From: Candidatus Latescibacterota bacterium
GTDB lineage: Bacteria; Latescibacterota; UBA2968; UBA8231
DNA length: 64,000 bases
NCBI GenBank assembly: GCA_965243025.1
Contig: CBDETY010000003.1
Coordinates: 1,568,001 to 1,632,000, forward strand
Direction: 5' to 3'
Part shown: positions 1 to 64,000 of the stretch, piece by piece
Layout of the letters: each line of letters starts with the position of its first letter
Position numbering within the stretch: the first letter of the stretch is position 1
Program-made: the position numbers and the translations under genes
Notes under the pieces: generated by a model
Seen by the model: only the letters and a program-made list of their open reading frames with translations
What the model was told of the DNA's origin: nothing
Databases searched by the model: none

Positions 1-1
1 C

Positions 2-448
2 CTCACCGGCATCTCCGGCACCGTGACGTTCCGGGGGGAGTGGACGGAGGATATCGGCGAGGTAGCCGTAGCCGTGTACCGCGACCTGCCCGAGGAGCCG
101 GCGGACCTGTTCGGTCTCAGCGGCACCGACCAGGACGTCCCCCTCGGAAGCCGCAGCTACGAGTACTTCGTGCCCCTCGAAAGGGAAGGGGTGTACAGCT
201 GGATCATCGTCGCCTGGCGGCGGCCCGACGCCTTCTGGGACTTCACCTCTCTCCTCGGGTGCTACCACGTGGAAGGGGATTCGCTTCCCGGGGCGGTCGA
301 AGTTTCTCCCGGCCGCGTCACCAGCGGCATCGACTTCACCGTCGACCTCGGCCTGGTCGCCGATCCTCCGGAGCTCGGTTCCACTGTCTGCTCGGCGGTG
401 CTGCCCCGGGCCCTGATCGAGGCCGTCCGGGAAGGATCGCAGGGATGA
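2..448 (+). CDS. Hypothetical (probably exported/lipo-) protein, 5'-truncated by the window edge
   Basis: Frame is open from the window start (LTGISGTVTFRGEW...). Its stop overlaps the ATG of the TonB receptor (ATGA, 445-448). Confidence 0.75.
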   Translation, partial: LTGISGTVTFRGEWTEDIGEVAVAVYRDLPEEPADLFGLSGTDQDVPLGSRSYEYFVPLEREGVYSWIIVAWRRPDAFWDFTSLLGCYHVEGDSLPGAVEVSPGRVTSGIDFTVDLGLVADPPELGSTVCSAVLPRALIEAVREGSQG

Positions 449-2724
449 CCCCCCGTCTCCTTCTACAGGCGCTGCTGGCGAGCAGCCTGCTTGCGTCCGC
501 CTTTGCGGCCCCGGGGACCGGCGCCGAGATCAGCGGGCGGGTTGCGGCGGCAGGCGACAGCACCGCCCTCGCCGGGGCGACCGTGTACCTGGAAAGGACC
601 GGGCAGGGTTCACTTGCAGGGGAGGGAGGCAGCTTCCGGTTCGCGGCCGAGCCGGGGAGGCAGCTTCTCATCGTCTCTTTTGTCGGCTACTTCACCCGCA
701 CCGTTTCCATCGAGATCGGGGAAGGGGAATCACTCGATCTCGGCAGCATTCTCCTCGAGGAGTCGGCGGTGGAGCTGCCCGGAGTCGTGGTTACCGCGAC
801 CCGGAGGCCGCAGCCGTTCGCCGAGGCGCCGGTCAGCATGTCGGTGACCGGCCGCCGCGAGCTTTCCGGTTTCAACTCCTTCAGCCTGTCCGGGCCGCTG
901 CGCCATCTGCCCGGTGTCACCCAGGTCGGAAGCCAGGTCAGCATTCGCGGGTCGAGCGGGTACAGCCGCGGCACCGGCAGCCGCGTGCTGCTGCTTTTCG
1001 ACGGGGTCCCGGCGCTTTCCGCCGATCAGGGGGACATCAAGTGGGACATCATCCCGGTCACCGAGGTGGAGCGGGTCGAGCTGATCAAGGGGGCGGGCTC
1101 GGCCATGTACGGGACCGGCGCCCTCGGCGGCGTCATAAACGTGCTGACCCGCTCCCCCTCGGAGCTTCCCGAGACCCGCTTCCGCCTCGTCAGCGGCCTC
1201 CACGACCAGCCGGCGCACCCCTCCTGGAAGTGGCGGGACCTGATGTACCTCGGCGGCGTCGACGTCAGCCGTTCCGGCACGACCGCCGCCGGCGGCTACC
1301 TCGTCTCGGCGGGCCACAAGCGCGGCACCGGGTACCGCGAGAACAGCGAGTCGACCCGCTACAACCTGTTCGCCAAGGGGACGCGCCAGCTCGGCAGGCA
1401 TACCCGCTGGACCGGCCTGGCCAACTGGGCCCGGGACGATCACGAGGTCTTCCTCCAGTGGAAGGACCGCGCCGCCCCGCTGCTGGTGCCGGAAGGGGAC
1501 CGCGGGGCCGCCACGGTCTCCTGGAAGCTCAACCTCAACACCGAGGTGACCCACCTGGTGAACCCGGGGACCAACCTGCGGTGGCGGGGGTTCTACTTCC
1601 GCACCGACTTCGACAACACCCGGGCCGCCGGCGGCCTGGCCTCGGCGGGCCACAAGATCGGCACCGAGCTGCAGCTCGACCTCGGAGAACGGCTCGGCAG
1701 CCGCGGGGTCATCGTCGGCGCCACCGGGATCTACGACCTGGCGCGGTCCCCCGGCGATTTCCTCGGCGAGCGCACCGTGCTCAACACGGCGCTGTACGCC
1801 CAGAACGCGGTGGACTTCCGGGACCTCGAGCTCACCCTCGGCATGCGCGCCGACCTTCACCGCCGCGGGGCGGGAAAGGCCCCGGAAGCAGGGGGACCGT
1901 GCGGGTCCGCAACCGGCAACGGCCGCATCCCCGCCCACACGGAAGCCCAGTTCAGCCCCCAGGCAGGGCTGTCCTGGAAAACGGCCCCCGGCGCCATCCG
2001 GCTCTCGGCCGGCCGCGGCTTCCGGGCCCCCTCGGTCACCGAGATCCACGTCCAGGCCGACGCCTCCGGAATCCTCGTCTGCCCGAACCCCGACCTCGCC
2101 TCGGAGCACAGCTGGTCGTACGAGGCGGGAATCAGGCGGGTTATCGGAGGGGCACTGGCCATCGACGCCGCCCTGTTCTGGAACGAGTTCGAAGGCCTGA
2201 TCGAAGCCAGGCCCGAACCGACCTCCTCGGTCGTCCCGAGGGCCAGCTTCCGCAACATCTCCAGGGCCCGCATTCGCGGGCTGGAGCTCGAGCAGCAGCT
2301 GGCGCTTCCGTTCGGGGCGCTATGGAAGGGCTCCTACACCTGGGTCGACGCGGTGGAGTTCCTCGCCGAGGGGGTACCGCTGCCGCCGTACTGCCACGAC
2401 GACCTGCATCCGGGCGAGACCGCGCCGCTTCCGTACCGGTCCCGGCATTCCGTCAACTCGAGCCTGGGCATGGCCAGGGGGGCGAGCCGCGGCGGTCTCA
2501 GCTTCCGCTACATGAGCCGCTTCGAGCGGGTCTCGGGCCTGTTCGCCGAGTGCCGCCGCGACCACCTGCCGGTATACCTCGTCGACGCCTTCGTCGAGCG
2601 CCGGATCGGGCCGGCGACCCTCACCCTCCGCGTCGACAACCTGTTGCGCTACCACTACATCCTGTCCGAGCGCGAGATGCGCCCCATGCGCCGGGTGACG
2701 GCGGCGATCTCGGGGACCCTGTAG
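445..2724 (+). CDS. TonB-dependent receptor with N-terminal carboxypeptidase-regulatory-like domain
   Basis: Signal peptide MTPRLLLQALL; VSFVGY domain; TonB-box-like VVVTATR; plug motifs SIRGS and ERVELIKGAGSAMYGTGALGGVIN; barrel motifs GRGFRAPS, NPDLASE, VDNLL. Confidence 0.93.
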   Translation: MTPRLLLQALLASSLLASAFAAPGTGAEISGRVAAAGDSTALAGATVYLERTGQGSLAGEGGSFRFAAEPGRQLLIVSFVGYFTRTVSIEIGEGESLDLGSILLEESAVELPGVVVTATRRPQPFAEAPVSMSVTGRRELSGFNSFSLSGPLRHLPGVTQVGSQVSIRGSSGYSRGTGSRVLLLFDGVPALSADQGDIKWDIIPVTEVERVELIKGAGSAMYGTGALGGVINVLTRSPSELPETRFRLVSGLHDQPAHPSWKWRDLMYLGGVDVSRSGTTAAGGYLVSAGHKRGTGYRENSESTRYNLFAKGTRQLGRHTRWTGLANWARDDHEVFLQWKDRAAPLLVPEGDRGAATVSWKLNLNTEVTHLVNPGTNLRWRGFYFRTDFDNTRAAGGLASAGHKIGTELQLDLGERLGSRGVIVGATGIYDLARSPGDFLGERTVLNTALYAQNAVDFRDLELTLGMRADLHRRGAGKAPEAGGPCGSATGNGRIPAHTEAQFSPQAGLSWKTAPGAIRLSAGRGFRAPSVTEIHVQADASGILVCPNPDLASEHSWSYEAGIRRVIGGALAIDAALFWNEFEGLIEARPEPTSSVVPRASFRNISRARIRGLELEQQLALPFGALWKGSYTWVDAVEFLAEGVPLPPYCHDDLHPGETAPLPYRSRHSVNSSLGMARGASRGGLSFRYMSRFERVSGLFAECRRDHLPVYLVDAFVERRIGPATLTLRVDNLLRYHYILSEREMRPMRRVTAAISGTL

Positions 2725-2738
2725 GGCCTGACGCCCGC

Positions 2739-4466
2739 ATGGCACGCCACACGTGTTCCTGGGAGGCCTGGAGGACGGCCCTGGACCGGGGCGCCTTCCG
2801 GGATGAGTTCGCCCGCCTCCACGGGACCGGCGAAGCCCCCCTCTGGGAGCGGCGGTACGCCGGCGCCCTCGACGCCTATGCCGAATCGTACGGACGGGCC
2901 TCCCGGGTCGCGGTGGCGCGCTGCCCCGCGCAGATGAACCTCATGGGGATGCACCTCGACTACGGCGGCATGCCGTCGCTGCGCATGGCGGTCAGGGGCG
3001 CCGACGTCATCACCGTGGCCGGCCTGCCGGAAGGCTCCTTCCGGGAGACCCGGGTCCGCCTGCGCTCCATCGGCGACCGGGACGGGTGCGCCGATCGCTT
3101 CCCACCGGTCGAGCTCGACATGCGGGACATTGACCCCGGGGGGGACCTTCGTTCCCGCGAGGCGTTCATCGATTTCGCCAGCCGCGTCTGCGCCCGCCGC
3201 GAGCAGGAGACCGGGAGCAGCCTGGCCGGAGACTGGGAGGTCCTTCCCCGAGGTCAGCTCACCTACCTCTCCAGCCGCTTCCGCGGCCGCATCAGCGGAT
3301 TCGACGGGGTGCTGTGGAGCAACGTCCCGTCCGCCGGAGGGATGTCCTCCTCCTCGGCGGTGGTGGTGTCGACCGCCTTCGCCGCCATGGCCGTCAGCGG
3401 CCTGACCCCCTGGGAGGAGATGTCACGCGAGGATCTCGCCGACGGCATCGGCATCTCCGAGTGGCTGCGCGGTACCCGCGGCGGCTGCGCCGACCACGGC
3501 GGCATGATCATGGGAAGGGTTGGAGAGCTGGTGGCGGTAGGAGCGCTGCCGACCAGCGACGAAGGACGGGTCAGCCTGCCGCCGGAATACGCCGCAGTCA
3601 GCTTCGACACAGGCGTGCGGCGGCGCTACGACGAGGCCGCAAAGGACGAGACCGTGATCTCCTATCCGCTCGCCGTGTTCGCGCTGCGGGAGCTGATCCT
3701 GCCGGCCCTGGCCAGGCGAGCCGGTTTTTCCGGTCTCGCCCGCGGGGAGCGCCTGGGGCTGCTGCGGGACCTCACCCCCGAAAAACTCGGTCTTTCCCCG
3801 GCGCAGATCTTCGAGCTGCTGCGGGCGCTGCCGCGGCGCACCTCGTTGAGGGAGATGGAGCGCTGGTCCGCAAACGCCGGCAGGGAGGCCCGGTTCTCCC
3901 GCTTTCGCGGCAGCGAGGTCGGCGACCGCTATCCGCACCTGTCGGCGGACTATCCCATCCTTTTGCGCCGGCGCGCAGCTTTCGCCCTGGCCGAGCAGGA
4001 CCGGGTGCACATGATGCGGAGCTTCCTCCACCGCGGCGACATGGCCAACGCGCTGCGGTTGATCCGCCTTTCCCACTCCGGAGACCGCGACCGGGAGGTA
4101 GACGGCGAGCTGCTCGCCCGTCACGCCGCCGGGGTCGCCGCCGGGGTCGCCGCAGGAGAGGATGGCTGGCGCCTCTGCTTCCTTGCGGGAGGGTACGGGC
4201 GCATGACCCCGGAGTACGACCGGGTGGTGGGGGCGGTCAACCGCTGTCTCGTGGAGGCGGGCGGAGAGGAGGCCGGGGCGGTGCAGCGGCTCGGAGCCGG
4301 CTGGGGGGGAAGGGCCGGGGGCCTGGTGCGACGCGACTGCTTCGAGGGGAAACCGGCGGGGCAGCTGGCGGCCGCGGTCGGCGAGCGCACGGGAATCGAG
4401 CTGGAGCTGCAGTCGAGCGTCGTCGCTCCCGGAGAAGGGGCTTCGCTTCTGCAGGCCCCGTCCTGA
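2739..4466 (+). CDS. Divergent GHMP-family (galactokinase-like) sugar kinase
   Basis: PAQMNLMGMHLDY (galactokinase signature variant), P-loop VPSAGGMSSSSA, GGCADH, RLGAGWGG. Confidence 0.8.
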   Translation: MARHTCSWEAWRTALDRGAFRDEFARLHGTGEAPLWERRYAGALDAYAESYGRASRVAVARCPAQMNLMGMHLDYGGMPSLRMAVRGADVITVAGLPEGSFRETRVRLRSIGDRDGCADRFPPVELDMRDIDPGGDLRSREAFIDFASRVCARREQETGSSLAGDWEVLPRGQLTYLSSRFRGRISGFDGVLWSNVPSAGGMSSSSAVVVSTAFAAMAVSGLTPWEEMSREDLADGIGISEWLRGTRGGCADHGGMIMGRVGELVAVGALPTSDEGRVSLPPEYAAVSFDTGVRRRYDEAAKDETVISYPLAVFALRELILPALARRAGFSGLARGERLGLLRDLTPEKLGLSPAQIFELLRALPRRTSLREMERWSANAGREARFSRFRGSEVGDRYPHLSADYPILLRRRAAFALAEQDRVHMMRSFLHRGDMANALRLIRLSHSGDRDREVDGELLARHAAGVAAGVAAGEDGWRLCFLAGGYGRMTPEYDRVVGAVNRCLVEAGGEEAGAVQRLGAGWGGRAGGLVRRDCFEGKPAGQLAAAVGERTGIELELQSSVVAPGEGASLLQAPS

Positions 4467-4475
4467 GGAGGAGAG

Positions 4476-5684
4476 ATGGAACAGGAAAAGACAGGTTTGC
4501 TGCAGGGCGTCCGCGTCCTCGACCTGACCCGCGTTCTCGCCGGCCCGTTCGCCTCGATGATCCTCGCCGATTTCGGCGCCGAGGTGGTCAAGGTCGAGCT
4601 CCCCGGGGGCGGGGACGAGGCGCGCGGGTTCGGGCCTTTCGTCAACGGCGAGAGCGCCTACTTCGCCAGCGTCAACCGCGGCAAGAAGAGCGTCGCCGTC
4701 GACCTGCGCAGCGAGCGCGGGCAGGAGCTGGCGCGCGCCCTGGCCGGCAGGTGCGACCTGCTTCTCGAAAACTTCCGCCCGGGAAGCATGGCGCGCTTCG
4801 GGCTCGACTACGACAGGCTGCACGCCGAGCATCCCCGGCTGGTGTACGCCTCGATATCCGGCTTCGGGCAGACAGGTCCCTACGCCCGCCGGCCGGCATA
4901 CGACGTCATAATCCAGGCGATGAGCGGCATCGCCAGCATCACCGGTATCGACGGCCAGCCCCCGGTCAGGGTCGGCTCTTCCATAGCGGATCTCAGCGCG
5001 GCGCTCTACGGGGTAATCGGCATGGTCGCCGCCTTGACCCGGGCCCGGGAGACCGGCAAGGGGCAGCACCTCGACGTCTCCATGCTCGACTGCCAGATCG
5101 CCCTGCTCGAGAACGCCGTCGCCCGCTACGACGTCACCGGCGAGGTGCCGGCGCCCCTCGGCAGCCGCCACCCGGCGATCACGCCGTTCCAGTTCTTCCG
5201 GGCCGCGGACGGGTACCTGGTGATCGCCGCCGGCAACAACCGCCTGTGGCGGTCGCTGTGCGAGACCGTCGGCACGCCGGAGTTGTGCGGGGACGAGCGC
5301 TTCGCGACCAACGAGCTGCGCACCCGCAACCACGCCGAGATGGAAAAGCTGCTGGCGGCCCCGCTGGCGCGGCGTCCGGTGGAGGAATGGTGCGACCTTC
5401 TCGGGCAGGCGGGGGTCCCTTGCGGGCCCATCCACGACATAGGGGAGGTGGTGGCCGATCCCCACGTAGCCGCCCGCGGCGTGATCAGGCGGCAGGAGGT
5501 GCCGGCCGCGGGAGCCTCGGTCGCCGTCCCGGCCTCACCGCTGCGGTTCTCGCAGGCCGGCTGCGTGCTCGAACCGCGTCCGGCTCCGGACCTCGGGCAG
5601 CACACCGATGAAATCCTCGGGGAGATGGCCGGGGTTTCCCCGGACGAGCTCGCCCGCCTGCGGACCGAGGGCGTCATCGGTTGA
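4476..5684 (+). CDS. Class III CoA-transferase (CaiB/BaiF family)
   Basis: LQGVRVLDLTRVLAGP, LADFGAEVVKVE, NRGKKS, ENFRPG, catalytic Asp in SIAD, APDLGQHT; RBS GAGGAG. Confidence 0.95.
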   Translation: MEQEKTGLLQGVRVLDLTRVLAGPFASMILADFGAEVVKVELPGGGDEARGFGPFVNGESAYFASVNRGKKSVAVDLRSERGQELARALAGRCDLLLENFRPGSMARFGLDYDRLHAEHPRLVYASISGFGQTGPYARRPAYDVIIQAMSGIASITGIDGQPPVRVGSSIADLSAALYGVIGMVAALTRARETGKGQHLDVSMLDCQIALLENAVARYDVTGEVPAPLGSRHPAITPFQFFRAADGYLVIAAGNNRLWRSLCETVGTPELCGDERFATNELRTRNHAEMEKLLAAPLARRPVEEWCDLLGQAGVPCGPIHDIGEVVADPHVAARGVIRRQEVPAAGASVAVPASPLRFSQAGCVLEPRPAPDLGQHTDEILGEMAGVSPDELARLRTEGVIG

Positions 5685-6108
5685 GGCGACCCCCGGAGCG
5701 GGTTCCGGTGGATGGGTCCCCCGCACCGAAGCCGCCGTCAGGGCGGCGGGCGGATAGGCTTGAAAGTCGTCGAGAAGGCCGTGTCGGGTGTTCAGCCGGA
5801 GGATGCGGCGCGGCACTCGTCTCACGTCTTGGCCGGACAACGGCGGGGCGGGAACGAAAACGGGGGCCTCCACCCCATCGAAATGCTTGAAGTGGCGAGA
5901 CTTTCGAGTTGCGCTTACAGGCACAGCGACAGGGTCAGAGCTGAACGAAGATACAGCCCCGCCCGGAGGATTGCCGACGGCGGGACGAACCAGACAAAGG
6001 CAATCGCCGCCGCGCATCATGCGCGGAAAACAGTACCCATGCTTCGACATGGAGGGCACCAGAGCCAACATCCGCAACGCGGGGTAGGGCACTCGCTGCA
6101 CTTCGGGA

Positions 6109-7326
6109 CTATGCCTGCTTGCCCCCCGGCCTGCTGACGATCTTGCGCAGCGCCGATCTCGCGGACGAAACGGTTCCCGAAACAATGTCCTTCTCCGTAA
6201 TGCGCGCGAACAAAATTTCGCCGTCCTCGGCGCGATTTCGATCGTACTGAATGTAGAGGTACCCGTCCGGAGACAGGGCCACGTCCGGGTAGGAGATCCG
6301 GTGCCGCTCATCGAGCAGAAATCCGGGGCACCAGGTGGCGCCGTCGTCATCCGAAAGATAGGCGGTGAGATGCGAGCGCCTGTCGCTCCCCCGGTGAATC
6401 CCGGTACCGTGTTTGACCAGCAGCAGCCGGCCGGAGTGCAGGCGGCGAAGGTGAAACCTGCTCGACGCGGAGCGCGTTACCGACGCGATTTCGCCCTGGT
6501 TTCGGGAGGCGTTCGAAGTCAGATGTCCGATGCTCGAAGGCCTCGGTTTGCTCCAGGTGCGGCCGAAATCGGTGGAGAAACTCTCTCCGATACCGTACCT
6601 GGTGCGAGACAGCATCCAGATCGCGTTGTCGGTCCTCTCCACTACCATGTGTTCGTTGAATTCGCTGTCCGGAAAGATCACGCATCCACGCCATCCCCAG
6701 GTCCTTCCCTGGTCCGGTGAAACGAACACGCTCGCTCCTCGAACAGGATCCAGTTCGTGAAAGCAGTGTCGAAACGGTTCCGATACGTGCCACCGTTCCC
6801 ACAGCGAAACCGGAAGCATCCAGTCCCCGTTCGACAAAACGACGGGCTTGTTTATGGAGGCTCCAATGCCCACGTAGGCGGGTTCGGTCCAGATCGGTTC
6901 GCCGGCGTCCGGGTTGTCACAACGGATGTACCAGTTGCTGGCGCATCCGTCGAACATTTCAAAGGTCTGCTGGAAAAAGAACCACAGCCGGCCGATCGGA
7001 TCGCACCACAGCATGCCGACCCGCGAGCAGCGCTCACAGGGCAGATCCTTGCGGTGGGGATCGACGACGAAATCAGGCTCGGTCCAGTGTTCACCGTCGT
7101 CGTCGCTATGGGCGACGACCAGGAACGCCGCGGGGCTGTCGCCGCCGCCGACCCGGCAGGACCACAATCGTCCTCCCTGAGTCCGTTCAATGCCCTGCGC
7201 CATACCGTAATCGAGATGATCACAGCCATACTCGGGCAACGGCGAATGGTTGATGACCGGTTGCTCGCGGATCCTCTCCAGCAGCTCCCGGGTGACCATC
7301 GACTTATCCTGCATTTTCTCCGACAT
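6109..7326 (-). CDS. BNR/Asp-box (sialidase-fold) protein
   Basis: Four Asp boxes (SDDDGEHW, SPDQGRTW, STDFGRTW, SDDDGATW) and SYPD; no signal peptide. Confidence 0.85.
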   Translation of the reverse strand: MSEKMQDKSMVTRELLERIREQPVINHSPLPEYGCDHLDYGMAQGIERTQGGRLWSCRVGGGDSPAAFLVVAHSDDDGEHWTEPDFVVDPHRKDLPCERCSRVGMLWCDPIGRLWFFFQQTFEMFDGCASNWYIRCDNPDAGEPIWTEPAYVGIGASINKPVVLSNGDWMLPVSLWERWHVSEPFRHCFHELDPVRGASVFVSPDQGRTWGWRGCVIFPDSEFNEHMVVERTDNAIWMLSRTRYGIGESFSTDFGRTWSKPRPSSIGHLTSNASRNQGEIASVTRSASSRFHLRRLHSGRLLLVKHGTGIHRGSDRRSHLTAYLSDDDGATWCPGFLLDERHRISYPDVALSPDGYLYIQYDRNRAEDGEILFARITEKDIVSGTVSSARSALRKIVSRPGGKQA

Positions 7327-7352
7327 CTACCGCCTTGCCGCAGGAGAACCGG

Positions 7353-8351
7353 CTACATCCAGTCGATCGCGACCCCGGTCTCCCCGGCCAGCACGTCGAG
7401 GCGCCCGGCATCCTCCGTGCCTATGCGGATGCCGCTCTCCCGCTGATCCTTCTCAAGGCGGTCCTCGACGGCTCCCGGCAGGGTCGTCTCGCCGTATCCC
7501 GGCAGCGGAACCATCTGCTCGCGGGCGAGGCGGACCATCTCGTCGATGCCGTGCCGGAATTCTTCCGGCGGGCAGAAGAGGCCGATGTCCATGACCCAGA
7601 CCATGCCTCCGAGCCTGGCGGACGGGTATCTCCGCCTGGTCTCCCGGCAGGCCTCGCCGGCGAGGCCGACGAAAACACCTCCGAGGGCTGAGGCGACCGC
7701 GGTGTACCCCATCGACTTGAAGAAAGCTGCCGGGATGAGGGTTCCCAGGGCATCGTACTGCGGTCCGCGCCAGTCGTCGGCCATGATGCAGGTGGCGCAG
7801 TCGAGGACGACGGGGGACTCCGAGGCGCTCGGGAGGCCGAAGCTGAGCGGCGGGTTGCCGTAGTACATCGCCCGTTTTCCCTCGTTCGATTCGTAGTACT
7901 GCGGGTAGGCCCCCTGCACCGAGAAGGCGGTGCAGCCCTCCTCCATGGCGCGGCGGACGTAATGCCCGGCCGAGCCGTAGTGGCCGATGTTGCAGGCGGC
8001 TCCGACCGCGACCCCCCTGTCGCGGGCCTTCCGGACCGCGGCCTCGGTCGCCATCATCATCGGGGAGTACCCCAGGCCGCCTCCGCCGTCGATATGGATC
8101 GCCGCGTCCGTCTCCTTGAGGACGCGGATCTCCGGGTCTGTGTTGACCGCCCCGCCCCGAAGGGCGCCGCAGTACCCGCCGAGGGCGCGGGTCCCGTGGG
8201 AGCGCACCCCGCGCAGGTCGGAGTTGACGAGGCAGCGGGCCAGCAGCGAGGCCTGGTCGCCCGGCATGCCCGCATGCTGCAGGCAGGCGGTTGCGAAGAT
8301 CAGCAGTTCTCTTTCGGCGATGCGTCTGAATTCATCCGGGGGTCGGTTCAT
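7353..8351 (-). CDS. Ldh_2 family (type 2 malate/L-lactate dehydrogenase-like) oxidoreductase
   Basis: DLRGVRSHG, DGGGGLG, GHYGSAGHY, LPG near the C-terminus. Confidence 0.88.
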   Translation of the reverse strand: MNRPPDEFRRIAERELLIFATACLQHAGMPGDQASLLARCLVNSDLRGVRSHGTRALGGYCGALRGGAVNTDPEIRVLKETDAAIHIDGGGGLGYSPMMMATEAAVRKARDRGVAVGAACNIGHYGSAGHYVRRAMEEGCTAFSVQGAYPQYYESNEGKRAMYYGNPPLSFGLPSASESPVVLDCATCIMADDWRGPQYDALGTLIPAAFFKSMGYTAVASALGGVFVGLAGEACRETRRRYPSARLGGMVWVMDIGLFCPPEEFRHGIDEMVRLAREQMVPLPGYGETTLPGAVEDRLEKDQRESGIRIGTEDAGRLDVLAGETGVAIDWM

Positions 8352-8361
8352 CGCGGCCCTT

Positions 8362-9924
8362 TCAGGAGTGGTACTTCAGCGCCCTGCCCGGCAGCACCTC
8401 CGGCAGGGGATCGACCGCCGTTCCCCCGGAAATCACCTGCACGCCGTTGACGATCACCGTGTCGATCCCGGTCGGGAGCTGGTGCGGATCCTCGTAGGTG
8501 GCGCGGTCGGCGACGGTATCGGCATCGAAGAGGACGACGTCGGCGTGGTATCCCTCGGCGATGCGGCCTCGCCGGGTAAGCCCGAAGCGCTCGGCCGGGC
8601 GCCCGCTCAGCTTGTGCACCGCCTCCTCCAGGGAGAACAGCTTCTGGTCGCGCACGCAGGGTCCCAGCAGGCGGGGGGCCGACCCGTACACCCTGGGGTG
8701 CACCTGTCCGTCGGGGAAGTAGATCCCGTCGGACCCCATCATGTAGAGGTCGTGTGAGAGAAAGGGGGAGACCAGCGAGTCGTCGCCGTGGTGGAAGACC
8801 AGCAGCACGGCCAGGCCCTCCTCGATCAGCAGGTCGCAGAGGGCGTCGGCGGGCGCCTTGCCGACCGCTTCGATGTACTCCGCGACCGAGCTGCCGATAT
8901 GGCAGGCGTTCCCGGCGCTCTGCAGCCAGGCGATGTGGGTGTGGGGGAAGCGGGCCGGCTCGAGATCGGCGGCGAACTGCCTCCGCAGGGCGGGGTCCTT
9001 GAGCTTTGCCATCGCCGCGAGCGGTCCGTCCTCCCAGATCTCGTACGGCAGCAGGAAGTTCAGCATCGTGCTCCCCGGGAGGTAGGGGTACACGTCGAAC
9101 GAGAAGTCGACCTCGTGGCGCGCGGTTCTGTCGACGTACTCGAGAACTTGCTCGATGGTTGCGGGATCGGCCGCTTTAAGGTGCGAAACGTGCACGGGGA
9201 TTCTGGCGCGCCTGCCGATCTCGACCGCCTCTTCCAGGGCGGGGACGATCCCCTTCCGGTAACGCATGTGAGTGACGTACAGACCGCGCTGCTCCGCCAT
9301 GACCTCGCACGCTTCCACCAGCTCGTCGGTGGTGGCGAAGCACTGGGAGATGTAGTCGAGGCCGGTGGAGACGCCGACCGCTCCTTCGGCCATGCCGCGC
9401 TCGATCTCCCGCCGGATCACCGTCATCTGGAAGTCGTCGGGGACGGCGCGTCCGAAGCCGCAGGCCATGCTGCGGACGTTGGCGTACGGGATGTGGGCAA
9501 CGGCGTTCTGCACGTTGGCTGCGTCGACCCGGTCCATGTATTCGCCCAGAGTTTTCCATCCGTCGTACTCGCTGTACGACAGCGCGTTGAGTGATTTCAT
9601 ATAAAATATCCACTCAGGTGCGGTGTCCGGGTCGACGGGGGCGTAGGAGATGCCGTCGGCCATGATGACCTCGGTGGTGAACCCCTGGGAGGTCTTGGCG
9701 AGCAGGTTGGGGGTCTTCAGCAGCCAGGCGTCGGTGTGGTTGTGGGTGTCGACGAATCCCGGCGCGACGATCATTCCCGAAGCGTCGATGCGTCGGGCGC
9801 TCGCGTCGGCGGAAAGGTCCCCGACCGAGGTGATGCGGTCCCCGGAAACGAGGACATCGGCCTTGAAGCGTCCGGCGCCCGTCCCGTCTATGACGGTGCC
9901 GTTGAGTATGGCGGTTTCTGTCAT
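8362..9924 (-). CDS. N-acyl-D-amino-acid deacylase family amidohydrolase
   Basis: NGTVIDGTG, APGFVDTHNHTD, THMR, HVSHLK, DVYPY, GSDG, HPRVYG, GYHADVVLFD. Confidence 0.92.
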   Translation of the reverse strand: MTETAILNGTVIDGTGAGRFKADVLVSGDRITSVGDLSADASARRIDASGMIVAPGFVDTHNHTDAWLLKTPNLLAKTSQGFTTEVIMADGISYAPVDPDTAPEWIFYMKSLNALSYSEYDGWKTLGEYMDRVDAANVQNAVAHIPYANVRSMACGFGRAVPDDFQMTVIRREIERGMAEGAVGVSTGLDYISQCFATTDELVEACEVMAEQRGLYVTHMRYRKGIVPALEEAVEIGRRARIPVHVSHLKAADPATIEQVLEYVDRTARHEVDFSFDVYPYLPGSTMLNFLLPYEIWEDGPLAAMAKLKDPALRRQFAADLEPARFPHTHIAWLQSAGNACHIGSSVAEYIEAVGKAPADALCDLLIEEGLAVLLVFHHGDDSLVSPFLSHDLYMMGSDGIYFPDGQVHPRVYGSAPRLLGPCVRDQKLFSLEEAVHKLSGRPAERFGLTRRGRIAEGYHADVVLFDADTVADRATYEDPHQLPTGIDTVIVNGVQVISGGTAVDPLPEVLPGRALKYHS

Positions 9925-10299
9925 GGGTTCAGTGGGTTTGCAGACCGGCTGCGACAGGGGTTGGTACCCGCAGTGGTCGAACCAGGAGGTCCGAACTGAT
10001 CGGCTTCCTCCCCGACCGGAATCTGGAACCGGTCGAAACGCGCCATTTCGGCACGTACATTTTTTTTAATTCCCGATTCATGGACTTGCTCGAAGGGCCC
10101 GGCGGGTTTGAGGTTGGGATCGAAATAACGTAGAATCTGCTCCCGTTTCTCGATTGGGCAGGTCGGCGGCCTGCTTTCTTCAGGTTGCGTTTCTGCCCTG
10201 GCGGGCGGTCGAAGATATCGCCGCGCCGGACCGGGAGCAACCGCGCCCACAAGCCGCTTTTTTTCAATTCGCAGCGGTTCCAGATGACGAGGTGACGAC

Positions 10300-11115
10300 T
10301 TGATTGTCGACCCCCATACACATGTATGGATCAACGATCCGGAGTTCCCCTGGCCGGCGGAGACCCCCGACCCGCCGCAGGAGGACAGAACCGCGGAGAT
10401 GCTTCTCCGGGAGATGGCCGCCCACGGCGTCGACAGGACGGTGCTGGTCCAGGTCATCCATTACCGCTGGGACAACCGCTACGTCGCCGACGCGGTGCGC
10501 CGCTACCCGGAAAAGTTCATGGCAGTCGGCAGGATCGACCCGGAAGACCCGGGTTCTCCCGATCACCTCAGCATGTGGACGGAGGAGCACGGGCTTCACG
10601 GGGTGCGGCTCTCTCCCTCGGTCGACGCCGCCGGGGACTGGTTCGGCGGGCCCCTGATGCCGCCGGTTTTCGCCCGCGCCCAGGATCTCGGAGTGCCGTT
10701 GCTGCTGTTGACCAGGCCGCCCCGCCTCCGGGAGCTGGTCCCCCTGCTGGAGGAGCACGGCGACCTCGACGTCGTCATCGATCACATGGCCGACGTCCAT
10801 CCGGATGACGGCGAAGGCAGGAGAATCCTGATGGACCTGGCGCGCTTTCCGGGGGTGTACGTCAAGATCTCCCACACCTGGAGCATTTCCCGCGAGGCCT
10901 ACCCCTGGGCGGACACCCACGGTCTCGTGGAAGAGGTGTACCAGTCCTTCGGCCCCCGGCGCATCATGTGGGGCACCGATTGGCCGGTCTGCCTTGGCAA
11001 GGCGGAGTACGGACAGACCCTCAGCGTCGTCAGGGAGGGGATGAAGTTCATTTCGCCCGGGGACCTGGAATGGGTGCTCGGGAAGACGGCTCTGCGGCTG
11101 TGGCCGTTCTCGTGA
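10300..11115 (+). CDS. Amidohydrolase_2 family protein (sugar lactonase-like)
   Basis: DPHTHVW, VIDHMA, VYVKIS, MWGTDWP; TTG start after GAGGTG. Confidence 0.9.
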   Translation: MIVDPHTHVWINDPEFPWPAETPDPPQEDRTAEMLLREMAAHGVDRTVLVQVIHYRWDNRYVADAVRRYPEKFMAVGRIDPEDPGSPDHLSMWTEEHGLHGVRLSPSVDAAGDWFGGPLMPPVFARAQDLGVPLLLLTRPPRLRELVPLLEEHGDLDVVIDHMADVHPDDGEGRRILMDLARFPGVYVKISHTWSISREAYPWADTHGLVEEVYQSFGPRRIMWGTDWPVCLGKAEYGQTLSVVREGMKFISPGDLEWVLGKTALRLWPFS

Positions 11116-11149
11116 CCGCCCCGCGAGCGCTCCTTCCGGAGGGCTGAAA

Positions 11150-12019
11150 GTGATCCGCATCGGCATCGTCGGGGCCGAGAACAGCCACACCGCGGCGATC
11201 GCCAAGGTCCTGAACGTCGACAGGAGAGTGGCCGGCGCGCGCGTGACCCACGTCTGGGGGGAGACCCCGGAGTACGCGCGCGCAGCGGCCGGGACGGGGC
11301 GCATACCCGCCATAGTCCGGCAGCCGGAGGAGATGATCGGCGAGGTCGACGGCGTCGTGGTCGACCACCGCCACGGGGCGGAGCATCTGCCCGCGGCGCG
11401 GCCGTTCCTCGAAGAGGGGCTGCCCCTGTTCGTCGACAAGCCGTTCTGCTGCCGGACCGCGGAGGGGCGGCGGTTCCTGAAGCGGGCGCGGACCCTCGGG
11501 GTGCCGGTGTGTTCCTTCTCGGTGCTCCCCAAACAGGCCAGTTTCCGGTCGCTGCAGGAGAAGGCCGCCCGCCTCGGGGCCCTGCACGCGGTGACGACCA
11601 CCGGGCCGTGCGACGTCAGGTCGAAGTGGGGGGGCATCTTCTTCTACGGCATCCACCAGGTAGACATGCTGGTGCGGCTTTTGGGGTACGACTTCTACCG
11701 CGGCAGCGTAACCAGGGGCCGGGGCCGCAACCACACCGCCTCGGTCCTGTATCGCGGCGGCGCCGTGGGAACGATGAACCTCATCGGCGCGGGCACACCC
11801 GCCTTTCACGTATCCGCGATCGGGGAAAAGGGCCGCCTGGACTCGGTGATAACCTGGGACAGGAGCATGTACCTGGCCGGGGTGCGGGAGTTCGTGCACA
11901 TGTTCGCGACCGGGGAGACCTCCGAGACCGACGAGACCATGCTGGGCCCGGTCGCGGTTCTCGAAGGTCTCGAGAAGTCCCTCGCCCACCCGCACGCGCG
12001 GGTAGGAATCAGACTGTAA
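11150..12019 (+). CDS. Gfo/Idh/MocA family oxidoreductase
   Basis: IRIGIVG, FVDKP, FYGIH; RBS GGAGGG. Confidence 0.88.
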   Translation: MIRIGIVGAENSHTAAIAKVLNVDRRVAGARVTHVWGETPEYARAAAGTGRIPAIVRQPEEMIGEVDGVVVDHRHGAEHLPAARPFLEEGLPLFVDKPFCCRTAEGRRFLKRARTLGVPVCSFSVLPKQASFRSLQEKAARLGALHAVTTTGPCDVRSKWGGIFFYGIHQVDMLVRLLGYDFYRGSVTRGRGRNHTASVLYRGGAVGTMNLIGAGTPAFHVSAIGEKGRLDSVITWDRSMYLAGVREFVHMFATGETSETDETMLGPVAVLEGLEKSLAHPHARVGIRL

Positions 12020-12036
12020 ACTCCTCAGGAGGAGCA

Positions 12037-13170
12037 ATGGCTGCGATGCAACTGAAGACCGCCGGGGAGACGCGCTACGACGCCGTCTCCCTGGGGGAGG
12101 TGCTGCTGAGAGTCGATCCGGGAGACGTGCCGACCGCAAGGGCGAGGACGGCGCGTATCTGGCAGGGAGGAGGAGAGACCAACGTCACCGTCGGCCTGAG
12201 CTACACCTTCGGGCTGAGGGCCGCGGTCCTGACCGCCCTGGTCGATGACGGCGTCGGCCGCAACATCGAGAACCAGCTCAGGGAGGTGGGTCTCGACACC
12301 AGCCGCGTCATCTGGTTCAACAACTCTGGCAAGGGGAAGTACAGCACCGACGCCAAGGGGACGCTGCACAACGGCGTCAACTTCACCTGGGCGGGGAAGG
12401 GTCTGCTGCCCTCGGTGACCGAGTACTACCGCGCCCATACCCCGATCCGGGAGATCGGTCCGGGGGACATCGACTGGGATCACCTCTTCGGCGAGGTCGG
12501 AACGCGCTGGTTCAGCACCGGCGGCATCTACACGCTGCTGTCTCCGAAGACCGCTGCTCTGGCCGAAGAGGGGATGAGGAAAGCAGGGGAGCACGGCGTC
12601 GGCCGGTCGTTCGACCTCAACTACCGCTCCAAGGTCGAGCCGGACAAGGAGCGGGCCCGCCAGATCAACCGCGGCATCGTCCCCCACGTCGACTTCCTGG
12701 TCGGCAACCACGACGACTTCGACGACGCTCTCGGGTACGAAACCGACCCGCTGCCGAAGGACGCCCCCTTCGAGGCGTGGCTCGACGCCTACACCGGGAT
12801 GCTGCGGAAGGTGGCCGGCGACTACCCCGACATCAGGCTGATCGGCACCCAGCTGCGGGGAGCCCTGAGCGCCGACCGCATCGACTGGGGGGCGGTGCTC
12901 TACGACGTCGCAAACGACGCCGTCCACCAGGCGGTGGTGCGCGACAACGTCGAGATCGCCGACCGCACCGGGGGAGGAGACTCCTTCGCGTCAGGTGTGG
13001 TCGCCGCCACGCTGAACGGCAAGGGGCCGGAAGAGGCGGTCCAGTGGGGGGCGGCCCACGGCATCCTGGTGCAGGAGACCCCCGGCGACATCACCTTCGT
13101 AAAGCAGGGCGACGTCGAGAAGGAGATCGCACGGGCCCTCGCCGGCGGAGGGGTATCGGCCCTGCGCTGA
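12037..13170 (+). CDS. PfkB family sugar kinase (2-keto-3-deoxygluconate kinase-like)
   Basis: LGEVLLR, GGGETNV, FDLNYRSK, DRTGGGDSFASG, TPGD; RBS AGGAGG. Confidence 0.9.
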   Translation: MAAMQLKTAGETRYDAVSLGEVLLRVDPGDVPTARARTARIWQGGGETNVTVGLSYTFGLRAAVLTALVDDGVGRNIENQLREVGLDTSRVIWFNNSGKGKYSTDAKGTLHNGVNFTWAGKGLLPSVTEYYRAHTPIREIGPGDIDWDHLFGEVGTRWFSTGGIYTLLSPKTAALAEEGMRKAGEHGVGRSFDLNYRSKVEPDKERARQINRGIVPHVDFLVGNHDDFDDALGYETDPLPKDAPFEAWLDAYTGMLRKVAGDYPDIRLIGTQLRGALSADRIDWGAVLYDVANDAVHQAVVRDNVEIADRTGGGDSFASGVVAATLNGKGPEEAVQWGAAHGILVQETPGDITFVKQGDVEKEIARALAGGGVSALR

Positions 13171-13353
13171 CCGCCCATCGGGGCTGACCCCTTTGCATCC
13201 CCTGATGAGAGGGGCCCCTCAGCCGCCGGGTATTGAGTGGGGAGCGGGGTATATGCCATTCTTTCGCCGGACATGCCCGTGGGCCAGGACCTGGGCATCT
13301 GTTTTCCGGAAATAGCCCTTTCCACAAGCCATTCCCTGGATTTTCGCCGCTGA

Positions 13354-14925
13354 TCAGCGGGGTTCGCGCAGTTCACCCCGCAGCCCCGTCCAGACGCAGA
13401 CCGCCATTCCCAGCAGGACCACGGCGAACGGGAAGCCGGATACGAGCGAGGCTGCCTGCAGCGAGTTCAGCCCTCCTCCGAGCAGAAGGGCTATGGCGAC
13501 CAGTCCCTCGATCGTGCACCAGAAGACGCGTTGGGCCACCGGGGCGTCTACCCTGCCGCCCGCGGCGATTGTGTCCAGGATCAGCGATCCCGAATCCGAA
13601 GAGGTGACGAAGAACAGGACGGTCAGGAGAATTGCGAACGACGAAAGCAGCTTCCCCAGGGGGAGCTCGTCGAACATCTTGAACAGGGCGATCTCCAGCT
13701 TCCAGGCCTCGACGTTTTCGGTTACGCCGGTATACCCCTCGACGATATGCTGGTGCAGGGCAGCGCCGCCGAAGGCACCGAACCACAGCAGGCAGGCGGC
13801 CACCGGCAGTATGAGCACGAAAACCACGAATTCGCGCACCGTGCGTCCCCTGGAAATGCGCGCAATGAAGGTGCCGACAAAGGGGGCCCAGGCGAGCCAC
13901 CATGCCCAGTAGAAGGTCGTCCAGCCGTGCAGGAAGTCGGTGTCCTCGCGTCCTGCCCAGTTGCTCAGGGGGACGATCCTGGCGAGATAGCTGCCGAGGG
14001 CGTCGAACATGCCCCGGAAGATGTACAGGGTCGGTCCGAGTCCGATGACGGCGGCCAGCAGCAGAAAACCGAGGACCATGTTCCACTGGCTGAGCCGCTT
14101 GATACCGGAGTCGAGGCCAGCCAGCACCGATGCGAGGGCGATGCAGGTTATCACCACGATCAGCCCCACCATGGTGGTGCCGGTGGCGGGGACACCGAAC
14201 AGGTAGTTGAGACCCGAGGTCAGCTGCTTGACCCCCAGGCCGAGGGAGGTGGCGAGGCCGAACAGCCCGGCGAAGATCGCGAACGTATCGATGATGTGGC
14301 CGGGCCAGCCCCAGACGCGGTCGCCGAAAAGAGGGTGAAACGCCGAGCGGATGGTGAAGGGGAGTCCGCGGTTGTAGGAGAAGTATCCGAGGGCGAGCCC
14401 GACGAGGCCGTATATGCCCCAGCCGTGCAGCCCCCAGTGGAAAACCGTGGCGGCTATGCCGACGGCTGCCGCCTCCTCGGTTCCGGGGGCGATTCCCAGC
14501 GGCGGGTGCATGTAGTAGTAGACCGGCTCCGCCACCCCGTAGAACAGCAGGCCAATTCCCACGCCCGCGGAAAACAGCATGGAGAACCAGGTCTTGTTGG
14601 AGTACTGCGGTTTTTCATCCATCCCCCCGAGGCGCACCCTGCCGAGAGGGGAGAACGCCACGCACAGGCAAAAGAGCAGGATGAGGTTGGCGGTCAACAT
14701 GAAGAACCAGTCGAACCTCGTGGTGAGCCACTCGCGGGTATTCCCGAAGACCACCGTCGCCGCTTCCAGGAACAGCAGCGTCCCGACGACGAACAGGACG
14801 ATGGTGATTCCGGAGATCACGAACACCGGCGTCAGGTGGATCTCCAGGCCGAACAGCCTGCGGTAGCGTACGTCGTCAGCCAGCAACGGTTGTTTCGCCA
14901 CTCGGGGGATTTCCAGTCGGGGCAT
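13354..14925 (-). CDS. BCCT family (betaine/choline/carnitine) transporter
   Basis: WFSMLFSAGVGIG, FHWGLHGWGIY, WTTFYWAWWLAWAPFVG, RISRGRTVREF, FFVTSSDS. Start is ATG 14925 or TTG 14949. Confidence 0.95.
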   Translation of the reverse strand: MPRLEIPRVAKQPLLADDVRYRRLFGLEIHLTPVFVISGITIVLFVVGTLLFLEAATVVFGNTREWLTTRFDWFFMLTANLILLFCLCVAFSPLGRVRLGGMDEKPQYSNKTWFSMLFSAGVGIGLLFYGVAEPVYYYMHPPLGIAPGTEEAAAVGIAATVFHWGLHGWGIYGLVGLALGYFSYNRGLPFTIRSAFHPLFGDRVWGWPGHIIDTFAIFAGLFGLATSLGLGVKQLTSGLNYLFGVPATGTTMVGLIVVITCIALASVLAGLDSGIKRLSQWNMVLGFLLLAAVIGLGPTLYIFRGMFDALGSYLARIVPLSNWAGREDTDFLHGWTTFYWAWWLAWAPFVGTFIARISRGRTVREFVVFVLILPVAACLLWFGAFGGAALHQHIVEGYTGVTENVEAWKLEIALFKMFDELPLGKLLSSFAILLTVLFFVTSSDSGSLILDTIAAGGRVDAPVAQRVFWCTIEGLVAIALLLGGGLNSLQAASLVSGFPFAVVLLGMAVCVWTGLRGELREPR

Positions 14926-15408
14926 TTTTCCGGTGTTCCGGCTCCCCAACGGTGCCGGAAAACGGTTTGTTGTCGCCCCCGAAACTTCGAGGTGGGGGAA
15001 TGGGCAGGGGCTGTCCCGCCCGGGGTTGATCGAAGGCTGCGGCCCCGAGGGCTCAGCCGGTCGCCGCGGCCGGCCCTTCAGGCTGGAGCACGCGAACTGC
15101 GCGGGGCACTGGTGTTGCGTCCCGCGGACCTGGGAGGATTCCCGCGCTGAGGCGTCCGTCCCGCAGGGCGCTCGAGCGATTCGTCCCGGGGTTGTACGGC
15201 GAGCGAAGGCAACGTGGGCGAGACGAGATGGATGGCCCCGGACACTGCAAAGGATTCCCGGGACCCGACTTCAGGACGAAGCGAGACCCGGCTCCTCTCC
15301 GGGTTCCCGGGCAGGCTGCTGCCAAAGTGGGTGCCGGAGTGGGCCGGGCGGCGCGAAGGGAACCGCTCGCAATCCTTTTCCCGATTCCTGAAACAGGTTC
15401 CCGCTTCC

Positions 15409-18400
15409 TTACCGAAGTTGATATGTGACCGCCAGCTTCACCCGCCGGCCCTTGGGGTCGTGGGTGAAACCGTCGTACGCCTGCTCGATGTTGACCAGGG
15501 GCGGCCTGGTGTCGAGAAGGTTCATCCCCGACAGCACGAGGTTGACGCCCCCGGTCATGTTCCACAGGAAGCTCACGTCCAAGGTGACGAAGGGGTCGAT
15601 GGTACCGAACAGGTCCTTGATGGCTGCGTTGTCCGAGGACATCGATCCCCGGTCCTCGTACGAGGAGATGTAGTTCAGGTAGCTGACGAGGTTGTAGGTG
15701 TTCCAGCGATAGCCTGCCGATGCCCGCCCCTTCAATTTGGGAAGGGAGGTCGCAATCGGATTGCCGAAGTTCAGGTACCCGGCAGCGTCGGCCGCCTCCT
15801 GCAGCACGAGATCGCCCAGCATCAACGCCTTTGTCTCGTACTCGAGGATGTAGCTGCCGTCCAGACTGGCGGCGACCTGCCCCGAGCCTGCGGGCATCCG
15901 CGTGCCCAGGTGCATGTCGATCCCCGAGGTCTTCACCCCCGGCCAGTTGACGATATCGACCTGCACCCGCTCGAGCTCCGAGGCCGCGCAGGTGCCGGTT
16001 CCTACCCCGTCCGGGCAGACGATGAACTGCTTCAGGGCGTCCTTGTTGTCTTCATCGGCATACAAGGCGGTAATGGCCCCGTGGGGCATGGCCCCGATTA
16101 CATCGCTGAAATCGTAGCTCCAGTAGTCGAAGGTCGCTTCATGGCCCGCCTCGGTGACCAGGGCGAAGCCCGCATTGTAGGTGAATGCCCGTTCGGGTTT
16201 GAGATCCTTGCTGCCGAAGCGGTCCACCGTCTGGTAGGCGCCCGTCTCGTTGATCCACTCCAGGGTCGAGAGCGGGCTCTCGTTCACGTCGTCCAGCGAC
16301 GGCGTGCGGAACGTCGTCTGCACCGAGCCGCGCAGAAAGAGCGATTGGGTTGAGGACTCGGCGATCTGGTAGCGCCACCCGAACTTGGGATCGAAACTGC
16401 TCGCCACGTCGTGGGACTCGAAGTTGGCGGCGAGCTGGGTGTCGAAGCGCGATCCCAGGCTCAGGGGAATCTCGGCGAAGAGGCGATGTACCGTCTGCGA
16501 TTCATCGTAGGGCCGATTCACGTTGGTGAACGCATAAGGCCCGAACCTGTCTTCCTCTGTGCACCCGTCATCTCCCACCACCGGGCAGGGGTTGATGGTC
16601 ACGTCCCCTGCGTCGTTGGGGTCGCCGCTGGCATTGAGCAGGCGGAACTGGTACCCGGCCGCGTAGCTGGCGACGTTCTCGATCCAGGTCCCGGTCAGCG
16701 TGGCATCGGCAACCAGCATGTCCGCCGTGCTCTGCAAGTCGACTTCATTATCTGCCAGCCAGTTCCGCAGCTCGGGGCTGTTTTTGAGGTTGGCCCGGTA
16801 ACCGGGGTTCGGTCGGGTTGCATAATCCGAACCGTGTTGATCGGTGAGCTCGATGGCGTTGCCGAACGGGTTGTAGTACTGGCAGCCGCCCTGACCCGCT
16901 TCTTGGCCGTTGAGCGGACCGAGCTTCATCCCGGCAAGAGAGTTGGGATCCGCCTCGACGCCGACGCCGCAGTCGGGTCCCCCGAACCCGCGGAAGCCGA
17001 GGAAGAGGCGCTCGATGTACACCCCCGGCAGGTTGTAGTTCCCCTCGGTGCGGGACCAGGAGAGGCCCAGGTCGAAATGGGTCTCCCGGCCGCCGATCGA
17101 CATGAAGTCCCCATTCGCCGAGGCCGCCAGGCGCATGGTGCTGGAGTCGCGGCCCAGCGTGCGGCCTGGGCCCGAGTTGCCGAAGGGGCGGCCGTTGAAA
17201 TACCAGTTATCGCCGTCCTGGCATTCGTCGTAGTACAGGTCGCCGTCCTCGGCGCCGTAGTCTTCGCAGAAGGCCTGCCTGCCCGGGTGACTGGGGGCGA
17301 CCTCCTGGATACTCGTGTCCGTCAGTGGGAAAGGAGGGTACGAAGGGGTGGTGTACCAATTTGGGATCTCGGCCGCCGCCCACAGGCCTTCGAAGTGATA
17401 CTCCGTGCCATTGTCCAGCGCGCCGTTGACCTCGGAAAAAAGACGGAGATGGCTCATGTCCTCGACCAGGTTCTCGTACTGCTGGTAGCGGAAGCGGCAG
17501 GTCCAGGATTCCCGGTAGCCGCCGAACGCCTCGCAGTCGGGGGCGTGGATGGCGGCCGTCCAGGGGGCGGGGGCGCCGACGGCGAAGGTGCCCGGGTTCC
17601 CGATGCTCGACCATCCGAAACGCTGCCCGCCGCCGTGCCACGGCTGCAGCAGGTAGTCCCTGTCGGTGGCCGGCAGCTCCCGGCGCTTTCTCCACTCGCC
17701 GGCGACAATCGCATGGGCGCCCCCGAGTCTGCCGCCCCATATGGCGCCGAGGTCGGTGTCCCCGGCACCGGCGATATACTCGTGGTTGGCCGAGACTTCA
17801 AGCCCCGTGAAGTCGGAACGGGTCAGAAAGTTGGCGACCCCGGCCACCGCATCCGACCCGTAGATGGCCGCGGCCCCTTCCTTGAGCACCTCGACGCGGT
17901 CCAGGGCGATGGAAGGGATGGCGTTCACGTCGACGAAGCGGCCGCCGATGAGGCGCGCCGGCACGTAGGTCTGGCGGCGGCCGTTGAACAGCACCAGGGT
18001 CCGCGAGGCTCCCAGGCCGCGCAGGTTTACGTTGGCGATGCTTTCGGAAAGGGTAGCGGCCTGGTTGGCGTTGTACCAACTGCTTCGCTCCCCGATCACC
18101 CCATGGCTGGCACTGAGGTTCTTGAAGAAATCGACGGGCTGGGGCGAGCCCTGCTCCTTCAGCGTTTCCCGGTTCGCCGTGGTCACCGCATAGGGAAGGT
18201 TGATAGGGGATTCCTTGAAGGCGGTGCCGGTCACCGCGGTCTCCTCGAAGAGAATCGCCGCCGGTTCCAGGCGCAGCTCGACTGCGGCGGAGGTGCCTGC
18301 CTCGACCACGACGGTCGCGGTTGCAGGGGAGTAGCCGATCAATTCGACGGTCACTTCATGCTCTCCCACCGGGACCTCGAGGAGGGTGAGGCGCCCCTGT

Positions 18401-18582
18401 TCGTCCGAAGATCCTCGCAGGTCGAGAGCCGGCAAGTGGATCAGGGCCGCTTCCAGAGCATGTCCACTTGCGGCGTCGACGACGGTGAAGGCGACCGCAC
18501 CGGTGGTTTGCGCGTGCACCGGAGCGATTCCGAGGAAGGCCGCACCTGCCACTGTCGAAATACACCTTTTCCAGGCATTCAT
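15409..18582 (-). CDS. TonB-dependent receptor, large and Cys-rich
   Basis: Signal peptide ending VHA-Q; NLRGLGASRTLVLFNGRR; RVEVLKEGAAAIYGSDAVAGVANF; FRTPSL, DLKPE, NLLD; RBS AAGGAG. Confidence 0.93.
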   Translation of the reverse strand: MNAWKRCISTVAGAAFLGIAPVHAQTTGAVAFTVVDAASGHALEAALIHLPALDLRGSSDEQGRLTLLEVPVGEHEVTVELIGYSPATATVVVEAGTSAAVELRLEPAAILFEETAVTGTAFKESPINLPYAVTTANRETLKEQGSPQPVDFFKNLSASHGVIGERSSWYNANQAATLSESIANVNLRGLGASRTLVLFNGRRQTYVPARLIGGRFVDVNAIPSIALDRVEVLKEGAAAIYGSDAVAGVANFLTRSDFTGLEVSANHEYIAGAGDTDLGAIWGGRLGGAHAIVAGEWRKRRELPATDRDYLLQPWHGGGQRFGWSSIGNPGTFAVGAPAPWTAAIHAPDCEAFGGYRESWTCRFRYQQYENLVEDMSHLRLFSEVNGALDNGTEYHFEGLWAAAEIPNWYTTPSYPPFPLTDTSIQEVAPSHPGRQAFCEDYGAEDGDLYYDECQDGDNWYFNGRPFGNSGPGRTLGRDSSTMRLAASANGDFMSIGGRETHFDLGLSWSRTEGNYNLPGVYIERLFLGFRGFGGPDCGVGVEADPNSLAGMKLGPLNGQEAGQGGCQYYNPFGNAIELTDQHGSDYATRPNPGYRANLKNSPELRNWLADNEVDLQSTADMLVADATLTGTWIENVASYAAGYQFRLLNASGDPNDAGDVTINPCPVVGDDGCTEEDRFGPYAFTNVNRPYDESQTVHRLFAEIPLSLGSRFDTQLAANFESHDVASSFDPKFGWRYQIAESSTQSLFLRGSVQTTFRTPSLDDVNESPLSTLEWINETGAYQTVDRFGSKDLKPERAFTYNAGFALVTEAGHEATFDYWSYDFSDVIGAMPHGAITALYADEDNKDALKQFIVCPDGVGTGTCAASELERVQVDIVNWPGVKTSGIDMHLGTRMPAGSGQVAASLDGSYILEYETKALMLGDLVLQEAADAAGYLNFGNPIATSLPKLKGRASAGYRWNTYNLVSYLNYISSYEDRGSMSSDNAAIKDLFGTIDPFVTLDVSFLWNMTGGVNLVLSGMNLLDTRPPLVNIEQAYDGFTHDPKGRRVKLAVTYQLR

Positions 18583-18722
18583 CAGTGTTTCTCCTTGATT
18601 GATCGTTACGGCCCCAACGGGCGGGACGTTGTCAGATTTCCAACCCTGTCACGATGGGGATTTACAGGAAACCGGATGGGCTGCTCCGGTTGGCGGGAAG
18701 ATCTCCCGGCGCCGGAACGAGC

Positions 18723-19643
18723 CTACCCCTTCTTCTTCCGCGTTCCCGCGCGGCCCGGGAAAGTGAGCTCCGCCACACCCGACTTGTCGAGCTCTCCCTT
18801 GCCGATCTTGATCATGCGGTCGAACTGGCGTTTGGTGGTACGCGCCAACGGCAGATCGAGGCCGGCCTGCCGCGCCACGGACAGGGCGATTCCGGAGTCC
18901 TTGGCGGCGTGGGCGGCGGAGAAGTAGCACTCGTGATCCCGTGCCACCATGTCTTCTCCATCGGTCTCGAGCACCCTCGAGTTGGCCCCGGTCTGAGCGA
19001 AGACCTCCATGAGCATCTCGAGGTCGAGACCGAGCGCCTTGCCGAGGCCCAGACCTTCGGCCAGGCCGGCGGTGTTGATGTTCATCACCATGTTGACCAG
19101 GGCCTTGACTTCGGCCGCCTTGCCCGTTGGTCCGACGTAGCGCAGGGCCTTGCTCATCGATTTCAGCACCGGCAGGACTCTGTCGAACACCTCGCGCTCC
19201 CCTCCGCACATCAGGTAGAGGGTCCCGTCGCGGGCCTGCGTGATGCTGCTCGCCATGCATCCCTCGAGGGTGGAGGCACCGGCTTTGGCCGCCCGTTTCT
19301 CGACCTCGCGATGGACGTCGGGGGTAATGGTGGCGCAATTGATGAAGGTCCTGTTTTCCGCCCCGGCCAGAAGGCTGTCGCCGCTTTGCGAGAAGATCGT
19401 GCGCATCGCCTTGTCGTCGGTAACAACGGTGATGATCGTGTTGGCGGCCGCGGTGACACCGGCCAGCTTTCTCACCGCCTTCGCATCCAGCTCCTTGGCG
19501 AGCCTGGTTGCCAGCGACGGCTTGACGTCGTACAGGACAGTGACCGGAAAACCGGAGTCCTTGAGGTGCCTGGCGATGTTGGCGCCCATACGGCCCACTC
19601 CGACGACGCCGACCTGGAATTTCGATTTGTTTACTCGAGGCAT
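18723..19643 (-). CDS. NAD(P)-dependent beta-hydroxyacid dehydrogenase (3-hydroxyisobutyrate dehydrogenase family)
   Basis: VGVVGVGRMGANIA, MCGG, catalytic Lys in EVKALVN, AAKDSG; RBS AAGGAG. Confidence 0.9.
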   Translation of the reverse strand: MPRVNKSKFQVGVVGVGRMGANIARHLKDSGFPVTVLYDVKPSLATRLAKELDAKAVRKLAGVTAAANTIITVVTDDKAMRTIFSQSGDSLLAGAENRTFINCATITPDVHREVEKRAAKAGASTLEGCMASSITQARDGTLYLMCGGEREVFDRVLPVLKSMSKALRYVGPTGKAAEVKALVNMVMNINTAGLAEGLGLGKALGLDLEMLMEVFAQTGANSRVLETDGEDMVARDHECYFSAAHAAKDSGIALSVARQAGLDLPLARTTKRQFDRMIKIGKGELDKSGVAELTFPGRAGTRKKKG

Positions 19644-19808
19644 GTGCCGATCTCCTTTTGCTCGTCTGGAACTTCAACATTCCTTCTGATTGTTCAATAG
19701 GGTAAAGCCGCGTGAAGATAGGGCGATGGCAAAGGGGCGACAAGCAGTTGTCTTCGCTCACAGACCACGTCCTGCAACCGTTTCAGTGCAGGTTTAGGGA
19801 GGAATCCG

Positions 19809-19840
19809 GCATGTTTTCTGCTTCGCATGTTTTCTGCTTC
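19809..19840. repeat. Perfect 16-bp tandem duplication GCATGTTTTCTGCTTC x2, followed by a degenerate third copy
   Basis: Read directly from the sequence in the divergent intergenic region. Confidence 0.85.
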
Positions 19841-20043
19841 ATTGTTTCGGCTCCATGGTCCGCCAACAGGTTTTACTACTGTTCAGGGAGCAAGAAACAC
19901 CGTGACAAGGGTAAAATGTTTCAACGGGATATCACCGGACGGATCGGCCCGGAACGGTACGGATTGTCCAAAGGGTTGCCGCCTGGGGGTTTTGCCATTT
20001 GCTTGCTTCCTGTCCTGAAGTTTGCGATTGGAGTGAACCGCGG

Positions 20044-20835
20044 ATGAAAATCGGTGTAACGCAGATCGTTCTTGGCCGGATGAGTCTGGACGACACGCTC
20101 GAGCTCTGCCAGGAGGCCGGGTACGACGCGCTCGAACTCGTCTTCGGTCCCGGAAAGGACCTGGAGGCAGGCATGAGCGGGGCAGAACTCGGGCAGGTGG
20201 CAAAGCGGTGTGAAGGCGCGGGTGTCGAGATCACGAGCGTGATCGCCAACCTCCCCGAGCGGGGCAACCTGCTGAGCCGGGACGCCGGGGAGAGGGAGCA
20301 GTGCTGCCGTTGCGTATCGCGGTCCCTGGAGATCGCCGGCGCCCTCGGGGCCGGGGCGACGCTCCTTCACCCGGGGCAGCTGGCGGTCGAGGGTACGTAC
20401 CGGGAAGCCTGGAACGATCTGACGGAGGCGCTGGGGCGCCTCGCCATAGAGGCGGAGGCACACCGGGTCGCCATCGGACTGGAGAACGTGTGGAACAAGT
20501 TCCTGCTCAGTCCGGACGAGGCAGTCAGGCTGGTCGAGGCAGTGGGAAGCGAGTGGGTCGGGATCTATCTCGATACTGCAAACATGATGGCGTACGGGTA
20601 CCCCGAGCACTGGATCCGCGCCCTGGGATCGAAAATCGTCCGCGTGCACTTGAAGGACTTCGACCGGGCCGGGCACAAGTTCGTCAACCTCGGGGAAGGG
20701 GACACCGACTGGCCCACCGTCATGGCGGAGCTCCGCGCAGTGGGGTACGCCTCCTCGCTGATTCACGAAGTCGGTGGAGACCGGTCTCTTCTCGTCGACC
20801 TCGGTGAGCGCATGCGGCGCATCGCCTCCCAGTAA
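20044..20835 (+). CDS. Sugar phosphate isomerase/epimerase (AP endonuclease 2 TIM barrel)
   Basis: GYDALEL, GLENVWN, YLDTAN, VHLKD, GEGDTDW, HE. Confidence 0.9.
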   Translation: MKIGVTQIVLGRMSLDDTLELCQEAGYDALELVFGPGKDLEAGMSGAELGQVAKRCEGAGVEITSVIANLPERGNLLSRDAGEREQCCRCVSRSLEIAGALGAGATLLHPGQLAVEGTYREAWNDLTEALGRLAIEAEAHRVAIGLENVWNKFLLSPDEAVRLVEAVGSEWVGIYLDTANMMAYGYPEHWIRALGSKIVRVHLKDFDRAGHKFVNLGEGDTDWPTVMAELRAVGYASSLIHEVGGDRSLLVDLGERMRRIASQ

Positions 20836-20853
20836 TGGAAAGGAAGCAATGAC

Positions 20854-21576
20854 TTGCCTTACGTGAAGAACTGGAGAGACGTCCAGCCCGACATCTCGCA
20901 CCTGAGCGCCGTTCACTGGGGCGGGCTGCGGCCGCGAGACGGGAGCGATCCGGATGACGACCGCAATCGCCTGGCCAGACTGGGCGGGTTCGCCCGCCAC
21001 GCCCTGCAGGGCCGCAAGACCTCGGACCATCACAGGCATGATTGCAAGGAGCAGGTGTACTACATCCTCAGCGGGTCCGGGGAGGTGCTGTTCGACGGCA
21101 GGCGGTTCCCCGTCGAGAGCGGGGATGCCGTCTATTTGCCCTCGGGTCTGTACCATCAGATGTTCAACGACATGAACGAAAGCTGGCTCGAGCACCACGT
21201 GATCAGCATGCCTGTGGAGGAGGACGGCGGCGAAATCTCCATCCGCAACTGGCGCCACGCGAGCCCGCAGGGGGACGGCGCCGGAGCCATCCGCTGGCAC
21301 CAGCTGGGACCTCTCGGAGAGGAGGACTCCGGATGTCTTCGCGGCATGGCGTTCATCGATCGCGAAGCGGTGCAGCCGCAAGGCCGGTCGGCGCCGCGCA
21401 GGCACGAGGATCTCGAGCAGGTCTACTACGGGCTCGAAAACTCGGGGGTGATAACCGTCGGCGGGGAAGAGGTCCCTTTCACCGAGGGGGACATGATCCA
21501 CCTTCCTCCCGGCTGCGAGTACAGCATCGCCAACCCCAACCGCGACTGGGTCAGCTACCTGATCATGGCGGCCTAG
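20854..21576 (+). CDS. Bicupin protein
   Basis: Two repeats: NWR...HRHDCKEQVYY...GDAVYLP...HQ and NWR...RHEDLEQVYY...GDMIHLP; TTG start after GGAAAGGA. Confidence 0.85.
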   Translation: MPYVKNWRDVQPDISHLSAVHWGGLRPRDGSDPDDDRNRLARLGGFARHALQGRKTSDHHRHDCKEQVYYILSGSGEVLFDGRRFPVESGDAVYLPSGLYHQMFNDMNESWLEHHVISMPVEEDGGEISIRNWRHASPQGDGAGAIRWHQLGPLGEEDSGCLRGMAFIDREAVQPQGRSAPRRHEDLEQVYYGLENSGVITVGGEEVPFTEGDMIHLPPGCEYSIANPNRDWVSYLIMAA

Positions 21577-21664
21577 AACCTGTCCGCATGCCCGGTCGGA
21601 TCGGGCGTTGCGTCGGCAGGCAGGGATCCGGCAGGATTCGGAAACAGCACGGGAGAACAGAAGA

Positions 21665-21904
21665 ATGGCTTCTTTGCAGGAGCTTCACGCGGTCCTGAAC
21701 GATATGATGGCGTCGATCGCCGGGGACGGGAAGGAAGGGGAAGTGGATATCGCCGGGAAGCTGGCCAGAATCGACGCCCTGGGCCGGGAGCTCGGTACCG
21801 AGGCCCCTCCGATGCTCCGGCATTTCCTCGAAAAGCGCAGCTACGCAAAGGCGCTCGACTTCCTCGAGGGAATCGACCAATCGAAGGCCCCGAACTGCCG
21901 CTAG
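21665..21904 (+). CDS. Small helical hypothetical protein (79 aa)
   Basis: Typical codon usage and amphipathic helices (LRHFLEKRSYAKALDFL); ends 3 nt before the next gene. Confidence 0.7.
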   Translation: MASLQELHAVLNDMMASIAGDGKEGEVDIAGKLARIDALGRELGTEAPPMLRHFLEKRSYAKALDFLEGIDQSKAPNCR

Positions 21905-21907
21905 GGG

Positions 21908-22231
21908 ATGCACCCCAACCGCCTCGCAATCTACGCCGTTGTCGCCGATATCCCCCATGGACGCGTCGCCACTTACGGCCAGGTAGCCGCTCTCGCCGGA
22001 TTGAGGGGACAGGCCCGGCAGGTGGGGTACGCCCTCGCCGCAATACCGGAGTCGCTCGAACTGCCCTGGCACCGCGTGATCAACGCCAGGGGCGGGGTGT
22101 CTGCGAGGAAACGTACCATGCTGCACATGCTGCAGAGGCAGCTCCTCGAAGCGGAGGGGATCGAATTCCAGGGCGGCAGGGTCGACCTCGGGAGGTTCCG
22201 CTGGGACCCCGGTCCTGCTCCCATCCATTGA
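21908..22231 (+). CDS. atl: Alkyltransferase-like protein (ATL, MGMT family)
   Basis: IPHGRVATYGQVA, ARQVG, PWHRVIN (Trp replaces the catalytic Cys), LLEAEG. Confidence 0.9.
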   Translation: MHPNRLAIYAVVADIPHGRVATYGQVAALAGLRGQARQVGYALAAIPESLELPWHRVINARGGVSARKRTMLHMLQRQLLEAEGIEFQGGRVDLGRFRWDPGPAPIH

Positions 22232-22376
22232 ATCACACCGCCCGTCCGCCAGTTGCCTTCCCTCTTCCGGTCCCGGCCCACACGCCGGAGTCGGGAGACA
22301 CGGTCCGTCCGTCTGTTGCCCTGCCCATGCCGGTCCCCGCATCTGCCCGGAAACCGGGCGGGTCGGAGCGCCGTTT

Positions 22377-23723
22377 ATGACAGGGCCCCTTACCCTGAAC
22401 CGGCGCATCCTCAGACTGGCGATTCCCAACCTGCTCGCCTCGGTATCGGTGCCTCTGATAGGCATTGCGGATACGGCGATGATAGGGCACCTCGACCAGG
22501 TCGCCTTTCTCGGGGCGGTCGCAACGGCGAGCGTGATTCTCGATGTCATCTTCTGGGGCGCCGGTTTCCTGCGCATGGGGACGACCTCGATCGTCGCCCA
22601 GTACCACGGCGCCGGCGACAGGCGCGCCTGCGCCCGGAGTCTGTACCGCGGCCTGCTGCTGGCCCTGGTCATCGGTGCGGGCATCCTGCTGCTGCGGCAG
22701 CCGATCGCCTGGATCGGTTTCGAGCTCGCCGGGGGCAGCGAAGAGGTCCGGTACTGGGGACAGCGGTACATCGACGTGCGCATCTGGAGCGTGCCGTTGA
22801 ACCTTTCGGTTCTCGTCCTCATCGGGTTCTTCCTCGGCACCGCCAACGTCCTCGTTCCGATGTACATCACGTTCGCCACCAACCTGGTGAACGTGGCCGC
22901 CGACTACGCCCTGATCTTCGGCAACTGGGGTGCGCCGGAAATGGGTGTCGTCGGAGCCGCCTGGGCGGCCCTGCTGTCGAGCGCGGTCGGGCTGGCCGTC
23001 GGGCTCCTGGGCCTGGCGGCGAGATACCGCGATTACCTGCGGCAGCCGGCCGGGCAGCTGTTCGACCGCGGCGCAATGCGGCACCTGATGTCGACCAACA
23101 CCTACCTGCTGGCCCGTACTGTCTGCCTCCTGTTTTCCCAGTTCTTCCTGCTCGCCGTCGTGTCGCGCCTGGGGGAGGTTCCACTCGCGGCCCACGCCAT
23201 TGTCTGGCAGATCTGGGGACTGGTCAGTTTCGCGGTGGACGGCTTTGCCCACGCCGCCGAGACCCTGGTCGGCAACAGCCTCGGGGCAGGTGATTTCACC
23301 GGAACCCGCCGGTTCTGCAGGCGAATCATGGGGTGGGGAATCGGTACAGGATTCTGTTTTGCGGCGGCCTTCGGCATGGGCATGAACGAGCTGGCGTCCG
23401 CGTTTACCGAACACCGGGAAGTCGTCGCAGCCATCCTTCCGCTCACCCCCATGCTCGCCCTGGCGCAGCCCATGAACGCCGCGGTTTTCGTGTTCGACGG
23501 GATATTCATCGGGGCCAACGACGTCGCCTACCTGTCGGGGGCCATGCTTGTCACGGCGCTGCTCTTCTTTCTCCCGGCGATAGGGGTGCTCGTTTTCCTG
23601 CTCGACGGGGGGCTGCTGGAGGCCTGGCTGGCGTACATTGTCCTGATGTTCGGGAGACTGGTGACACTGTGGAAACGCTACCGCAGCGACGCCTGGCTGC
23701 GGACCTTCGTCAGCTCCCGGTGA
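22377..23723 (+). CDS. MATE family efflux transporter (DinF-like)
   Basis: ILRLAIP, ADTAMIGHL, FLRMGTT, GVVGAAWA, DGIFIG; about 12 TM segments. Confidence 0.93.
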   Translation: MTGPLTLNRRILRLAIPNLLASVSVPLIGIADTAMIGHLDQVAFLGAVATASVILDVIFWGAGFLRMGTTSIVAQYHGAGDRRACARSLYRGLLLALVIGAGILLLRQPIAWIGFELAGGSEEVRYWGQRYIDVRIWSVPLNLSVLVLIGFFLGTANVLVPMYITFATNLVNVAADYALIFGNWGAPEMGVVGAAWAALLSSAVGLAVGLLGLAARYRDYLRQPAGQLFDRGAMRHLMSTNTYLLARTVCLLFSQFFLLAVVSRLGEVPLAAHAIVWQIWGLVSFAVDGFAHAAETLVGNSLGAGDFTGTRRFCRRIMGWGIGTGFCFAAAFGMGMNELASAFTEHREVVAAILPLTPMLALAQPMNAAVFVFDGIFIGANDVAYLSGAMLVTALLFFLPAIGVLVFLLDGGLLEAWLAYIVLMFGRLVTLWKRYRSDAWLRTFVSSR

Positions 23724-23758
23724 ATCCGCATCATCCTCCTGACCACGGACAAGGACAC

Positions 23759-24130
23759 ATGCCTTTCATCAATGAAGAGGAACTGCCCAAACTGGAGCTG
23801 TTTCCCAAGGCGTTCAGCGGCATCGTTGCCGGGGAACGGATCATGTTTTCGTTCCTCGATCTCCAGCCGGGCTGCGAGATACCCGAGCACAGTCATCCTC
23901 ACGAGCAGGCCGGCCTCGTCCTCCAGGGGAGCTTCCGCTTCCGCATCGGTTCCGAGGAGCGCCTGACCGGCCCCGGCGACGCCTTCATCGTCCCACCCGA
24001 GGTCGTGCATTCCGGAGAGGTCGTGGAAGGGCCGGTGAAGATCGTCGACATTTTCTCGCCCCCCAGGGAGGATTATCTCGAGAAGTACAATCGCTACAAG
24101 GAAACTTCCGCCGCGACCCGGTGGGAGTAG
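23759..24130 (+). CDS. Cupin domain protein (KdgF-like)
   Basis: PEHSHPHEQ and GDAFIVPPEVVHS, DIFSPPREDY; RBS AAGGA. Confidence 0.88.
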   Translation: MPFINEEELPKLELFPKAFSGIVAGERIMFSFLDLQPGCEIPEHSHPHEQAGLVLQGSFRFRIGSEERLTGPGDAFIVPPEVVHSGEVVEGPVKIVDIFSPPREDYLEKYNRYKETSAATRWE

Positions 24131-24140
24131 GGAGAACGGC

Positions 24141-25097
24141 ATGCCAGATACCGGAATCACAGCCGCGGATTGCGCCACTGTCCTGGTCGTCGCCATTACT
24201 CCGCGGCTGGAAGATGGGCGCGTCGACGTCGAAGGTGTGCGCCGCAACGCGGAGTTCCTGATCGCGAGCGGCGCTGATTTCCTGATGCCGATGTGCGGAA
24301 CCGGACTGGTGTACGACGCCAGCCTGGAGGAGTACGAAACCGCAGTCGGGGCGGTGGTCGACCAGGCCGGCAGCCGCGCCTTCGTCGTGCCCGGCATCGG
24401 TCCCGGGTACGGCCGCTCGCTGGAAATGGCCGCCGTCGCCCGCTCCGCGGGGGCGGCCGGGGTCATGATCATGCCGATCGTCGGTCCCGCTTCGGACAAC
24501 GGGGCGAAAGCGGGCCTTGAGGGGATTGCCCGGTCGGGTGGATTGCCGGTCATCCTGTACCAGAGACGGCTCGACATCATGCCCGTGGACCACGTCGTCG
24601 AGCTCTGCCGTCTGGACGAGGTTGCCGGGCTCAAGTACGCGGTCGACGATTTGTCCGCGTTTTCGAGGATAGTCGAGAGGGCGGGGCAGCACGCTGCCAT
24701 GATCTGCGGGATGGCTGAAGACCCCTGCATCGACTACCTCGAGGCCGGAGCGGCCGGGTTCAGCTCCGGGATGGCCAACTTCGTCCCCAGGATGAGCCTC
24801 GAGCTGTTGCGCTCGTTTCGCGAGGGGGATGCCGGGGCCGCGGCGCGCCTGCGCGAGGAAATGGTGCCGTTCGAGGATCTTCGCGGCGAGGACTCGGCAC
24901 GCTACAGCTCCTCCGCCCTTCACGCGGCGATGGAGTACGCCGGCCTGGCGGGGGGGCCGGTGGTCCCGTTTGCCGAGCCTGTCGCCGTTTCTGACCTGCC
25001 CCGACTGCACGACATGATGGACCGGCTGCTCGGCAGGGAGGCGGAGCTCCGCGAAATGGCGACCGCGGCGGTGGTGGCAGAAGAGGAAGCTCCATGA
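24141..25097 (+). CDS. DapA/N-acetylneuraminate lyase family protein (5-dehydro-4-deoxyglucarate dehydratase-like)
   Basis: AITP, CGTG, ILYQR, Schiff-base Lys in GLKYA, GFSSGMANFVP. Confidence 0.88.
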   Translation: MPDTGITAADCATVLVVAITPRLEDGRVDVEGVRRNAEFLIASGADFLMPMCGTGLVYDASLEEYETAVGAVVDQAGSRAFVVPGIGPGYGRSLEMAAVARSAGAAGVMIMPIVGPASDNGAKAGLEGIARSGGLPVILYQRRLDIMPVDHVVELCRLDEVAGLKYAVDDLSAFSRIVERAGQHAAMICGMAEDPCIDYLEAGAAGFSSGMANFVPRMSLELLRSFREGDAGAAARLREEMVPFEDLRGEDSARYSSSALHAAMEYAGLAGGPVVPFAEPVAVSDLPRLHDMMDRLLGREAELREMATAAVVAEEEAP

Positions 25098-26215
25098 CCG
25101 CAGCTGGCGCCAGGTTGCTGCGCGTCGGCCTGGTGGGGACGGGAGGGGTCTGCGAGCAGGTGCATTTTCCCGGGTTTTCCCGCATTCCCGGAGTGGAGGT
25201 GGCCGCCCTGGTCGAAGCTGATTCCGGCCTGCTCCAAAGCAGGTTGCGGGAATGGCAGGTTGCCGAAGGGTACTCCGATCTGTCCGAGGCGCTCCGGCAG
25301 GCGGAGCTCGACGCAGTCGCCATTGCGACCCCCAACCACCTGCACCGGGATCTCATCGAGGAAGCTCTGGAAGCGGGGTGCCATGTCCTGTGCGAAAAGC
25401 CTCTCGGCATGGACTACGAAGAGACCCGCGAAATCCACGAGGAGGCAGCCCGCTCCGGCCTGCGGCACATGACCGCCTTCAGCTACCGGTTCGTTCCGGG
25501 AATGACCTACCTCAAGCACCTCGTCGACGCGGGCGAGCTGGGCGAAATCAGGCACGCCCGTTTTCAACGCCTTCAGGACTGGGGAGAGCATGCCATCGGC
25601 TGGCGGCAGTACAAGGACCGGGCCGGATCGGGTGAGCTCGGCGACATGGGCATCCACCGCATCGATTTCGCCGAGCATCTGCTCGGTCCGATCCGCTCGG
25701 TCTGCGCGCACATGAAACAGCTTGCGCCGCGGGACCGAACCGAATCCGGGCAGGCTTGTCCACCTCAGGACGTCGAGGATTGGGTCGCCTGGATCGCCGA
25801 GTTCGAATCCGGGACCACGGCGGTGTTCGAGATGGGAAAACTGACCAAGGGACACGGGCCGCAGGGAGACCACGACCTGGCAGAGCTCAACGGCACCAGG
25901 GCGTCCGGGGCCTACCGCCTGCACACACCGCACGAGATCCAGCTCGGTGAACGCCGCTGCCCCTACAGGACCGTTCCGGTCCCCGAGCGATTCCTCAAGC
26001 GTCCCGGTTCTCCGCGCAATCCCCGCGACGGAGTCGCGACGACGGTATTCCGCTACGACCAGGCGTGGGAGTTCGTCTCCGCCATCAGGGAAGGCCGCGA
26101 GTGCGTTCCGTCCTTCTATCACGGGATGCGGGCTCAGCTCGTTGCCGACATGGTGGTGAAGGCGGCGGCGGAGCGGCGCTGGGTGGACGTTCCCGCAATC
26201 GAGTCGGCCGCCTAG
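25094..26215 (+). CDS. Gfo/Idh/MocA family oxidoreductase
   Basis: VGLVGTG, ATPNHLH, HVLCEKP, GELGDMGIH; ATGA overlap with the upstream gene. Confidence 0.93.
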   Translation: MTAAGARLLRVGLVGTGGVCEQVHFPGFSRIPGVEVAALVEADSGLLQSRLREWQVAEGYSDLSEALRQAELDAVAIATPNHLHRDLIEEALEAGCHVLCEKPLGMDYEETREIHEEAARSGLRHMTAFSYRFVPGMTYLKHLVDAGELGEIRHARFQRLQDWGEHAIGWRQYKDRAGSGELGDMGIHRIDFAEHLLGPIRSVCAHMKQLAPRDRTESGQACPPQDVEDWVAWIAEFESGTTAVFEMGKLTKGHGPQGDHDLAELNGTRASGAYRLHTPHEIQLGERRCPYRTVPVPERFLKRPGSPRNPRDGVATTVFRYDQAWEFVSAIREGRECVPSFYHGMRAQLVADMVVKAAAERRWVDVPAIESAA

Positions 26216-26469
26216 GCAAGAGCGGAAGAAGTCGCCGAAACCGCACGGCGATATCTCGGGAGCAGTCCGCCTGCAGGGGGTGTTCCGGACTGCGTGGACC
26301 GCACCCCGGGACGGGACAGCCAGGAACACCCGGCAGCCAACCGTCACCGCCTGCAGGTGGATCCCGACCCGGGCGCGGGGAAGAGTATCTCTTCCCTTAC
26401 CCCTCCAGTTGGTTTCTGCTGGTCCAGCCAACCCGGCCCTGACCCGTCCCCGGCGTCGCTGTAAAAACT

Positions 26470-28686
26470 TCAGGTCAGCTGCCCACGCAGGGCGGCCACG
26501 ATGTCTCTCATCACCCGGGGGTCGGAAAGCACGGACCGGTGGCGCTGGGGCAACCACAGCTCCCAGCCACCGGAATAGGCCTTGTACCGGCTCCCTGCGA
26601 TCTTTGCCGAAGCGGGGGAAACCACCGGATCCCCATCGATCCGGAAGCAGGTGGCGCGATCGGCCATTGCGTGGAATCCGGGGTTTTCGAAGAAGCCGCT
26701 GCCGGGAGCGAGGTCGGCCAGGAGCCGTGGAAACCGGCAGCCCGGCCATTTCGATGCAACCGCCACCCACGTTCCCCGAAACGGAGTCGCCAGCGCAAAT
26801 ACCCGGTTCCGGCAGTTCTCGCGGGCGTGCTGAACCGCGACCAGGCCTCCGAGGCTGTGCCCGACGTAATCGGCTTCCGCACCGGGGGGAACCGGTACAT
26901 GCGCAAGGAGCTCTGCCAGCGGTCTGTCCTGGTTCAAATCCGAAAAAACAACCTGGGTCTCGGCGTTGGTGAAGCAGCGCCCCAGTGTATCGAGGAACGG
27001 TTTCCAGCTCTCGGCGCTGCTGTCATAACCGGGCAGGAGAACGAGGGGCCGGGAAAGGGGTCGGGGGTCGGCGGCGAACCGAGCCAGGTCCTTCCGGGCC
27101 CGGTCCCGGTCCGCCCCGTGTCTTCGACGGGCGATTGCGGCAGCAACGGCCAGTCCCAGCGCGCACAGGAGCAACAGGACGTTCCCGTGGCGTACGTAGA
27201 AGGTCGCCGGAGCCGGTGACGGAAGGGTGACGTCAATGGCCGTTGTTTGAAACAGTTCCGTAGCCGCCAGAATCCTTCCATCGGGGGCGACCGCCCCGGA
27301 GATCCCGGTGTTTGCAGCACGCACCAGAGGTAGCCCGCTCTCCACGGCGCGGACGGCAGCCATTGCCATGTGCTGGTACGGTGCGGAGGTGTAACCGAAC
27401 CATGCGTCGTTGGTGGTGTTGATCAGCAGGTTGGCCCCGTCAAGCGCAAGGGTTCGGGTAATCCCGGGGAAAATCGATTCGTAGCAGATGAATATGCCGA
27501 GGCGGAGATCCCCTTCCGGCAGTGCCAGTGCCCGATGCGAGTCCCCGTGTGTGAACCGCCCGCTTTCGGCGGTGAGCTGATCGAGGTAGGAGAACAGCTG
27601 CGGGAGGGGCAGGTACTCGCCGAATGGAACCAGGTGTACCTTGTCGGCGAAATCGATGAGCTCTCCCCTCCGATCCATCAGGAAGGCCCGGTTGTAGATC
27701 GGGTGGCCGGGATCTCCTCTTCGGCCTTCGAGGCTGCCTACCAGGATGGGAGTATCCAGTTGGCGCGCCAATCCCGAAACCCGCTCCCGGTACTCTTCGA
27801 AGAACGGGTCGGTCAGGTAGTAGGGGAGGGCGGTCTCGGGGAAAACGATCAGGTCGTAGCGTTCACCGGGGTTTTCCGCCAGGAAGTTCCGCGTCAGTTC
27901 GATGTAGTGGTCGGTGGTACGCCGCTGACGGTCCTCCTTCCACTTTGCGTCCTGGGGAATACTCCCCTGGATAACAGCCACCCGAGCGTGGGAGGCGGAT
28001 GGTTCGCCCGGGATCGTCGCCAACCGATGATTGCCATAAGCAACGAGGCCCACCATCCCTATCAGAACCGGACCGGCGCAGAACGACAGGCGTCGCGGTA
28101 CCAGGATCGCCTGGGTTACAGCGGAATTCACCAGGACCACGGCGAAACTCAGGCCGTAGATTCCGGCGACGGATGCGAACTGCAGCACGGGGAGGTTCCC
28201 ATGCTGGGAATACCCGATCTGCTGCCAGGGGAAACCGGTGAGGATCCAGGACTGGGCCCAATCGAGCAGAACCCATACCGACGCGGCCAGCCAGCTGAAG
28301 AAGGGACTTCCCGACGGCAGGGACCGGCATATGAGAAAGAAGAGGGCCGGATAAAGGGCCAGATAGAGAACGAGCGCGACGGTCGATGCCAACGCCTGGA
28401 TCTGGTTGAGTCCGCCGTAGTTTTCCAGCGTCTCCGCAATCCAGTAGATGCGGCCCGCACCTGCTGCGATCCCGCATACGAGGCCGGTCAGGAACATCCT
28501 GCCTGCCGCGAGTGGAATGCCCTGTCTCAAGCCGCACAGAAGTGCGGGCACGAGACAGACCCATGCGAGGAGACCGATGTCGATCGCTGGGATGCTCAGG
28601 GAGTAAAGCGTCCCTGAACACCCCCCTGCAACGAGAAGAATCAGGAGTCTCGGGACGCGTCGCTCCCCGAAGCCCTCCCTCCTCAC
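26470..28686 (-). CDS. lnt: Apolipoprotein N-acyltransferase fused to a C-terminal alpha/beta-hydrolase
   Basis: TGFPW, IQGSIPQ, triad FPET / KVHLVPFGEY / ICYE, TNDAWF, RAANTGIS; then LLPGY, GHSLGG, ATPFRG, GDPVV, RH. GTG start overlaps the upstream stop (GTGA). Confidence 0.92.
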   Translation of the reverse strand: MRREGFGERRVPRLLILLVAGGCSGTLYSLSIPAIDIGLLAWVCLVPALLCGLRQGIPLAAGRMFLTGLVCGIAAGAGRIYWIAETLENYGGLNQIQALASTVALVLYLALYPALFFLICRSLPSGSPFFSWLAASVWVLLDWAQSWILTGFPWQQIGYSQHGNLPVLQFASVAGIYGLSFAVVLVNSAVTQAILVPRRLSFCAGPVLIGMVGLVAYGNHRLATIPGEPSASHARVAVIQGSIPQDAKWKEDRQRRTTDHYIELTRNFLAENPGERYDLIVFPETALPYYLTDPFFEEYRERVSGLARQLDTPILVGSLEGRRGDPGHPIYNRAFLMDRRGELIDFADKVHLVPFGEYLPLPQLFSYLDQLTAESGRFTHGDSHRALALPEGDLRLGIFICYESIFPGITRTLALDGANLLINTTNDAWFGYTSAPYQHMAMAAVRAVESGLPLVRAANTGISGAVAPDGRILAATELFQTTAIDVTLPSPAPATFYVRHGNVLLLLCALGLAVAAAIARRRHGADRDRARKDLARFAADPRPLSRPLVLLPGYDSSAESWKPFLDTLGRCFTNAETQVVFSDLNQDRPLAELLAHVPVPPGAEADYVGHSLGGLVAVQHARENCRNRVFALATPFRGTWVAVASKWPGCRFPRLLADLAPGSGFFENPGFHAMADRATCFRIDGDPVVSPASAKIAGSRYKAYSGGWELWLPQRHRSVLSDPRVMRDIVAALRGQLT

Positions 28687-29009
28687 GACTCGAGGTAGTC
28701 GGCGATTGGAGTACGGATTTTTTCCAGCGCGGAGCGCTCCAGAGCGGCAACGACTTTTCTGTCCATTTGCAGCTTGGAGGCGACCTGCCCAGGGGACTTC
28801 TTGTGCTGAAAGCGCAGCTCGACGACATGAAGCTCGTCTCGAGTGAGCTTGCCGAGTGCCTCCATTACCTGCTGTCGCAATTCCTGGCTTTCGACACGGT
28901 CGAGAGGGGTCTCGGGAAGAAATTGGGCCAGAAAACGTTCGTCCAGACCGACGCGTTTGGGCTTCCCCACACCGGCTGGATGGTCGCTGATGCGGCGGAA
29001 TGGACTCAT
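28683..29009 (-). CDS. Stand-alone sigma-70 region 4 (HTH) protein, 108 aa
   Basis: ALGKLTRDELHVVELRF...GQVASKLQMDRKVVAALERSALEKIR matches the sigma r4 pattern; no region 2. Confidence 0.75.
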   Translation of the reverse strand: MSPFRRISDHPAGVGKPKRVGLDERFLAQFLPETPLDRVESQELRQQVMEALGKLTRDELHVVELRFQHKKSPGQVASKLQMDRKVVAALERSALEKIRTPIADYLES

Positions 29010-29070
29010 GTGCTACTGGAGGGGGAGAGCGAAAAGCTCTCTCGTGCAATCGGTTGGAGGGATGGCTTCA

Positions 29071-29107
29071 AATAGATAGGGAGTCGAAGGCAGAGCCGAC
29101 GACTCCC
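29071..29107 (-). terminator. Probable intrinsic terminator after tRNA-fMet
   Basis: GGGAGTCG/CGACTCCC stem (29079-29107) followed on the minus strand by TATCTATT. Confidence 0.55.
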
Positions 29108-29113
29108 GAAAAA

Positions 29114-29190
<77 letters not shown>

Positions 29191-29201
29191 ACACACTTCC
29201 A

Positions 29202-29230
29202 AATATACTCGACGGAGAACCCGGATGCAA
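29202..29230 (-). promoter_or_regulatory. Sigma70-type promoter for tRNA-fMet
   Basis: TTGCAT-17 bp-TATATT, ending 11 nt before the mature 5' end. Confidence 0.7.
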
Positions 29231-29254
29231 CACGCCTCTGGCGGACACCCATTG

Positions 29255-30589
29255 CTACCTGTGGGCTGGAACCTCCTCCTGCCCGCCGACCTCACTGGCA
29301 ACTGGCACTCGTTTCATTTGCACTCGGGCAATTCGCTGTCCCTCGACCTTGAGGATCTCTATGTCCAGCCCGGGAATCTGCAGGATCTGTCCCTCATCCG
29401 GAACTTCCCCGAGGTGATCGTAAATGAACCCCCCGAGGGTGTCGAAACCGTCGCTGGGAAGATCGCTCTCGAGGATCTCGTTCAACTCGTCGATGTTGAT
29501 CCTCGGGTTGACGATGAGGATATCTCCCGAACGCCACTCGAACAGCGCTTCTTCCGCATCGTATTCGTCCTGGAGTTCACCCACGATTTCTTCGACGAGG
29601 TCTTCAGTGGTGACCAATCCGGCCGTGCCGCCATATTCGTCAACGACGATTGCCAGGCGGGTTCGCGCGACGCGCAGGTCGCGGAGCAGCTCGTCGATCT
29701 TCTTTGTTTCGGGGATGTAGTACGGCTCATGTGCGAAGGGCAACGGCTCAGACCCGCCCCCTTGTTCTTCCATCAGCTGGGCAACCGACATTTTCATGCC
29801 GATATCCCGGCGGTGAACGAGCATTCTCAGGAGGTCCTTTGCATAGACGATTCCCCGGATTTTGTCCAGCGACTCTTCGAATACCGGCACCCGCGAGTGG
29901 CCCTTCTCCTCGATCAAGCGAAGCAAATCCCCCAGCGATGAGGAGATCTCTATCGAGGTGACATCGACCCGGGGAACCATTACCTCCCGGACCACGCGAT
30001 CGTGGAAGCCGAAAACCCCCTGGATCATGTCGCGCTCGGTTTCCTCCAGTACGCCCGTTTCCTGTTCGGAGTCGACTATGTTTCTCAATTCCGCCTCGCG
30101 CGCTTCCTTGAATTCCTCCCCCGAAGCATCGCTGCGTGAAACCCTTTCTACGAGACGGGCCGGAACGCAGAGAAGCAGGTGAATGGGTGCGAAAAGCAAC
30201 GCCAGGCCAGGAATCCTCGCCTCCTCGCCATCCTCTTCGAAACGAACCCTCCGGGCCAAACCGGCGACCAACGCAAGAAATACCGATGCGACTCCCGCCG
30301 CCGGGACGGTAACGGGTTCAGGAAGTGAGAAGGACAACAGGAAGTGGGTGATTGACACTGAAAGAATGACGACGCCGAGGGTCTGGCCGATCCTTGCCAT
30401 GATGTGGAGCAGGTGCCTGGGCTCGTGGATGCGGAGCATGATGGCCGCCCGCCGTACGCCGCTCTCGAGCATGCGCTCGAGGGATGATCTGGAGAGGGAA
30501 GTGAAGGTCGCCTCGTAGGATGACAACGCGAAAAGGCCGATAAAGGCCAGCACGACCAGTACTGAAGCAGCTATTTGTGGGGGTTCCAA
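29255..30589 (-). CDS. corC: HlyC/CorC family CNNM-CBS transporter
   Basis: N-terminal TM domain, VREVMVPR, HSRVPV, VVDEYGGTAGLVTTEDLVEEIVGE, DTLGGF. Confidence 0.92.
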   Translation of the reverse strand: MEPPQIAASVLVVLAFIGLFALSSYEATFTSLSRSSLERMLESGVRRAAIMLRIHEPRHLLHIMARIGQTLGVVILSVSITHFLLSFSLPEPVTVPAAGVASVFLALVAGLARRVRFEEDGEEARIPGLALLFAPIHLLLCVPARLVERVSRSDASGEEFKEAREAELRNIVDSEQETGVLEETERDMIQGVFGFHDRVVREVMVPRVDVTSIEISSSLGDLLRLIEEKGHSRVPVFEESLDKIRGIVYAKDLLRMLVHRRDIGMKMSVAQLMEEQGGGSEPLPFAHEPYYIPETKKIDELLRDLRVARTRLAIVVDEYGGTAGLVTTEDLVEEIVGELQDEYDAEEALFEWRSGDILIVNPRINIDELNEILESDLPSDGFDTLGGFIYDHLGEVPDEGQILQIPGLDIEILKVEGQRIARVQMKRVPVASEVGGQEEVPAHR

Positions 30590-30598
30590 AAAGGCGGA

Positions 30599-31081
30599 CT
30601 ACTCCTTTCGCGCAACACTGCCGGCCAGGACAGTCTGGGGGGTTTGGCTTGTCAACACATCGGTCTCCGACTCCATGAAAACCAGCTTTTCCGGGGTATC
30701 GTGATCGAAACCGGCAATATGGAGGAGGGCGTGAACCATCAGGCGACCGATTTCCTCAAGCTCGCCAATTTTCATTTCCGCAGCCTGGGAGGACGCACGG
30801 TCTCTCGAAATGTAGATTTCACCGCGCACTCCTTCAATCGCAGCCAGGTTCTGGGGAGGGGTATCGCTTTCAGCGTAATTGAAAGACAACACGTCGGTTG
30901 TGCGGTCTATTCCCCGAAACGTCGAATTGAGCCGGCGAAGCTGACTGTCATCGGACAGTATCAGGTTGATGTCGCCATCGATTCGGTGGCGTTCCATCAC
31001 CCGCTCCGCCAGCTGTTCGAGGTAGGGACGAACCGAAGGAATGAATTCAGGTTCGTCGAATTGGCACAGGATTCTCAGCAT
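30599..31081 (-). CDS. ybeY: rRNA maturation RNase YbeY
   Basis: LNSTFRGIDRTTDVLSF, GEIYIS, HALLHIAGFDH. Confidence 0.95.
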   Translation of the reverse strand: MLRILCQFDEPEFIPSVRPYLEQLAERVMERHRIDGDINLILSDDSQLRRLNSTFRGIDRTTDVLSFNYAESDTPPQNLAAIEGVRGEIYISRDRASSQAAEMKIGELEEIGRLMVHALLHIAGFDHDTPEKLVFMESETDVLTSQTPQTVLAGSVARKE

Positions 31082-33374
31082 TCCTCGCTTCCTTGCGGTC
31101 CCCTTTTTTCTGCCACGGATACTCAAGACGCCCGTGCAGGGTTCCCATCAGAACCGGAATGAAACTCTCCTCAATTCGGTGAAGGTCTCTCAGGGTAAGG
31201 GGACATTCATCCAGTTCCCCGCTGGTGAATTTCTGTTGAACTATCTGGCGAACGAGTTGCCTGACGCGGTCCGGGGTGCGTTCGCTCAAAGTCCGGGCAG
31301 CGGATTCGACCGAGTCGGCCAGCATCAGAATGCCCGCTTCCCTGGTCTGGGGTTTCGGCCCGTCGTAGCGAAAATCGTCGCGGCGGACATCCCCGACTCC
31401 GAGCTCTACGGCGCGGGTGTAGAAGAACTCATGAACCGTGGTTCCGTGGTGTTGAGGAATCAGATCGATCAGTGCTTTGGGAAGCCCGTGTTCCTCCGCC
31501 AGCTCGATCCCGTCTTTCACATGTGAGTCGATGATCAGCATGCTCATACTGGGGGTCAATTGATCGTGGGGATTGCGGCCACCTTGCAGGCTTTGATTCT
31601 CGGTGAAGTATTCCGGTTTCAGCATCTTGCCGATGTCGTGGTAGTAACATCCTACTCGCGCCAGCAGGGGATTGGCGCCGATCGCCTGCCCGGCAGCTTC
31701 GGACAGGTTGGCCATTATCAGGCTGTGGGTATACGTGCCCGGCGCTCGGATGGCCAGCTCCCGCAGCAGGGGGCGATTGAGGTCCGACAGCTCGAGAAGG
31801 GTAATGTCTGTGGTGATGTGGAACAGGCTCTCGAAGATTGGGAGGAGACCCTGAATGACGATTGGCGCCGCCAAGCCTGTGAAAACACCGGGAAGCACAT
31901 GACCGTAGATCTCCTCGTTCGGAATGAACCTCAACAGGTCGCTGCCTGCAATCAGAAGGCAGTACGAGGCCGGAAGCAAAATCATGGCCCGATAGAACTG
32001 ATTGCGGTGGCGGACGTGCCTGACCGCATGGACGGAAACGGCCGAGGTGAGAGAAAGAACCAGGGTGACGTAAAAGTCCCCAAACAGGCTGCCGATGAAT
32101 AATGCCAGCAGAAACGAAACCACAAGCCCGATCTGTGGGCTCAACAGGATGGTCATCAGCATCGCCGCGAGGGGAGTGGGCACAAAATAGGTCTGGATTT
32201 CGTTGGCGTGGATGTAGGCGGCGATAGCGGCAGTCCCCATTGAGATCAGGGCCAACAGGGTCAGCTTGGCGGCACTTGCGTATATCTGCGGCTCCTGGGT
32301 CGCCAGGTAATTGCCGAAAATCAAAAGCAGGAATGCAGCAATAACGGCAGCGGAGAGTATCTGCAAATAGCGGGTTGTCGGATGCTTCAACTCCTCGCTG
32401 GCGAACTGCCGGGCAAGCGCTTCCAGCGCTTCGACGTGGGTCGCATCCACCTTCTGATTCTTGTCGATGATCATTTCGTCGCGGAGATAGCGGCGCATGA
32501 TACTGGCCACACTGCGGCGCGCTTCGGCGCGCAGGCGGCCCGTTTCACTTTCGTCGACACTCAGATTGGGATAGACGAACAAAGCCAGGAGCTCGTGGAC
32601 AGCTTCCGCCACGCCACGTTCTTCAATCGGCTGGTACGACTCGATCAGAGACATCAGCTCTCCGCGCTTCAGGTCGCTTTCGCTGTGCAGCAGCTCGATC
32701 GAGAAGGGGGTCTCGCCTACGCGAACCTGATCCGTGACAGCCAGGATATCTCCCTGTTTACTGGAGATGACGCCAGTGGAGTAGAGGTCGGTCAGCAACT
32801 GAACCCAGGAGTGTTGCAGGAGGTCGAGTGAATCGGCCGCAGTCGAGGAAAACAGGGATATCAGCTGCTTGAGAGAGGTTTCCGAAAGCAGGGGCACAAC
32901 GCCCGGCAGTTCCCGTTGCAGACGGCGATACTTGAGCGAGTCGGGCATCTGCATGCGGCTGTTGGGCACCAGCACTGCCAACACCGAGTCGAAGCGGGAC
33001 AACTGCAGCTCCTTGACCTCGTCATGAAGCTGCAGGACCGTGGGCACGGTCTTTTCGGCTGAATTGCGTTCGATTTCCAGCTCTTCAGTGCTTTTTCGGA
33101 CGAGAAAGAGAAATGGGGCGTTTATTCGCTCAGGAGCTACGCTGCCCTCCCTCAGCTCGCTGATTCCGTGAGGTCGTTGGAACGGGGAGAGATAGGTCAG
33201 CAGGCCCATCACAGCGATAGCGAGCAGGATTCGAAACAGACGCATCCCACGCGAGGGAGACTGTATTCTCCCTGAGCGCGAGGGGGAGGTTGTGCTCGAG
33301 GTCCCGGCCCGAAAGCGTCGGAAGGTCGAAAAGAGATTCAAGACAGGTTCCCCGTTACCGGGGTCCCGGTGCAC
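31047..33374 (-). CDS. 7TM-HD phosphohydrolase (PgpH-like)
   Basis: Extracytoplasmic domain, 7 TM segments, LLELSD, APGTYTHS, YYHDIGK, QHHGT, GPKPQTRE, LADSVE. Start codon uncertain. Confidence 0.92.
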   Translation of the reverse strand: MHRDPGNGEPVLNLFSTFRRFRAGTSSTTSPSRSGRIQSPSRGMRLFRILLAIAVMGLLTYLSPFQRPHGISELREGSVAPERINAPFLFLVRKSTEELEIERNSAEKTVPTVLQLHDEVKELQLSRFDSVLAVLVPNSRMQMPDSLKYRRLQRELPGVVPLLSETSLKQLISLFSSTAADSLDLLQHSWVQLLTDLYSTGVISSKQGDILAVTDQVRVGETPFSIELLHSESDLKRGELMSLIESYQPIEERGVAEAVHELLALFVYPNLSVDESETGRLRAEARRSVASIMRRYLRDEMIIDKNQKVDATHVEALEALARQFASEELKHPTTRYLQILSAAVIAAFLLLIFGNYLATQEPQIYASAAKLTLLALISMGTAAIAAYIHANEIQTYFVPTPLAAMLMTILLSPQIGLVVSFLLALFIGSLFGDFYVTLVLSLTSAVSVHAVRHVRHRNQFYRAMILLPASYCLLIAGSDLLRFIPNEEIYGHVLPGVFTGLAAPIVIQGLLPIFESLFHITTDITLLELSDLNRPLLRELAIRAPGTYTHSLIMANLSEAAGQAIGANPLLARVGCYYHDIGKMLKPEYFTENQSLQGGRNPHDQLTPSMSMLIIDSHVKDGIELAEEHGLPKALIDLIPQHHGTTVHEFFYTRAVELGVGDVRRDDFRYDGPKPQTREAGILMLADSVESAARTLSERTPDRVRQLVRQIVQQKFTSGELDECPLTLRDLHRIEESFIPVLMGTLHGRLEYPWQKKGDRKEARNAENPVPIRRT

Positions 33375-33377
33375 TCC

Positions 33378-34355
33378 TTAACGGCATTCCGAATCGGAGC
33401 TGTTATCGTGGGTTTCGTAGGCCTTGATGATTCGTTGGACAAGTGGATTTCGAACGACATCGCGTTCGGTCAGGTGAACGAATGCCAAACCGGATACATG
33501 GTTCAGGATCCGGCGCGCTTCCACAAGACCGGATGGCTGGGAGCCGGGCAAATCCGTCTGGGTGACATCACCGGTAATGACCACTTTGGAGTTTGCTCCC
33601 ATCCTGGTCAAAAACATCTTCATCTGTGAAGCAGTTGTATTCTGGGCCTCGTCGAGGATGATGAAGGCGTCGTTAAGCGTGCGTCCCCGCATGAAGGCCA
33701 ACGGAGCAACCTCCACGATCTTCATGCTTTGAAACCGGGATAGACGTTCCGGCTCAAGCAGGTCCTGGAGGGCGTCGTAGAGAGGTCTGAGGTATGGGTC
33801 GACTTTATCTTCAAGGGCTCCAGGAAGAAACCCCAGGCTTTCTCCTGCTTCGACGGCTGGCCGTGCCAGCACAATACGGGAGACTCGCTTTTCCCGAAGG
33901 GCCGCGACAGCTGCCGCAACTGCCAGGTAGGTCTTGCCGGTTCCGGCAGGACCGATCGCAAATACTGCATCGTGCCCTTCGACCGCTTCCAGGTAGTGCG
34001 CCTGTCCAACCGTTCGCGCGACAACGGTCCTTCTGTACGTCTTGATTCCACTGTCGTTCCCGATTTCGGGGATTGGGGGATAATTGCCCGGGTCGATCTG
34101 ATCCTGAACCAGGAGAGTCTTTACTTCCTCCTCGCTCAAACGCGGATTCCTTCGGATTGATTCGACGACATATCCAAGCAGCCCCGATACGTGCTCAACC
34201 GACTTCCGTGGGCCGTTGAGGTGAAGATGGTCTCCACGCGCTACAATCTTGACCTGGGAGTTCCGCTCGATGGAAGAAAGATGCTCGTCATTTCTGCCGA
34301 AAAGAACGAGAGGGTCTATCTCCGCCAGGGAGATTTTCTTATTCAGGGTTTCCAA
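33378..34355 (-). CDS. phoH: PhoH family ATPase
   Basis: GPAGTGKT, RPAVEAGESLGFLPG, FMRGRTL, DEAQN, DVVRNPLV. Start approximate (TTG). Confidence 0.95.
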   Translation of the reverse strand: METLNKKISLAEIDPLVLFGRNDEHLSSIERNSQVKIVARGDHLHLNGPRKSVEHVSGLLGYVVESIRRNPRLSEEEVKTLLVQDQIDPGNYPPIPEIGNDSGIKTYRRTVVARTVGQAHYLEAVEGHDAVFAIGPAGTGKTYLAVAAAVAALREKRVSRIVLARPAVEAGESLGFLPGALEDKVDPYLRPLYDALQDLLEPERLSRFQSMKIVEVAPLAFMRGRTLNDAFIILDEAQNTTASQMKMFLTRMGANSKVVITGDVTQTDLPGSQPSGLVEARRILNHVSGLAFVHLTERDVVRNPLVQRIIKAYETHDNSSDSECR

Positions 34356-34558
34356 GCAGGTGGTGGATGGGGAGTCGGCCCCCCCATGGTGGAGGACAGG
34401 TGCGGAGTGGGAACTCTCGGAGGGACTGGAAGATAACGCACAAAGGGGTCCGAGCACCTGGTTCCAGGTATGCTCGAACCCCTGGGAAGATCAGGGCGTG
34501 GTCAATCGCTTCGGAATCCGACGACAATCGCCCTTAATGAGAAGATGTAGCCGGGAAA

Positions 34559-35371
34559 TCAGTTCGCAGGAACCTCCAGAACCTGGGCAGGAAAAATGAT
34601 ATTCGGTTCGACGATCTGCTCCATGTTGGCCTTGTAGATCTTGTGCCACATGGTGGCGTCGTTGTAAACCGCCGCAGCGATTTTCGAAAGAAAGTCACCC
34701 CGGGTAACGAGATAACTTCCTTCGGAAACGCCAAATGGAACCGAAAGCTTCTGTTTTGGATAGATCAAGTCCGGGTCGCTGATCTGTTCGGTATTTGCGC
34801 GAAAGATCCGTGGCCACATGTACGGGTCACCGTAAATCGTCTCGTCTCCGGCAATCGCCCACAGGTGATCCCCTTTTTCCACTTCGTATGTGATGGAGAC
34901 AATATCGCGGATCTGGAGATCGGAGATGAGAGTCTCGAGGCGGAGGATCATTGCAGCCATTTCAGGTATGGCACTGATCTTACTGGTCTTCAACTGCTCA
35001 ACCTGGGCAAGGACATCCTTGATTTCCCCCTGGTGGCGAACCAACTCTTCCGGGGCCAGGGAGGTCAGACCTTCCAGCTGGCGCAGCAGGAGGTCCAGTG
35101 TGTTGCCGAAATCGCTGATTTGGGCAGCAGTTGCGCCGACCATGCTTTGAATCTCGGCCATTATCCCCGCGATGTCGTTGTCGAGGGCGGCTACCTGCTG
35201 GTTCAGCGAGGCAATCTCGGCGTCCAGCTGTGCAATCCGTGAATTCGCAGCCTCCTGCCGCTGCTGATAGTCAGCCAGTTGAGCTTCGTATTCCTCGCGA
35301 GTCATTTTGTCTTGTGCAAAAGCATTTCCCGCCGACAGGATCAGGACAACGGCCAGCAATTTCTTCGTCAT
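34559..35371 (-). CDS. Secreted coiled-coil protein with two C-terminal LysM domains
   Basis: Signal peptide (AFA-Q), heptad coil, YEVEKGDHLWAIA...IYPKQKLSVP and YLVTRGDFLSKIA...IFPAQVLEVP. Confidence 0.9.
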   Translation of the reverse strand: MTKKLLAVVLILSAGNAFAQDKMTREEYEAQLADYQQRQEAANSRIAQLDAEIASLNQQVAALDNDIAGIMAEIQSMVGATAAQISDFGNTLDLLLRQLEGLTSLAPEELVRHQGEIKDVLAQVEQLKTSKISAIPEMAAMILRLETLISDLQIRDIVSITYEVEKGDHLWAIAGDETIYGDPYMWPRIFRANTEQISDPDLIYPKQKLSVPFGVSEGSYLVTRGDFLSKIAAAVYNDATMWHKIYKANMEQIVEPNIIFPAQVLEVPAN

Positions 35372-35458
35372 CTGATGACCTTTCAAATCAAGTCGTTGCG
35401 TCGCTTACCGAGTTTGGATGCTACAGTGTGTGTGGCGTTTCGACTGAGTGGTAAGGGG

Positions 35459-35737
35459 TTATTCTCCAGACATCCCTGCAAGTCCCTGGGCGGTACCCTC
35501 CCGTTTTTCCTCCAGTGCCTTCTTTTCAGCCTTTTTCTCGGCCACCTCGCGCTCCAACTCGGCTTTTTCGGCCTTTTTCCGGGTGACCTGCTGCTCGGCC
35601 GCCTCCGTCGCCTGGCGATTCTCTTCCAGCACCCCCAACTCTTTTTCAGAAGGGCCGAGTGCGCACCCTGCGGCCAGTGAGAGGACAAGGCCTGCGAGGA
35701 GAAGGGCACTTGGTTTTCGGAGTTTGCAGATAGTCAT
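35459..35737 (-). CDS. Small coiled-coil lipoprotein
   Basis: Basic N-region, hydrophobic core, lipobox LAAG-C, then an E/K/A-rich coil. Confidence 0.8.
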   Translation of the reverse strand: MTICKLRKPSALLLAGLVLSLAAGCALGPSEKELGVLEENRQATEAAEQQVTRKKAEKAELEREVAEKKAEKKALEEKREGTAQGLAGMSGE

Positions 35738-35798
35738 CTATTTTTTTCTCCAGATCTGCTCGGGAGGCTCAAATTACCGGTCGCTACGTGCAGGCCAC

Positions 35799-35827
35799 AA
35801 GGTAAAAACGTCCAATGGGTATGTCAA
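35799..35827 (-). promoter_or_regulatory. Sigma70 promoter for the lipoprotein-LysM genes
   Basis: TTGACA-17 bp-TACCTT. Confidence 0.65.
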
Positions 35828-35920
35828 GTGGAGAATTGAAAAACCCTGTTCTTACAAAGGGTTACGCCAATCCGCGGGAGGTTGGAGAGCGAGGTGGGAT
35901 CGACTATGTCGGGGACAGAA

Positions 35921-37711
35921 TCAGGCAGGTCTGGTTGCGATGCCGAGTTCGCGTAACTGGACTTCGTCGACCCCGCCTGGAGTTTGTTCCATAAGGCCGA
36001 ACGCCCGGTTGGTCTTGGGAAAGGCGATGACTTCCCGGATGGAGTCCTCTCCGGCGAGCATGGCGACAACGCGATCAAACCCGAATGCGATACCGCCGTG
36101 GGGGGGGGCCCCGTATTCGAGGGCATCGAGAAGAAAGCCGAATTTGCCCCTTGCCTCCTCCCGGGTCAGGGCCAGCAATTCGAAGATTTTCGACTGAAGA
36201 TCCCGCTGGAAAATCCGCATGCTTCCCCCCGCGATCTCAGTGCCGTTGAGCACGAGGTCGTAGGCACGAGCACGAGCTTTCAGCGGCTCGCTGGAAAGGA
36301 TGCCGACGTCCTCCTCCAGCGGAGACGTAAACGGATGATGGACGGCTGTGCAGCGCTCTTCCTCCTCATCGTACTCCAGAAGCGGGAATTCCGTCACCCA
36401 CAGGGGGCGCCACAAATTTTCCGGTACCAGGTCGAGCCGTCGGGCCAGCTCGAGCCGCAATGCGCTGAGCACCTTCGCCACTGTTTTCGGTTCGTCGGCC
36501 ACCAGCAGCAGGAGGTCTCCGGGTTCGGATCCCAACCCGGAAATCAGAAGTTCTCTGGATCGCCCGGGGAAGAACTTCATTATGGAGGATTCGGGACCGC
36601 TGTCGGTGTGTTTGATCCAGCTCAAACCCCCAGCCCCGGCATCCTGAGCAAAGGTGACCAACTGATCTATTTGACTTCTGGGTAACTGGCTGCCCCCCTT
36701 CACATTGATACCTTTTACCTGGCCACCTTTCTCAAGTGCTGCGTGGAAAACCTGGAACCGGGATGCAGCCGCCGCAGGACTGGCATCGTTCAGTTCGAGA
36801 CCGAAACGCAGGTCAGGTTTATCGCTGCCGAAGCGGTTCATCGCCTCCGAGTGGGTCATGCGTGGAAAAGGGTCCGGGAGTTCGATTCCGCCGATTTCAG
36901 CAAACAGACCTCGGGTTATGCGCTCGGATATCCCAAGTATGTCATCCTCGGTGATGAAGGACATTTCAAGGTCGATCTGGGTGAATTCCGGTTGTCGATC
37001 CGCACGCAGGTCCTCGTCCCGAAAGCACTTCACGATCTGGAAATAGCGATCGAATCCGGAAATCATCAGCAGTTGCTTGTACGTCTGCGGGGACTGGGGA
37101 AGAGCGTAGAAATGGCCCGGGTTTACACGACTCGGGACAAGGTAGTCCCGCGCTCCCTCAGGAGTACTGCGAACCAGAAAGGGGGTTTCGACCTCGGTAA
37201 ACCCTTCCGAATCCAGGATGCGGCGGGTTTTCTGGTAGCACCGATGCCTTATCAGCAGATTGCGCTGCATGGGAAGACGCCGCAAATCGAGATAACGATG
37301 ACGCAGCCTCAGCTCCTCGCTGACATCGACCTGGTCATCGAGGGGAAACGGGATCGGGATGGAGGTGTTGAGAATCTTCAGTGAATGGCAATTCACCTCT
37401 ATCCCGCCGGTTTTCAACCGGGGATTGACCATGCCTTCGGGGCGGTTCTCGACCTCGCCCTGTACCGCAATTACGAACTCGTTGCGCAGTGATTCCGCCT
37501 TGCGGTGCGACTCCGGATTGTTTTGGGGGTTGAAAACAACCTGAGTCACCCCGTAGCGATCCCGAAGATCGACGAAAATGACACCCCCGTGATCGCGTCG
37601 AGTCGCCACCCACCCCATGAGGGTCACCTGCTGTCCGAGGAAATCGGCAGTCAGGGTGCCGCAGTCGTGGGACCGCTGCCAGGCGCCCAGACCTTCAACG
37701 ATGTCAGACAT
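35921..37711 (-). CDS. aspS: Aspartate--tRNA(Asp/Asn) ligase
   Basis: RSHDCG, RDHGGVIFVDLRD, STPEGARDY, LPQSPQ, FRDEDLRADRQPEF, HHPFT, GAPPHGG, IAFPK. Confidence 0.98.
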   Translation of the reverse strand: MSDIVEGLGAWQRSHDCGTLTADFLGQQVTLMGWVATRRDHGGVIFVDLRDRYGVTQVVFNPQNNPESHRKAESLRNEFVIAVQGEVENRPEGMVNPRLKTGGIEVNCHSLKILNTSIPIPFPLDDQVDVSEELRLRHRYLDLRRLPMQRNLLIRHRCYQKTRRILDSEGFTEVETPFLVRSTPEGARDYLVPSRVNPGHFYALPQSPQTYKQLLMISGFDRYFQIVKCFRDEDLRADRQPEFTQIDLEMSFITEDDILGISERITRGLFAEIGGIELPDPFPRMTHSEAMNRFGSDKPDLRFGLELNDASPAAAASRFQVFHAALEKGGQVKGINVKGGSQLPRSQIDQLVTFAQDAGAGGLSWIKHTDSGPESSIMKFFPGRSRELLISGLGSEPGDLLLLVADEPKTVAKVLSALRLELARRLDLVPENLWRPLWVTEFPLLEYDEEEERCTAVHHPFTSPLEEDVGILSSEPLKARARAYDLVLNGTEIAGGSMRIFQRDLQSKIFELLALTREEARGKFGFLLDALEYGAPPHGGIAFGFDRVVAMLAGEDSIREVIAFPKTNRAFGLMEQTPGGVDEVQLRELGIATRPA

Positions 37712-37786
37712 ATCGCCGATGCTGAAGAGAGGAGTGAATCCCGGGCCAATCAACCGCCCGCAATCGAATGCCGGAGGAAGCGTTCA

Positions 37787-37815
37787 AGAATATGGGGTAC
37801 CCTTTACAATGTCAA
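37787..37815 (-). promoter_or_regulatory. Sigma70 promoter for aspS
   Basis: TTGACA-17 bp-TATTCT. Confidence 0.7.
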
Positions 37816-37884
37816 CGGATCGGAAATGCTGCGGATTTGGTGCAACTTGGTGTGTTCACGGGAGATAGGTGCATTCGAAGCGCG

Positions 37885-37912
37885 TTGACACTCCAATGTC
37901 CAAGGCTATATT
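37885..37912 (+). promoter_or_regulatory. Sigma70 promoter upstream of the cysteine cluster
   Basis: TTGACA-16 bp-TATATT, about 275 nt before the cysM start. Confidence 0.65.
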
Positions 37913-37935
37913 GGGAGTCTCCGTATTCCGGGAAA

Positions 37936-38154
37936 TCGGCCTTCAGCCAGCCCGGTGATGAAGTTGCTCTGCAGGCGAGGCCGAGTCGTGGCGGTCGAAG
38001 ACCTGGGGGCAGAAAAATCACGAAATCGGATCTGACCCCGGCCTGGATTTTCTGCCCCAACAAGGGCGTGCGACCGGGGCGAATCGAGGGATTCGGCGCC
38101 GTATTCGACCGCGAGGGGCCGGCAGCAGCCCGGATGGACTTTTCAACGGGCTGC
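37936..38154 (+). other. Candidate structured leader RNA
   Basis: Five stems, partly nested (see findings); no known family recognised. Confidence 0.35.
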
Positions 38155-38188
38155 CAGGAACAAGACAGGAAAAGGTTCGGAGCAGCGC

Positions 38189-39118
38189 TTGACAGGGACG
38201 AGGTCCGTGGTCGATCAAATCGGGCAGACGCCACTCCTGCGGCTGTACGACGAGGAACTCCCGCGAAACGTCGAGCTGTTCGCCAAGCTTGAATTCTTCA
38301 ATCCCGGCGGGTCGGTCAAAGACAGGCCCGCCCTGCGCATGATCAGGGATGGCGAGCGCAACGGGGAACTCGTCCCGGGCAAGGTCATCCTGGACTCGAC
38401 ATCCGGGAATACGGGAATTGCCTACGCCATGATTGGCGCGGCCCTGGGGTACCCCGTTCTGCTTGCGATGCCGGCGAGTGTTTCCCGGGAGCGAAAGGCC
38501 ATCCTCTCGGCATACGGTGCAGAAGTCGTTCTGACCGACCCGGGTGAGGGTTCGGACGGCGCCATTCTTCAGGCGCGGAAGATTTACGAGTCCTGCACGG
38601 GTGGCTTCTTCAAGCCCGATCAGTACAACAATCCGTCGAACTGGAAAGCCCACAGGGACACCACAGCACCGGAAATCTGGCGGGAAACAGGGGGGCGGGT
38701 CACCCATTTCGTCGCGACACTGGGAACGAGCGGAACCGCGATGGGCACAGGACGCGGCCTGAAGAGATATGACAGGGCGATCAAGGTCGTGGGCGTCGAG
38801 CCGGAACCGTTTCACGGTATCGAGGGCCTCAAACACATGGCCAGTTCGATCGTTCCGGGGATCTATGACGAGTCGTTTCTCGACAAAAAGATCACGGTCG
38901 ATACCGATATTGCCTACGACACGACATTGAGATTGGCGCGTGAGCGGGGATTGCTCGTGGGGCAGTCGTCAGGGGCCGCCTACTGGGCGGCGGTCGAAGT
39001 TGCACGGGGACTCGAGGAAGGGGTGGTGGTGACGGTATTCTGCGATGGCGGGGACAAGTACATGAGTACCCCAATGTGGCGGGAAACGTTGAAGGAAGCC
39101 GGAAATGTGGCGGCTTAG
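38189..39118 (+). CDS. cysM: PLP-dependent cysteine synthase, CysM type (probably sulfur-carrier dependent)
   Basis: NPGGSVKDR, TSGNTG, DQYNN, LGTSGT, IEGLKHM, GQSSGA; adjacent to mec and cysO. Confidence 0.88.
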   Translation: MTGTRSVVDQIGQTPLLRLYDEELPRNVELFAKLEFFNPGGSVKDRPALRMIRDGERNGELVPGKVILDSTSGNTGIAYAMIGAALGYPVLLAMPASVSRERKAILSAYGAEVVLTDPGEGSDGAILQARKIYESCTGGFFKPDQYNNPSNWKAHRDTTAPEIWRETGGRVTHFVATLGTSGTAMGTGRGLKRYDRAIKVVGVEPEPFHGIEGLKHMASSIVPGIYDESFLDKKITVDTDIAYDTTLRLARERGLLVGQSSGAAYWAAVEVARGLEEGVVVTVFCDGGDKYMSTPMWRETLKEAGNVAA

Positions 39119-39133
39119 GGAGGTTCGTTAAGG

Positions 39134-39610
39134 GTGCCGGTTCTCAGGTTGAGTGCACGAGGCATGAAGAGTATTGTTCAGCATGCAGAGGCGCAGCACC
39201 CTGCCGAGTGCTGCGGGATCCTCACAGCGGGAAGGAACAGCCAGTTATCGCAAGTTCACCCGTGTGAGAACATCCAGGACCGCCTGCACCAGGAAGACCC
39301 GACGCGGTTCCCTCGCGACTCCCGAATCGCCTACTACATCGATTCACAGGAGCAGTTTCGGATCATTTCCGCCGCCCAATGCCAAGGGGGTCGGGTATCG
39401 GGTTTCTATCACTCCCACGTCGACTGCGATGCCTACTTTTCGGATGAAGACAAGGAACGGGCCATGGTTTGGGGGGAGCCGGCTTTTCCCGATGCGGTGT
39501 ATCTCGTGGTATCGGTGTTCGGCGAGGGCGTCCGCGACCACAAGGCGTTCGCCTGGGACGAGGACGAACGGGATTTCACGGAGGTAGGCGTGGAAGTCTC
39601 CCCGGGGTGA
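39134..39610 (+). CDS. mec: JAMM/M67 metallopeptidase (Mec-like)
   Basis: AECCGIL and YHSHVDCDAYFSDED, the E...HxH-x7-SxxD motif. Confidence 0.9.
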   Translation: MPVLRLSARGMKSIVQHAEAQHPAECCGILTAGRNSQLSQVHPCENIQDRLHQEDPTRFPRDSRIAYYIDSQEQFRIISAAQCQGGRVSGFYHSHVDCDAYFSDEDKERAMVWGEPAFPDAVYLVVSVFGEGVRDHKAFAWDEDERDFTEVGVEVSPG

Positions 39611-39780
39611 ACGAGCGCTTTCGAAAACCCTTTCAGTCGAACCGGGACATTACCGTATCCGACTTTGAAACCGCGCCGTTCCCGAACCGGTGCCCTCATT
39701 TTCTTGCGCCAATCGGTCGGGTATCATTGTACTGAATTCAGACCGCGGGAAGACCGCACACAACCTGAAGGGAGGTAGAT

Positions 39781-40065
39781 ATGGCAATTTCCGTAAACGT
39801 ACCGACTCCACTCAGAAAGCTGACGGACAATCAAGCGGAAGTAGAGATCGATGCCGCATCCGTTGAGGAGTTGATAGATGGCCTTGAGAACGCCCACGCT
39901 GGTATCAAGGAGAAACTGCTGGACGAGTCGGGAGATATACGTCGCTACGTCAACATCTTTGTCAATGACGAGGATATTCGCTTCCTGGAAGGCAAAGAGA
40001 CGGAACTCAGGGACGGCGACAACGTCTCCATCGTTCCTTCCATTGCAGGAGGAGGCCGAAGGTAG
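39781..40065 (+). CDS. cysO: Ubiquitin-like sulfur carrier (MoaD/ThiS/CysO)
   Basis: VPTPLR, YVNIFVNDEDIRFL, GDNVSIVPSIAGG plus a GRR tail; RBS GGAGGT. Confidence 0.9.
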   Translation: MAISVNVPTPLRKLTDNQAEVEIDAASVEELIDGLENAHAGIKEKLLDESGDIRRYVNIFVNDEDIRFLEGKETELRDGDNVSIVPSIAGGGRR

Positions 40066-40248
40066 CTCCTCGCAACGGTTCGAACCGGCTCCACCGAAAG
40101 CCTTCCCCGAGGCATTCCCTGACGGAGAAGCCAGGAACGGTGATTGTTCCCAGCCAAAGAATCCTTCCAGACCATCCTTCCCGCATCGCAGGCCTGGGTT
40201 GGCCGACGGCGGTATTCTCAGCAATTCCGGTATAGATCAGACGGCTCC

Positions 40249-41166
40249 ATGAGAACGGTTGAAAATGTCCTCGGGTTGATCGGGGCTACCCCCATCGTGC
40301 GCCTCAATCGAGTGGTAGAGAAGGGAGCAGCAGAAGTCTGGGGAAAACTCGAGTCAGCAAACCCGGGGGGAAGCGTAAAAGACCGCATAGCGTTGGCGAT
40401 GGTCGAGGCCGCCGAGGAGGCCGGCGACCTGAAGCCCGGAGGTACCATCGTCGAGCCGACCAGCGGCAACACGGGTATCGGATTGGCGATGGTTGCCGCC
40501 GTAAAAGGATACAAGCTGATCGTCACCATGTTCGACACTGCCAGCCGCGAGCGACGGCTGCAGATGCAGGCATACGGAGCAGAGGTCCTTCTCACACCGG
40601 CGTCCGAGGGAATGCGGGGTGCCATCAAGCGGGCCGTTGCGTTGAAGGCCGAGAACCCTGACTACTTCCTCCCGCAGCAGTTTGCGAACCAGGCCAATCC
40701 CGAAATACACAGACTCACCACGGGTAGTGAAATCCTGCAACAGTTGAACCGGAAGGTTGACGCGCTCGTGGCCGGCGTCGGTACCGGTGGGTCGGTTACC
40801 GGCGTCGGTGGAGTCCTGAAACGGGATTTGCCCGAAATCCGGGTGGTTGCGGTTGAACCGGAGGGATCCCCCGTTCTGTCGGGTGGGGACCCTGGTCTCA
40901 GCTATATCGAGGGAATCGGTGCCGGGTTTGTCCCTGAAATCCTCGAAATGGACATCCTGGATGAGGTCCGGACAGTAAGTGACGACGACGCATACGCCAT
41001 GTCCCGGCGCCTGGCGCGTGAGGAAGGTTTGCTCGTGGGCGTATCTGCCGGAGGCAACGTTTTCAAAGCTGTCGAAGTCGCTCGAGAAATGGGGGAGGGC
41101 AAGCGGGTCGTGACCATCCTTTGCGACAGCGGATTGAGATACTTGAGCGCCGGTGTGTACGATTGA
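40249..41166 (+). CDS. cysK: Cysteine synthase A
   Basis: NPGGSVKDR, EPTSGNTG, QQFAN, GVGTGGS, IEGIGAGF, CDSGLRYLS. Confidence 0.92.
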   Translation: MRTVENVLGLIGATPIVRLNRVVEKGAAEVWGKLESANPGGSVKDRIALAMVEAAEEAGDLKPGGTIVEPTSGNTGIGLAMVAAVKGYKLIVTMFDTASRERRLQMQAYGAEVLLTPASEGMRGAIKRAVALKAENPDYFLPQQFANQANPEIHRLTTGSEILQQLNRKVDALVAGVGTGGSVTGVGGVLKRDLPEIRVVAVEPEGSPVLSGGDPGLSYIEGIGAGFVPEILEMDILDEVRTVSDDDAYAMSRRLAREEGLLVGVSAGGNVFKAVEVAREMGEGKRVVTILCDSGLRYLSAGVYD

Positions 41167-41224
41167 TCCCCACTTTCAGGCAACCGGCCGGGGACCTCGC
41201 CTCCTCCCTGTCCAAACCCAAATG

Positions 41225-41260
41225 AAAAACCCCGCGGTATCGCATTGGATACGCGGGGTT
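41225..41260 (-). terminator. Intrinsic terminator of rpsT (possibly bidirectional)
   Basis: Minus strand: CCCCGCGTATC-loop-GATACCGCGGGG followed by TTTTT. Confidence 0.65.
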
Positions 41261-41283
41261 GATCCACCACTTCCGGCGCATGC

Positions 41284-41538
41284 TCAAGCCATGTCAGCCA
41301 CTCGCGCAGCAAGCCTTGATTTTGTGCGCGCGGCGGTGTTGAAGGGGAGGATTCCCTTTCTCGCAGTCTTGTCAATCAAGGAAACTGCTGATTTGAGAGC
41401 CTGTTGCGCCGTTTCGGCATCTTCTGCTGCGTAAACATTTTTCACCGCAGTTCGCACTGCTGAGACGTGGCCTCGATTTCTCGTCCTCTGCGAAAAACTC
41501 TTGGTGAGTCGTTTCTTTGAAGATTTCAGCTTCGGCAC
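41284..41538 (-). CDS. rpsT: 30S ribosomal protein S20
   Basis: PKLKSSKKR, RN, IDKTARKGIL, NTAARTKSRL; GTG start; divergent from lepA. Confidence 0.93.
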   Translation of the reverse strand: MPKLKSSKKRLTKSFSQRTRNRGHVSAVRTAVKNVYAAEDAETAQQALKSAVSLIDKTARKGILPFNTAARTKSRLAARVADMA

Positions 41539-41804
41539 GCTGTTTCTTCCCCTCTTTTTTGAAGCCCTTCCCATCGGGTATGCCAAAAGCGGCGATGCAC
41601 TCCCAAAAGGCCGGGCCGGTTGGTCGAATTGACCGCTGAGCCGAACAGGAAAGTTTCAAGATAGCTGCGTTGTTTCATTTGGGCAAGGAGGGATTACCTG
41701 CATTGAGGGCTTTTCGGGCGGGAGGACGATGGACCGAAACCGAGGCTCTCCAAATTGACTCGAAAGAGTCCCCTGGAGTCCGGGGAATTGGTGTAAGTTC
41801 CGGT

Positions 41805-41834
41805 TTGACAGGAAGATGCAGGGATGTCTATTTT
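41805..41834 (+). promoter_or_regulatory. Candidate promoter of the lepA operon
   Basis: TTGACA-18 bp-TATTTT. Confidence 0.5.
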
Positions 41835-41948
41835 CGGGCCCAATCGGTAATGCCCCGATACCGTTCCTTTTCTTCCCACCAGTTTCAGATCATCCTGCCG
41901 CCCCACCCGGGGGAATCAGAACCCGGCAAGCCTTGAACCGGTAATTCC

Positions 41949-43763
41949 GTGACAGATCCGAGCAAGCAGTTTTTAACGCGCAACTTCTGCATTATCGCCC
42001 ATATCGATCACGGCAAATCCACCCTTGCCGATCGCCTTCTCGAGTACACCGAAACCCTCGCTCCCAAGCAGATGCAGGACCAGGTCCTCGACAACATGGA
42101 CCTCGAGCGGGAGCGCGGGATAACAATCAAGGCGCACGCCGTGCACATGCAACACAGGGCCCGGGGCGGGGAAGAGTATGCCTTCAATCTGATCGACACC
42201 CCGGGGCACGTGGACTTCGCGTACGAGGTCTCGCGAAGCCTGGCCGCCTGCGAGGGAGCTGTGCTGGTGGTCGATGCCACCCAGGGTGTCGAAGCGCAGA
42301 CGGTGAGCAACCTCTTGCTCGCCATGGGTCACGACTTGGCGGTAATCCCCTGTATCAACAAGATCGATATGCCAGGTGCGCAGGTAGCCAGCGTCCGCCA
42401 ACAGATCGCCGACCTGATCGGGGAAGGAGCCGAAGAAGAGGTTATCTGCATCAGCGCCAGGGAGGGGATTGGAATCGAGAAGGTCACCCAGGCGATCGTC
42501 GATCGGGTCCCGCCTCCCACAGGTCAGGAAACAGGCCCCCTTCGAGCCCTGGTTTTCGATTCCCTCTACGACCAGTACCGGGGCGTCATCTGTTTCATCC
42601 GCGTCGTCGATGGAGAGATTCGCAAAGGGGGAAAAATACGCTTCCATTCAACGGGCAGGGAATACGAGGTGGAGGAGATCGGGCGACTGCGAATCGAGCG
42701 GATTCCGTGCGATTCACTCCAGGCGGGGGATGTCGGCTATCTGATTGCCGGAGTAAAGAGGCTCTCAGAAGCCCGTGTAGGTGACACTGTCCTCGACTCC
42801 GGAGCGGCAAAGGTCGATCCGCTTCCTGGATACATGCCCCTCAAACCGATGGTATTCAGCGGGGTTTACCCCGTCCACCCCGACCAGCACGCCGTACTTC
42901 GGGACGCCCTGGACCGACTGGGGTTGAACGACGCCGCCTTCACCTACGAACCGGAGACCTCGCCGGCCCTGGGGTTCGGTTTCCGCTGCGGATTCCTTGG
43001 GCTTCTGCACATGGAGATCGTTCAGGAGAGGCTGGATCGGGAGTATCAGATCGAAATCATCACCACCTTGCCGAACGTGCGCTACGAAGTCTCCACCAAA
43101 AGGGGGGAGGTGGTTGAGGTCGACAACCCCTCCCTGCTGCCGTCCCCGGGTGAAATCGACGAAATCCGCGAACCCATGCTTGACGCGCAGATCCTGGTTC
43201 CCAGCCAGTTCATCGGCAGTGTCATGCAGGTCGCCGAAGACCGCCGCGGTTCGTACGTAAACACCGAATACCTGGACGGCAGCCGCGCACTCCTCCATTA
43301 CGAGCTGCCACTCGCCGAAGTCGTCGTCGATTTCTACGACCGGCTGAAGTCGGTATCGCGGGGGTACGCATCGTTGGATTACGAGCACAGGGAGATGCGG
43401 GCAGGTCCCCTGCAGCGAGTCGACGTGCTGATCAACGGAGACCTGATGGACGCCCTGGCCGTTATCATTCACCGCGACAAGGCGCAGGACTGGGGACGCC
43501 GGTTGTGCGCCAAGCTCAAGGAGCTGATTCCGCGGCAGATGTTCGAAGTGGTGATCCAGGCGGCAATCGGCAGCAAGGTGATCGCTCGCGAGACCGTAAG
43601 GCCATTCCGGAAAAACGTGGTCGCCAAGTGCTACGGCGGCGATGTGACGCGCAAGCGCAAGCTGCTGGAGCGCCAGAAAGAGGGGAAGAAGCGGATGAAA
43701 CGGTTCGGCAACGTCGAAATCCCTCAGGAGGCATTTCTGGCCGCGCTCAGAATCGAGGACTGA
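41949..43763 (+). CDS. lepA: Elongation factor 4
   Basis: RNFCIIAHIDHGKSTLADR, RGITIK, DTPGHVDF, NKID, GFRCGFLGLLH, KCYGGD. Confidence 0.98.
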   Translation: MTDPSKQFLTRNFCIIAHIDHGKSTLADRLLEYTETLAPKQMQDQVLDNMDLERERGITIKAHAVHMQHRARGGEEYAFNLIDTPGHVDFAYEVSRSLAACEGAVLVVDATQGVEAQTVSNLLLAMGHDLAVIPCINKIDMPGAQVASVRQQIADLIGEGAEEEVICISAREGIGIEKVTQAIVDRVPPPTGQETGPLRALVFDSLYDQYRGVICFIRVVDGEIRKGGKIRFHSTGREYEVEEIGRLRIERIPCDSLQAGDVGYLIAGVKRLSEARVGDTVLDSGAAKVDPLPGYMPLKPMVFSGVYPVHPDQHAVLRDALDRLGLNDAAFTYEPETSPALGFGFRCGFLGLLHMEIVQERLDREYQIEIITTLPNVRYEVSTKRGEVVEVDNPSLLPSPGEIDEIREPMLDAQILVPSQFIGSVMQVAEDRRGSYVNTEYLDGSRALLHYELPLAEVVVDFYDRLKSVSRGYASLDYEHREMRAGPLQRVDVLINGDLMDALAVIIHRDKAQDWGRRLCAKLKELIPRQMFEVVIQAAIGSKVIARETVRPFRKNVVAKCYGGDVTRKRKLLERQKEGKKRMKRFGNVEIPQEAFLAALRIED

Positions 43764-44509
43764 TGGCGGCGCGAGGCAGACCCGCTGATATGGGACGCAG
43801 TAAAACCACCAGGAAAAAAGCGAGTCCGGGAAAGCTGGTACGTGCGAAGAAAAAGGAGAAGGCATGGAAAAAAGCGCCTGTCCTGACAGCGGTGGCGGCA
43901 GCAGGCCTGACGGCCGCTCTCTTCCTTGACGGCTACCGGATTCCTTCCCGTTCCATGGAGGACACCGTTCTCTACGGGGATTACCTCCTGATCGAAAAAA
44001 TCTCATACGGCGCCCGAATCCCGTTTACGAAAATCCGCCTTCCCGGGGTGCGGGACCCGCGCCCCGGTGACGTGGTTATTTTCCGGGCGCCGGACAGCCA
44101 TCGACTGTACGCAAAGAGGTGCGTTGCAGTGGGCGGACAGAGAATCGAGGTGAGGAGAAAGGTGCTGTATGTTGACGGTGTCCGGCTGCGGGATCCGCCG
44201 TTCTCCAAGTACCTCGATCCCCGTGTATACGAGGCCTCGCAAACTCCAAGGGACAACATGGCCCCGATCGAAGTCCCGGACGGCCATCTGTTTCTCGTCG
44301 GGGACAACCGCGACAACAGCCGGGACAGCCGTCACTGGGGGCCGCTGCCCAACGAACTCGCAGTCGGACGCGGCCTCCTGGTGTGCTGGTCGTCGGAACC
44401 CGAAGTCCCGGATCGAGGGGACGGGAACCCCCGGGTTTCCTCTTTCGACTCGATTCGCTCCCTGCCCTGGCGGATCCGGTGGTCGCGGCTGGGAGATGCG
44501 GTGATCTGA
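43763..44509 (+). CDS. lepB: Signal peptidase I
   Basis: IPSRSMEDT (Ser), KRCVA (Lys), GDNRDNSRDSRHWG; TGATG coupling. Confidence 0.93.
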   Translation: MAARGRPADMGRSKTTRKKASPGKLVRAKKKEKAWKKAPVLTAVAAAGLTAALFLDGYRIPSRSMEDTVLYGDYLLIEKISYGARIPFTKIRLPGVRDPRPGDVVIFRAPDSHRLYAKRCVAVGGQRIEVRRKVLYVDGVRLRDPPFSKYLDPRVYEASQTPRDNMAPIEVPDGHLFLVGDNRDNSRDSRHWGPLPNELAVGRGLLVCWSSEPEVPDRGDGNPRVSSFDSIRSLPWRIRWSRLGDAVI

Positions 44510-45681
44510 TGACCGCCTCCCTTCACAGGAAAACGAAACGGGCGGGGTTGTACGTGCATATTCCGTTCTGCCCGCAGCACTGTCCCTATTGCGGCTTTGC
44601 CGTGGTCGCGGGCAGGCGGTCCTACCACGAGCGTTACGTCGATGCGGTGTGCCGGGAACTGGCATGCCGTGGGGAGGAGATCCAGGGTCTGTTCGCTACG
44701 GTCTATTTCGGCGGCGGTACTCCCAGCCGCCTCGAGGCACCCCACCTTTCCCGGATTCTCGAAACCGCCGACAGCACCTGCGGGATCGCAGCGGATTGCG
44801 AGATCACCATGGAAGCGAATCCGGGAAGAGAGGACAGCGCCCGGTTCGGAGACTTCCGGAAGATCGGGTTCAACCGCATCAGTATCGGGGCCCAGTCGTT
44901 CCGCGACTCCTGCCTGAAAAAGCTTGGCCGTCTTCACTCCGCCGTCGACGCGGAGGCGGCCTTCGAATCCGCTCGAAGGGCGGGGTTCGCCAGCGTCAAT
45001 CTCGACCTGATCTTTGCCGTTCCGGGAGCGCCACGCAGCGATTGGCAGGGGACCCTGGACACTGTCATACGTCTCTCTCCCGACCATGTATCGACCTATT
45101 CATTGACGATAGAGGAAGGGACCAGGCTGGAGAAACAGGTTGCTTCAGGCCGCGTTCGACCGCAATCCGAGGATGAAGAGGCGGAACAGTTCTCCCTGGG
45201 AATCGAAGCGCTTTCCCGAGCGGGGTACGAGCAGTACGAGGTGTCGAACTTCGCCAGGCCCGGCCATCGTTGCCGTCACAATTCGGCATACTGGTCCCGT
45301 GGGGAGTACCTCGGGGTAGGCATGTCGGCGCACAGCCATTTGAAGGGAGTGCGCAGCTGGAACCGTGCCGGCCTGCACGAATACCTGGGCGCGGTTGAAG
45401 GGGGAGATTCCCCTGCAGCGGGGCAGGAGTTCATCGACCCGTCCACCGGGAACAGGGAGCGCCTGTTTCTCGGGCTGCGCACCAGGGACGGAGTGGCCTT
45501 GAGCAAAAGGGAGAGGCTGCGTCTCTGGAACGAACTGAAGGGGGTTCCACTTGTGACGGAGGGCTATCTCGAGATGGGAGACAGCCATGTGCGGCTCACG
45601 CCAAAAGGGATGCCGGTGGCCGACGCGATCAGCGTCGAGATGGCGGAGCTGTTCGAGCACTGCGCGCGCGGGCCGGCGTGA
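44509..45681 (+). CDS. hemW: Radical SAM heme chaperone HemW
   Basis: LYVHIPFCPQHCPYC, GGGTPS, EANP, YEVSN, HNSAYW. Confidence 0.92.
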   Translation: MTASLHRKTKRAGLYVHIPFCPQHCPYCGFAVVAGRRSYHERYVDAVCRELACRGEEIQGLFATVYFGGGTPSRLEAPHLSRILETADSTCGIAADCEITMEANPGREDSARFGDFRKIGFNRISIGAQSFRDSCLKKLGRLHSAVDAEAAFESARRAGFASVNLDLIFAVPGAPRSDWQGTLDTVIRLSPDHVSTYSLTIEEGTRLEKQVASGRVRPQSEDEEAEQFSLGIEALSRAGYEQYEVSNFARPGHRCRHNSAYWSRGEYLGVGMSAHSHLKGVRSWNRAGLHEYLGAVEGGDSPAAGQEFIDPSTGNRERLFLGLRTRDGVALSKRERLRLWNELKGVPLVTEGYLEMGDSHVRLTPKGMPVADAISVEMAELFEHCARGPA

Positions 45682-46583
45682 GGGTCCGGGTGACAGTGCC
45701 GGCTTCCACCGCCAACCTGGGGCCGGGCTTCGACTGCATCGGGCTGGCGCTCTCCCTCCACCACACTCTCGACGTCACCGAACGGTCCGGATCCGGGGTC
45801 GAAATCTCCCTGAACGGGGAGGGTTCCGAGGCCCTTCCGGGTGACGAGACCAACCCGATGTTTGTCGCCATGTCCACGGCATTCGAAGAATCCGGGTATC
45901 GACCCGGATTTCTGAAGGTGGAGTCGAACAACAGCATTCCCCTGGCCCGGGGGCTCGGGAGCAGCGCCGCGGCGACGCTGGCCGGACTCGCCGCGGCTGC
46001 AGCTCTGGCCGGGGAGGTCGACCGCGGGCAGCTGCTGGCGCAGGCGTCGGCAAGGGAGGGACACGCCGACAATGTCTGTGCCAGTCTTTTCGGGGGATTC
46101 TGCGTGACCGCTCACGCAGCCGGGACGGCCGATTTCGTGCAGCTTCCCGCGCCACTGGAACTGGAGGCCGCCGTTGTCGTTCCGGACTTCGAGCTGGACA
46201 CCATCTCCTCGCGGGCTGCCTTGCCCGTTACTGTCCCGTTCGGCGACGCGGTCGCCAACCAGGCCCGGGTCGCCCTTCTTACCGCGGCGGTCGCCTCTGG
46301 TGAAGTAGAGCTGCTGCCCCGTGCGATGGGCGACCTGCTGCACCAGCCGTACCGTCTCGGGCTGGTCCCCGGAATGCAGGCGGTGTGTGACGCAGCCATG
46401 GAGGCAGGAGCCCTCGGCGCCGCACTGAGCGGTTCGGGTCCCTCCATGGTCGCACTGGTGCGAGCGGGGGACGAGACTCCCGGAAAGGCGATGCGGGAAG
46501 CCTGGAGAAACAGCAGCATCGAAAGCCGCCTCCTGCAGCTCCCCTTCGACGATGCCGGCCTCGTGGTGGAAATCCATGAGTGA
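45678..46583 (+). CDS. thrB: Homoserine kinase
   Basis: PASTANLGPGFD, IPLARGLGSS, EGHADN, LHQPYR, LSGSGP. Confidence 0.96.
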   Translation: MRVRVTVPASTANLGPGFDCIGLALSLHHTLDVTERSGSGVEISLNGEGSEALPGDETNPMFVAMSTAFEESGYRPGFLKVESNNSIPLARGLGSSAAATLAGLAAAAALAGEVDRGQLLAQASAREGHADNVCASLFGGFCVTAHAAGTADFVQLPAPLELEAAVVVPDFELDTISSRAALPVTVPFGDAVANQARVALLTAAVASGEVELLPRAMGDLLHQPYRLGLVPGMQAVCDAAMEAGALGAALSGSGPSMVALVRAGDETPGKAMREAWRNSSIESRLLQLPFDDAGLVVEIHE

Positions 46584-47796
46584 ATCCGAACGATCTCTCC
46601 GGGACGAAAAGAACCTTCTCGATTACCTGTTGGTACTGGCGAGGTGGCGACGCTTCATCGCGACATCGACACTGGCAGTGACGGTCGCCGCCGTTGTAGC
46701 AAGCCTGCTGTTGCCTCAAACCTGGACAGCGCAGACGAAGCTGCTGCCTCCGGAAGAAGAAGGAGGAGCACGGATAGGGCTGTCGCTCTTCATGGGGAAC
46801 GCGATGCCGGCGGGTCTCCGGGGTCTGGTTGGAGGGGCAACTCCATCGGAGCGATTGATAACCTTTCTCGAAAGCAACCGGGTCGCCGGCGGGACCGTCG
46901 ACGAGTTCGAATTGGTTTCCCTCTACGAGGTGGAGCACCGGGACAGAGCGATAGAAATCCTGCGCAACCAGATCGATTACGAGTTGGAAGAGGACGGCTC
47001 GTTGACGATTCGCGTCATCGCGGATGACCCGCAACTTGCTGCCGACCTGACCAATGGGGTTGCCAGACAGCTCGACAGCGTCAATCGCCGGTTCAAGCGC
47101 CAGCAGGCACGCGGCCTGAGGGAGTTCCTTGAAAAGCGAATCGAGCTGACCGAAGAAGAACTCAGGCTGAGCGCGAAATCGTTGCAGTCATTTCAGGAGC
47201 AACACGGATTGGTCGATCTCCAGGCCCAGACCGGCGCCGCCGTCGATGTCCTGAAGGGAATCGTCATCGAGCTGGCCGAACTCGAGGTCGAGCTCAGCCT
47301 TCTGGAGCGCCAGCTCCATCCTCAGCACGAAGACCGAAAGCTGTACGAGCTGAAGGTCACCGCCCTGCGTGACCAGATGAAGAAGCTCCAGGGGGAGCTG
47401 GCAATGACAGGGAATTACCCGGGACAACCCGGATACGCCGAGCCCCTCGAGTCCCTCGGTCCGCCTCTTCGCGAACTGCCAGGGTTGATGCTCGAGCACT
47501 CCGAACTCACCCTCGCAGTCGACCTGCGCGCTGAGATCATCCGTTTCCTCGGGACCAAGTTCGAAGAGGCGAAATACCGCGAGGCCCTCAACACTCCCAC
47601 CCTGCAGATTCTCGACCCGGCGACGCCCCCTCGCACCCGCAGCGGCCCGCGACGAACCCTGATCGTCGCAGGAGCCTTCGCGGTGAGCGCGCTCCTCAGC
47701 GGGGTCCTCGCGTTTCTCTTCGAGGCCTGCAACCGGCTGGACGGAACGAACCGTGACAAGCTCGGTTCCATCCGCAGGGAGCTCAAAGGCCGGTAA
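46576..47796 (+). CDS. Polysaccharide co-polymerase (Wzz/GumC-like, no kinase domain)
   Basis: NLLDYLLVL-TM1, DPQLAADLTN, coiled coil, ILDPATPP...PRR-TM2. Confidence 0.85.
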   Translation: MSESERSLRDEKNLLDYLLVLARWRRFIATSTLAVTVAAVVASLLLPQTWTAQTKLLPPEEEGGARIGLSLFMGNAMPAGLRGLVGGATPSERLITFLESNRVAGGTVDEFELVSLYEVEHRDRAIEILRNQIDYELEEDGSLTIRVIADDPQLAADLTNGVARQLDSVNRRFKRQQARGLREFLEKRIELTEEELRLSAKSLQSFQEQHGLVDLQAQTGAAVDVLKGIVIELAELEVELSLLERQLHPQHEDRKLYELKVTALRDQMKKLQGELAMTGNYPGQPGYAEPLESLGPPLRELPGLMLEHSELTLAVDLRAEIIRFLGTKFEEAKYREALNTPTLQILDPATPPRTRSGPRRTLIVAGAFAVSALLSGVLAFLFEACNRLDGTNRDKLGSIRRELKGR

Positions 47797-48048
47797 TCCC
47801 GCTCGCCTCTGGTTCGTTCTCCTTTAACCGCAGGTTCCGCCGCAGATCCAGGCGTGGATTCCTGGAGCGGACGGAAGGGCAATGGAGCCGCGGCATCGCC
47901 ATGCTGGAATTCACGGTGGGAAGCTCACGTGAATTTCGCAGGAGTTGGAGAGAACCTCGAGGCTGCTGTTGCCTTCAGGAATGAACGAAACTACCCGGTT
48001 GCGGGAAGGTTAAAACGGAGTGGATGGCGAAGCAGGAAAAGGGGTGGG

Positions 48049-48134
48049 TGGTGGGGGGAGCAGGATTCGAACCTGCGAAGGCGTACGCCAGTAGATTTAC
48101 AGTCTACCCCCGTTGACCACTTGGGTATCCCCCC
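48049..48134 (-). tRNA. tRNA-Tyr (GTA)
   Basis: 86 nt, long variable arm, anticodon arm GTAGA-CTGTAAA-TCTAC, discriminator A and encoded CCA. Confidence 0.96.
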
Positions 48135-48152
48135 CTTCCGAGGCGGCAGAAG

Positions 48153-48180
48153 AAGGTAGTTCACAGCCCTGAAGTGTCAA
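48153..48180 (-). promoter_or_regulatory. Promoter for tRNA-Tyr
   Basis: TTGACA-16 bp-TACCTT. Confidence 0.65.
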
Positions 48181-48332
48181 CAGAATCGCCACTGGAATAC
48201 GGTTTCGGCGCCGAACATCTCCTCTGCAACCGCTGCTGAGGCCGCTGGATCATTTGCCGTGCCCGGACGGTTTCTCCAGTTTCTGATTTGCCGCGATTCA
48301 CAACTAGGTTGGAGAGGAGCATCGATCTGGAT

Positions 48333-49319
48333 ATGGCGGGAACGGTTCGAGTCGCCGTCACCGGGGCAGCGGGACAAATCGGGTACGCCTTGCTGCCCCG
48401 ACTGGCTTCGGGTGAGATCTTCGGAGCCGACACCAAGGTCGCCCTTAACCTGCTTGAAATAACCCCGGCCCTGCCCGCCCTCGACGGTGTGGTGATGGAA
48501 CTGGACGACTGCGCCTTTCCCTTGTTGACTGACGTAGTTGCTACCGACAGGGCGGAGGTCGCCTTCGACGGGGTCAACTGGGCCCTGCTTGTCGGCGCCA
48601 AACCGCGGGGAAAGGGGATGGAGCGGGGAGACCTCCTGCGGGAAAACGGCCCGATCTTCGTCGGTCAAGGCCAGGCATTGGCGAAGGCGGCCGGGGATGT
48701 CAGAGTCCTGGTGGTCGGCAATCCCGCCAATACCAACTGCCTGATTGCTATGAGCCAGGGGGTCAAGGCGGGTATCCCCGCCGGGCGTTTCCACGCCATG
48801 ACCCGGCTGGACCAGAACCGGGCAATGACCCAACTCTCCAGGAAGGCGGGCGTCCCCGTGACTTCGGTGACCAACGTTGCGATCTGGGGCAACCATAGCG
48901 CGACGCAGTACCCGGACGCCGAAAATGCCCGAATAGGCGGCAAGTCCGCAGCCGAAGTCATCGACGACCAGGACTGGATACAGGGCGAATTCATCGAGAT
49001 CATTCAGCAGCGCGGGGCGGCTGTAATTGGCGCCCGCGGCCTGTCGTCGGCCGCCTCGGCGGCCAACGCCGCCCTCGATCACGTGACCAGCATGCAGTCT
49101 CCGACGCCGGAGGGGGACTGGTTTTCAGCGGCAGTTCCCTCCGAGGGCAGCTACGGGATCGCTCCCGGTGTCATCTTTTCCTACCCTGTCAGGAGCGACG
49201 GCAGCGGCAATTGCAAGGTGGTTCGGGATCTTCCCCTGAGCGACTTCGCCCGGCGGAAGATCGATGCCACCAACACCGAGCTTCGCGAAGAAAAATCGGT
49301 GGTGGAAGACCTGCTGTAG
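48333..49319 (+). CDS. mdh: Malate dehydrogenase (cytosolic/Thermus type)
   Basis: [46 protein letters not shown]. Confidence 0.96.
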
Positions 49320-49326
49320 GATCCGG

Positions 49327-50094
49327 CTGCCCATCGAAGAATACACAGGTCCCCAGGCGCAGTACTACGACCAGTACTTCACCGGGATCGACGGCGACCT
49401 CGATTTCTATCTGCTCGCCGCCGGGCAGGCTGGTTCACCAATCCTGGAATTGGGGTGCGGCAGCGGGCGCATCCTGATCCCGATAGCAGAAACCGGCAAG
49501 GCCGTGGTCGGCATAGAGCGCTCGGCGGAGATGCTCCGGCAGTTGCCGCCCAGGCTCTCCGGGCTCCGGCAACTCCGCAGCGGAAGGGCGCATGCCATTC
49601 GCGGAGATATGCGCGATTTCCGTCTTCGGGAGCAGTTCGCCCTGGTTATCGTCCCGTACCGCGCTTTTCAGCATCTGCTGAGCGACGCCGATCAGCGGCG
49701 CTGCCTGCAGCGGATACGCGAGCATCTGCGCCCCGGAGGCGCGCTGGTACTCGACACCTTCGATTGCGAATTCCTCGACGAACAGCCTGAGCCGGCTCTC
49801 GACACCAGCTTTTCGGCCGGCAGCGGCCTCACCGTCGACGTCCGCTACACACGCCATATCGACGCCGATGCCGGCGTTCTCCGGCAGCAGCTGATCTTCG
49901 ACGAGCGCGACGAAAACGGCCGGTTGCTGCGAAGCCGGACAACAGCGCTGTTGTTGCGCTGCTGCTCCAGGGTTCACATGGAAGGGATTTTGCGAGGCAG
50001 CGGTTTCGAGGTGGCGGCGCTGTACGGTGGTTTTCACGGGGAGCCGGTTGCCGAAGGCGGAGTACAGGTATGGGTAGCTGTCGAGGGGAAGTGA
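49327..50094 (+). CDS. Class I SAM-dependent methyltransferase
   Basis: YYD, ILELGCGSGR, GDMRDF, HLRPGG. Start uncertain: CTG 49327 or an overlapping ATG at 49264. Confidence 0.85.
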   Translation: MPIEEYTGPQAQYYDQYFTGIDGDLDFYLLAAGQAGSPILELGCGSGRILIPIAETGKAVVGIERSAEMLRQLPPRLSGLRQLRSGRAHAIRGDMRDFRLREQFALVIVPYRAFQHLLSDADQRRCLQRIREHLRPGGALVLDTFDCEFLDEQPEPALDTSFSAGSGLTVDVRYTRHIDADAGVLRQQLIFDERDENGRLLRSRTTALLLRCCSRVHMEGILRGSGFEVAALYGGFHGEPVAEGGVQVWVAVEGK

Positions 50095-51041
50095 AAACAC
50101 AACCGCAGAAAAAGGAAGGAACCACCATCGGGAACCGAACACAGGCTGACAGCTGGTCGGGGATTTTCGCCATAATCATCACCCCTTTTTCCGATTCCCT
50201 GGAACTCGACGAGGAGGGGCTGCGAAGGCAGGTGGAACTCTGTGTCGAAGGGGGAGTCCGCGGTGTCGTCGGGCCGGCGAACGCGAGCGAGTTCACCACC
50301 CTTTCCGACAGTGAACGCAGGCGCTGGCTGGAAACCGCGGTCAGCGCGGCGCAGGGACGCCTGCCGGTAATCGCCTCGATCACCTCCGGCCACGAGCTGC
50401 CTGCCGTCGAACTCGGCAGGTTCGCCGAAGGCATAGGTGCCTCGGGGGTGATGTCGATGCCGCCGCTGGTTTTGCCCCGGGAAGCGGATGGGTGTTTCCG
50501 GTATTTCGAACACCTCTCGAGCCAGCTGAGCGTCCCCGTCATCGTGCAGAATTTCGGCGCTCCGCTCGGGACTCCGATGAGCCCCGAGCTGCTGGCGCGA
50601 ATCTGCCGGGAGTTGGAGGGGGTCGACTACATCAAGGAGGAGGTGGCGCCGGAACCACAGCGTATTTCGGCAACGCTGTCAGCCACAGGGCCCGCATGCA
50701 AAGGAATATTCGGCGGCCAGGGCGGAATCTTTCTTATTGACGAATACCTGCGCGGGGCGGCAGGCAACATGCCCGGTTCTCACAATGCGGACCTGCTCGC
50801 TTCCATCTGGGGCAAGCTGGAGCGGGGCGCCGAGGAGGAGGCCCGCGCCCTTTTCGAACGCATCCTGCCCTTGATGAGCTACGAGAGGTTGTACGGACTG
50901 GCCGTTTACAAGGAGGTCCTCGTGAGAAGGGGCCTCAGTTCAACCGCGAAAAGAAGAATCCCGGGCCCGAACCTGGATGCGTTCGACCGCCGCGAGCTCG
51001 ATCGCATTCTCGTAGACCTCGACTCCCTGCTGAAGCTCTGA
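50091..51041 (+). CDS. DapA family lyase
   Basis: GIFAIIITPF, PANASEF, IVQN, Lys in YIKEE; GTGA overlap with the upstream gene. Confidence 0.87.
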   Translation: MKTQPQKKEGTTIGNRTQADSWSGIFAIIITPFSDSLELDEEGLRRQVELCVEGGVRGVVGPANASEFTTLSDSERRRWLETAVSAAQGRLPVIASITSGHELPAVELGRFAEGIGASGVMSMPPLVLPREADGCFRYFEHLSSQLSVPVIVQNFGAPLGTPMSPELLARICRELEGVDYIKEEVAPEPQRISATLSATGPACKGIFGGQGGIFLIDEYLRGAAGNMPGSHNADLLASIWGKLERGAEEEARALFERILPLMSYERLYGLAVYKEVLVRRGLSSTAKRRIPGPNLDAFDRRELDRILVDLDSLLKL

Positions 51042-51093
51042 CCCCGGCGTTACCGGGCAAGCCCCGCAGCCTGCCTTTGTCATTTCATGCGTC

Positions 51094-52338
51094 TCACAAA
51101 CCGCTCTGACCCGCGTGGTTGAGTGCCCGGGCGGAAACGCCGAGGACGCCGAGAAACCCCTGGGAATCGCGGTGGTCGAATTCACCGATTTCCTCCATTG
51201 AAGAGGTGTCGGCGTCGTACAGGCTGTGCGGCGCGTCAGCGGCAGCGCAAAAGGACACGTTTCCCTTGTAGAGTGTCGAGGAAATCGTTCCGGTTGCCAT
51301 GCGGCTCAGCTGTTTCATGAAAGCCCATGAGGCCCGGGTCGCGGTGTCGAACCCGTATCCCTGGTATATCTGTTCGGCTATGTGCGCCGATATCTGATCG
51401 TACAACCGCCGGCAGCGGCGGTCGAGAATCAACTGCAGCAGGTACTCGTAGCTGCGGCCCAGAAGCTCCATTCCGGGCGCCTCGTACACCCCCCGGGACT
51501 TGATGCCGACAAAGCGGTTTTCGACGGTGTGCAAACCGATCCCCACCCCATTGCGGCCGGCGATCTCATTGCAAGCCTCGATCGCTCCTACCGGGTCAAC
51601 CTCGTTCTGTCCGATTTTGACAGGCAGGCCGCTCTCAAAGTGGATGTCGACAGTCTCGGGTTCGTTCGCAGCGTCCACTGGGAACACTCCCATCCCCGGA
51701 TCGATCCGGGAAGCCGGGGTTGCCAGGTCCTCGAGCTCACCTGCTTCGTGGGTCAATCCCAGCATGTTGGCGTCTGTCGAATAAGGGGAATCGTGAGTCG
51801 CCCTGACCGGCAGGCCGTGGCCGCTGCAGTAGTCGATCATCTGTCGGCGGCCTCCGAACTCCTGAAGGAAAGCAGGGTCGCGCCAGGGAGCGTACACCCC
51901 GATGGCGGGATCGAGCATCTGGGCCGCCAGTTCGAAGCGCACCTGATCGTTGCCGCGGCCGGTGCAGCCGTGGCCCAGAATCCCGACCCCGTGCTGCCGC
52001 AAAACCGGAATCATTCCGGCCACGACCACGTGGCGGGCAATGGCGGTGGTATTCCAGTACCCGCCTTCGTAGCGCGCCGATGCCTGAATCAGCTGCAATC
52101 CAGCAGCGGCGATTTCAGGCCTGAGATCATCGAGAATGGCCTCCTTGGCGCCGCAGGCCAGCATGCGATTGCGCACATCCTCGATGTCGTCCTCATCCGG
52201 CTGACCGAGGTCCGCGGTGTAGGCAATTACCCCGACTCCCTGCCGAGCGAGCCAGTGGGTAATGGTGCAGCTGTCCAGTCCACCGGACACTGCCATGAGA
52301 ACGGTCCGCCCCTTGAGATCGGTGGCCCTGATTTCCAT
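51094..52338 (-). CDS. argG: Argininosuccinate synthase
   Basis: SGGLDS, HGCTGRGNDQVRF, YSTDANM, VENRFVGIKSRGVYEAPG; RBS GAGGAG. Confidence 0.96.
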   Translation of the reverse strand: MEIRATDLKGRTVLMAVSGGLDSCTITHWLARQGVGVIAYTADLGQPDEDDIEDVRNRMLACGAKEAILDDLRPEIAAAGLQLIQASARYEGGYWNTTAIARHVVVAGMIPVLRQHGVGILGHGCTGRGNDQVRFELAAQMLDPAIGVYAPWRDPAFLQEFGGRRQMIDYCSGHGLPVRATHDSPYSTDANMLGLTHEAGELEDLATPASRIDPGMGVFPVDAANEPETVDIHFESGLPVKIGQNEVDPVGAIEACNEIAGRNGVGIGLHTVENRFVGIKSRGVYEAPGMELLGRSYEYLLQLILDRRCRRLYDQISAHIAEQIYQGYGFDTATRASWAFMKQLSRMATGTISSTLYKGNVSFCAAADAPHSLYDADTSSMEEIGEFDHRDSQGFLGVLGVSARALNHAGQSGL

Positions 52339-52402
52339 CTGTTTTAAGTCTCCTCTCGATGAAACCGGGAAGGCCGGTTTCAACAGTCAGGCCGCAGGAA
52401 AA

Positions 52403-52440
52403 ATGTAATAATTATGCATATCTAAGCATAATTATTACTG
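52403..52440. promoter_or_regulatory. Tandem ARG-box-like operator upstream of argG
   Basis: Perfect 13-bp inverted repeat GTAATAATTATGC / GCATAATTATTAC, forming two 18-bp boxes 2 bp apart, adjoining a minus-strand TTGACA (52444-52439). Confidence 0.7.
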
Positions 52441-52583
52441 TCAAGATTGCCAAATCGACCGGAGTATCCCGCTCGACCAATCCAGGTTGTCTGCCGGCCT
52501 TTGCAAACCGGCAGACAACGACCGGCCCCCGTAAATGCAGTGAGCGATGTTTGTTTGGGCCATCGCTCGGTAGAGTTCTTCCC

Positions 52584-52612
52584 TTGACAAGGGCGGAGGG
52601 TAGTCCTAATGT
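52584..52612 (+). promoter_or_regulatory. Sigma70 promoter for the Ca/Na antiporter gene
   Basis: TTGACA-17 bp-TAATGT. Confidence 0.65.
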
Positions 52613-52672
52613 AAGCGTCCTCCCCAGGTCTTCTCCCTTCACTGTAACTCCCTCAGTTTCAACAAGATATCG

Positions 52673-53629
52673 ATGGATTTCTGGACCGCTTCAGCGGTCA
52701 TGGTCCTCTGTTTTGCCGTCCTGTGGAAGTGTGCCGACTGGATGGTGGAGGGTGCCGTGGATCTGGCCCGCCGCATGCAGGTGCCGGCCATACTCATCGG
52801 CATCGTCATCGTCAGCATCGGAACCACGGCCCCGGAGCTGGCGGTTTCGGTGCAGGCCGCTGCATCGGGAAAATCGGAACTTGCCCTGGGGAACGCCGTC
52901 GGCTCGGTCATCTACGACGACGTCCTCGCCCTTCCCCTCGTGGCGCTGCTCTCGCCGGCAGTGGTCCTGATCGACAGGAGCATTTTCAGGGCCGCGGCGA
53001 TCTTCCTGATCTGCGTCGACGTGGTCGCCTACGCCCTGAGCTTCGACGGGACCCTGGCCCGTTGGGAGGGGCTTCTCCTCGTGGCAGGTTTCTGCGGTTA
53101 CCTGGTATTCACCTACCTGCAGCGGCGCCGCAATCCCAGCCAGGGTGACGTCCCCGAAGGTGTGCCTGAACGCTCGCTGTTGCGAATCCTGCTGCTGTTT
53201 GCCGCAGGTTTGGGGGGGGTGATCGTCAGCAGCGAGTACATCGTCGAGTCAGCAGAGGTGGTCGCCCTCGGACTCGGGGTCTCCGAGACAGTCGTCGCCC
53301 TCGGCCTGATAGCCCTCGGAACGTCCGTCCCGGAAATCGCCACCTGTGTCGCCTCGGCCCTGAAACGACAGGGAAGCGTCGCAGTCGGGAACATCCTCGG
53401 GGCGGATATCCTCAACATCTGCTGGATAGCCGGCGCCTCGGCTGTCGTCAACGACCTGAAGGTGGAGAAGGAAGTCATCCATTTCATGTTCCCCGCCATG
53501 CTCGTGGTCGTCTTCACCATGTTGGGGCTGATGCGTATCGGGTACCGCTTCGACCGGTGGAAAGGCGTCGTCCTGCTAGGACTTTTTGTTGTGTATCTCC
53601 TGCTTCTCGTGCTCAACAGTCCCGCCTAG
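52673..53629 (+). CDS. Calcium/sodium antiporter (YrbG-like)
   Basis: Alpha repeats GTTAPE...GNAVGS and GTSVPE...GNILGA. Confidence 0.93.
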   Translation: MDFWTASAVMVLCFAVLWKCADWMVEGAVDLARRMQVPAILIGIVIVSIGTTAPELAVSVQAAASGKSELALGNAVGSVIYDDVLALPLVALLSPAVVLIDRSIFRAAAIFLICVDVVAYALSFDGTLARWEGLLLVAGFCGYLVFTYLQRRRNPSQGDVPEGVPERSLLRILLLFAAGLGGVIVSSEYIVESAEVVALGLGVSETVVALGLIALGTSVPEIATCVASALKRQGSVAVGNILGADILNICWIAGASAVVNDLKVEKEVIHFMFPAMLVVVFTMLGLMRIGYRFDRWKGVVLLGLFVVYLLLLVLNSPA

Positions 53630-53645
53630 GAAAGAGGAACGCGGA

Positions 53646-54416
53646 ATGGATCTCGAACTGAAGGGAAAGGTCGCTCTCGTCACCGGCGCCAGCCGCGGCA
53701 TCGGGCTCGGAATCGCCCGTTGTCTGGCCGCGGAAGGGGCGCACTTGTTCATCTGTGCAAGGACCGCCGAACCGCTCCAGGCGGCTGCCGGGGAGCTTGC
53801 CGATGAAGGCGTTGAAGTCGGCTGTGCAGTGGCAGACGTTACCTCGCCGGACGAGTCCCAACGGGTGGTCGCCGCCGCAAGGGACCGGTTTGGGGGGGTC
53901 GATGTCCTCGTCAACAACGTCGGTGGTTCGGTATGGACACCGTTCGCCGACATCACCGACGACGAGTGGGAACGGGTATTCTCCCTGAGTTTCTTCTCGG
54001 CCGTACGAATGTCGAGAGCCGCACTGCCGGTCATGGAGAATCGGGGCGGCGGCAGCATCGTCAACATCTCGTCGATTTTCGGCCGGGAGACAGGCGGTCC
54101 GGTTTCCTACAACGCCGCCAAGGCGGCGATGATCAGCATGACCGCCAATTTCGCCAAGGAAGCCGCTGCGAAGGGAATTCGCGTCAATACCGTTGCTCCC
54201 GGTTCCATTCTATTTCCAGGGGGAAGCTGGGAACGCCGCCGCAAAGAGAACCCTGAGGGAATCGCCAAATTCGTGGAGGACAACATCCCTTCGGGCAGGT
54301 TTGGAACCCCCGGGGAAGTTGCTGCGGTAGTCGCTTTTCTCGCTTCATCTCGAGCAAGCTGGGTAACCGGGGCGTGCATCAATGTCGACGGGGGGCAATC
54401 GAGGTCCAACATCTGA
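53646..54416 (+). CDS. SDR family oxidoreductase
   Basis: TGASRGIG, NNVG, YNAAK, PG, VDGG; RBS GAGGA. Confidence 0.93.
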   Translation: MDLELKGKVALVTGASRGIGLGIARCLAAEGAHLFICARTAEPLQAAAGELADEGVEVGCAVADVTSPDESQRVVAAARDRFGGVDVLVNNVGGSVWTPFADITDDEWERVFSLSFFSAVRMSRAALPVMENRGGGSIVNISSIFGRETGGPVSYNAAKAAMISMTANFAKEAAAKGIRVNTVAPGSILFPGGSWERRRKENPEGIAKFVEDNIPSGRFGTPGEVAAVVAFLASSRASWVTGACINVDGGQSRSNI

Positions 54417-54455
54417 CCCTCGCCACCCGGTCCAGGGCGATTATTTCGGAGACTG

Positions 54456-55715
54456 ATGCGCAAGCTGCTGACGTGGGGATGGTTGGCGACGGTTTTTTTC
54501 AGCCCCGTCCTCATCGACGCGATTGAGGGCGGCGCCGGTCGCAGTCGGTCCGGTCGGGTGGACGCCAGGAGCCTGTCGCTGCGGCGGCAGTACAACGCCG
54601 TTGCCGCAGCGGTCGACACGATCATGAGGCAGCTCGGTCGCGACCGCGTCGACGAGCTCACCGACGATTCGGCCCTCCGGAACCTGCTTTCGGACGACGC
54701 AAAGATCGTGCTGTTGTTCTGGGCGGACGACGAAGCGGAGCTGTTCCTCAACGGCACCCCGGTCAGCTCAACCCGGTTGACTCCGACACGTGTCGAGATT
54801 CCCGAGTTCTACCTGCGGGAAAACAACCTGTTGCAGGCCCATTGCCGGGACACCGACAGGGTCGAGAGCGGTTTCATGGCAGGCCTTTACGTCGAGTGGA
54901 GCGACGGCGGCATGAGACCAGTGGTAACGACTGGTGAAGGGACCTGGCAGCTCGCAAAGGGAAGCCCTGAACAAGCAACCGCCGGAGAGATCTTGTACAC
55001 CCACCCACAACCGGACATCCCCGAAGCGAGGGTTATCTGGGGGGAGAAGCTGTTCGGTGAGATCCGGCTGAGTGTGCAATTCTCTGCGGCGGATGTTCGG
55101 GCGGCCGGAGACCGCGGGCCGGCAGGGCTGCGTCTGCCCCATGATTGGGGAAGAGACCAGCCTATGGATTTTCACGTCTCAATCAGCCGCCTTGTCCATC
55201 TCCAGGAGGAGCGCCGCAGGTTGGCGCGAGTCCTCGAGGCAAGGCACTCGGAATTGGAGCCGTACCTGCGGTTCGGAGGGGCCCATATCTCGCCGATTGC
55301 CTACAGCCTCGGCAGAAGCGAGCCCCTTTCCGAAGAGCGGGAAAGCGTGGCTTCTTCAGCCAGGCTGGTAAAGTGGGTGAAGCAGCTGCCGTCCGAGGAC
55401 CGTGCACTCGTGCTGGGGCCGGCGCGTCAGTTGAAGGGGGCATCCGCGGCGACTCGCCAGGAGTTTGCATCCCGGTCCGAGGCAGGAAGGGAAGACCGCC
55501 GTCTCGACTATCAGCCCCCCCGCGACCTTGGAGCGCAGCGCCGCCCGGCAACTGAGGTTATTTCTGTGGAAAGACTCGGGCCCCGGAGAGATACCGATGT
55601 CCTGTCGTTGGTGGCTTTCGGCCTGTTGGCCGCCTACACAGGAGCCGCGTCCCACCGGTGGTGGAAGCTGTTTCGCGGGCGAATCCATGTGGAAAAACGC
55701 AGGAGCTTGAGATAG
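54456..55715 (+). CDS. Hypothetical exported, C-terminally anchored protein with a jelly-roll/lectin-like domain
   Basis: Signal-like N-terminus; WADDEAELFLNG...NLLQAHCRD...GFMAGL; C-terminal hydrophobic segment and basic tail. Confidence 0.7.
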   Translation: MRKLLTWGWLATVFFSPVLIDAIEGGAGRSRSGRVDARSLSLRRQYNAVAAAVDTIMRQLGRDRVDELTDDSALRNLLSDDAKIVLLFWADDEAELFLNGTPVSSTRLTPTRVEIPEFYLRENNLLQAHCRDTDRVESGFMAGLYVEWSDGGMRPVVTTGEGTWQLAKGSPEQATAGEILYTHPQPDIPEARVIWGEKLFGEIRLSVQFSAADVRAAGDRGPAGLRLPHDWGRDQPMDFHVSISRLVHLQEERRRLARVLEARHSELEPYLRFGGAHISPIAYSLGRSEPLSEERESVASSARLVKWVKQLPSEDRALVLGPARQLKGASAATRQEFASRSEAGREDRRLDYQPPRDLGAQRRPATEVISVERLGPRRDTDVLSLVAFGLLAAYTGAASHRWWKLFRGRIHVEKRRSLR

Positions 55716-55718
55716 CTC

Positions 55719-56495
55719 GTGGACTGGCTTCACTACGCCCTTGGGGTCCTATTCCTGATTGCCTGTGGTGCAAGTGGCTGCCTCATGTTGCTGCTCCGGG
55801 CTCGAGGTATTGAAGGGCGCGAACGGGTGTACGGCATCGTCACCCCGCGGCTCCGTGAAATCGCCAGCGTTCTGGGGGCCCTTGCCGGACTGGCCATCGG
55901 CGCCATCATCCTCTACTTCGCCTCCCGCACGTCACAATTCGATCTCATCGAGTGGGTGGGCCGGGGGTCGTACATGCTTGTTACCGGCGCCGCCTCCGGT
56001 CACCTGTTGATCCTGATACGGACAGCCTTGCACTTGCAATCAGAAGAAGCCGCCTGGGCGTCCGGGGGAAATCCGCCGCGGGGGACTCTCGCTTACCGGC
56101 GGCTGCAAGCTCTGGCGGGATTCCGCCGTCAGCACCTGCAATACGCTGAAATCAGCATGCGGGACGACGGGGCGCTCGAAGAGCTGATCGGGGTGCTGGG
56201 GACGCCGCTGTTGAATGCCCGCAACGACCTGTCGCGGATTCCCTTCTATGGCTACCTGGGAACCGTGTGCGGTATTCTGCTTATGGCTCGGCAGCTCGGT
56301 TTCATCAACGAGGCGACGGAGACCTTCAAGGTTCTGAGCTCCATGGCGACCGGCCTCGTGCTCGCCTTCCAGACTACGCTGGTGGCACTGCTCGCCTTTC
56401 TGCCGCTTCGCAAAATCACCGACTACCTTATCCGGCGGTTGGGCAGGCTGGAAGAGATGTGGCTCCAGGCTCGCGACGGGGGAGTCCGGGGATGA
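55719..56495 (+). CDS. MotA/TolQ/ExbB proton-channel family protein
   Basis: IPFYGYLGTVCGI and GLVLAFQTTLVAL helices, plus three N-terminal TM segments. Confidence 0.8.
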   Translation: MDWLHYALGVLFLIACGASGCLMLLLRARGIEGRERVYGIVTPRLREIASVLGALAGLAIGAIILYFASRTSQFDLIEWVGRGSYMLVTGAASGHLLILIRTALHLQSEEAAWASGGNPPRGTLAYRRLQALAGFRRQHLQYAEISMRDDGALEELIGVLGTPLLNARNDLSRIPFYGYLGTVCGILLMARQLGFINEATETFKVLSSMATGLVLAFQTTLVALLAFLPLRKITDYLIRRLGRLEEMWLQARDGGVRG

Positions 56496-56911
56496 GCCGC
56501 CTGGTGCGCAAGGTGGATGCCGATGTCGTGGAACACGACATCAGCAAAGAGCTGTTCCTCGGCATCATGATGCTGATGCTATGCCTCGGCATCATGATTC
56601 TCAACGTATCCAAACCGGTTTGGCGGGTCCACAAACAGGACCCGAAGCCCGGCGACGTGGTCGTCGTCTACGGTGAGAACGAGTTCGGACTGTCGTCGGA
56701 CGGAACCAGGATTCTGCGGACCATGAGTGAGTCGGATTTCCGCCGCCAGGTAGCCTCGATGGTCAGCGACCCGGAAACCGACCTTCACCTTTTCCGGCGA
56801 AGCGGAAGCCGCGAGAGGATCGTGCGCCATGCCGCGTACGCCGATTCCCTGCTATCGACGGATCAATCTGGAAACAAGGTGAGAACAGCTGTGTTCGTTC
56901 ACGGCTGGTAG
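56492..56911 (+). CDS. Single-TM protein, candidate ExbD/MotB-like partner
   Basis: ATGA overlap with the ExbB-like gene; DISKELFLGIMMLMLCLGIMIL TM followed by a small alpha/beta domain. Confidence 0.65.
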   Translation: MSRLVRKVDADVVEHDISKELFLGIMMLMLCLGIMILNVSKPVWRVHKQDPKPGDVVVVYGENEFGLSSDGTRILRTMSESDFRRQVASMVSDPETDLHLFRRSGSRERIVRHAAYADSLLSTDQSGNKVRTAVFVHGW

Positions 56912-56973
56912 AATGTGAAGATGCCCGGATTCAGGGGATGGGTGAAAACGGTGCACCGTGGCATGGTGTCTGG

Positions 56974-57810
56974 TTACTCTTTCATCACGGCCAGCACATC
57001 GACGCCGCCGAGCGTCTCGTTGGAGAAGGTCAGGATCGCCATTCCCTCGCTCCGGTCCACCTGGTAGTCGTCACCTTTTTTGAGCGACCCGTAACGGTCC
57101 ACGAGGGCCTCTATCTCCCCTTCGAGCATCAGGGTCTCCCCTGCTGCGACCAGTTTTACGGCAGGGTCCTTCGGCTCCAGCTTCTTCGTCATCCTGAACG
57201 ACTTGCGAAAACCACGGCGGAAAGCCCGCGACGACTTCAGGTATCCGTTCTCTTTCAGAAACGATTCGGTCGCCGCATATACGCGCACCGAGGTTTGCGC
57301 CTTTCGCAAGGTGGCGGCGTCTTCCCGGGCACGGACGAGATCGGATTCCATGCGCCGGATGTATTCCTCCTGTCGCCGGATGCTGGTGTGGGCCTCGAGC
57401 AAGGTTGCGTTTAGGCTGTCGGCCTGCAGGCGCAGCTCGGCGATGGTCTGTTTATCCGCCAGTTTCTCCCGTTTGAGGTTGCGAATCTCCGCGGTGAGCT
57501 GCTCGTTCCTGCGCTTGTGATCCCTGGCGAGGTTCCGCCACCTCTTGACCGCCTTGTTGAGGCGCTGAACCGACTGCAGCAGTTTGGCATCGACCCGCTG
57601 CAGGCTGTCGACGCGGGAACGCATGTTGTCGATAAGGAGGTTCGACGACTCGACCGTGTAGTTCAGGCTGTCGATGGTCGTGTTGGCCTTGGTCAAATCC
57701 TCCTGCAGCTCGGCAATCAGGATCTCTTCCTCGGAAGGGCCGCAGGACAACGTCAGCAGAACTACACTCCCCAGGGTGACGGAAACACCCTTTCTCCAGG
57801 AAGCACGCAT
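56974..57810 (-). CDS. Coiled-coil lipoprotein
   Basis: Lipobox LTLS-C, long heptad coil, globular C-terminal domain; RBS GGAGAG. Confidence 0.8.
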   Translation of the reverse strand: MRASWRKGVSVTLGSVVLLTLSCGPSEEEILIAELQEDLTKANTTIDSLNYTVESSNLLIDNMRSRVDSLQRVDAKLLQSVQRLNKAVKRWRNLARDHKRRNEQLTAEIRNLKREKLADKQTIAELRLQADSLNATLLEAHTSIRRQEEYIRRMESDLVRAREDAATLRKAQTSVRVYAATESFLKENGYLKSSRAFRRGFRKSFRMTKKLEPKDPAVKLVAAGETLMLEGEIEALVDRYGSLKKGDDYQVDRSEGMAILTFSNETLGGVDVLAVMKE

Positions 57811-57839
57811 GATTCTCTCCACGCAATAGGGGACAGGTG

Positions 57840-58610
57840 CTACTTGCTTTTCCATCTGTAAAGACTGTCGACCTGGGTCATGGTTCGCGAAATGTCGCGG
57901 TAGAGTGATGCCTGGCTGCGAGCCACCGCGTCGATTTTCCTGGTGTTCATGTCCTGTACCTCAGCGGTTGCATTCACCTTGCCGATCAGGCTGTTCTGAG
58001 TGGCGCTCAACCCCGACACCTTCCTGTCGAGGCGGGTCGTCTCATCCTGAATGCGGGCAAGTTGCGTCTGCACTCCCTTCATCGTTCCCAGGTGAAAGTC
58101 GAGAACCTCGCGGATTCCCTCGTAGCGCACCTCCTCTTTCCGGAAGCGCTCCGCCGCCTGCCGGTTTTGCCCTTCCTGGTACTGCAGGCGGGCGCGCCGC
58201 TCTTTGTCGAGTTTCGCTTCGAGTTCCAGGTATCGGGCATTCAGCTCGCCCAGGCTGTCACGGGTCTTCCTGTGGGCGGCTTTCTCGTTCTGGAGTCGAG
58301 AGCGCACCTCGAATTCGGAGGCGGTCAGGTCCGCTTTCTCCGCCAGCTGGCCGACAAGCTGTTCGCTGAGATCGCCAAGCCTTTCAGTCACCCTCTTCAT
58401 CTGCTGCTGCAACTCGCGGCGGTGGTCACGCTGGCGCTCCTGGGCAATGAAAAGGACGAGGCCGATTACCACTCCGGCCACGGCCGTGGTGTACGCACCG
58501 AACCACAGAACATGCCTGCTCTCGAAGCGCTCCACCGTTTTCAGCAGTGCAAGCGCGCCTCCCCAGAGCAGAATCAGGCCGGCGGCTATGGCGGCAACGA
58601 TCGTTTCCAC
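57840..58610 (-). CDS. Membrane protein with 2 TM segments and a long coiled coil
   Basis: Two hydrophobic helices then about 190 aa of coil-like sequence. GTG start assumed; the ORF is open to 58712. Confidence 0.75.
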   Translation of the reverse strand: METIVAAIAAGLILLWGGALALLKTVERFESRHVLWFGAYTTAVAGVVIGLVLFIAQERQRDHRRELQQQMKRVTERLGDLSEQLVGQLAEKADLTASEFEVRSRLQNEKAAHRKTRDSLGELNARYLELEAKLDKERRARLQYQEGQNRQAAERFRKEEVRYEGIREVLDFHLGTMKGVQTQLARIQDETTRLDRKVSGLSATQNSLIGKVNATAEVQDMNTRKIDAVARSQASLYRDISRTMTQVDSLYRWKSK

Positions 58611-59286
58611 GCAGGAGATACCGGTGTCAGCGAGTGCGGCTCTTCGCGGATTCCCGGGGACAGATGATGCGATGAAGGGGGGATGTTCGGAGGAGTGAGA
58701 ACCGGATTCCAAAATAACACCGCCACGGGCGGGTTGGCAAACAGGGGAAACTGTTGGTATCGAACGGACGGAACCATCAATGCGTCGAGATCTGTGGCAG
58801 GTAGCGGGTAGCTGCTGTTCGGGTGTTGTTCGTACAGCTCGGGATTTTCGTGGTTAACCCCCGAAGGTCCGCTGTGCCGTGCGGCAGCACCGCAGGTAAT
58901 GCAGGTGCCGGTATCCCGCCCGGCGGCATGCCCAAAATCCGCTTCAACTCCTCAAGTTCTTTAGTACCATCCCTTCTCTTTTTCCGGGATGCCCCCTTTA
59001 TTTTCCGAAACTGTGTTTCCATAGCCAGACGTCACCATAATCCTCGACATGATCTCCTCCATCCTGCACCTCCAGAATTGCCGAACCGATCCGGCGATTG
59101 ACGATCGCCTGGTGCAACGGTGTCGCGGCCTCCCCGGAGGGACATTCTGATTCGTCGCCCGGGCGCCCTTCGAGGAGCTGGTAATCCCGGACTGGGCGGC
59201 AAGGTCGCTTTCACCACGGACTGTTCCGCTTCCATCCGCAACGATTCTTCGATGTTCTCATCTGCCGGCTTCGGGGTTCGGGGTTG

Positions 59287-60453
59287 ATGGGCTCCTTCAA
59301 CAATCCATTCTCCGAGTGGAATCGCGACTTCGCCCTGCTCGCAGCGGCAGTTTTCGGGGTCGGAATCTTTTTCGGCGTCCAGCTGACTCTGTTCAACAAC
59401 TTCATCGTCGAGCGCCTGGATATCGAAGCCCACGAGCTGGGTTGGGTGGAGTCGCTTCGTGAAATTCCCGGGTTTCTGAATGCCCTTTTCATCGCCTTGA
59501 TGATTCGGCTGGCCCCCTCGCTTGTTGCCGGGGTGGCGCTGGCGATCATGGGGATCGGCCTGATGGCCTACGCCGAGGTGGGCTCGGTGCCGGAGCTTGC
59601 GGTCTACTCGGTGGTGTGGAGCATCGGCTTCCACTGCTGGCTTCCGATGGAATCGACCCTGGCCCTGCGTTTCTCACCACCCGGAGGCAAAGGGAGGTGG
59701 CTCGGCCAGCTGCGCGCCATCAACAGCGTCGCCTGGCTTCTCACCATCGGCGCCTGCATGGTTTTACTGGAACGGATCAGGTACGAAGGCTTGTACATCC
59801 TCGCGGGCGGAGCTACCGTCCTCGGGGGCCTTGCGCTCTTCTTCGCCTCGCGGGGCCACTCCGGGGTCGAAGAGAAGGGATTCGTTCTCAAACGCCGGTA
59901 CGGCCTTTACTACGTGCTGCAGTTCCTCGAGGGGTGCCGGCGGCAGATGTTCATCACCTTCGCGATTTTTGCACTGGTCAAGGTTCACGGGATGCCGGTC
60001 GGGACCACCATGGTCCTGGTACTGATCAACCAGGTACTGATAACCATCACCGCTCCCATGATTGGGCGCTTCGTCGATCTTCGGGGAGAACGCCAGATGC
60101 TCAGCATCGGGTATTTCCTGGTGATCTTCGTGTTTGTCGGTTACGGCCTCATCGAGAACCGGCCGATTCTCTACGTCCTCTACTGTGTAGACAACCTCAT
60201 TTTCTTCGGTGGTATCGCGCTGACCACCTATATCAACAAGATCGCCCTGAAGGAAGACCTCAAGCCGACGCTGTCGATGGGGGTAACGATGAATCACTTT
60301 GCCGCGGTAGCAGCGCCGTTGCTGGGCGGATTCGCCTGGCATTACTTTGACTATCGTGTGATTTTCTTCAGCGGTGCGGTTCTCGCGCTTCTCTCACTGA
60401 TCGTCAGTCAATGGGTCGACCCCGAGAAGGCGGCATTGGAGAGAGAACCGTAA
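59287..60453 (+). CDS. MFS transporter
   Basis: About 12 TM segments; ESLREIPG; GRFVDLRGER motif A-like; APLLGG. Confidence 0.9.
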   Translation: MGSFNNPFSEWNRDFALLAAAVFGVGIFFGVQLTLFNNFIVERLDIEAHELGWVESLREIPGFLNALFIALMIRLAPSLVAGVALAIMGIGLMAYAEVGSVPELAVYSVVWSIGFHCWLPMESTLALRFSPPGGKGRWLGQLRAINSVAWLLTIGACMVLLERIRYEGLYILAGGATVLGGLALFFASRGHSGVEEKGFVLKRRYGLYYVLQFLEGCRRQMFITFAIFALVKVHGMPVGTTMVLVLINQVLITITAPMIGRFVDLRGERQMLSIGYFLVIFVFVGYGLIENRPILYVLYCVDNLIFFGGIALTTYINKIALKEDLKPTLSMGVTMNHFAAVAAPLLGGFAWHYFDYRVIFFSGAVLALLSLIVSQWVDPEKAALEREP

Positions 60454-60532
60454 GGGCCGAAGCGGATCCGGATGGGAGCGGCGACAAGCGCTGCTGTTTT
60501 CCGCTTGATCAATCCCGACAGGAGTTGGAGGC

Positions 60533-61405
60533 ATGTTGAAAGTAGGGGCCCGGCCGCCCGGGTTCGCCGGAGAGATCGGCTTTGACGGATTTGCCGAGTG
60601 GCTTGCGGAGAATGGGTTCGGGGCGGTCGATACCCCGCTCCTTACGAGTGGAATCGCCGCTACCTGCAAACGGGTGGGGTTGGAAATCGGCACTTCCGAC
60701 GCGCCGGGAAGCGGTCTGCTGTCGACCGACGAAACGAAGCGTGGCATTGCGCTTGAAACCCTCGAGAAAGACCTGGGCGACGTGGCCAGGCATGGTGGAA
60801 AAACCTGTTTCGCCGTTCTCATGCCGGACGATCCCAGTCAGCCGCGGGCAAAGTCCTTCAAAATCTTCGAAAAGGTGTATCCCCGGGTGGTGGAGCACGC
60901 CGAGGAAGCAGGGGTACAGATCGCGATAGAACCGTGGCCGGGGCCCGCTCCGTACTATCCCAACCTGGGATGCAGTCCGGAAAGCTTGCGGCGTATTTTT
61001 GCCGCCGTTCCTTCACCCAACCTGGGGATTTGCTACGACCCTTCCCATTTTGCCCGCATCCAGATCGATCACGTGCGAGTCCTGCACGAGTTCGCCGACC
61101 GGGTGCGCCACGTCCACCTCAAGGATACCGAGATCATCGACGAAAACCTGTATGAGTGCGGAATCCTTGGCCCGACCTTCGATTCGCCGTACGGATTCGG
61201 CGAGGGATGGTGGCGGTATACCATTCCGGGAGAGGGGATGGTCGACTGGCAGCTCGTCATCCGGCGGCTCGAGGATGCAGGATACGAAGGGGTCCTCAGC
61301 GTCGAGCTCGAGGACCATTACTTCTGGGGCAGCCCGGAACTGCAGAAAGAAGGTCTGCTGCGCTCGAAGGAGTTCATCGAGCAGATCCTGAAGTCCGCCT
61401 CATAG
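60533..61405 (+). CDS. Sugar phosphate isomerase/epimerase
   Basis: IAIEPWP, YDPSH, HVHLKD, PGEGMVDW, SVELED; RBS GGAGG. Confidence 0.9.
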   Translation: MLKVGARPPGFAGEIGFDGFAEWLAENGFGAVDTPLLTSGIAATCKRVGLEIGTSDAPGSGLLSTDETKRGIALETLEKDLGDVARHGGKTCFAVLMPDDPSQPRAKSFKIFEKVYPRVVEHAEEAGVQIAIEPWPGPAPYYPNLGCSPESLRRIFAAVPSPNLGICYDPSHFARIQIDHVRVLHEFADRVRHVHLKDTEIIDENLYECGILGPTFDSPYGFGEGWWRYTIPGEGMVDWQLVIRRLEDAGYEGVLSVELEDHYFWGSPELQKEGLLRSKEFIEQILKSAS

Positions 61406-61414
61406 GGGGACGCC

Positions 61415-62410
61415 ATGGTTGGTTTCGCGGTTGTCGGTCTGGGCATGGGGAAGTCGCGGGCCCGTTTGATTCAGGAGACAAAAGGAGCCGAGCTCGCAGT
61501 CGTTATCGACACGAACCAGGCCCTCGCCGCTTCCGCAGGTTCCCAGCTGGGGGTCGACTGGGCTCCGAACCTGGAAGAGGCCCTGGGCCGCAGCGACGTC
61601 GACGTTGTCATGGTGATGACCCCGAGCGGGCTGCATGCTGACCTTGGTTGTATCGCCGCCGCGGCGGGAAAGCATGTAATCACCACCAAGCCGATGGACG
61701 TTTCCACGAGCCAATGCGACCGGCTGATCGCCGCAGCCGACTCCGCGGGCGTGAAGCTCGCAGTGGACTACCAGAGCCGCTATGTCGATACCAACTACCG
61801 GGTCGCCCGGGCTCTCGAGCTGGGATACTTCGGCATGCCGTTGCTCGGGGAAGTGCGCTTCAAGTGGTTCCGCTCCCAGGAGTACTTCGACAGCGGGGAC
61901 GGCTGGCGCGGTACCTGGGCAATGGACGGTGGGGGAAGCCTCGCCAACCAGGGCTCGCATCTGATCGACCTGCTGCTCTGGTTCATGGGGGAACCGGAAC
62001 GGCTCTACGCCGAAACCTCGATCCTCGCCCACGATATCGAGACCGAGGACCTCGGCATGGCCATCATCAATTTTCGCAGCGGCGCCAAGGGAGCGGTTGT
62101 CGGCACCACTACCTTTCCGGGACACAACGCCTATTTCAGCGCCGAGGTTCATGGCACCGAGGGGGGCGTTCTCATCGAAGAGGCCCTCGACGGTACCTGC
62201 CGAATCATCGGCGAAGGTCTTGAGGAAAAGCTCAACGCCATCGAGAACCCGTTTGAAAACGCAATCGCGGATATGGTCTACTGCCTCGAGCGTGACAGCA
62301 CGCCCCGAATCGATGGGCGGGAAGGTCGCAGAACCGTGGCCCTGCTGGAGGATATCTACAGGTCGTCGCGGGAAGGGGCCCGGGTCGACTGTACAGGAGG
62401 ATTGAAATGA
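61415..62410 (+). CDS. Gfo/Idh/MocA family oxidoreductase
   Basis: VVGLGMG, TPSGLH, TTKP, DGGGSLANQGSH. Confidence 0.92.
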   Translation: MVGFAVVGLGMGKSRARLIQETKGAELAVVIDTNQALAASAGSQLGVDWAPNLEEALGRSDVDVVMVMTPSGLHADLGCIAAAAGKHVITTKPMDVSTSQCDRLIAAADSAGVKLAVDYQSRYVDTNYRVARALELGYFGMPLLGEVRFKWFRSQEYFDSGDGWRGTWAMDGGGSLANQGSHLIDLLLWFMGEPERLYAETSILAHDIETEDLGMAIINFRSGAKGAVVGTTTFPGHNAYFSAEVHGTEGGVLIEEALDGTCRIIGEGLEEKLNAIENPFENAIADMVYCLERDSTPRIDGREGRRTVALLEDIYRSSREGARVDCTGGLK

Positions 62411-63441
62411 CGATCGCCGCACTTGTCGGGTTGACCGCTCCGCACAGCAAAGGCTGGCTCGAAACCCTGAGGAACAGTCCGGAAATCGAATGCCTGCATG
62501 TCTGCGACCTCGACGGGGCGGTTCCGGAGAACGACGACGGAATCGACGGGGTATACTCCGGTCTCGACGTACTGTTCGACTCGGTGAGACCTGACTTCGC
62601 ACTGGTGTCGGTGCGCAACGACGAGGCTGCGGATACAGGGAGTCGATTTCTGTCAGAGAAAATCCCTGTCATCATCGAAAAACCGGCAGGGCGCACGGCG
62701 GCGGAAATTGCAGGCCTCAACGAGCTGTCGCGCCGGCATTCGACGCCCTGGGCAACCGGTTTCACCAATCGCCTCGCCCCGGCGGTTTGCGAGATGAGGC
62801 GCATGGTGGCCGCCGGCGCCCTCGGGCGCGTGGTCTCCATCGAGGGGCGTATGGTGACCAGCTCTGTCGAGCAGCGCAACAGGGACCACTGGCTTTTCTC
62901 CAAAGAGGTTGCCGGCGGGGGGATTCTGCACTGGCTGGCCATTCATACCATCGACCTCATTCGCTTCACCACCGGTCTGGAGTACGATTCGGTCAGTGCT
63001 CACGTCGCCACCCTGTCGGACACCGGGGTAGACGTCGAAGATACCGCGGCAGTTTCGTTTTCCATGTCGAATGGAGCAGTCGGAAGCCTGCATGCAGGGT
63101 ACATGCTGCGCAAGCGCTACGGCGACATCGGTCTGGCGGTGCGCGGAACCCTCGGCGACGTCGCCTGGTCTTCCCATGGATTCGACGGGCCCGGCCACAC
63201 GGTCCATCTCCAGAGCGAAGCGCCTGGATGGGAGACGATTGCCAGCCAGAAGGTGGACCTCGAGCCTCAGGGTGGGCCTGGATACGGGGGGCGCGTCGGA
63301 ACCGAGTTCGTCTCCCGCTTTATTCGCTGTTCGCGGGAGCGGGAAGAGTTCGTCACCGGCGGGGAAGATGCCCTGGGAGCGATGAGGTTTGTCGAGGCTG
63401 CCTATGCAGCCAGCTCGAGCGGCAAGTCAATCAGGCTTTGA
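62407..63441 (+). CDS. Gfo/Idh/MocA family oxidoreductase
   Basis: IEKP, GGGILHWLAIH, VEDTA; ATGA overlap. Confidence 0.9.
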   Translation: MTIAALVGLTAPHSKGWLETLRNSPEIECLHVCDLDGAVPENDDGIDGVYSGLDVLFDSVRPDFALVSVRNDEAADTGSRFLSEKIPVIIEKPAGRTAAEIAGLNELSRRHSTPWATGFTNRLAPAVCEMRRMVAAGALGRVVSIEGRMVTSSVEQRNRDHWLFSKEVAGGGILHWLAIHTIDLIRFTTGLEYDSVSAHVATLSDTGVDVEDTAAVSFSMSNGAVGSLHAGYMLRKRYGDIGLAVRGTLGDVAWSSHGFDGPGHTVHLQSEAPGWETIASQKVDLEPQGGPGYGGRVGTEFVSRFIRCSREREEFVTGGEDALGAMRFVEAAYAASSSGKSIRL

Positions 63442-63601
63442 GGGAATCCAGAGCCGAGCCATCAGACCGGGCAGATCAGCTGATTCTGTTCCATATCGCC
63501 GCCGTCCGGGTGGTTCACTGCGTCGCAAGAGGTAAGCGGCGCTTTTCGGTTCCCCGAACAGTCGGTCCTGTTCGGTTTGGAATAACGCGGAGGGCAGCTA
63601 C

Positions 63602-64000
63602 ATGACTGCGATCCCCCTTGGACGTCCGGTACGCGTCGCCCTGATCGGCTGCGGGCTGCAGGGGACAAACCATTCGCAAATCCTGAAGGGGTTGGGGGCG
63701 GAGCTGGTCGAGGTCGCGGCTCTGTGCGACTCCAGCCCTCAGCGCCTGTCCGAGGCTTCCTCCACCTGGCCAGGGGCGAGCACCGCTGAGGATTACCGCC
63801 AGGCACTGGATTCGGGGGCTTTTGACCTCGTAATCGTTGCAACCATGCCAAACACCCATGCCGAGATTGCCATTGCGGCGATGGAGAGGGGGGCTTCCGT
63901 GTTGTGCGAAAAGCCTTTTACCCTGTCGGTTCAGGAGGCGGAAACGGTGTTGGAAGCGGCAAGCAGGACGGGACGGCAGGTACAGCTGGGGACCAACATG
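63602..64000 (+). CDS. Gfo/Idh/MocA family oxidoreductase, 3'-truncated (absent from the ORF track)
   Basis: My translation: MTAIPLGRPVRVALIGCG...ATMPNTH...VLCEKP; RBS GGAGGG. Confidence 0.9.
   Translation, partial: MTAIPLGRPVRVALIGCGLQGTNHSQILKGLGAELVEVAALCDSSPQRLSEASSTWPGASTAEDYRQALDSGAFDLVIVATMPNTHAEIAIAAMERGASVLCEKPFTLSVQEAETVLEAASRTGRQVQLGTNM

Follow-up and report, generated by a model that had tools for sequence, protein, structure and literature searches.

The 64,000-nucleotide stretch of Candidatus Latescibacterota DNA analysed here (the window) contains a reading frame in which an apolipoprotein N-acyltransferase (Lnt) seems to run directly into an alpha/beta hydrolase. This raises the questions of whether the two are truly one protein, and of what a hydrolase might do at the end of Lnt. 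One lysophospholipid is produced for each lipoprotein matured by Lnt and, to our knowledge, the disposal of this by-product outside the Proteobacteria is largely unknown. The pairing proved to be real and conserved; it is an apparently new architecture built from known parts, and a concrete candidate for the disposal step. The longest form of the reading frame in the ORF list covers 26470..29049 on the minus strand. The GTG at 28686 gives a protein of 738 aa plus stop (26470..28686, minus strand), and close homologues begin with a methionine at the equivalent position in an 18-sequence alignment (A1). An earlier, sequence-only reading of this DNA had described a single continuous ORF comprising a full Lnt, its last transmembrane (TM) segment and about 210 aa of hydrolase; the minus-strand translation agrees, as do the profiles, alignments and structural models described below.

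Residues 1–524 (27115..28686; this and all further features lie on the minus strand) form the Lnt module, which scored 346.2 bits against the NCBIfam model TIGR00546 (lnt), where the cut-off is 132.9. Within it, the membrane domain LNT_N (PF20154; residues 24–188, 28123..28617), whose helices are present in the full-length model, scored 116.9 bits against a cut-off of 27.1, and the nitrilase-like, predicted periplasmic CN_hydrolase domain (PF00795; residues 235–488, 27223..27984) scored 135.3 bits against 23.2. The module aligned end to end with E. coli Lnt (5VRG; query 8–524 with chain 10–515) and is therefore complete, stopping where E. coli Lnt stops. The E-K-C triad named in the sequence-only reading was identified as E284 in PETALP (codon 27835-27837), K349 in DKVHLVPFGE (27640-27642) and C401 in FICYES (27484-27486). 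These motifs match those of E. coli, and all three residues are invariant in A1 and in an alignment of 21 fused proteins with overall identity down to about 42% (A5). The fusion resembles the solved Lnt proteins of E. coli and P. aeruginosa (5VRG, 5N6H and 5XHQ) in LNT_N, CN_hydrolase, E-K-C triad and terminal TM8, but canonical Lnt stops no more than a few residues beyond TM8, whereas the fusion continues for 214 residues that make up a separate serine hydrolase domain.

TM8 (residues 503–522; 27121..27180), VLLLLCALGLAVAAAIA followed by RRR, was located by a hydropathy scan and by alignment to TM8 of E. coli Lnt. A charged stalk helix, alpha0 (residues 523–539; 27070..27120), extends it into the hydrolase in both the domain and the full-length models, and in the latter TM8 and stalk form a single continuous helix, residues 502–539. 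Stalk residues A530 and L534 are invariant in A1 and A5, and the charged helix is also conserved in stand-alone relatives of the hydrolase. The helix pattern of the model, the hydropathy scan, the co-linearity with 5VRG and the RRRH cluster after TM8 are compatible with the eight-TM layout of Lnt, in which the nitrilase domain lies between TM7 and TM8 and both termini are cytoplasmic, as a predicted topology. A cytoplasmic position for the hydrolase domain would follow from the full-length homology to E. coli Lnt together with the RRRH cluster, in agreement with the cytoplasmic Lnt C-terminus of the sequence-only reading.

The remaining residues, 540–738 (26473..27069), were modelled as a lid-less alpha/beta-hydrolase domain (pLDDT 94.4, pTM 0.92). 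All of the motifs noted earlier (LLPGY, GHSLGG, ATPFRG, GDPVV and QRH) were found in the translation, as LVLLPGYDS (548–556), GHSLGG (609–614), ATPFRG (633–638), GDPVV (685–689) and QRHR (714–717). The triad read from the sequence, Ser611 (codon 26854-26856), Asp686 (26629-26631) and His716 (26539-26541), follows the canonical order in the model, with GHSLGG after strand 606–610, D686 after 678–683 and H716 after 700–704. Residues G553, Y554, G609, H610, S611, G613, P635, G638, T639, D686, R715 and H716 are invariant in A5, while L612, G614, G685 and P687 are nearly so and are invariant in A1. Across a wider, 49-sequence family alignment, D686 and H716 never vary, and S611 is nearly invariant (90% or more). 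A further residue, Cys571 in the motif RCFTN, is nearly invariant in A1 and A5.

The predicted structure has the alpha/beta-hydrolase fold. Lipases and phospholipases led the structural matches, with 5h6g first (Z 17.2, 191 residues aligned, rmsd 3.6) and Pseudomonas lipase 1ex9 (Z 16.8), BlEst2 (Z 16.7) and PlaB (Z 16.3) also near the top; the top matches in Foldseek were likewise lipases, with probability 1.00. The match list is flat, with 395 chains at Z >= 8, and a generic alpha/beta hydrolase would give a nearly identical one. At the sequence level the domain lies under every specific family cut-off: its best score was against Abhydrolase_6 (PF12697; 24.7 bits for the domain alone and 20.0 for the whole protein, cut-off 26.3), and no match to PGAP1-like (PF07819), DUF676 (PF05057) or Lipase_2 (PF01674) was found at E <= 10. 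Six of 17 stand-alone relatives pass Abhydrolase_6; P0026 (30.9 against 24.3 bits), P0032 and P0033 pass PGAP1, and others DUF676 or Lipase_2, with these matches confined to the elbow region. Stand-alone relatives also match Palm_thioest. The substrates of the PGAP1, DUF676, Lipase_2 and Palm_thioest families are lipids or acyl-proteins, and the Atlas neighbours of the domain belong to similar families. With PGAP1-like, DUF676, Lipase_2, DUF7379 and Abhydrolase_6 the domain shares the G-H-S-x-G-G elbow, a capless minimal fold and a lipid-facing biology.

The best solved sequence relative was RavL of Legionella pneumophila (Lpg1108; 7X2P, 'putative lipase'), which the family profile matched across the whole domain (E 1.6e-15) with its HS-GG, D and H motifs in register, and which superposed with Z 14.0. 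The available text of PMC11696984 describes RavL as lid-less, with a predicted Ser-Asp-His triad and no assigned activity. Unlike the fusion, RavL is a secreted, soluble effector that lacks any Lnt or TM part, and it has about 15% identity to the domain model. By sequence, the domain would appear to stand near PGAP1, DUF676, Lipase_2 and RavL. The term 'lipase-type' used in the sequence-only reading is thus borne out by the fold and the neighbouring families, but not by any specific Pfam family, since no such cut-off was reached. In a search for related loci (A4), four of 22 were true relatives and the remainder were generic GHSLGG hydrolases. All forms of the family appear membrane-tethered, through TM8 of Lnt, a lipoprotein-type signal or N-terminal TM segments. 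A lipobox and a hydrophobic N-terminus were found in 14 of 65 stand-alone relatives, which are therefore probably periplasmic, so that the family is not bound to the cytoplasmic face.

The continuity of the frame across the junction was examined in region 27050-27150 against contigs of other studies; X1, which contains the whole stretch, may be the source sample. A look for RNA runs containing it found none listed. Record 14 of X6 spans 26963-27491 with no differences, record 20 of X8 spans 26839-27164 with 15 substitutions and no gaps, and record 5 of X5 spans 27100-27319 without an indel. The contigs of these three further studies therefore cross the junction, which the sequence-only reading had proposed to check, without stop, frameshift or indel, and the sole indel reported in the comparison, at 26448, lies beyond the stop codon of the fusion ORF. 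All 17 protein clusters that carry the C-terminal domain at near-full length also carry LNT_N and CN_hydrolase (identity 40-89%). For three of the 17 the public name is only 'apolipoprotein N-acyltransferase', and a hydrolase Pfam domain is precomputed in only two, so that the second domain is effectively invisible in public annotation. With these clusters, seven full-length genomic copies and the indel-free junction contigs, an assembly artefact or readthrough was rejected.

The fusion was found in nine of 168 Latescibacterota genomes, all within one family. The seven full-length genomic copies come from four genera and have tails of 214-245 aa; with fragments included, the nine genomes represent five genera. 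Between the four genera the domain is 39-45% identical, and the short stalk is alike in each. Unfused Lnt1 orthologues end 0-25 aa past TM8 (18 of 18 sampled in the same bacterial family), and the domain is absent from Lnt1 orthologues in 57 of the 65 genomes with a match. The partner of the hydrolase is always of the Lnt1 type and never Lnt2, and fused genomes have no other Lnt1-type copy. The genome in question also encodes a second, canonical Lnt; in sister genera, the second Lnt paralogue (Lnt2) is joined in frame to TatC.

The sequence-only reading would have been undermined had relatives encoded Lnt and hydrolase as two separate genes. This possibility was rejected: in relatives there is either the same single ORF or an Lnt by itself, and in no case a pair of neighbouring genes. 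With this query, the 159 other genomes of the phylum yielded no stand-alone hydrolase domain at E <= 1e-5. A near-length search for close stand-alone relatives returned only P0091, a 155-aa fragment and one weak match of 29% identity. The 268-aa P0091 starts, in another frame, within the end of the nitrilase domain and is probably a split or frameshifted copy. A single origin of the fusion was also considered and set aside; in a tree of the Lnt core (27 rows, one to five chosen per genus) the fused copies do not group together, but the backbone is unresolved, the only informative clade being that of genera g17 and g18 (support 100/97). The domain has apparently been lost inside genus g18.

A full-text literature search found no published description of an Lnt joined to an alpha/beta hydrolase, in line with the sequence-only reading, and the architecture appears to be so far undescribed. 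The sole Lnt fusion found in the literature is the one named in that reading, the mycobacterial Lnt-Ppm1 (Rv2051c / BCG_2070c), in which, according to the available text of PMC3850990, an N-terminal Lnt and a second, C-terminal catalytic domain share one ORF. The present fusion would be only the second kind. The two differ in their partner, a polyprenol-monophosphomannose synthase in Lnt-Ppm1 and an alpha/beta hydrolase here, and no match to a glycosyltransferase of the GT2 type found in Lnt-Ppm1 was obtained in the C-terminal domain of the fusion. They also differ in their unfused relatives: the parts of Lnt-Ppm1 are described in the same source as adjacent genes in other actinobacteria, whereas the unfused relatives studied here lack the domain altogether.

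The reading that we favour, tentatively, is that of a bifunctional inner-membrane enzyme, an Lnt with a tethered deacylase of inner-leaflet lipids that possibly clears the lysophospholipid made by Lnt. Residues 1–524 would act as a working apolipoprotein N-acyltransferase, with its nitrilase-like domain on the periplasmic side, taking an acyl chain off a phospholipid, attaching it to the lipoprotein N-terminus and leaving a lysophospholipid. TM8 would bring the chain back to the cytoplasm and continue as a rigid helix into a serine hydrolase of about 200 aa, with Ser611-Asp686-His716 positioned directly beneath the inner leaflet. The likeliest job of this domain would be to deacylate membrane lipids at the cytoplasmic face and, more specifically, it may be a lysophospholipase or transacylase by which the lysophospholipid from the Lnt reaction is removed after its arrival in the inner leaflet. 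A point against this explanation is that Lnt forms the by-product in the periplasmic leaflet while the hydrolase is predicted to be cytoplasmic, so that a flipping step would be required. The architecture, its conservation, the intact triad and the lipase-like fold are observed or modelled directly; what we infer is catalysis, the lipid nature of the substrate and, most of all, the connection with the by-product. If the coupling is true, one polypeptide both produces and clears a membrane-damaging intermediate, a new means of preserving the inner membrane during envelope biogenesis; if it is false, what remains is a clean and conserved new architecture within a candidate phylum.

In such a role the hydrolase would give Lnt its own substitute for the routes that E. 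coli has in LplT-Aas or PldB. In the available text of PMC11416262, the lyso-PE released by Lnt is recycled in E. coli by LplT-Aas. LplT-Aas and PldB are a possible functional analogue, in that Lnt-made lyso-PE is dealt with at the cytoplasmic face; there is, however, no homology to them, and LplT-Aas re-acylates rather than hydrolyses. With E. coli queries, LplT and full-length Aas were absent from all nine fused genomes. E. coli LplT (E <= 1e-10) and full-length Aas matched one and the same set of five of the 76 family genomes, none of them fused, with Aas only partial in G100. As 62 of the 67 unfused family genomes also lack both by the same queries, the absence does not set the fused genomes apart, and it was discarded as an uninformative correlate of the fusion. 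A broader version, in which the cytoplasmic Lnt C-terminus serves as a docking point that links periplasmic lipoprotein acylation with processes across the membrane, with the hydrolase clearing or re-using the by-product in place of LplT-Aas and Lnt2::TatC coupling the Tat export of lipoproteins to N-acylation, we consider doubtful.

It is unlikely, though well worth weighing, that Lnt serves merely as an anchor, the hydrolase being a phospholipase A or lipase that generally turns over or remodels membrane lipids and is uncoupled from N-acylation. Relatives of the domain sit on unrelated anchors (lipoprotein signals or TM segments of their own), so that any tether seems to be enough; judging from the Lnt2-TatC fusion of the same bacterial family, the Lnt C-terminus would simply be a permissive fusion point, and the distribution is patchy, with the apparent loss in g18. 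Against this stand the retention of the fusion with an equally short stalk in four genera while the domain diverged to 39-45% identity, the lack of a stand-alone copy among the 159 other phylum genomes (E <= 1e-5) and the exclusive pairing with Lnt1-type, never Lnt2, proteins. Another alternative is a thioesterase or protein deacylase, whose cytoplasmic substrates would be acyl-ACP, acyl-CoA or S-acylated proteins instead of glycerolipid esters. This is rather improbable: the matches that point to it, namely weak Palm_thioest and Thioesterase Pfam hits in relatives and the structures of PPT2 (1pja, Z 14.7), TesA (6fvj, Z 14.8) and BioH (4etw, Z 14.6; BioH is also the best single-sequence PDB match), are weaker than those to lipases and mostly cover the nucleophile elbow only, and the gene neighbourhood holds no pointer to fatty-acid synthesis. 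The nearly invariant and otherwise unexplained Cys571 may also speak for it.

A still lower probability is given to an acyltransferase or transacylase that re-acylates the lysophospholipid or passes acyl chains from lipid to lipid as LCAT or LPLA2 do. LCAT-family neighbours in the Atlas and for P0039, the match to lysosomal phospholipase A2 (4x90, Z 14.5) and the fact that E. coli PldB has transacylase activity speak for it, whereas the predicted domain is minimal and lid-less, with no cap or acceptor-binding subdomain. That the C-terminal region is a non-catalytic or regulatory appendage, or a product of faulty assembly or gene calling, is very improbable. P0091 does resemble a split or frameshifted copy, but the triad is invariant, and the artefact reading is already largely refuted by the genomic copies, clusters and junction contigs described above.

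The bifunctional enzyme that we favour would be encoded at the usual place for lnt. Upstream on the same strand lie a corC-type gene (CNNM/CBS/CorC_HlyC; 29255-30589), ybeY (30599-31126), a 7TM-HD gene (31047-33374) and phoH (33378-34457), forming a block at 29255..34457. Canonical lnt is likewise found next to corC, ybeY and phoH, and the order in E. coli is ybeZYX-lnt; the fusion occupies the ancestral phoH-ybeY-corC-lnt position. Immediately upstream of lnt is an ORF of 108 aa (28683..29009) with a Sigma70_r4 domain only. Judging from the coordinates, two bases of its stop codon overlap the GTG start of lnt, so that the stop must be TGA (GTGA).

A single polypeptide unites a complete Lnt with a lipase-like serine hydrolase that is intact and conserved. 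An ORF scan of the window gave a minus-strand frame open from 29049 to 26470, and translation from a GTG at 28686 gives a 738-residue product (26470..28686); in an 18-sequence alignment the Met of close homologues aligns exactly with this start. Between corC and lnt, a 108-aa ORF on the minus strand (28683..29009), a candidate gene, has Sigma70 region 4 as its only domain (25.7 bits; cut-off 24.1). By the coordinates, the lnt GTG overlaps the stop codon of this ORF by two bases, so the stop must read TGA (GTGA); the overlap suggests translational coupling.

Pfam searches placed LNT_N at residues 24-188 and CN_hydrolase at residues 235-488, both far over their cut-offs, and the NCBIfam Lnt equivalog model scored 346 bits, its cut-off being 133. 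Residues 8-524 aligned with residues 10-515 of E. coli Lnt (5VRG), indicating that the Lnt module is complete and has the same end point as the E. coli enzyme. The Lnt triad is E284, K349 and C401, and the final hydrophobic segment in a hydropathy scan, residues 503-519 followed by RRRH, is the counterpart of E. coli TM8 in the alignment. Every feature testable here assigns the protein to the Lnt family. The hydrolase motifs listed in the sequence-only reading were all found in the translation (as LVLLPGYDS, GHSLGG, ATPFRG, GDPVV and QRHR).

When residues 520-738 were searched by word index against 5.8 billion proteins, with candidates confined to near full length, 17 clusters of 676-764 aa emerged, each with LNT_N and CN_hydrolase; identity over the C-terminal part was 40-89%. 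HMMER, run exhaustively over 1.84 billion representatives, found no more than 74 matches at E <= 1e-3 and 17 at E <= 1e-10; in the nine best the match was the C-terminal end of a longer protein with Lnt upstream. Seven full-length genomic copies, from four genera, carry 214-245 residues beyond TM8. The sequence-only reading had proposed a read-level check of the junction; across 27050-27150, contigs of three further studies span it with substitutions only and zero indels, and the sole indel reported falls past the stop codon. A fourth run was identical over the whole stretch and is possibly the source sample. An artefact of assembly or gene calling was rejected in view of the 17 clusters, the seven genomic copies and the junction-spanning independent contigs.

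Two deviating sequences were seen. Contigs of run X8, labelled sponge metagenome, are mostly 95-99% alike and have 117 letters at 27984-28102 swapped for 120 others, a related-strain replacement that keeps the frame and codes for approximately residues 196-235, near TM7 and the beginning of the nitrilase domain. A 268-aa representative (P0091), 86% identical to residues 520-738, starts out of frame in the last part of the nitrilase domain and continues into TM8 and the hydrolase; a frameshift or mis-assembly of the fused gene in another metagenome is its probable origin.

The appended domain belongs to the alpha/beta-hydrolase superfamily, outside any curated specific family. The window's own copy fell below every specific Pfam cut-off (best Abhydrolase_6, 24.7 bits against 26.3), and its best single-sequence match in the PDB was BioH (E 6.5e-4). 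In a 49-sequence family alignment G34, G94, P116, G119, D167 and H197 show no variation, and the nucleophile Ser is nearly invariant. Searched with the profile of this alignment, the PDB gave Legionella RavL (7x2p_A, 'putative lipase') as a match across the full domain (E 1.6e-15), followed by true lipases and BioH. RavL is described as a lid-less protein with a Ser-Asp-His triad (predicted only) and no assigned activity (PMC11696984). An AlphaFold2 model of the domain (pLDDT 94.4, pTM 0.92) is a minimal alpha/beta hydrolase with a helix, alpha0, in front. The top Foldseek matches were lipases (Streptomyces MAS1, MAJ1, BlEst2, Pseudomonas lipase, CalB and Bacillus LipA), and an exhaustive structural aligner gave 5h6g (Z 17.2), 1ex9 (Z 16.8), 6wpx (Z 16.7), the phospholipase PlaB (Z 16.3) and monoacylglycerol lipase (Z 15.7).

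In a full-length model (pLDDT 82.9, pTM 0.80) residues 502-539 form a single unbroken helix, in which TM8 extends as a charged stalk into the hydrolase strand 548-551. Both Lnt termini are cytoplasmic in E. coli structures and RRRH follows TM8, so the hydrolase is predicted to be on the cytoplasmic side, close beneath the inner leaflet; the two catalytic domains are accordingly predicted to lie on either side of the inner membrane. The segment at about residues 640-668, past the ATPFRGT strand (WVAVASKWPGCRFPRLLADLAPGSGFF), has many basic and aromatic residues and can be read as a putative interfacial membrane-binding patch. Among 65 further representatives (P0026-P0090), stand-alone relatives of the domain, 19 have a loose lipobox within their N-terminal 45 residues, combined in 14 cases with a hydrophobic N-terminal stretch, and others have N-terminal TM segments of their own, as assigned by a heuristic rather than a trained predictor. 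From the lipobox-type starts, relatives of a domain carried by a lipoprotein-maturing enzyme appear to be lipoproteins themselves.

Lnt draws its acyl chain from the sn-1 position of PE, with lyso-PE as the remainder, and in E. coli LplT flips lyso-PE, which Aas re-acylates at the cytoplasmic face (PMC11416262). The hydrolase would deacylate an inner-leaflet lipid, the most attractive substrate being the lysophospholipid made by Lnt. This reading, a coupled lipid or lysolipid deacylase, is the one we favour, if tentatively. The pair of LplT and full-length Aas is present in five of 76 family genomes (Aas is only partial in G100); they are found in none of the nine fused genomes, but in only 5 of 67 unfused ones too, which makes this a weak comparative test. 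The pair is thus rare in the family; in three genomes LplT and Aas homologues share single frames of 1146-1178 aa, of the LplT-Aas tandem fusion type (G131:C101, locus L050; G147:C108; G101:C149).

Given the lipobox-type or TM N-termini of the relatives, the domain family looks membrane-tethered in every form, the side varying and not always cytoplasmic; a phospholipase for which Lnt is only an anchor is a possible, less favoured explanation. The list of structural matches is flat, with 395 chains at Z >= 8, and backs an alpha/beta hydrolase most like lid-less lipases and no specific substrate. Stand-alone relatives (241-283 aa) match PGAP1, DUF676, Lipase_2, Palm_thioest and DUF7379, mostly near the elbow, and language-model neighbours of the domain belong to the same kinds of families; a thioesterase or protein deacylase seems unlikely, and a transacylase more unlikely still. 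That the domain is non-catalytic, or an artefact, we consider very improbable. The coupled deacylase remains our first choice.

The domain is present in 9 of 168 Latescibacterota genomes (5 of 49 genera, one family only), two of the nine being fragments at the ends of contigs. When the whole protein served as query, a match of the Lnt1 paralogue type appeared in 65 of 76 family genomes; the alignment reaches residue 735 or 736 in eight and ends at about 510-555 in the other 57. Unfused Lnt1 orthologues, 18 of our choice at one to five per genus, all terminate 0-25 residues past TM8. No stand-alone copy of the domain was found at E <= 1e-5 in the other 159 genomes of the phylum, so this is not a split-versus-fused pair: the suggestion that relatives might encode two separate genes did not refute the fusion, the unfused relatives having Lnt without the domain. 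In the Lnt-core tree, the backbone of which is unresolved, the fused copies do not group together. Within the clade of genera g17 and g18 (100/97), fused G157 and the fused pair G161 and G158 form a paraphyletic set with respect to an unfused subclade (100/100), consistent with an old fusion that was lost later in that clade. Domain identity (39-45%) parallels Lnt-core identity (43-49%), which fits co-inheritance of both parts.

The one Lnt fusion found to be described is mycobacterial Lnt-Ppm1, whose partner is a mannose-phosphate synthase (PMC3850990), whereas the partner here is an alpha/beta hydrolase. No description of another Lnt fusion was found in full-text literature, nor of an Lnt-hydrolase fusion, subscription journals and InterPro lying outside that scope; the architecture is provisionally undescribed.

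LNT_N has two matches in the window's own genome, and two Lnt copies are the rule across the family. The fused gene belongs to the Lnt1 type and is the sole such copy in fused genomes. Directly upstream, on the minus strand at 29255-34457, lie phoH, a 7TM-HD membrane phosphohydrolase gene, ybeY and a corC-type gene (CNNM/CBS/CorC). The order phoH-ybeY-corC-lnt is the classical ybeZYX-lnt neighbourhood of E. coli, known from Proteobacteria, and the same-strand genes indicate that it has been retained in Latescibacterota with the 7TM-HD gene inserted. The second, canonical Lnt (522 aa; G000:C3:6476953-6478521, or 502..2070 of locus L010, minus strand) has E-K-C motifs of its own, PETAVP, KMHLVPFGE and LICFES.

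In sister genera the second paralogue, Lnt2, reads without a stop into a complete TatC, as in an 814-aa plus-strand ORF (L042, 1478-3919) with LNT_N, CN_hydrolase and TatC 1-208/208. The linker is low-complexity, acidic or proline-rich. All five loci fetched for this (L042, L043, L045, L046 and L047; genomes G139, G164, G167, G157 and G135, three genera) have the fusion, of which no description was found in the literature searched, and in at least 30 family genomes the Lnt2 open frames span 801-983 aa. The TatC N-terminus and the Lnt C-terminus are both cytoplasmic, so that such a fusion is topologically possible. In the window's own genome tatC (L051, 1167..2096, minus strand) stands about 1.4 kb downstream of Lnt2 on the same strand, with an RraA-like gene on the opposite strand between them.
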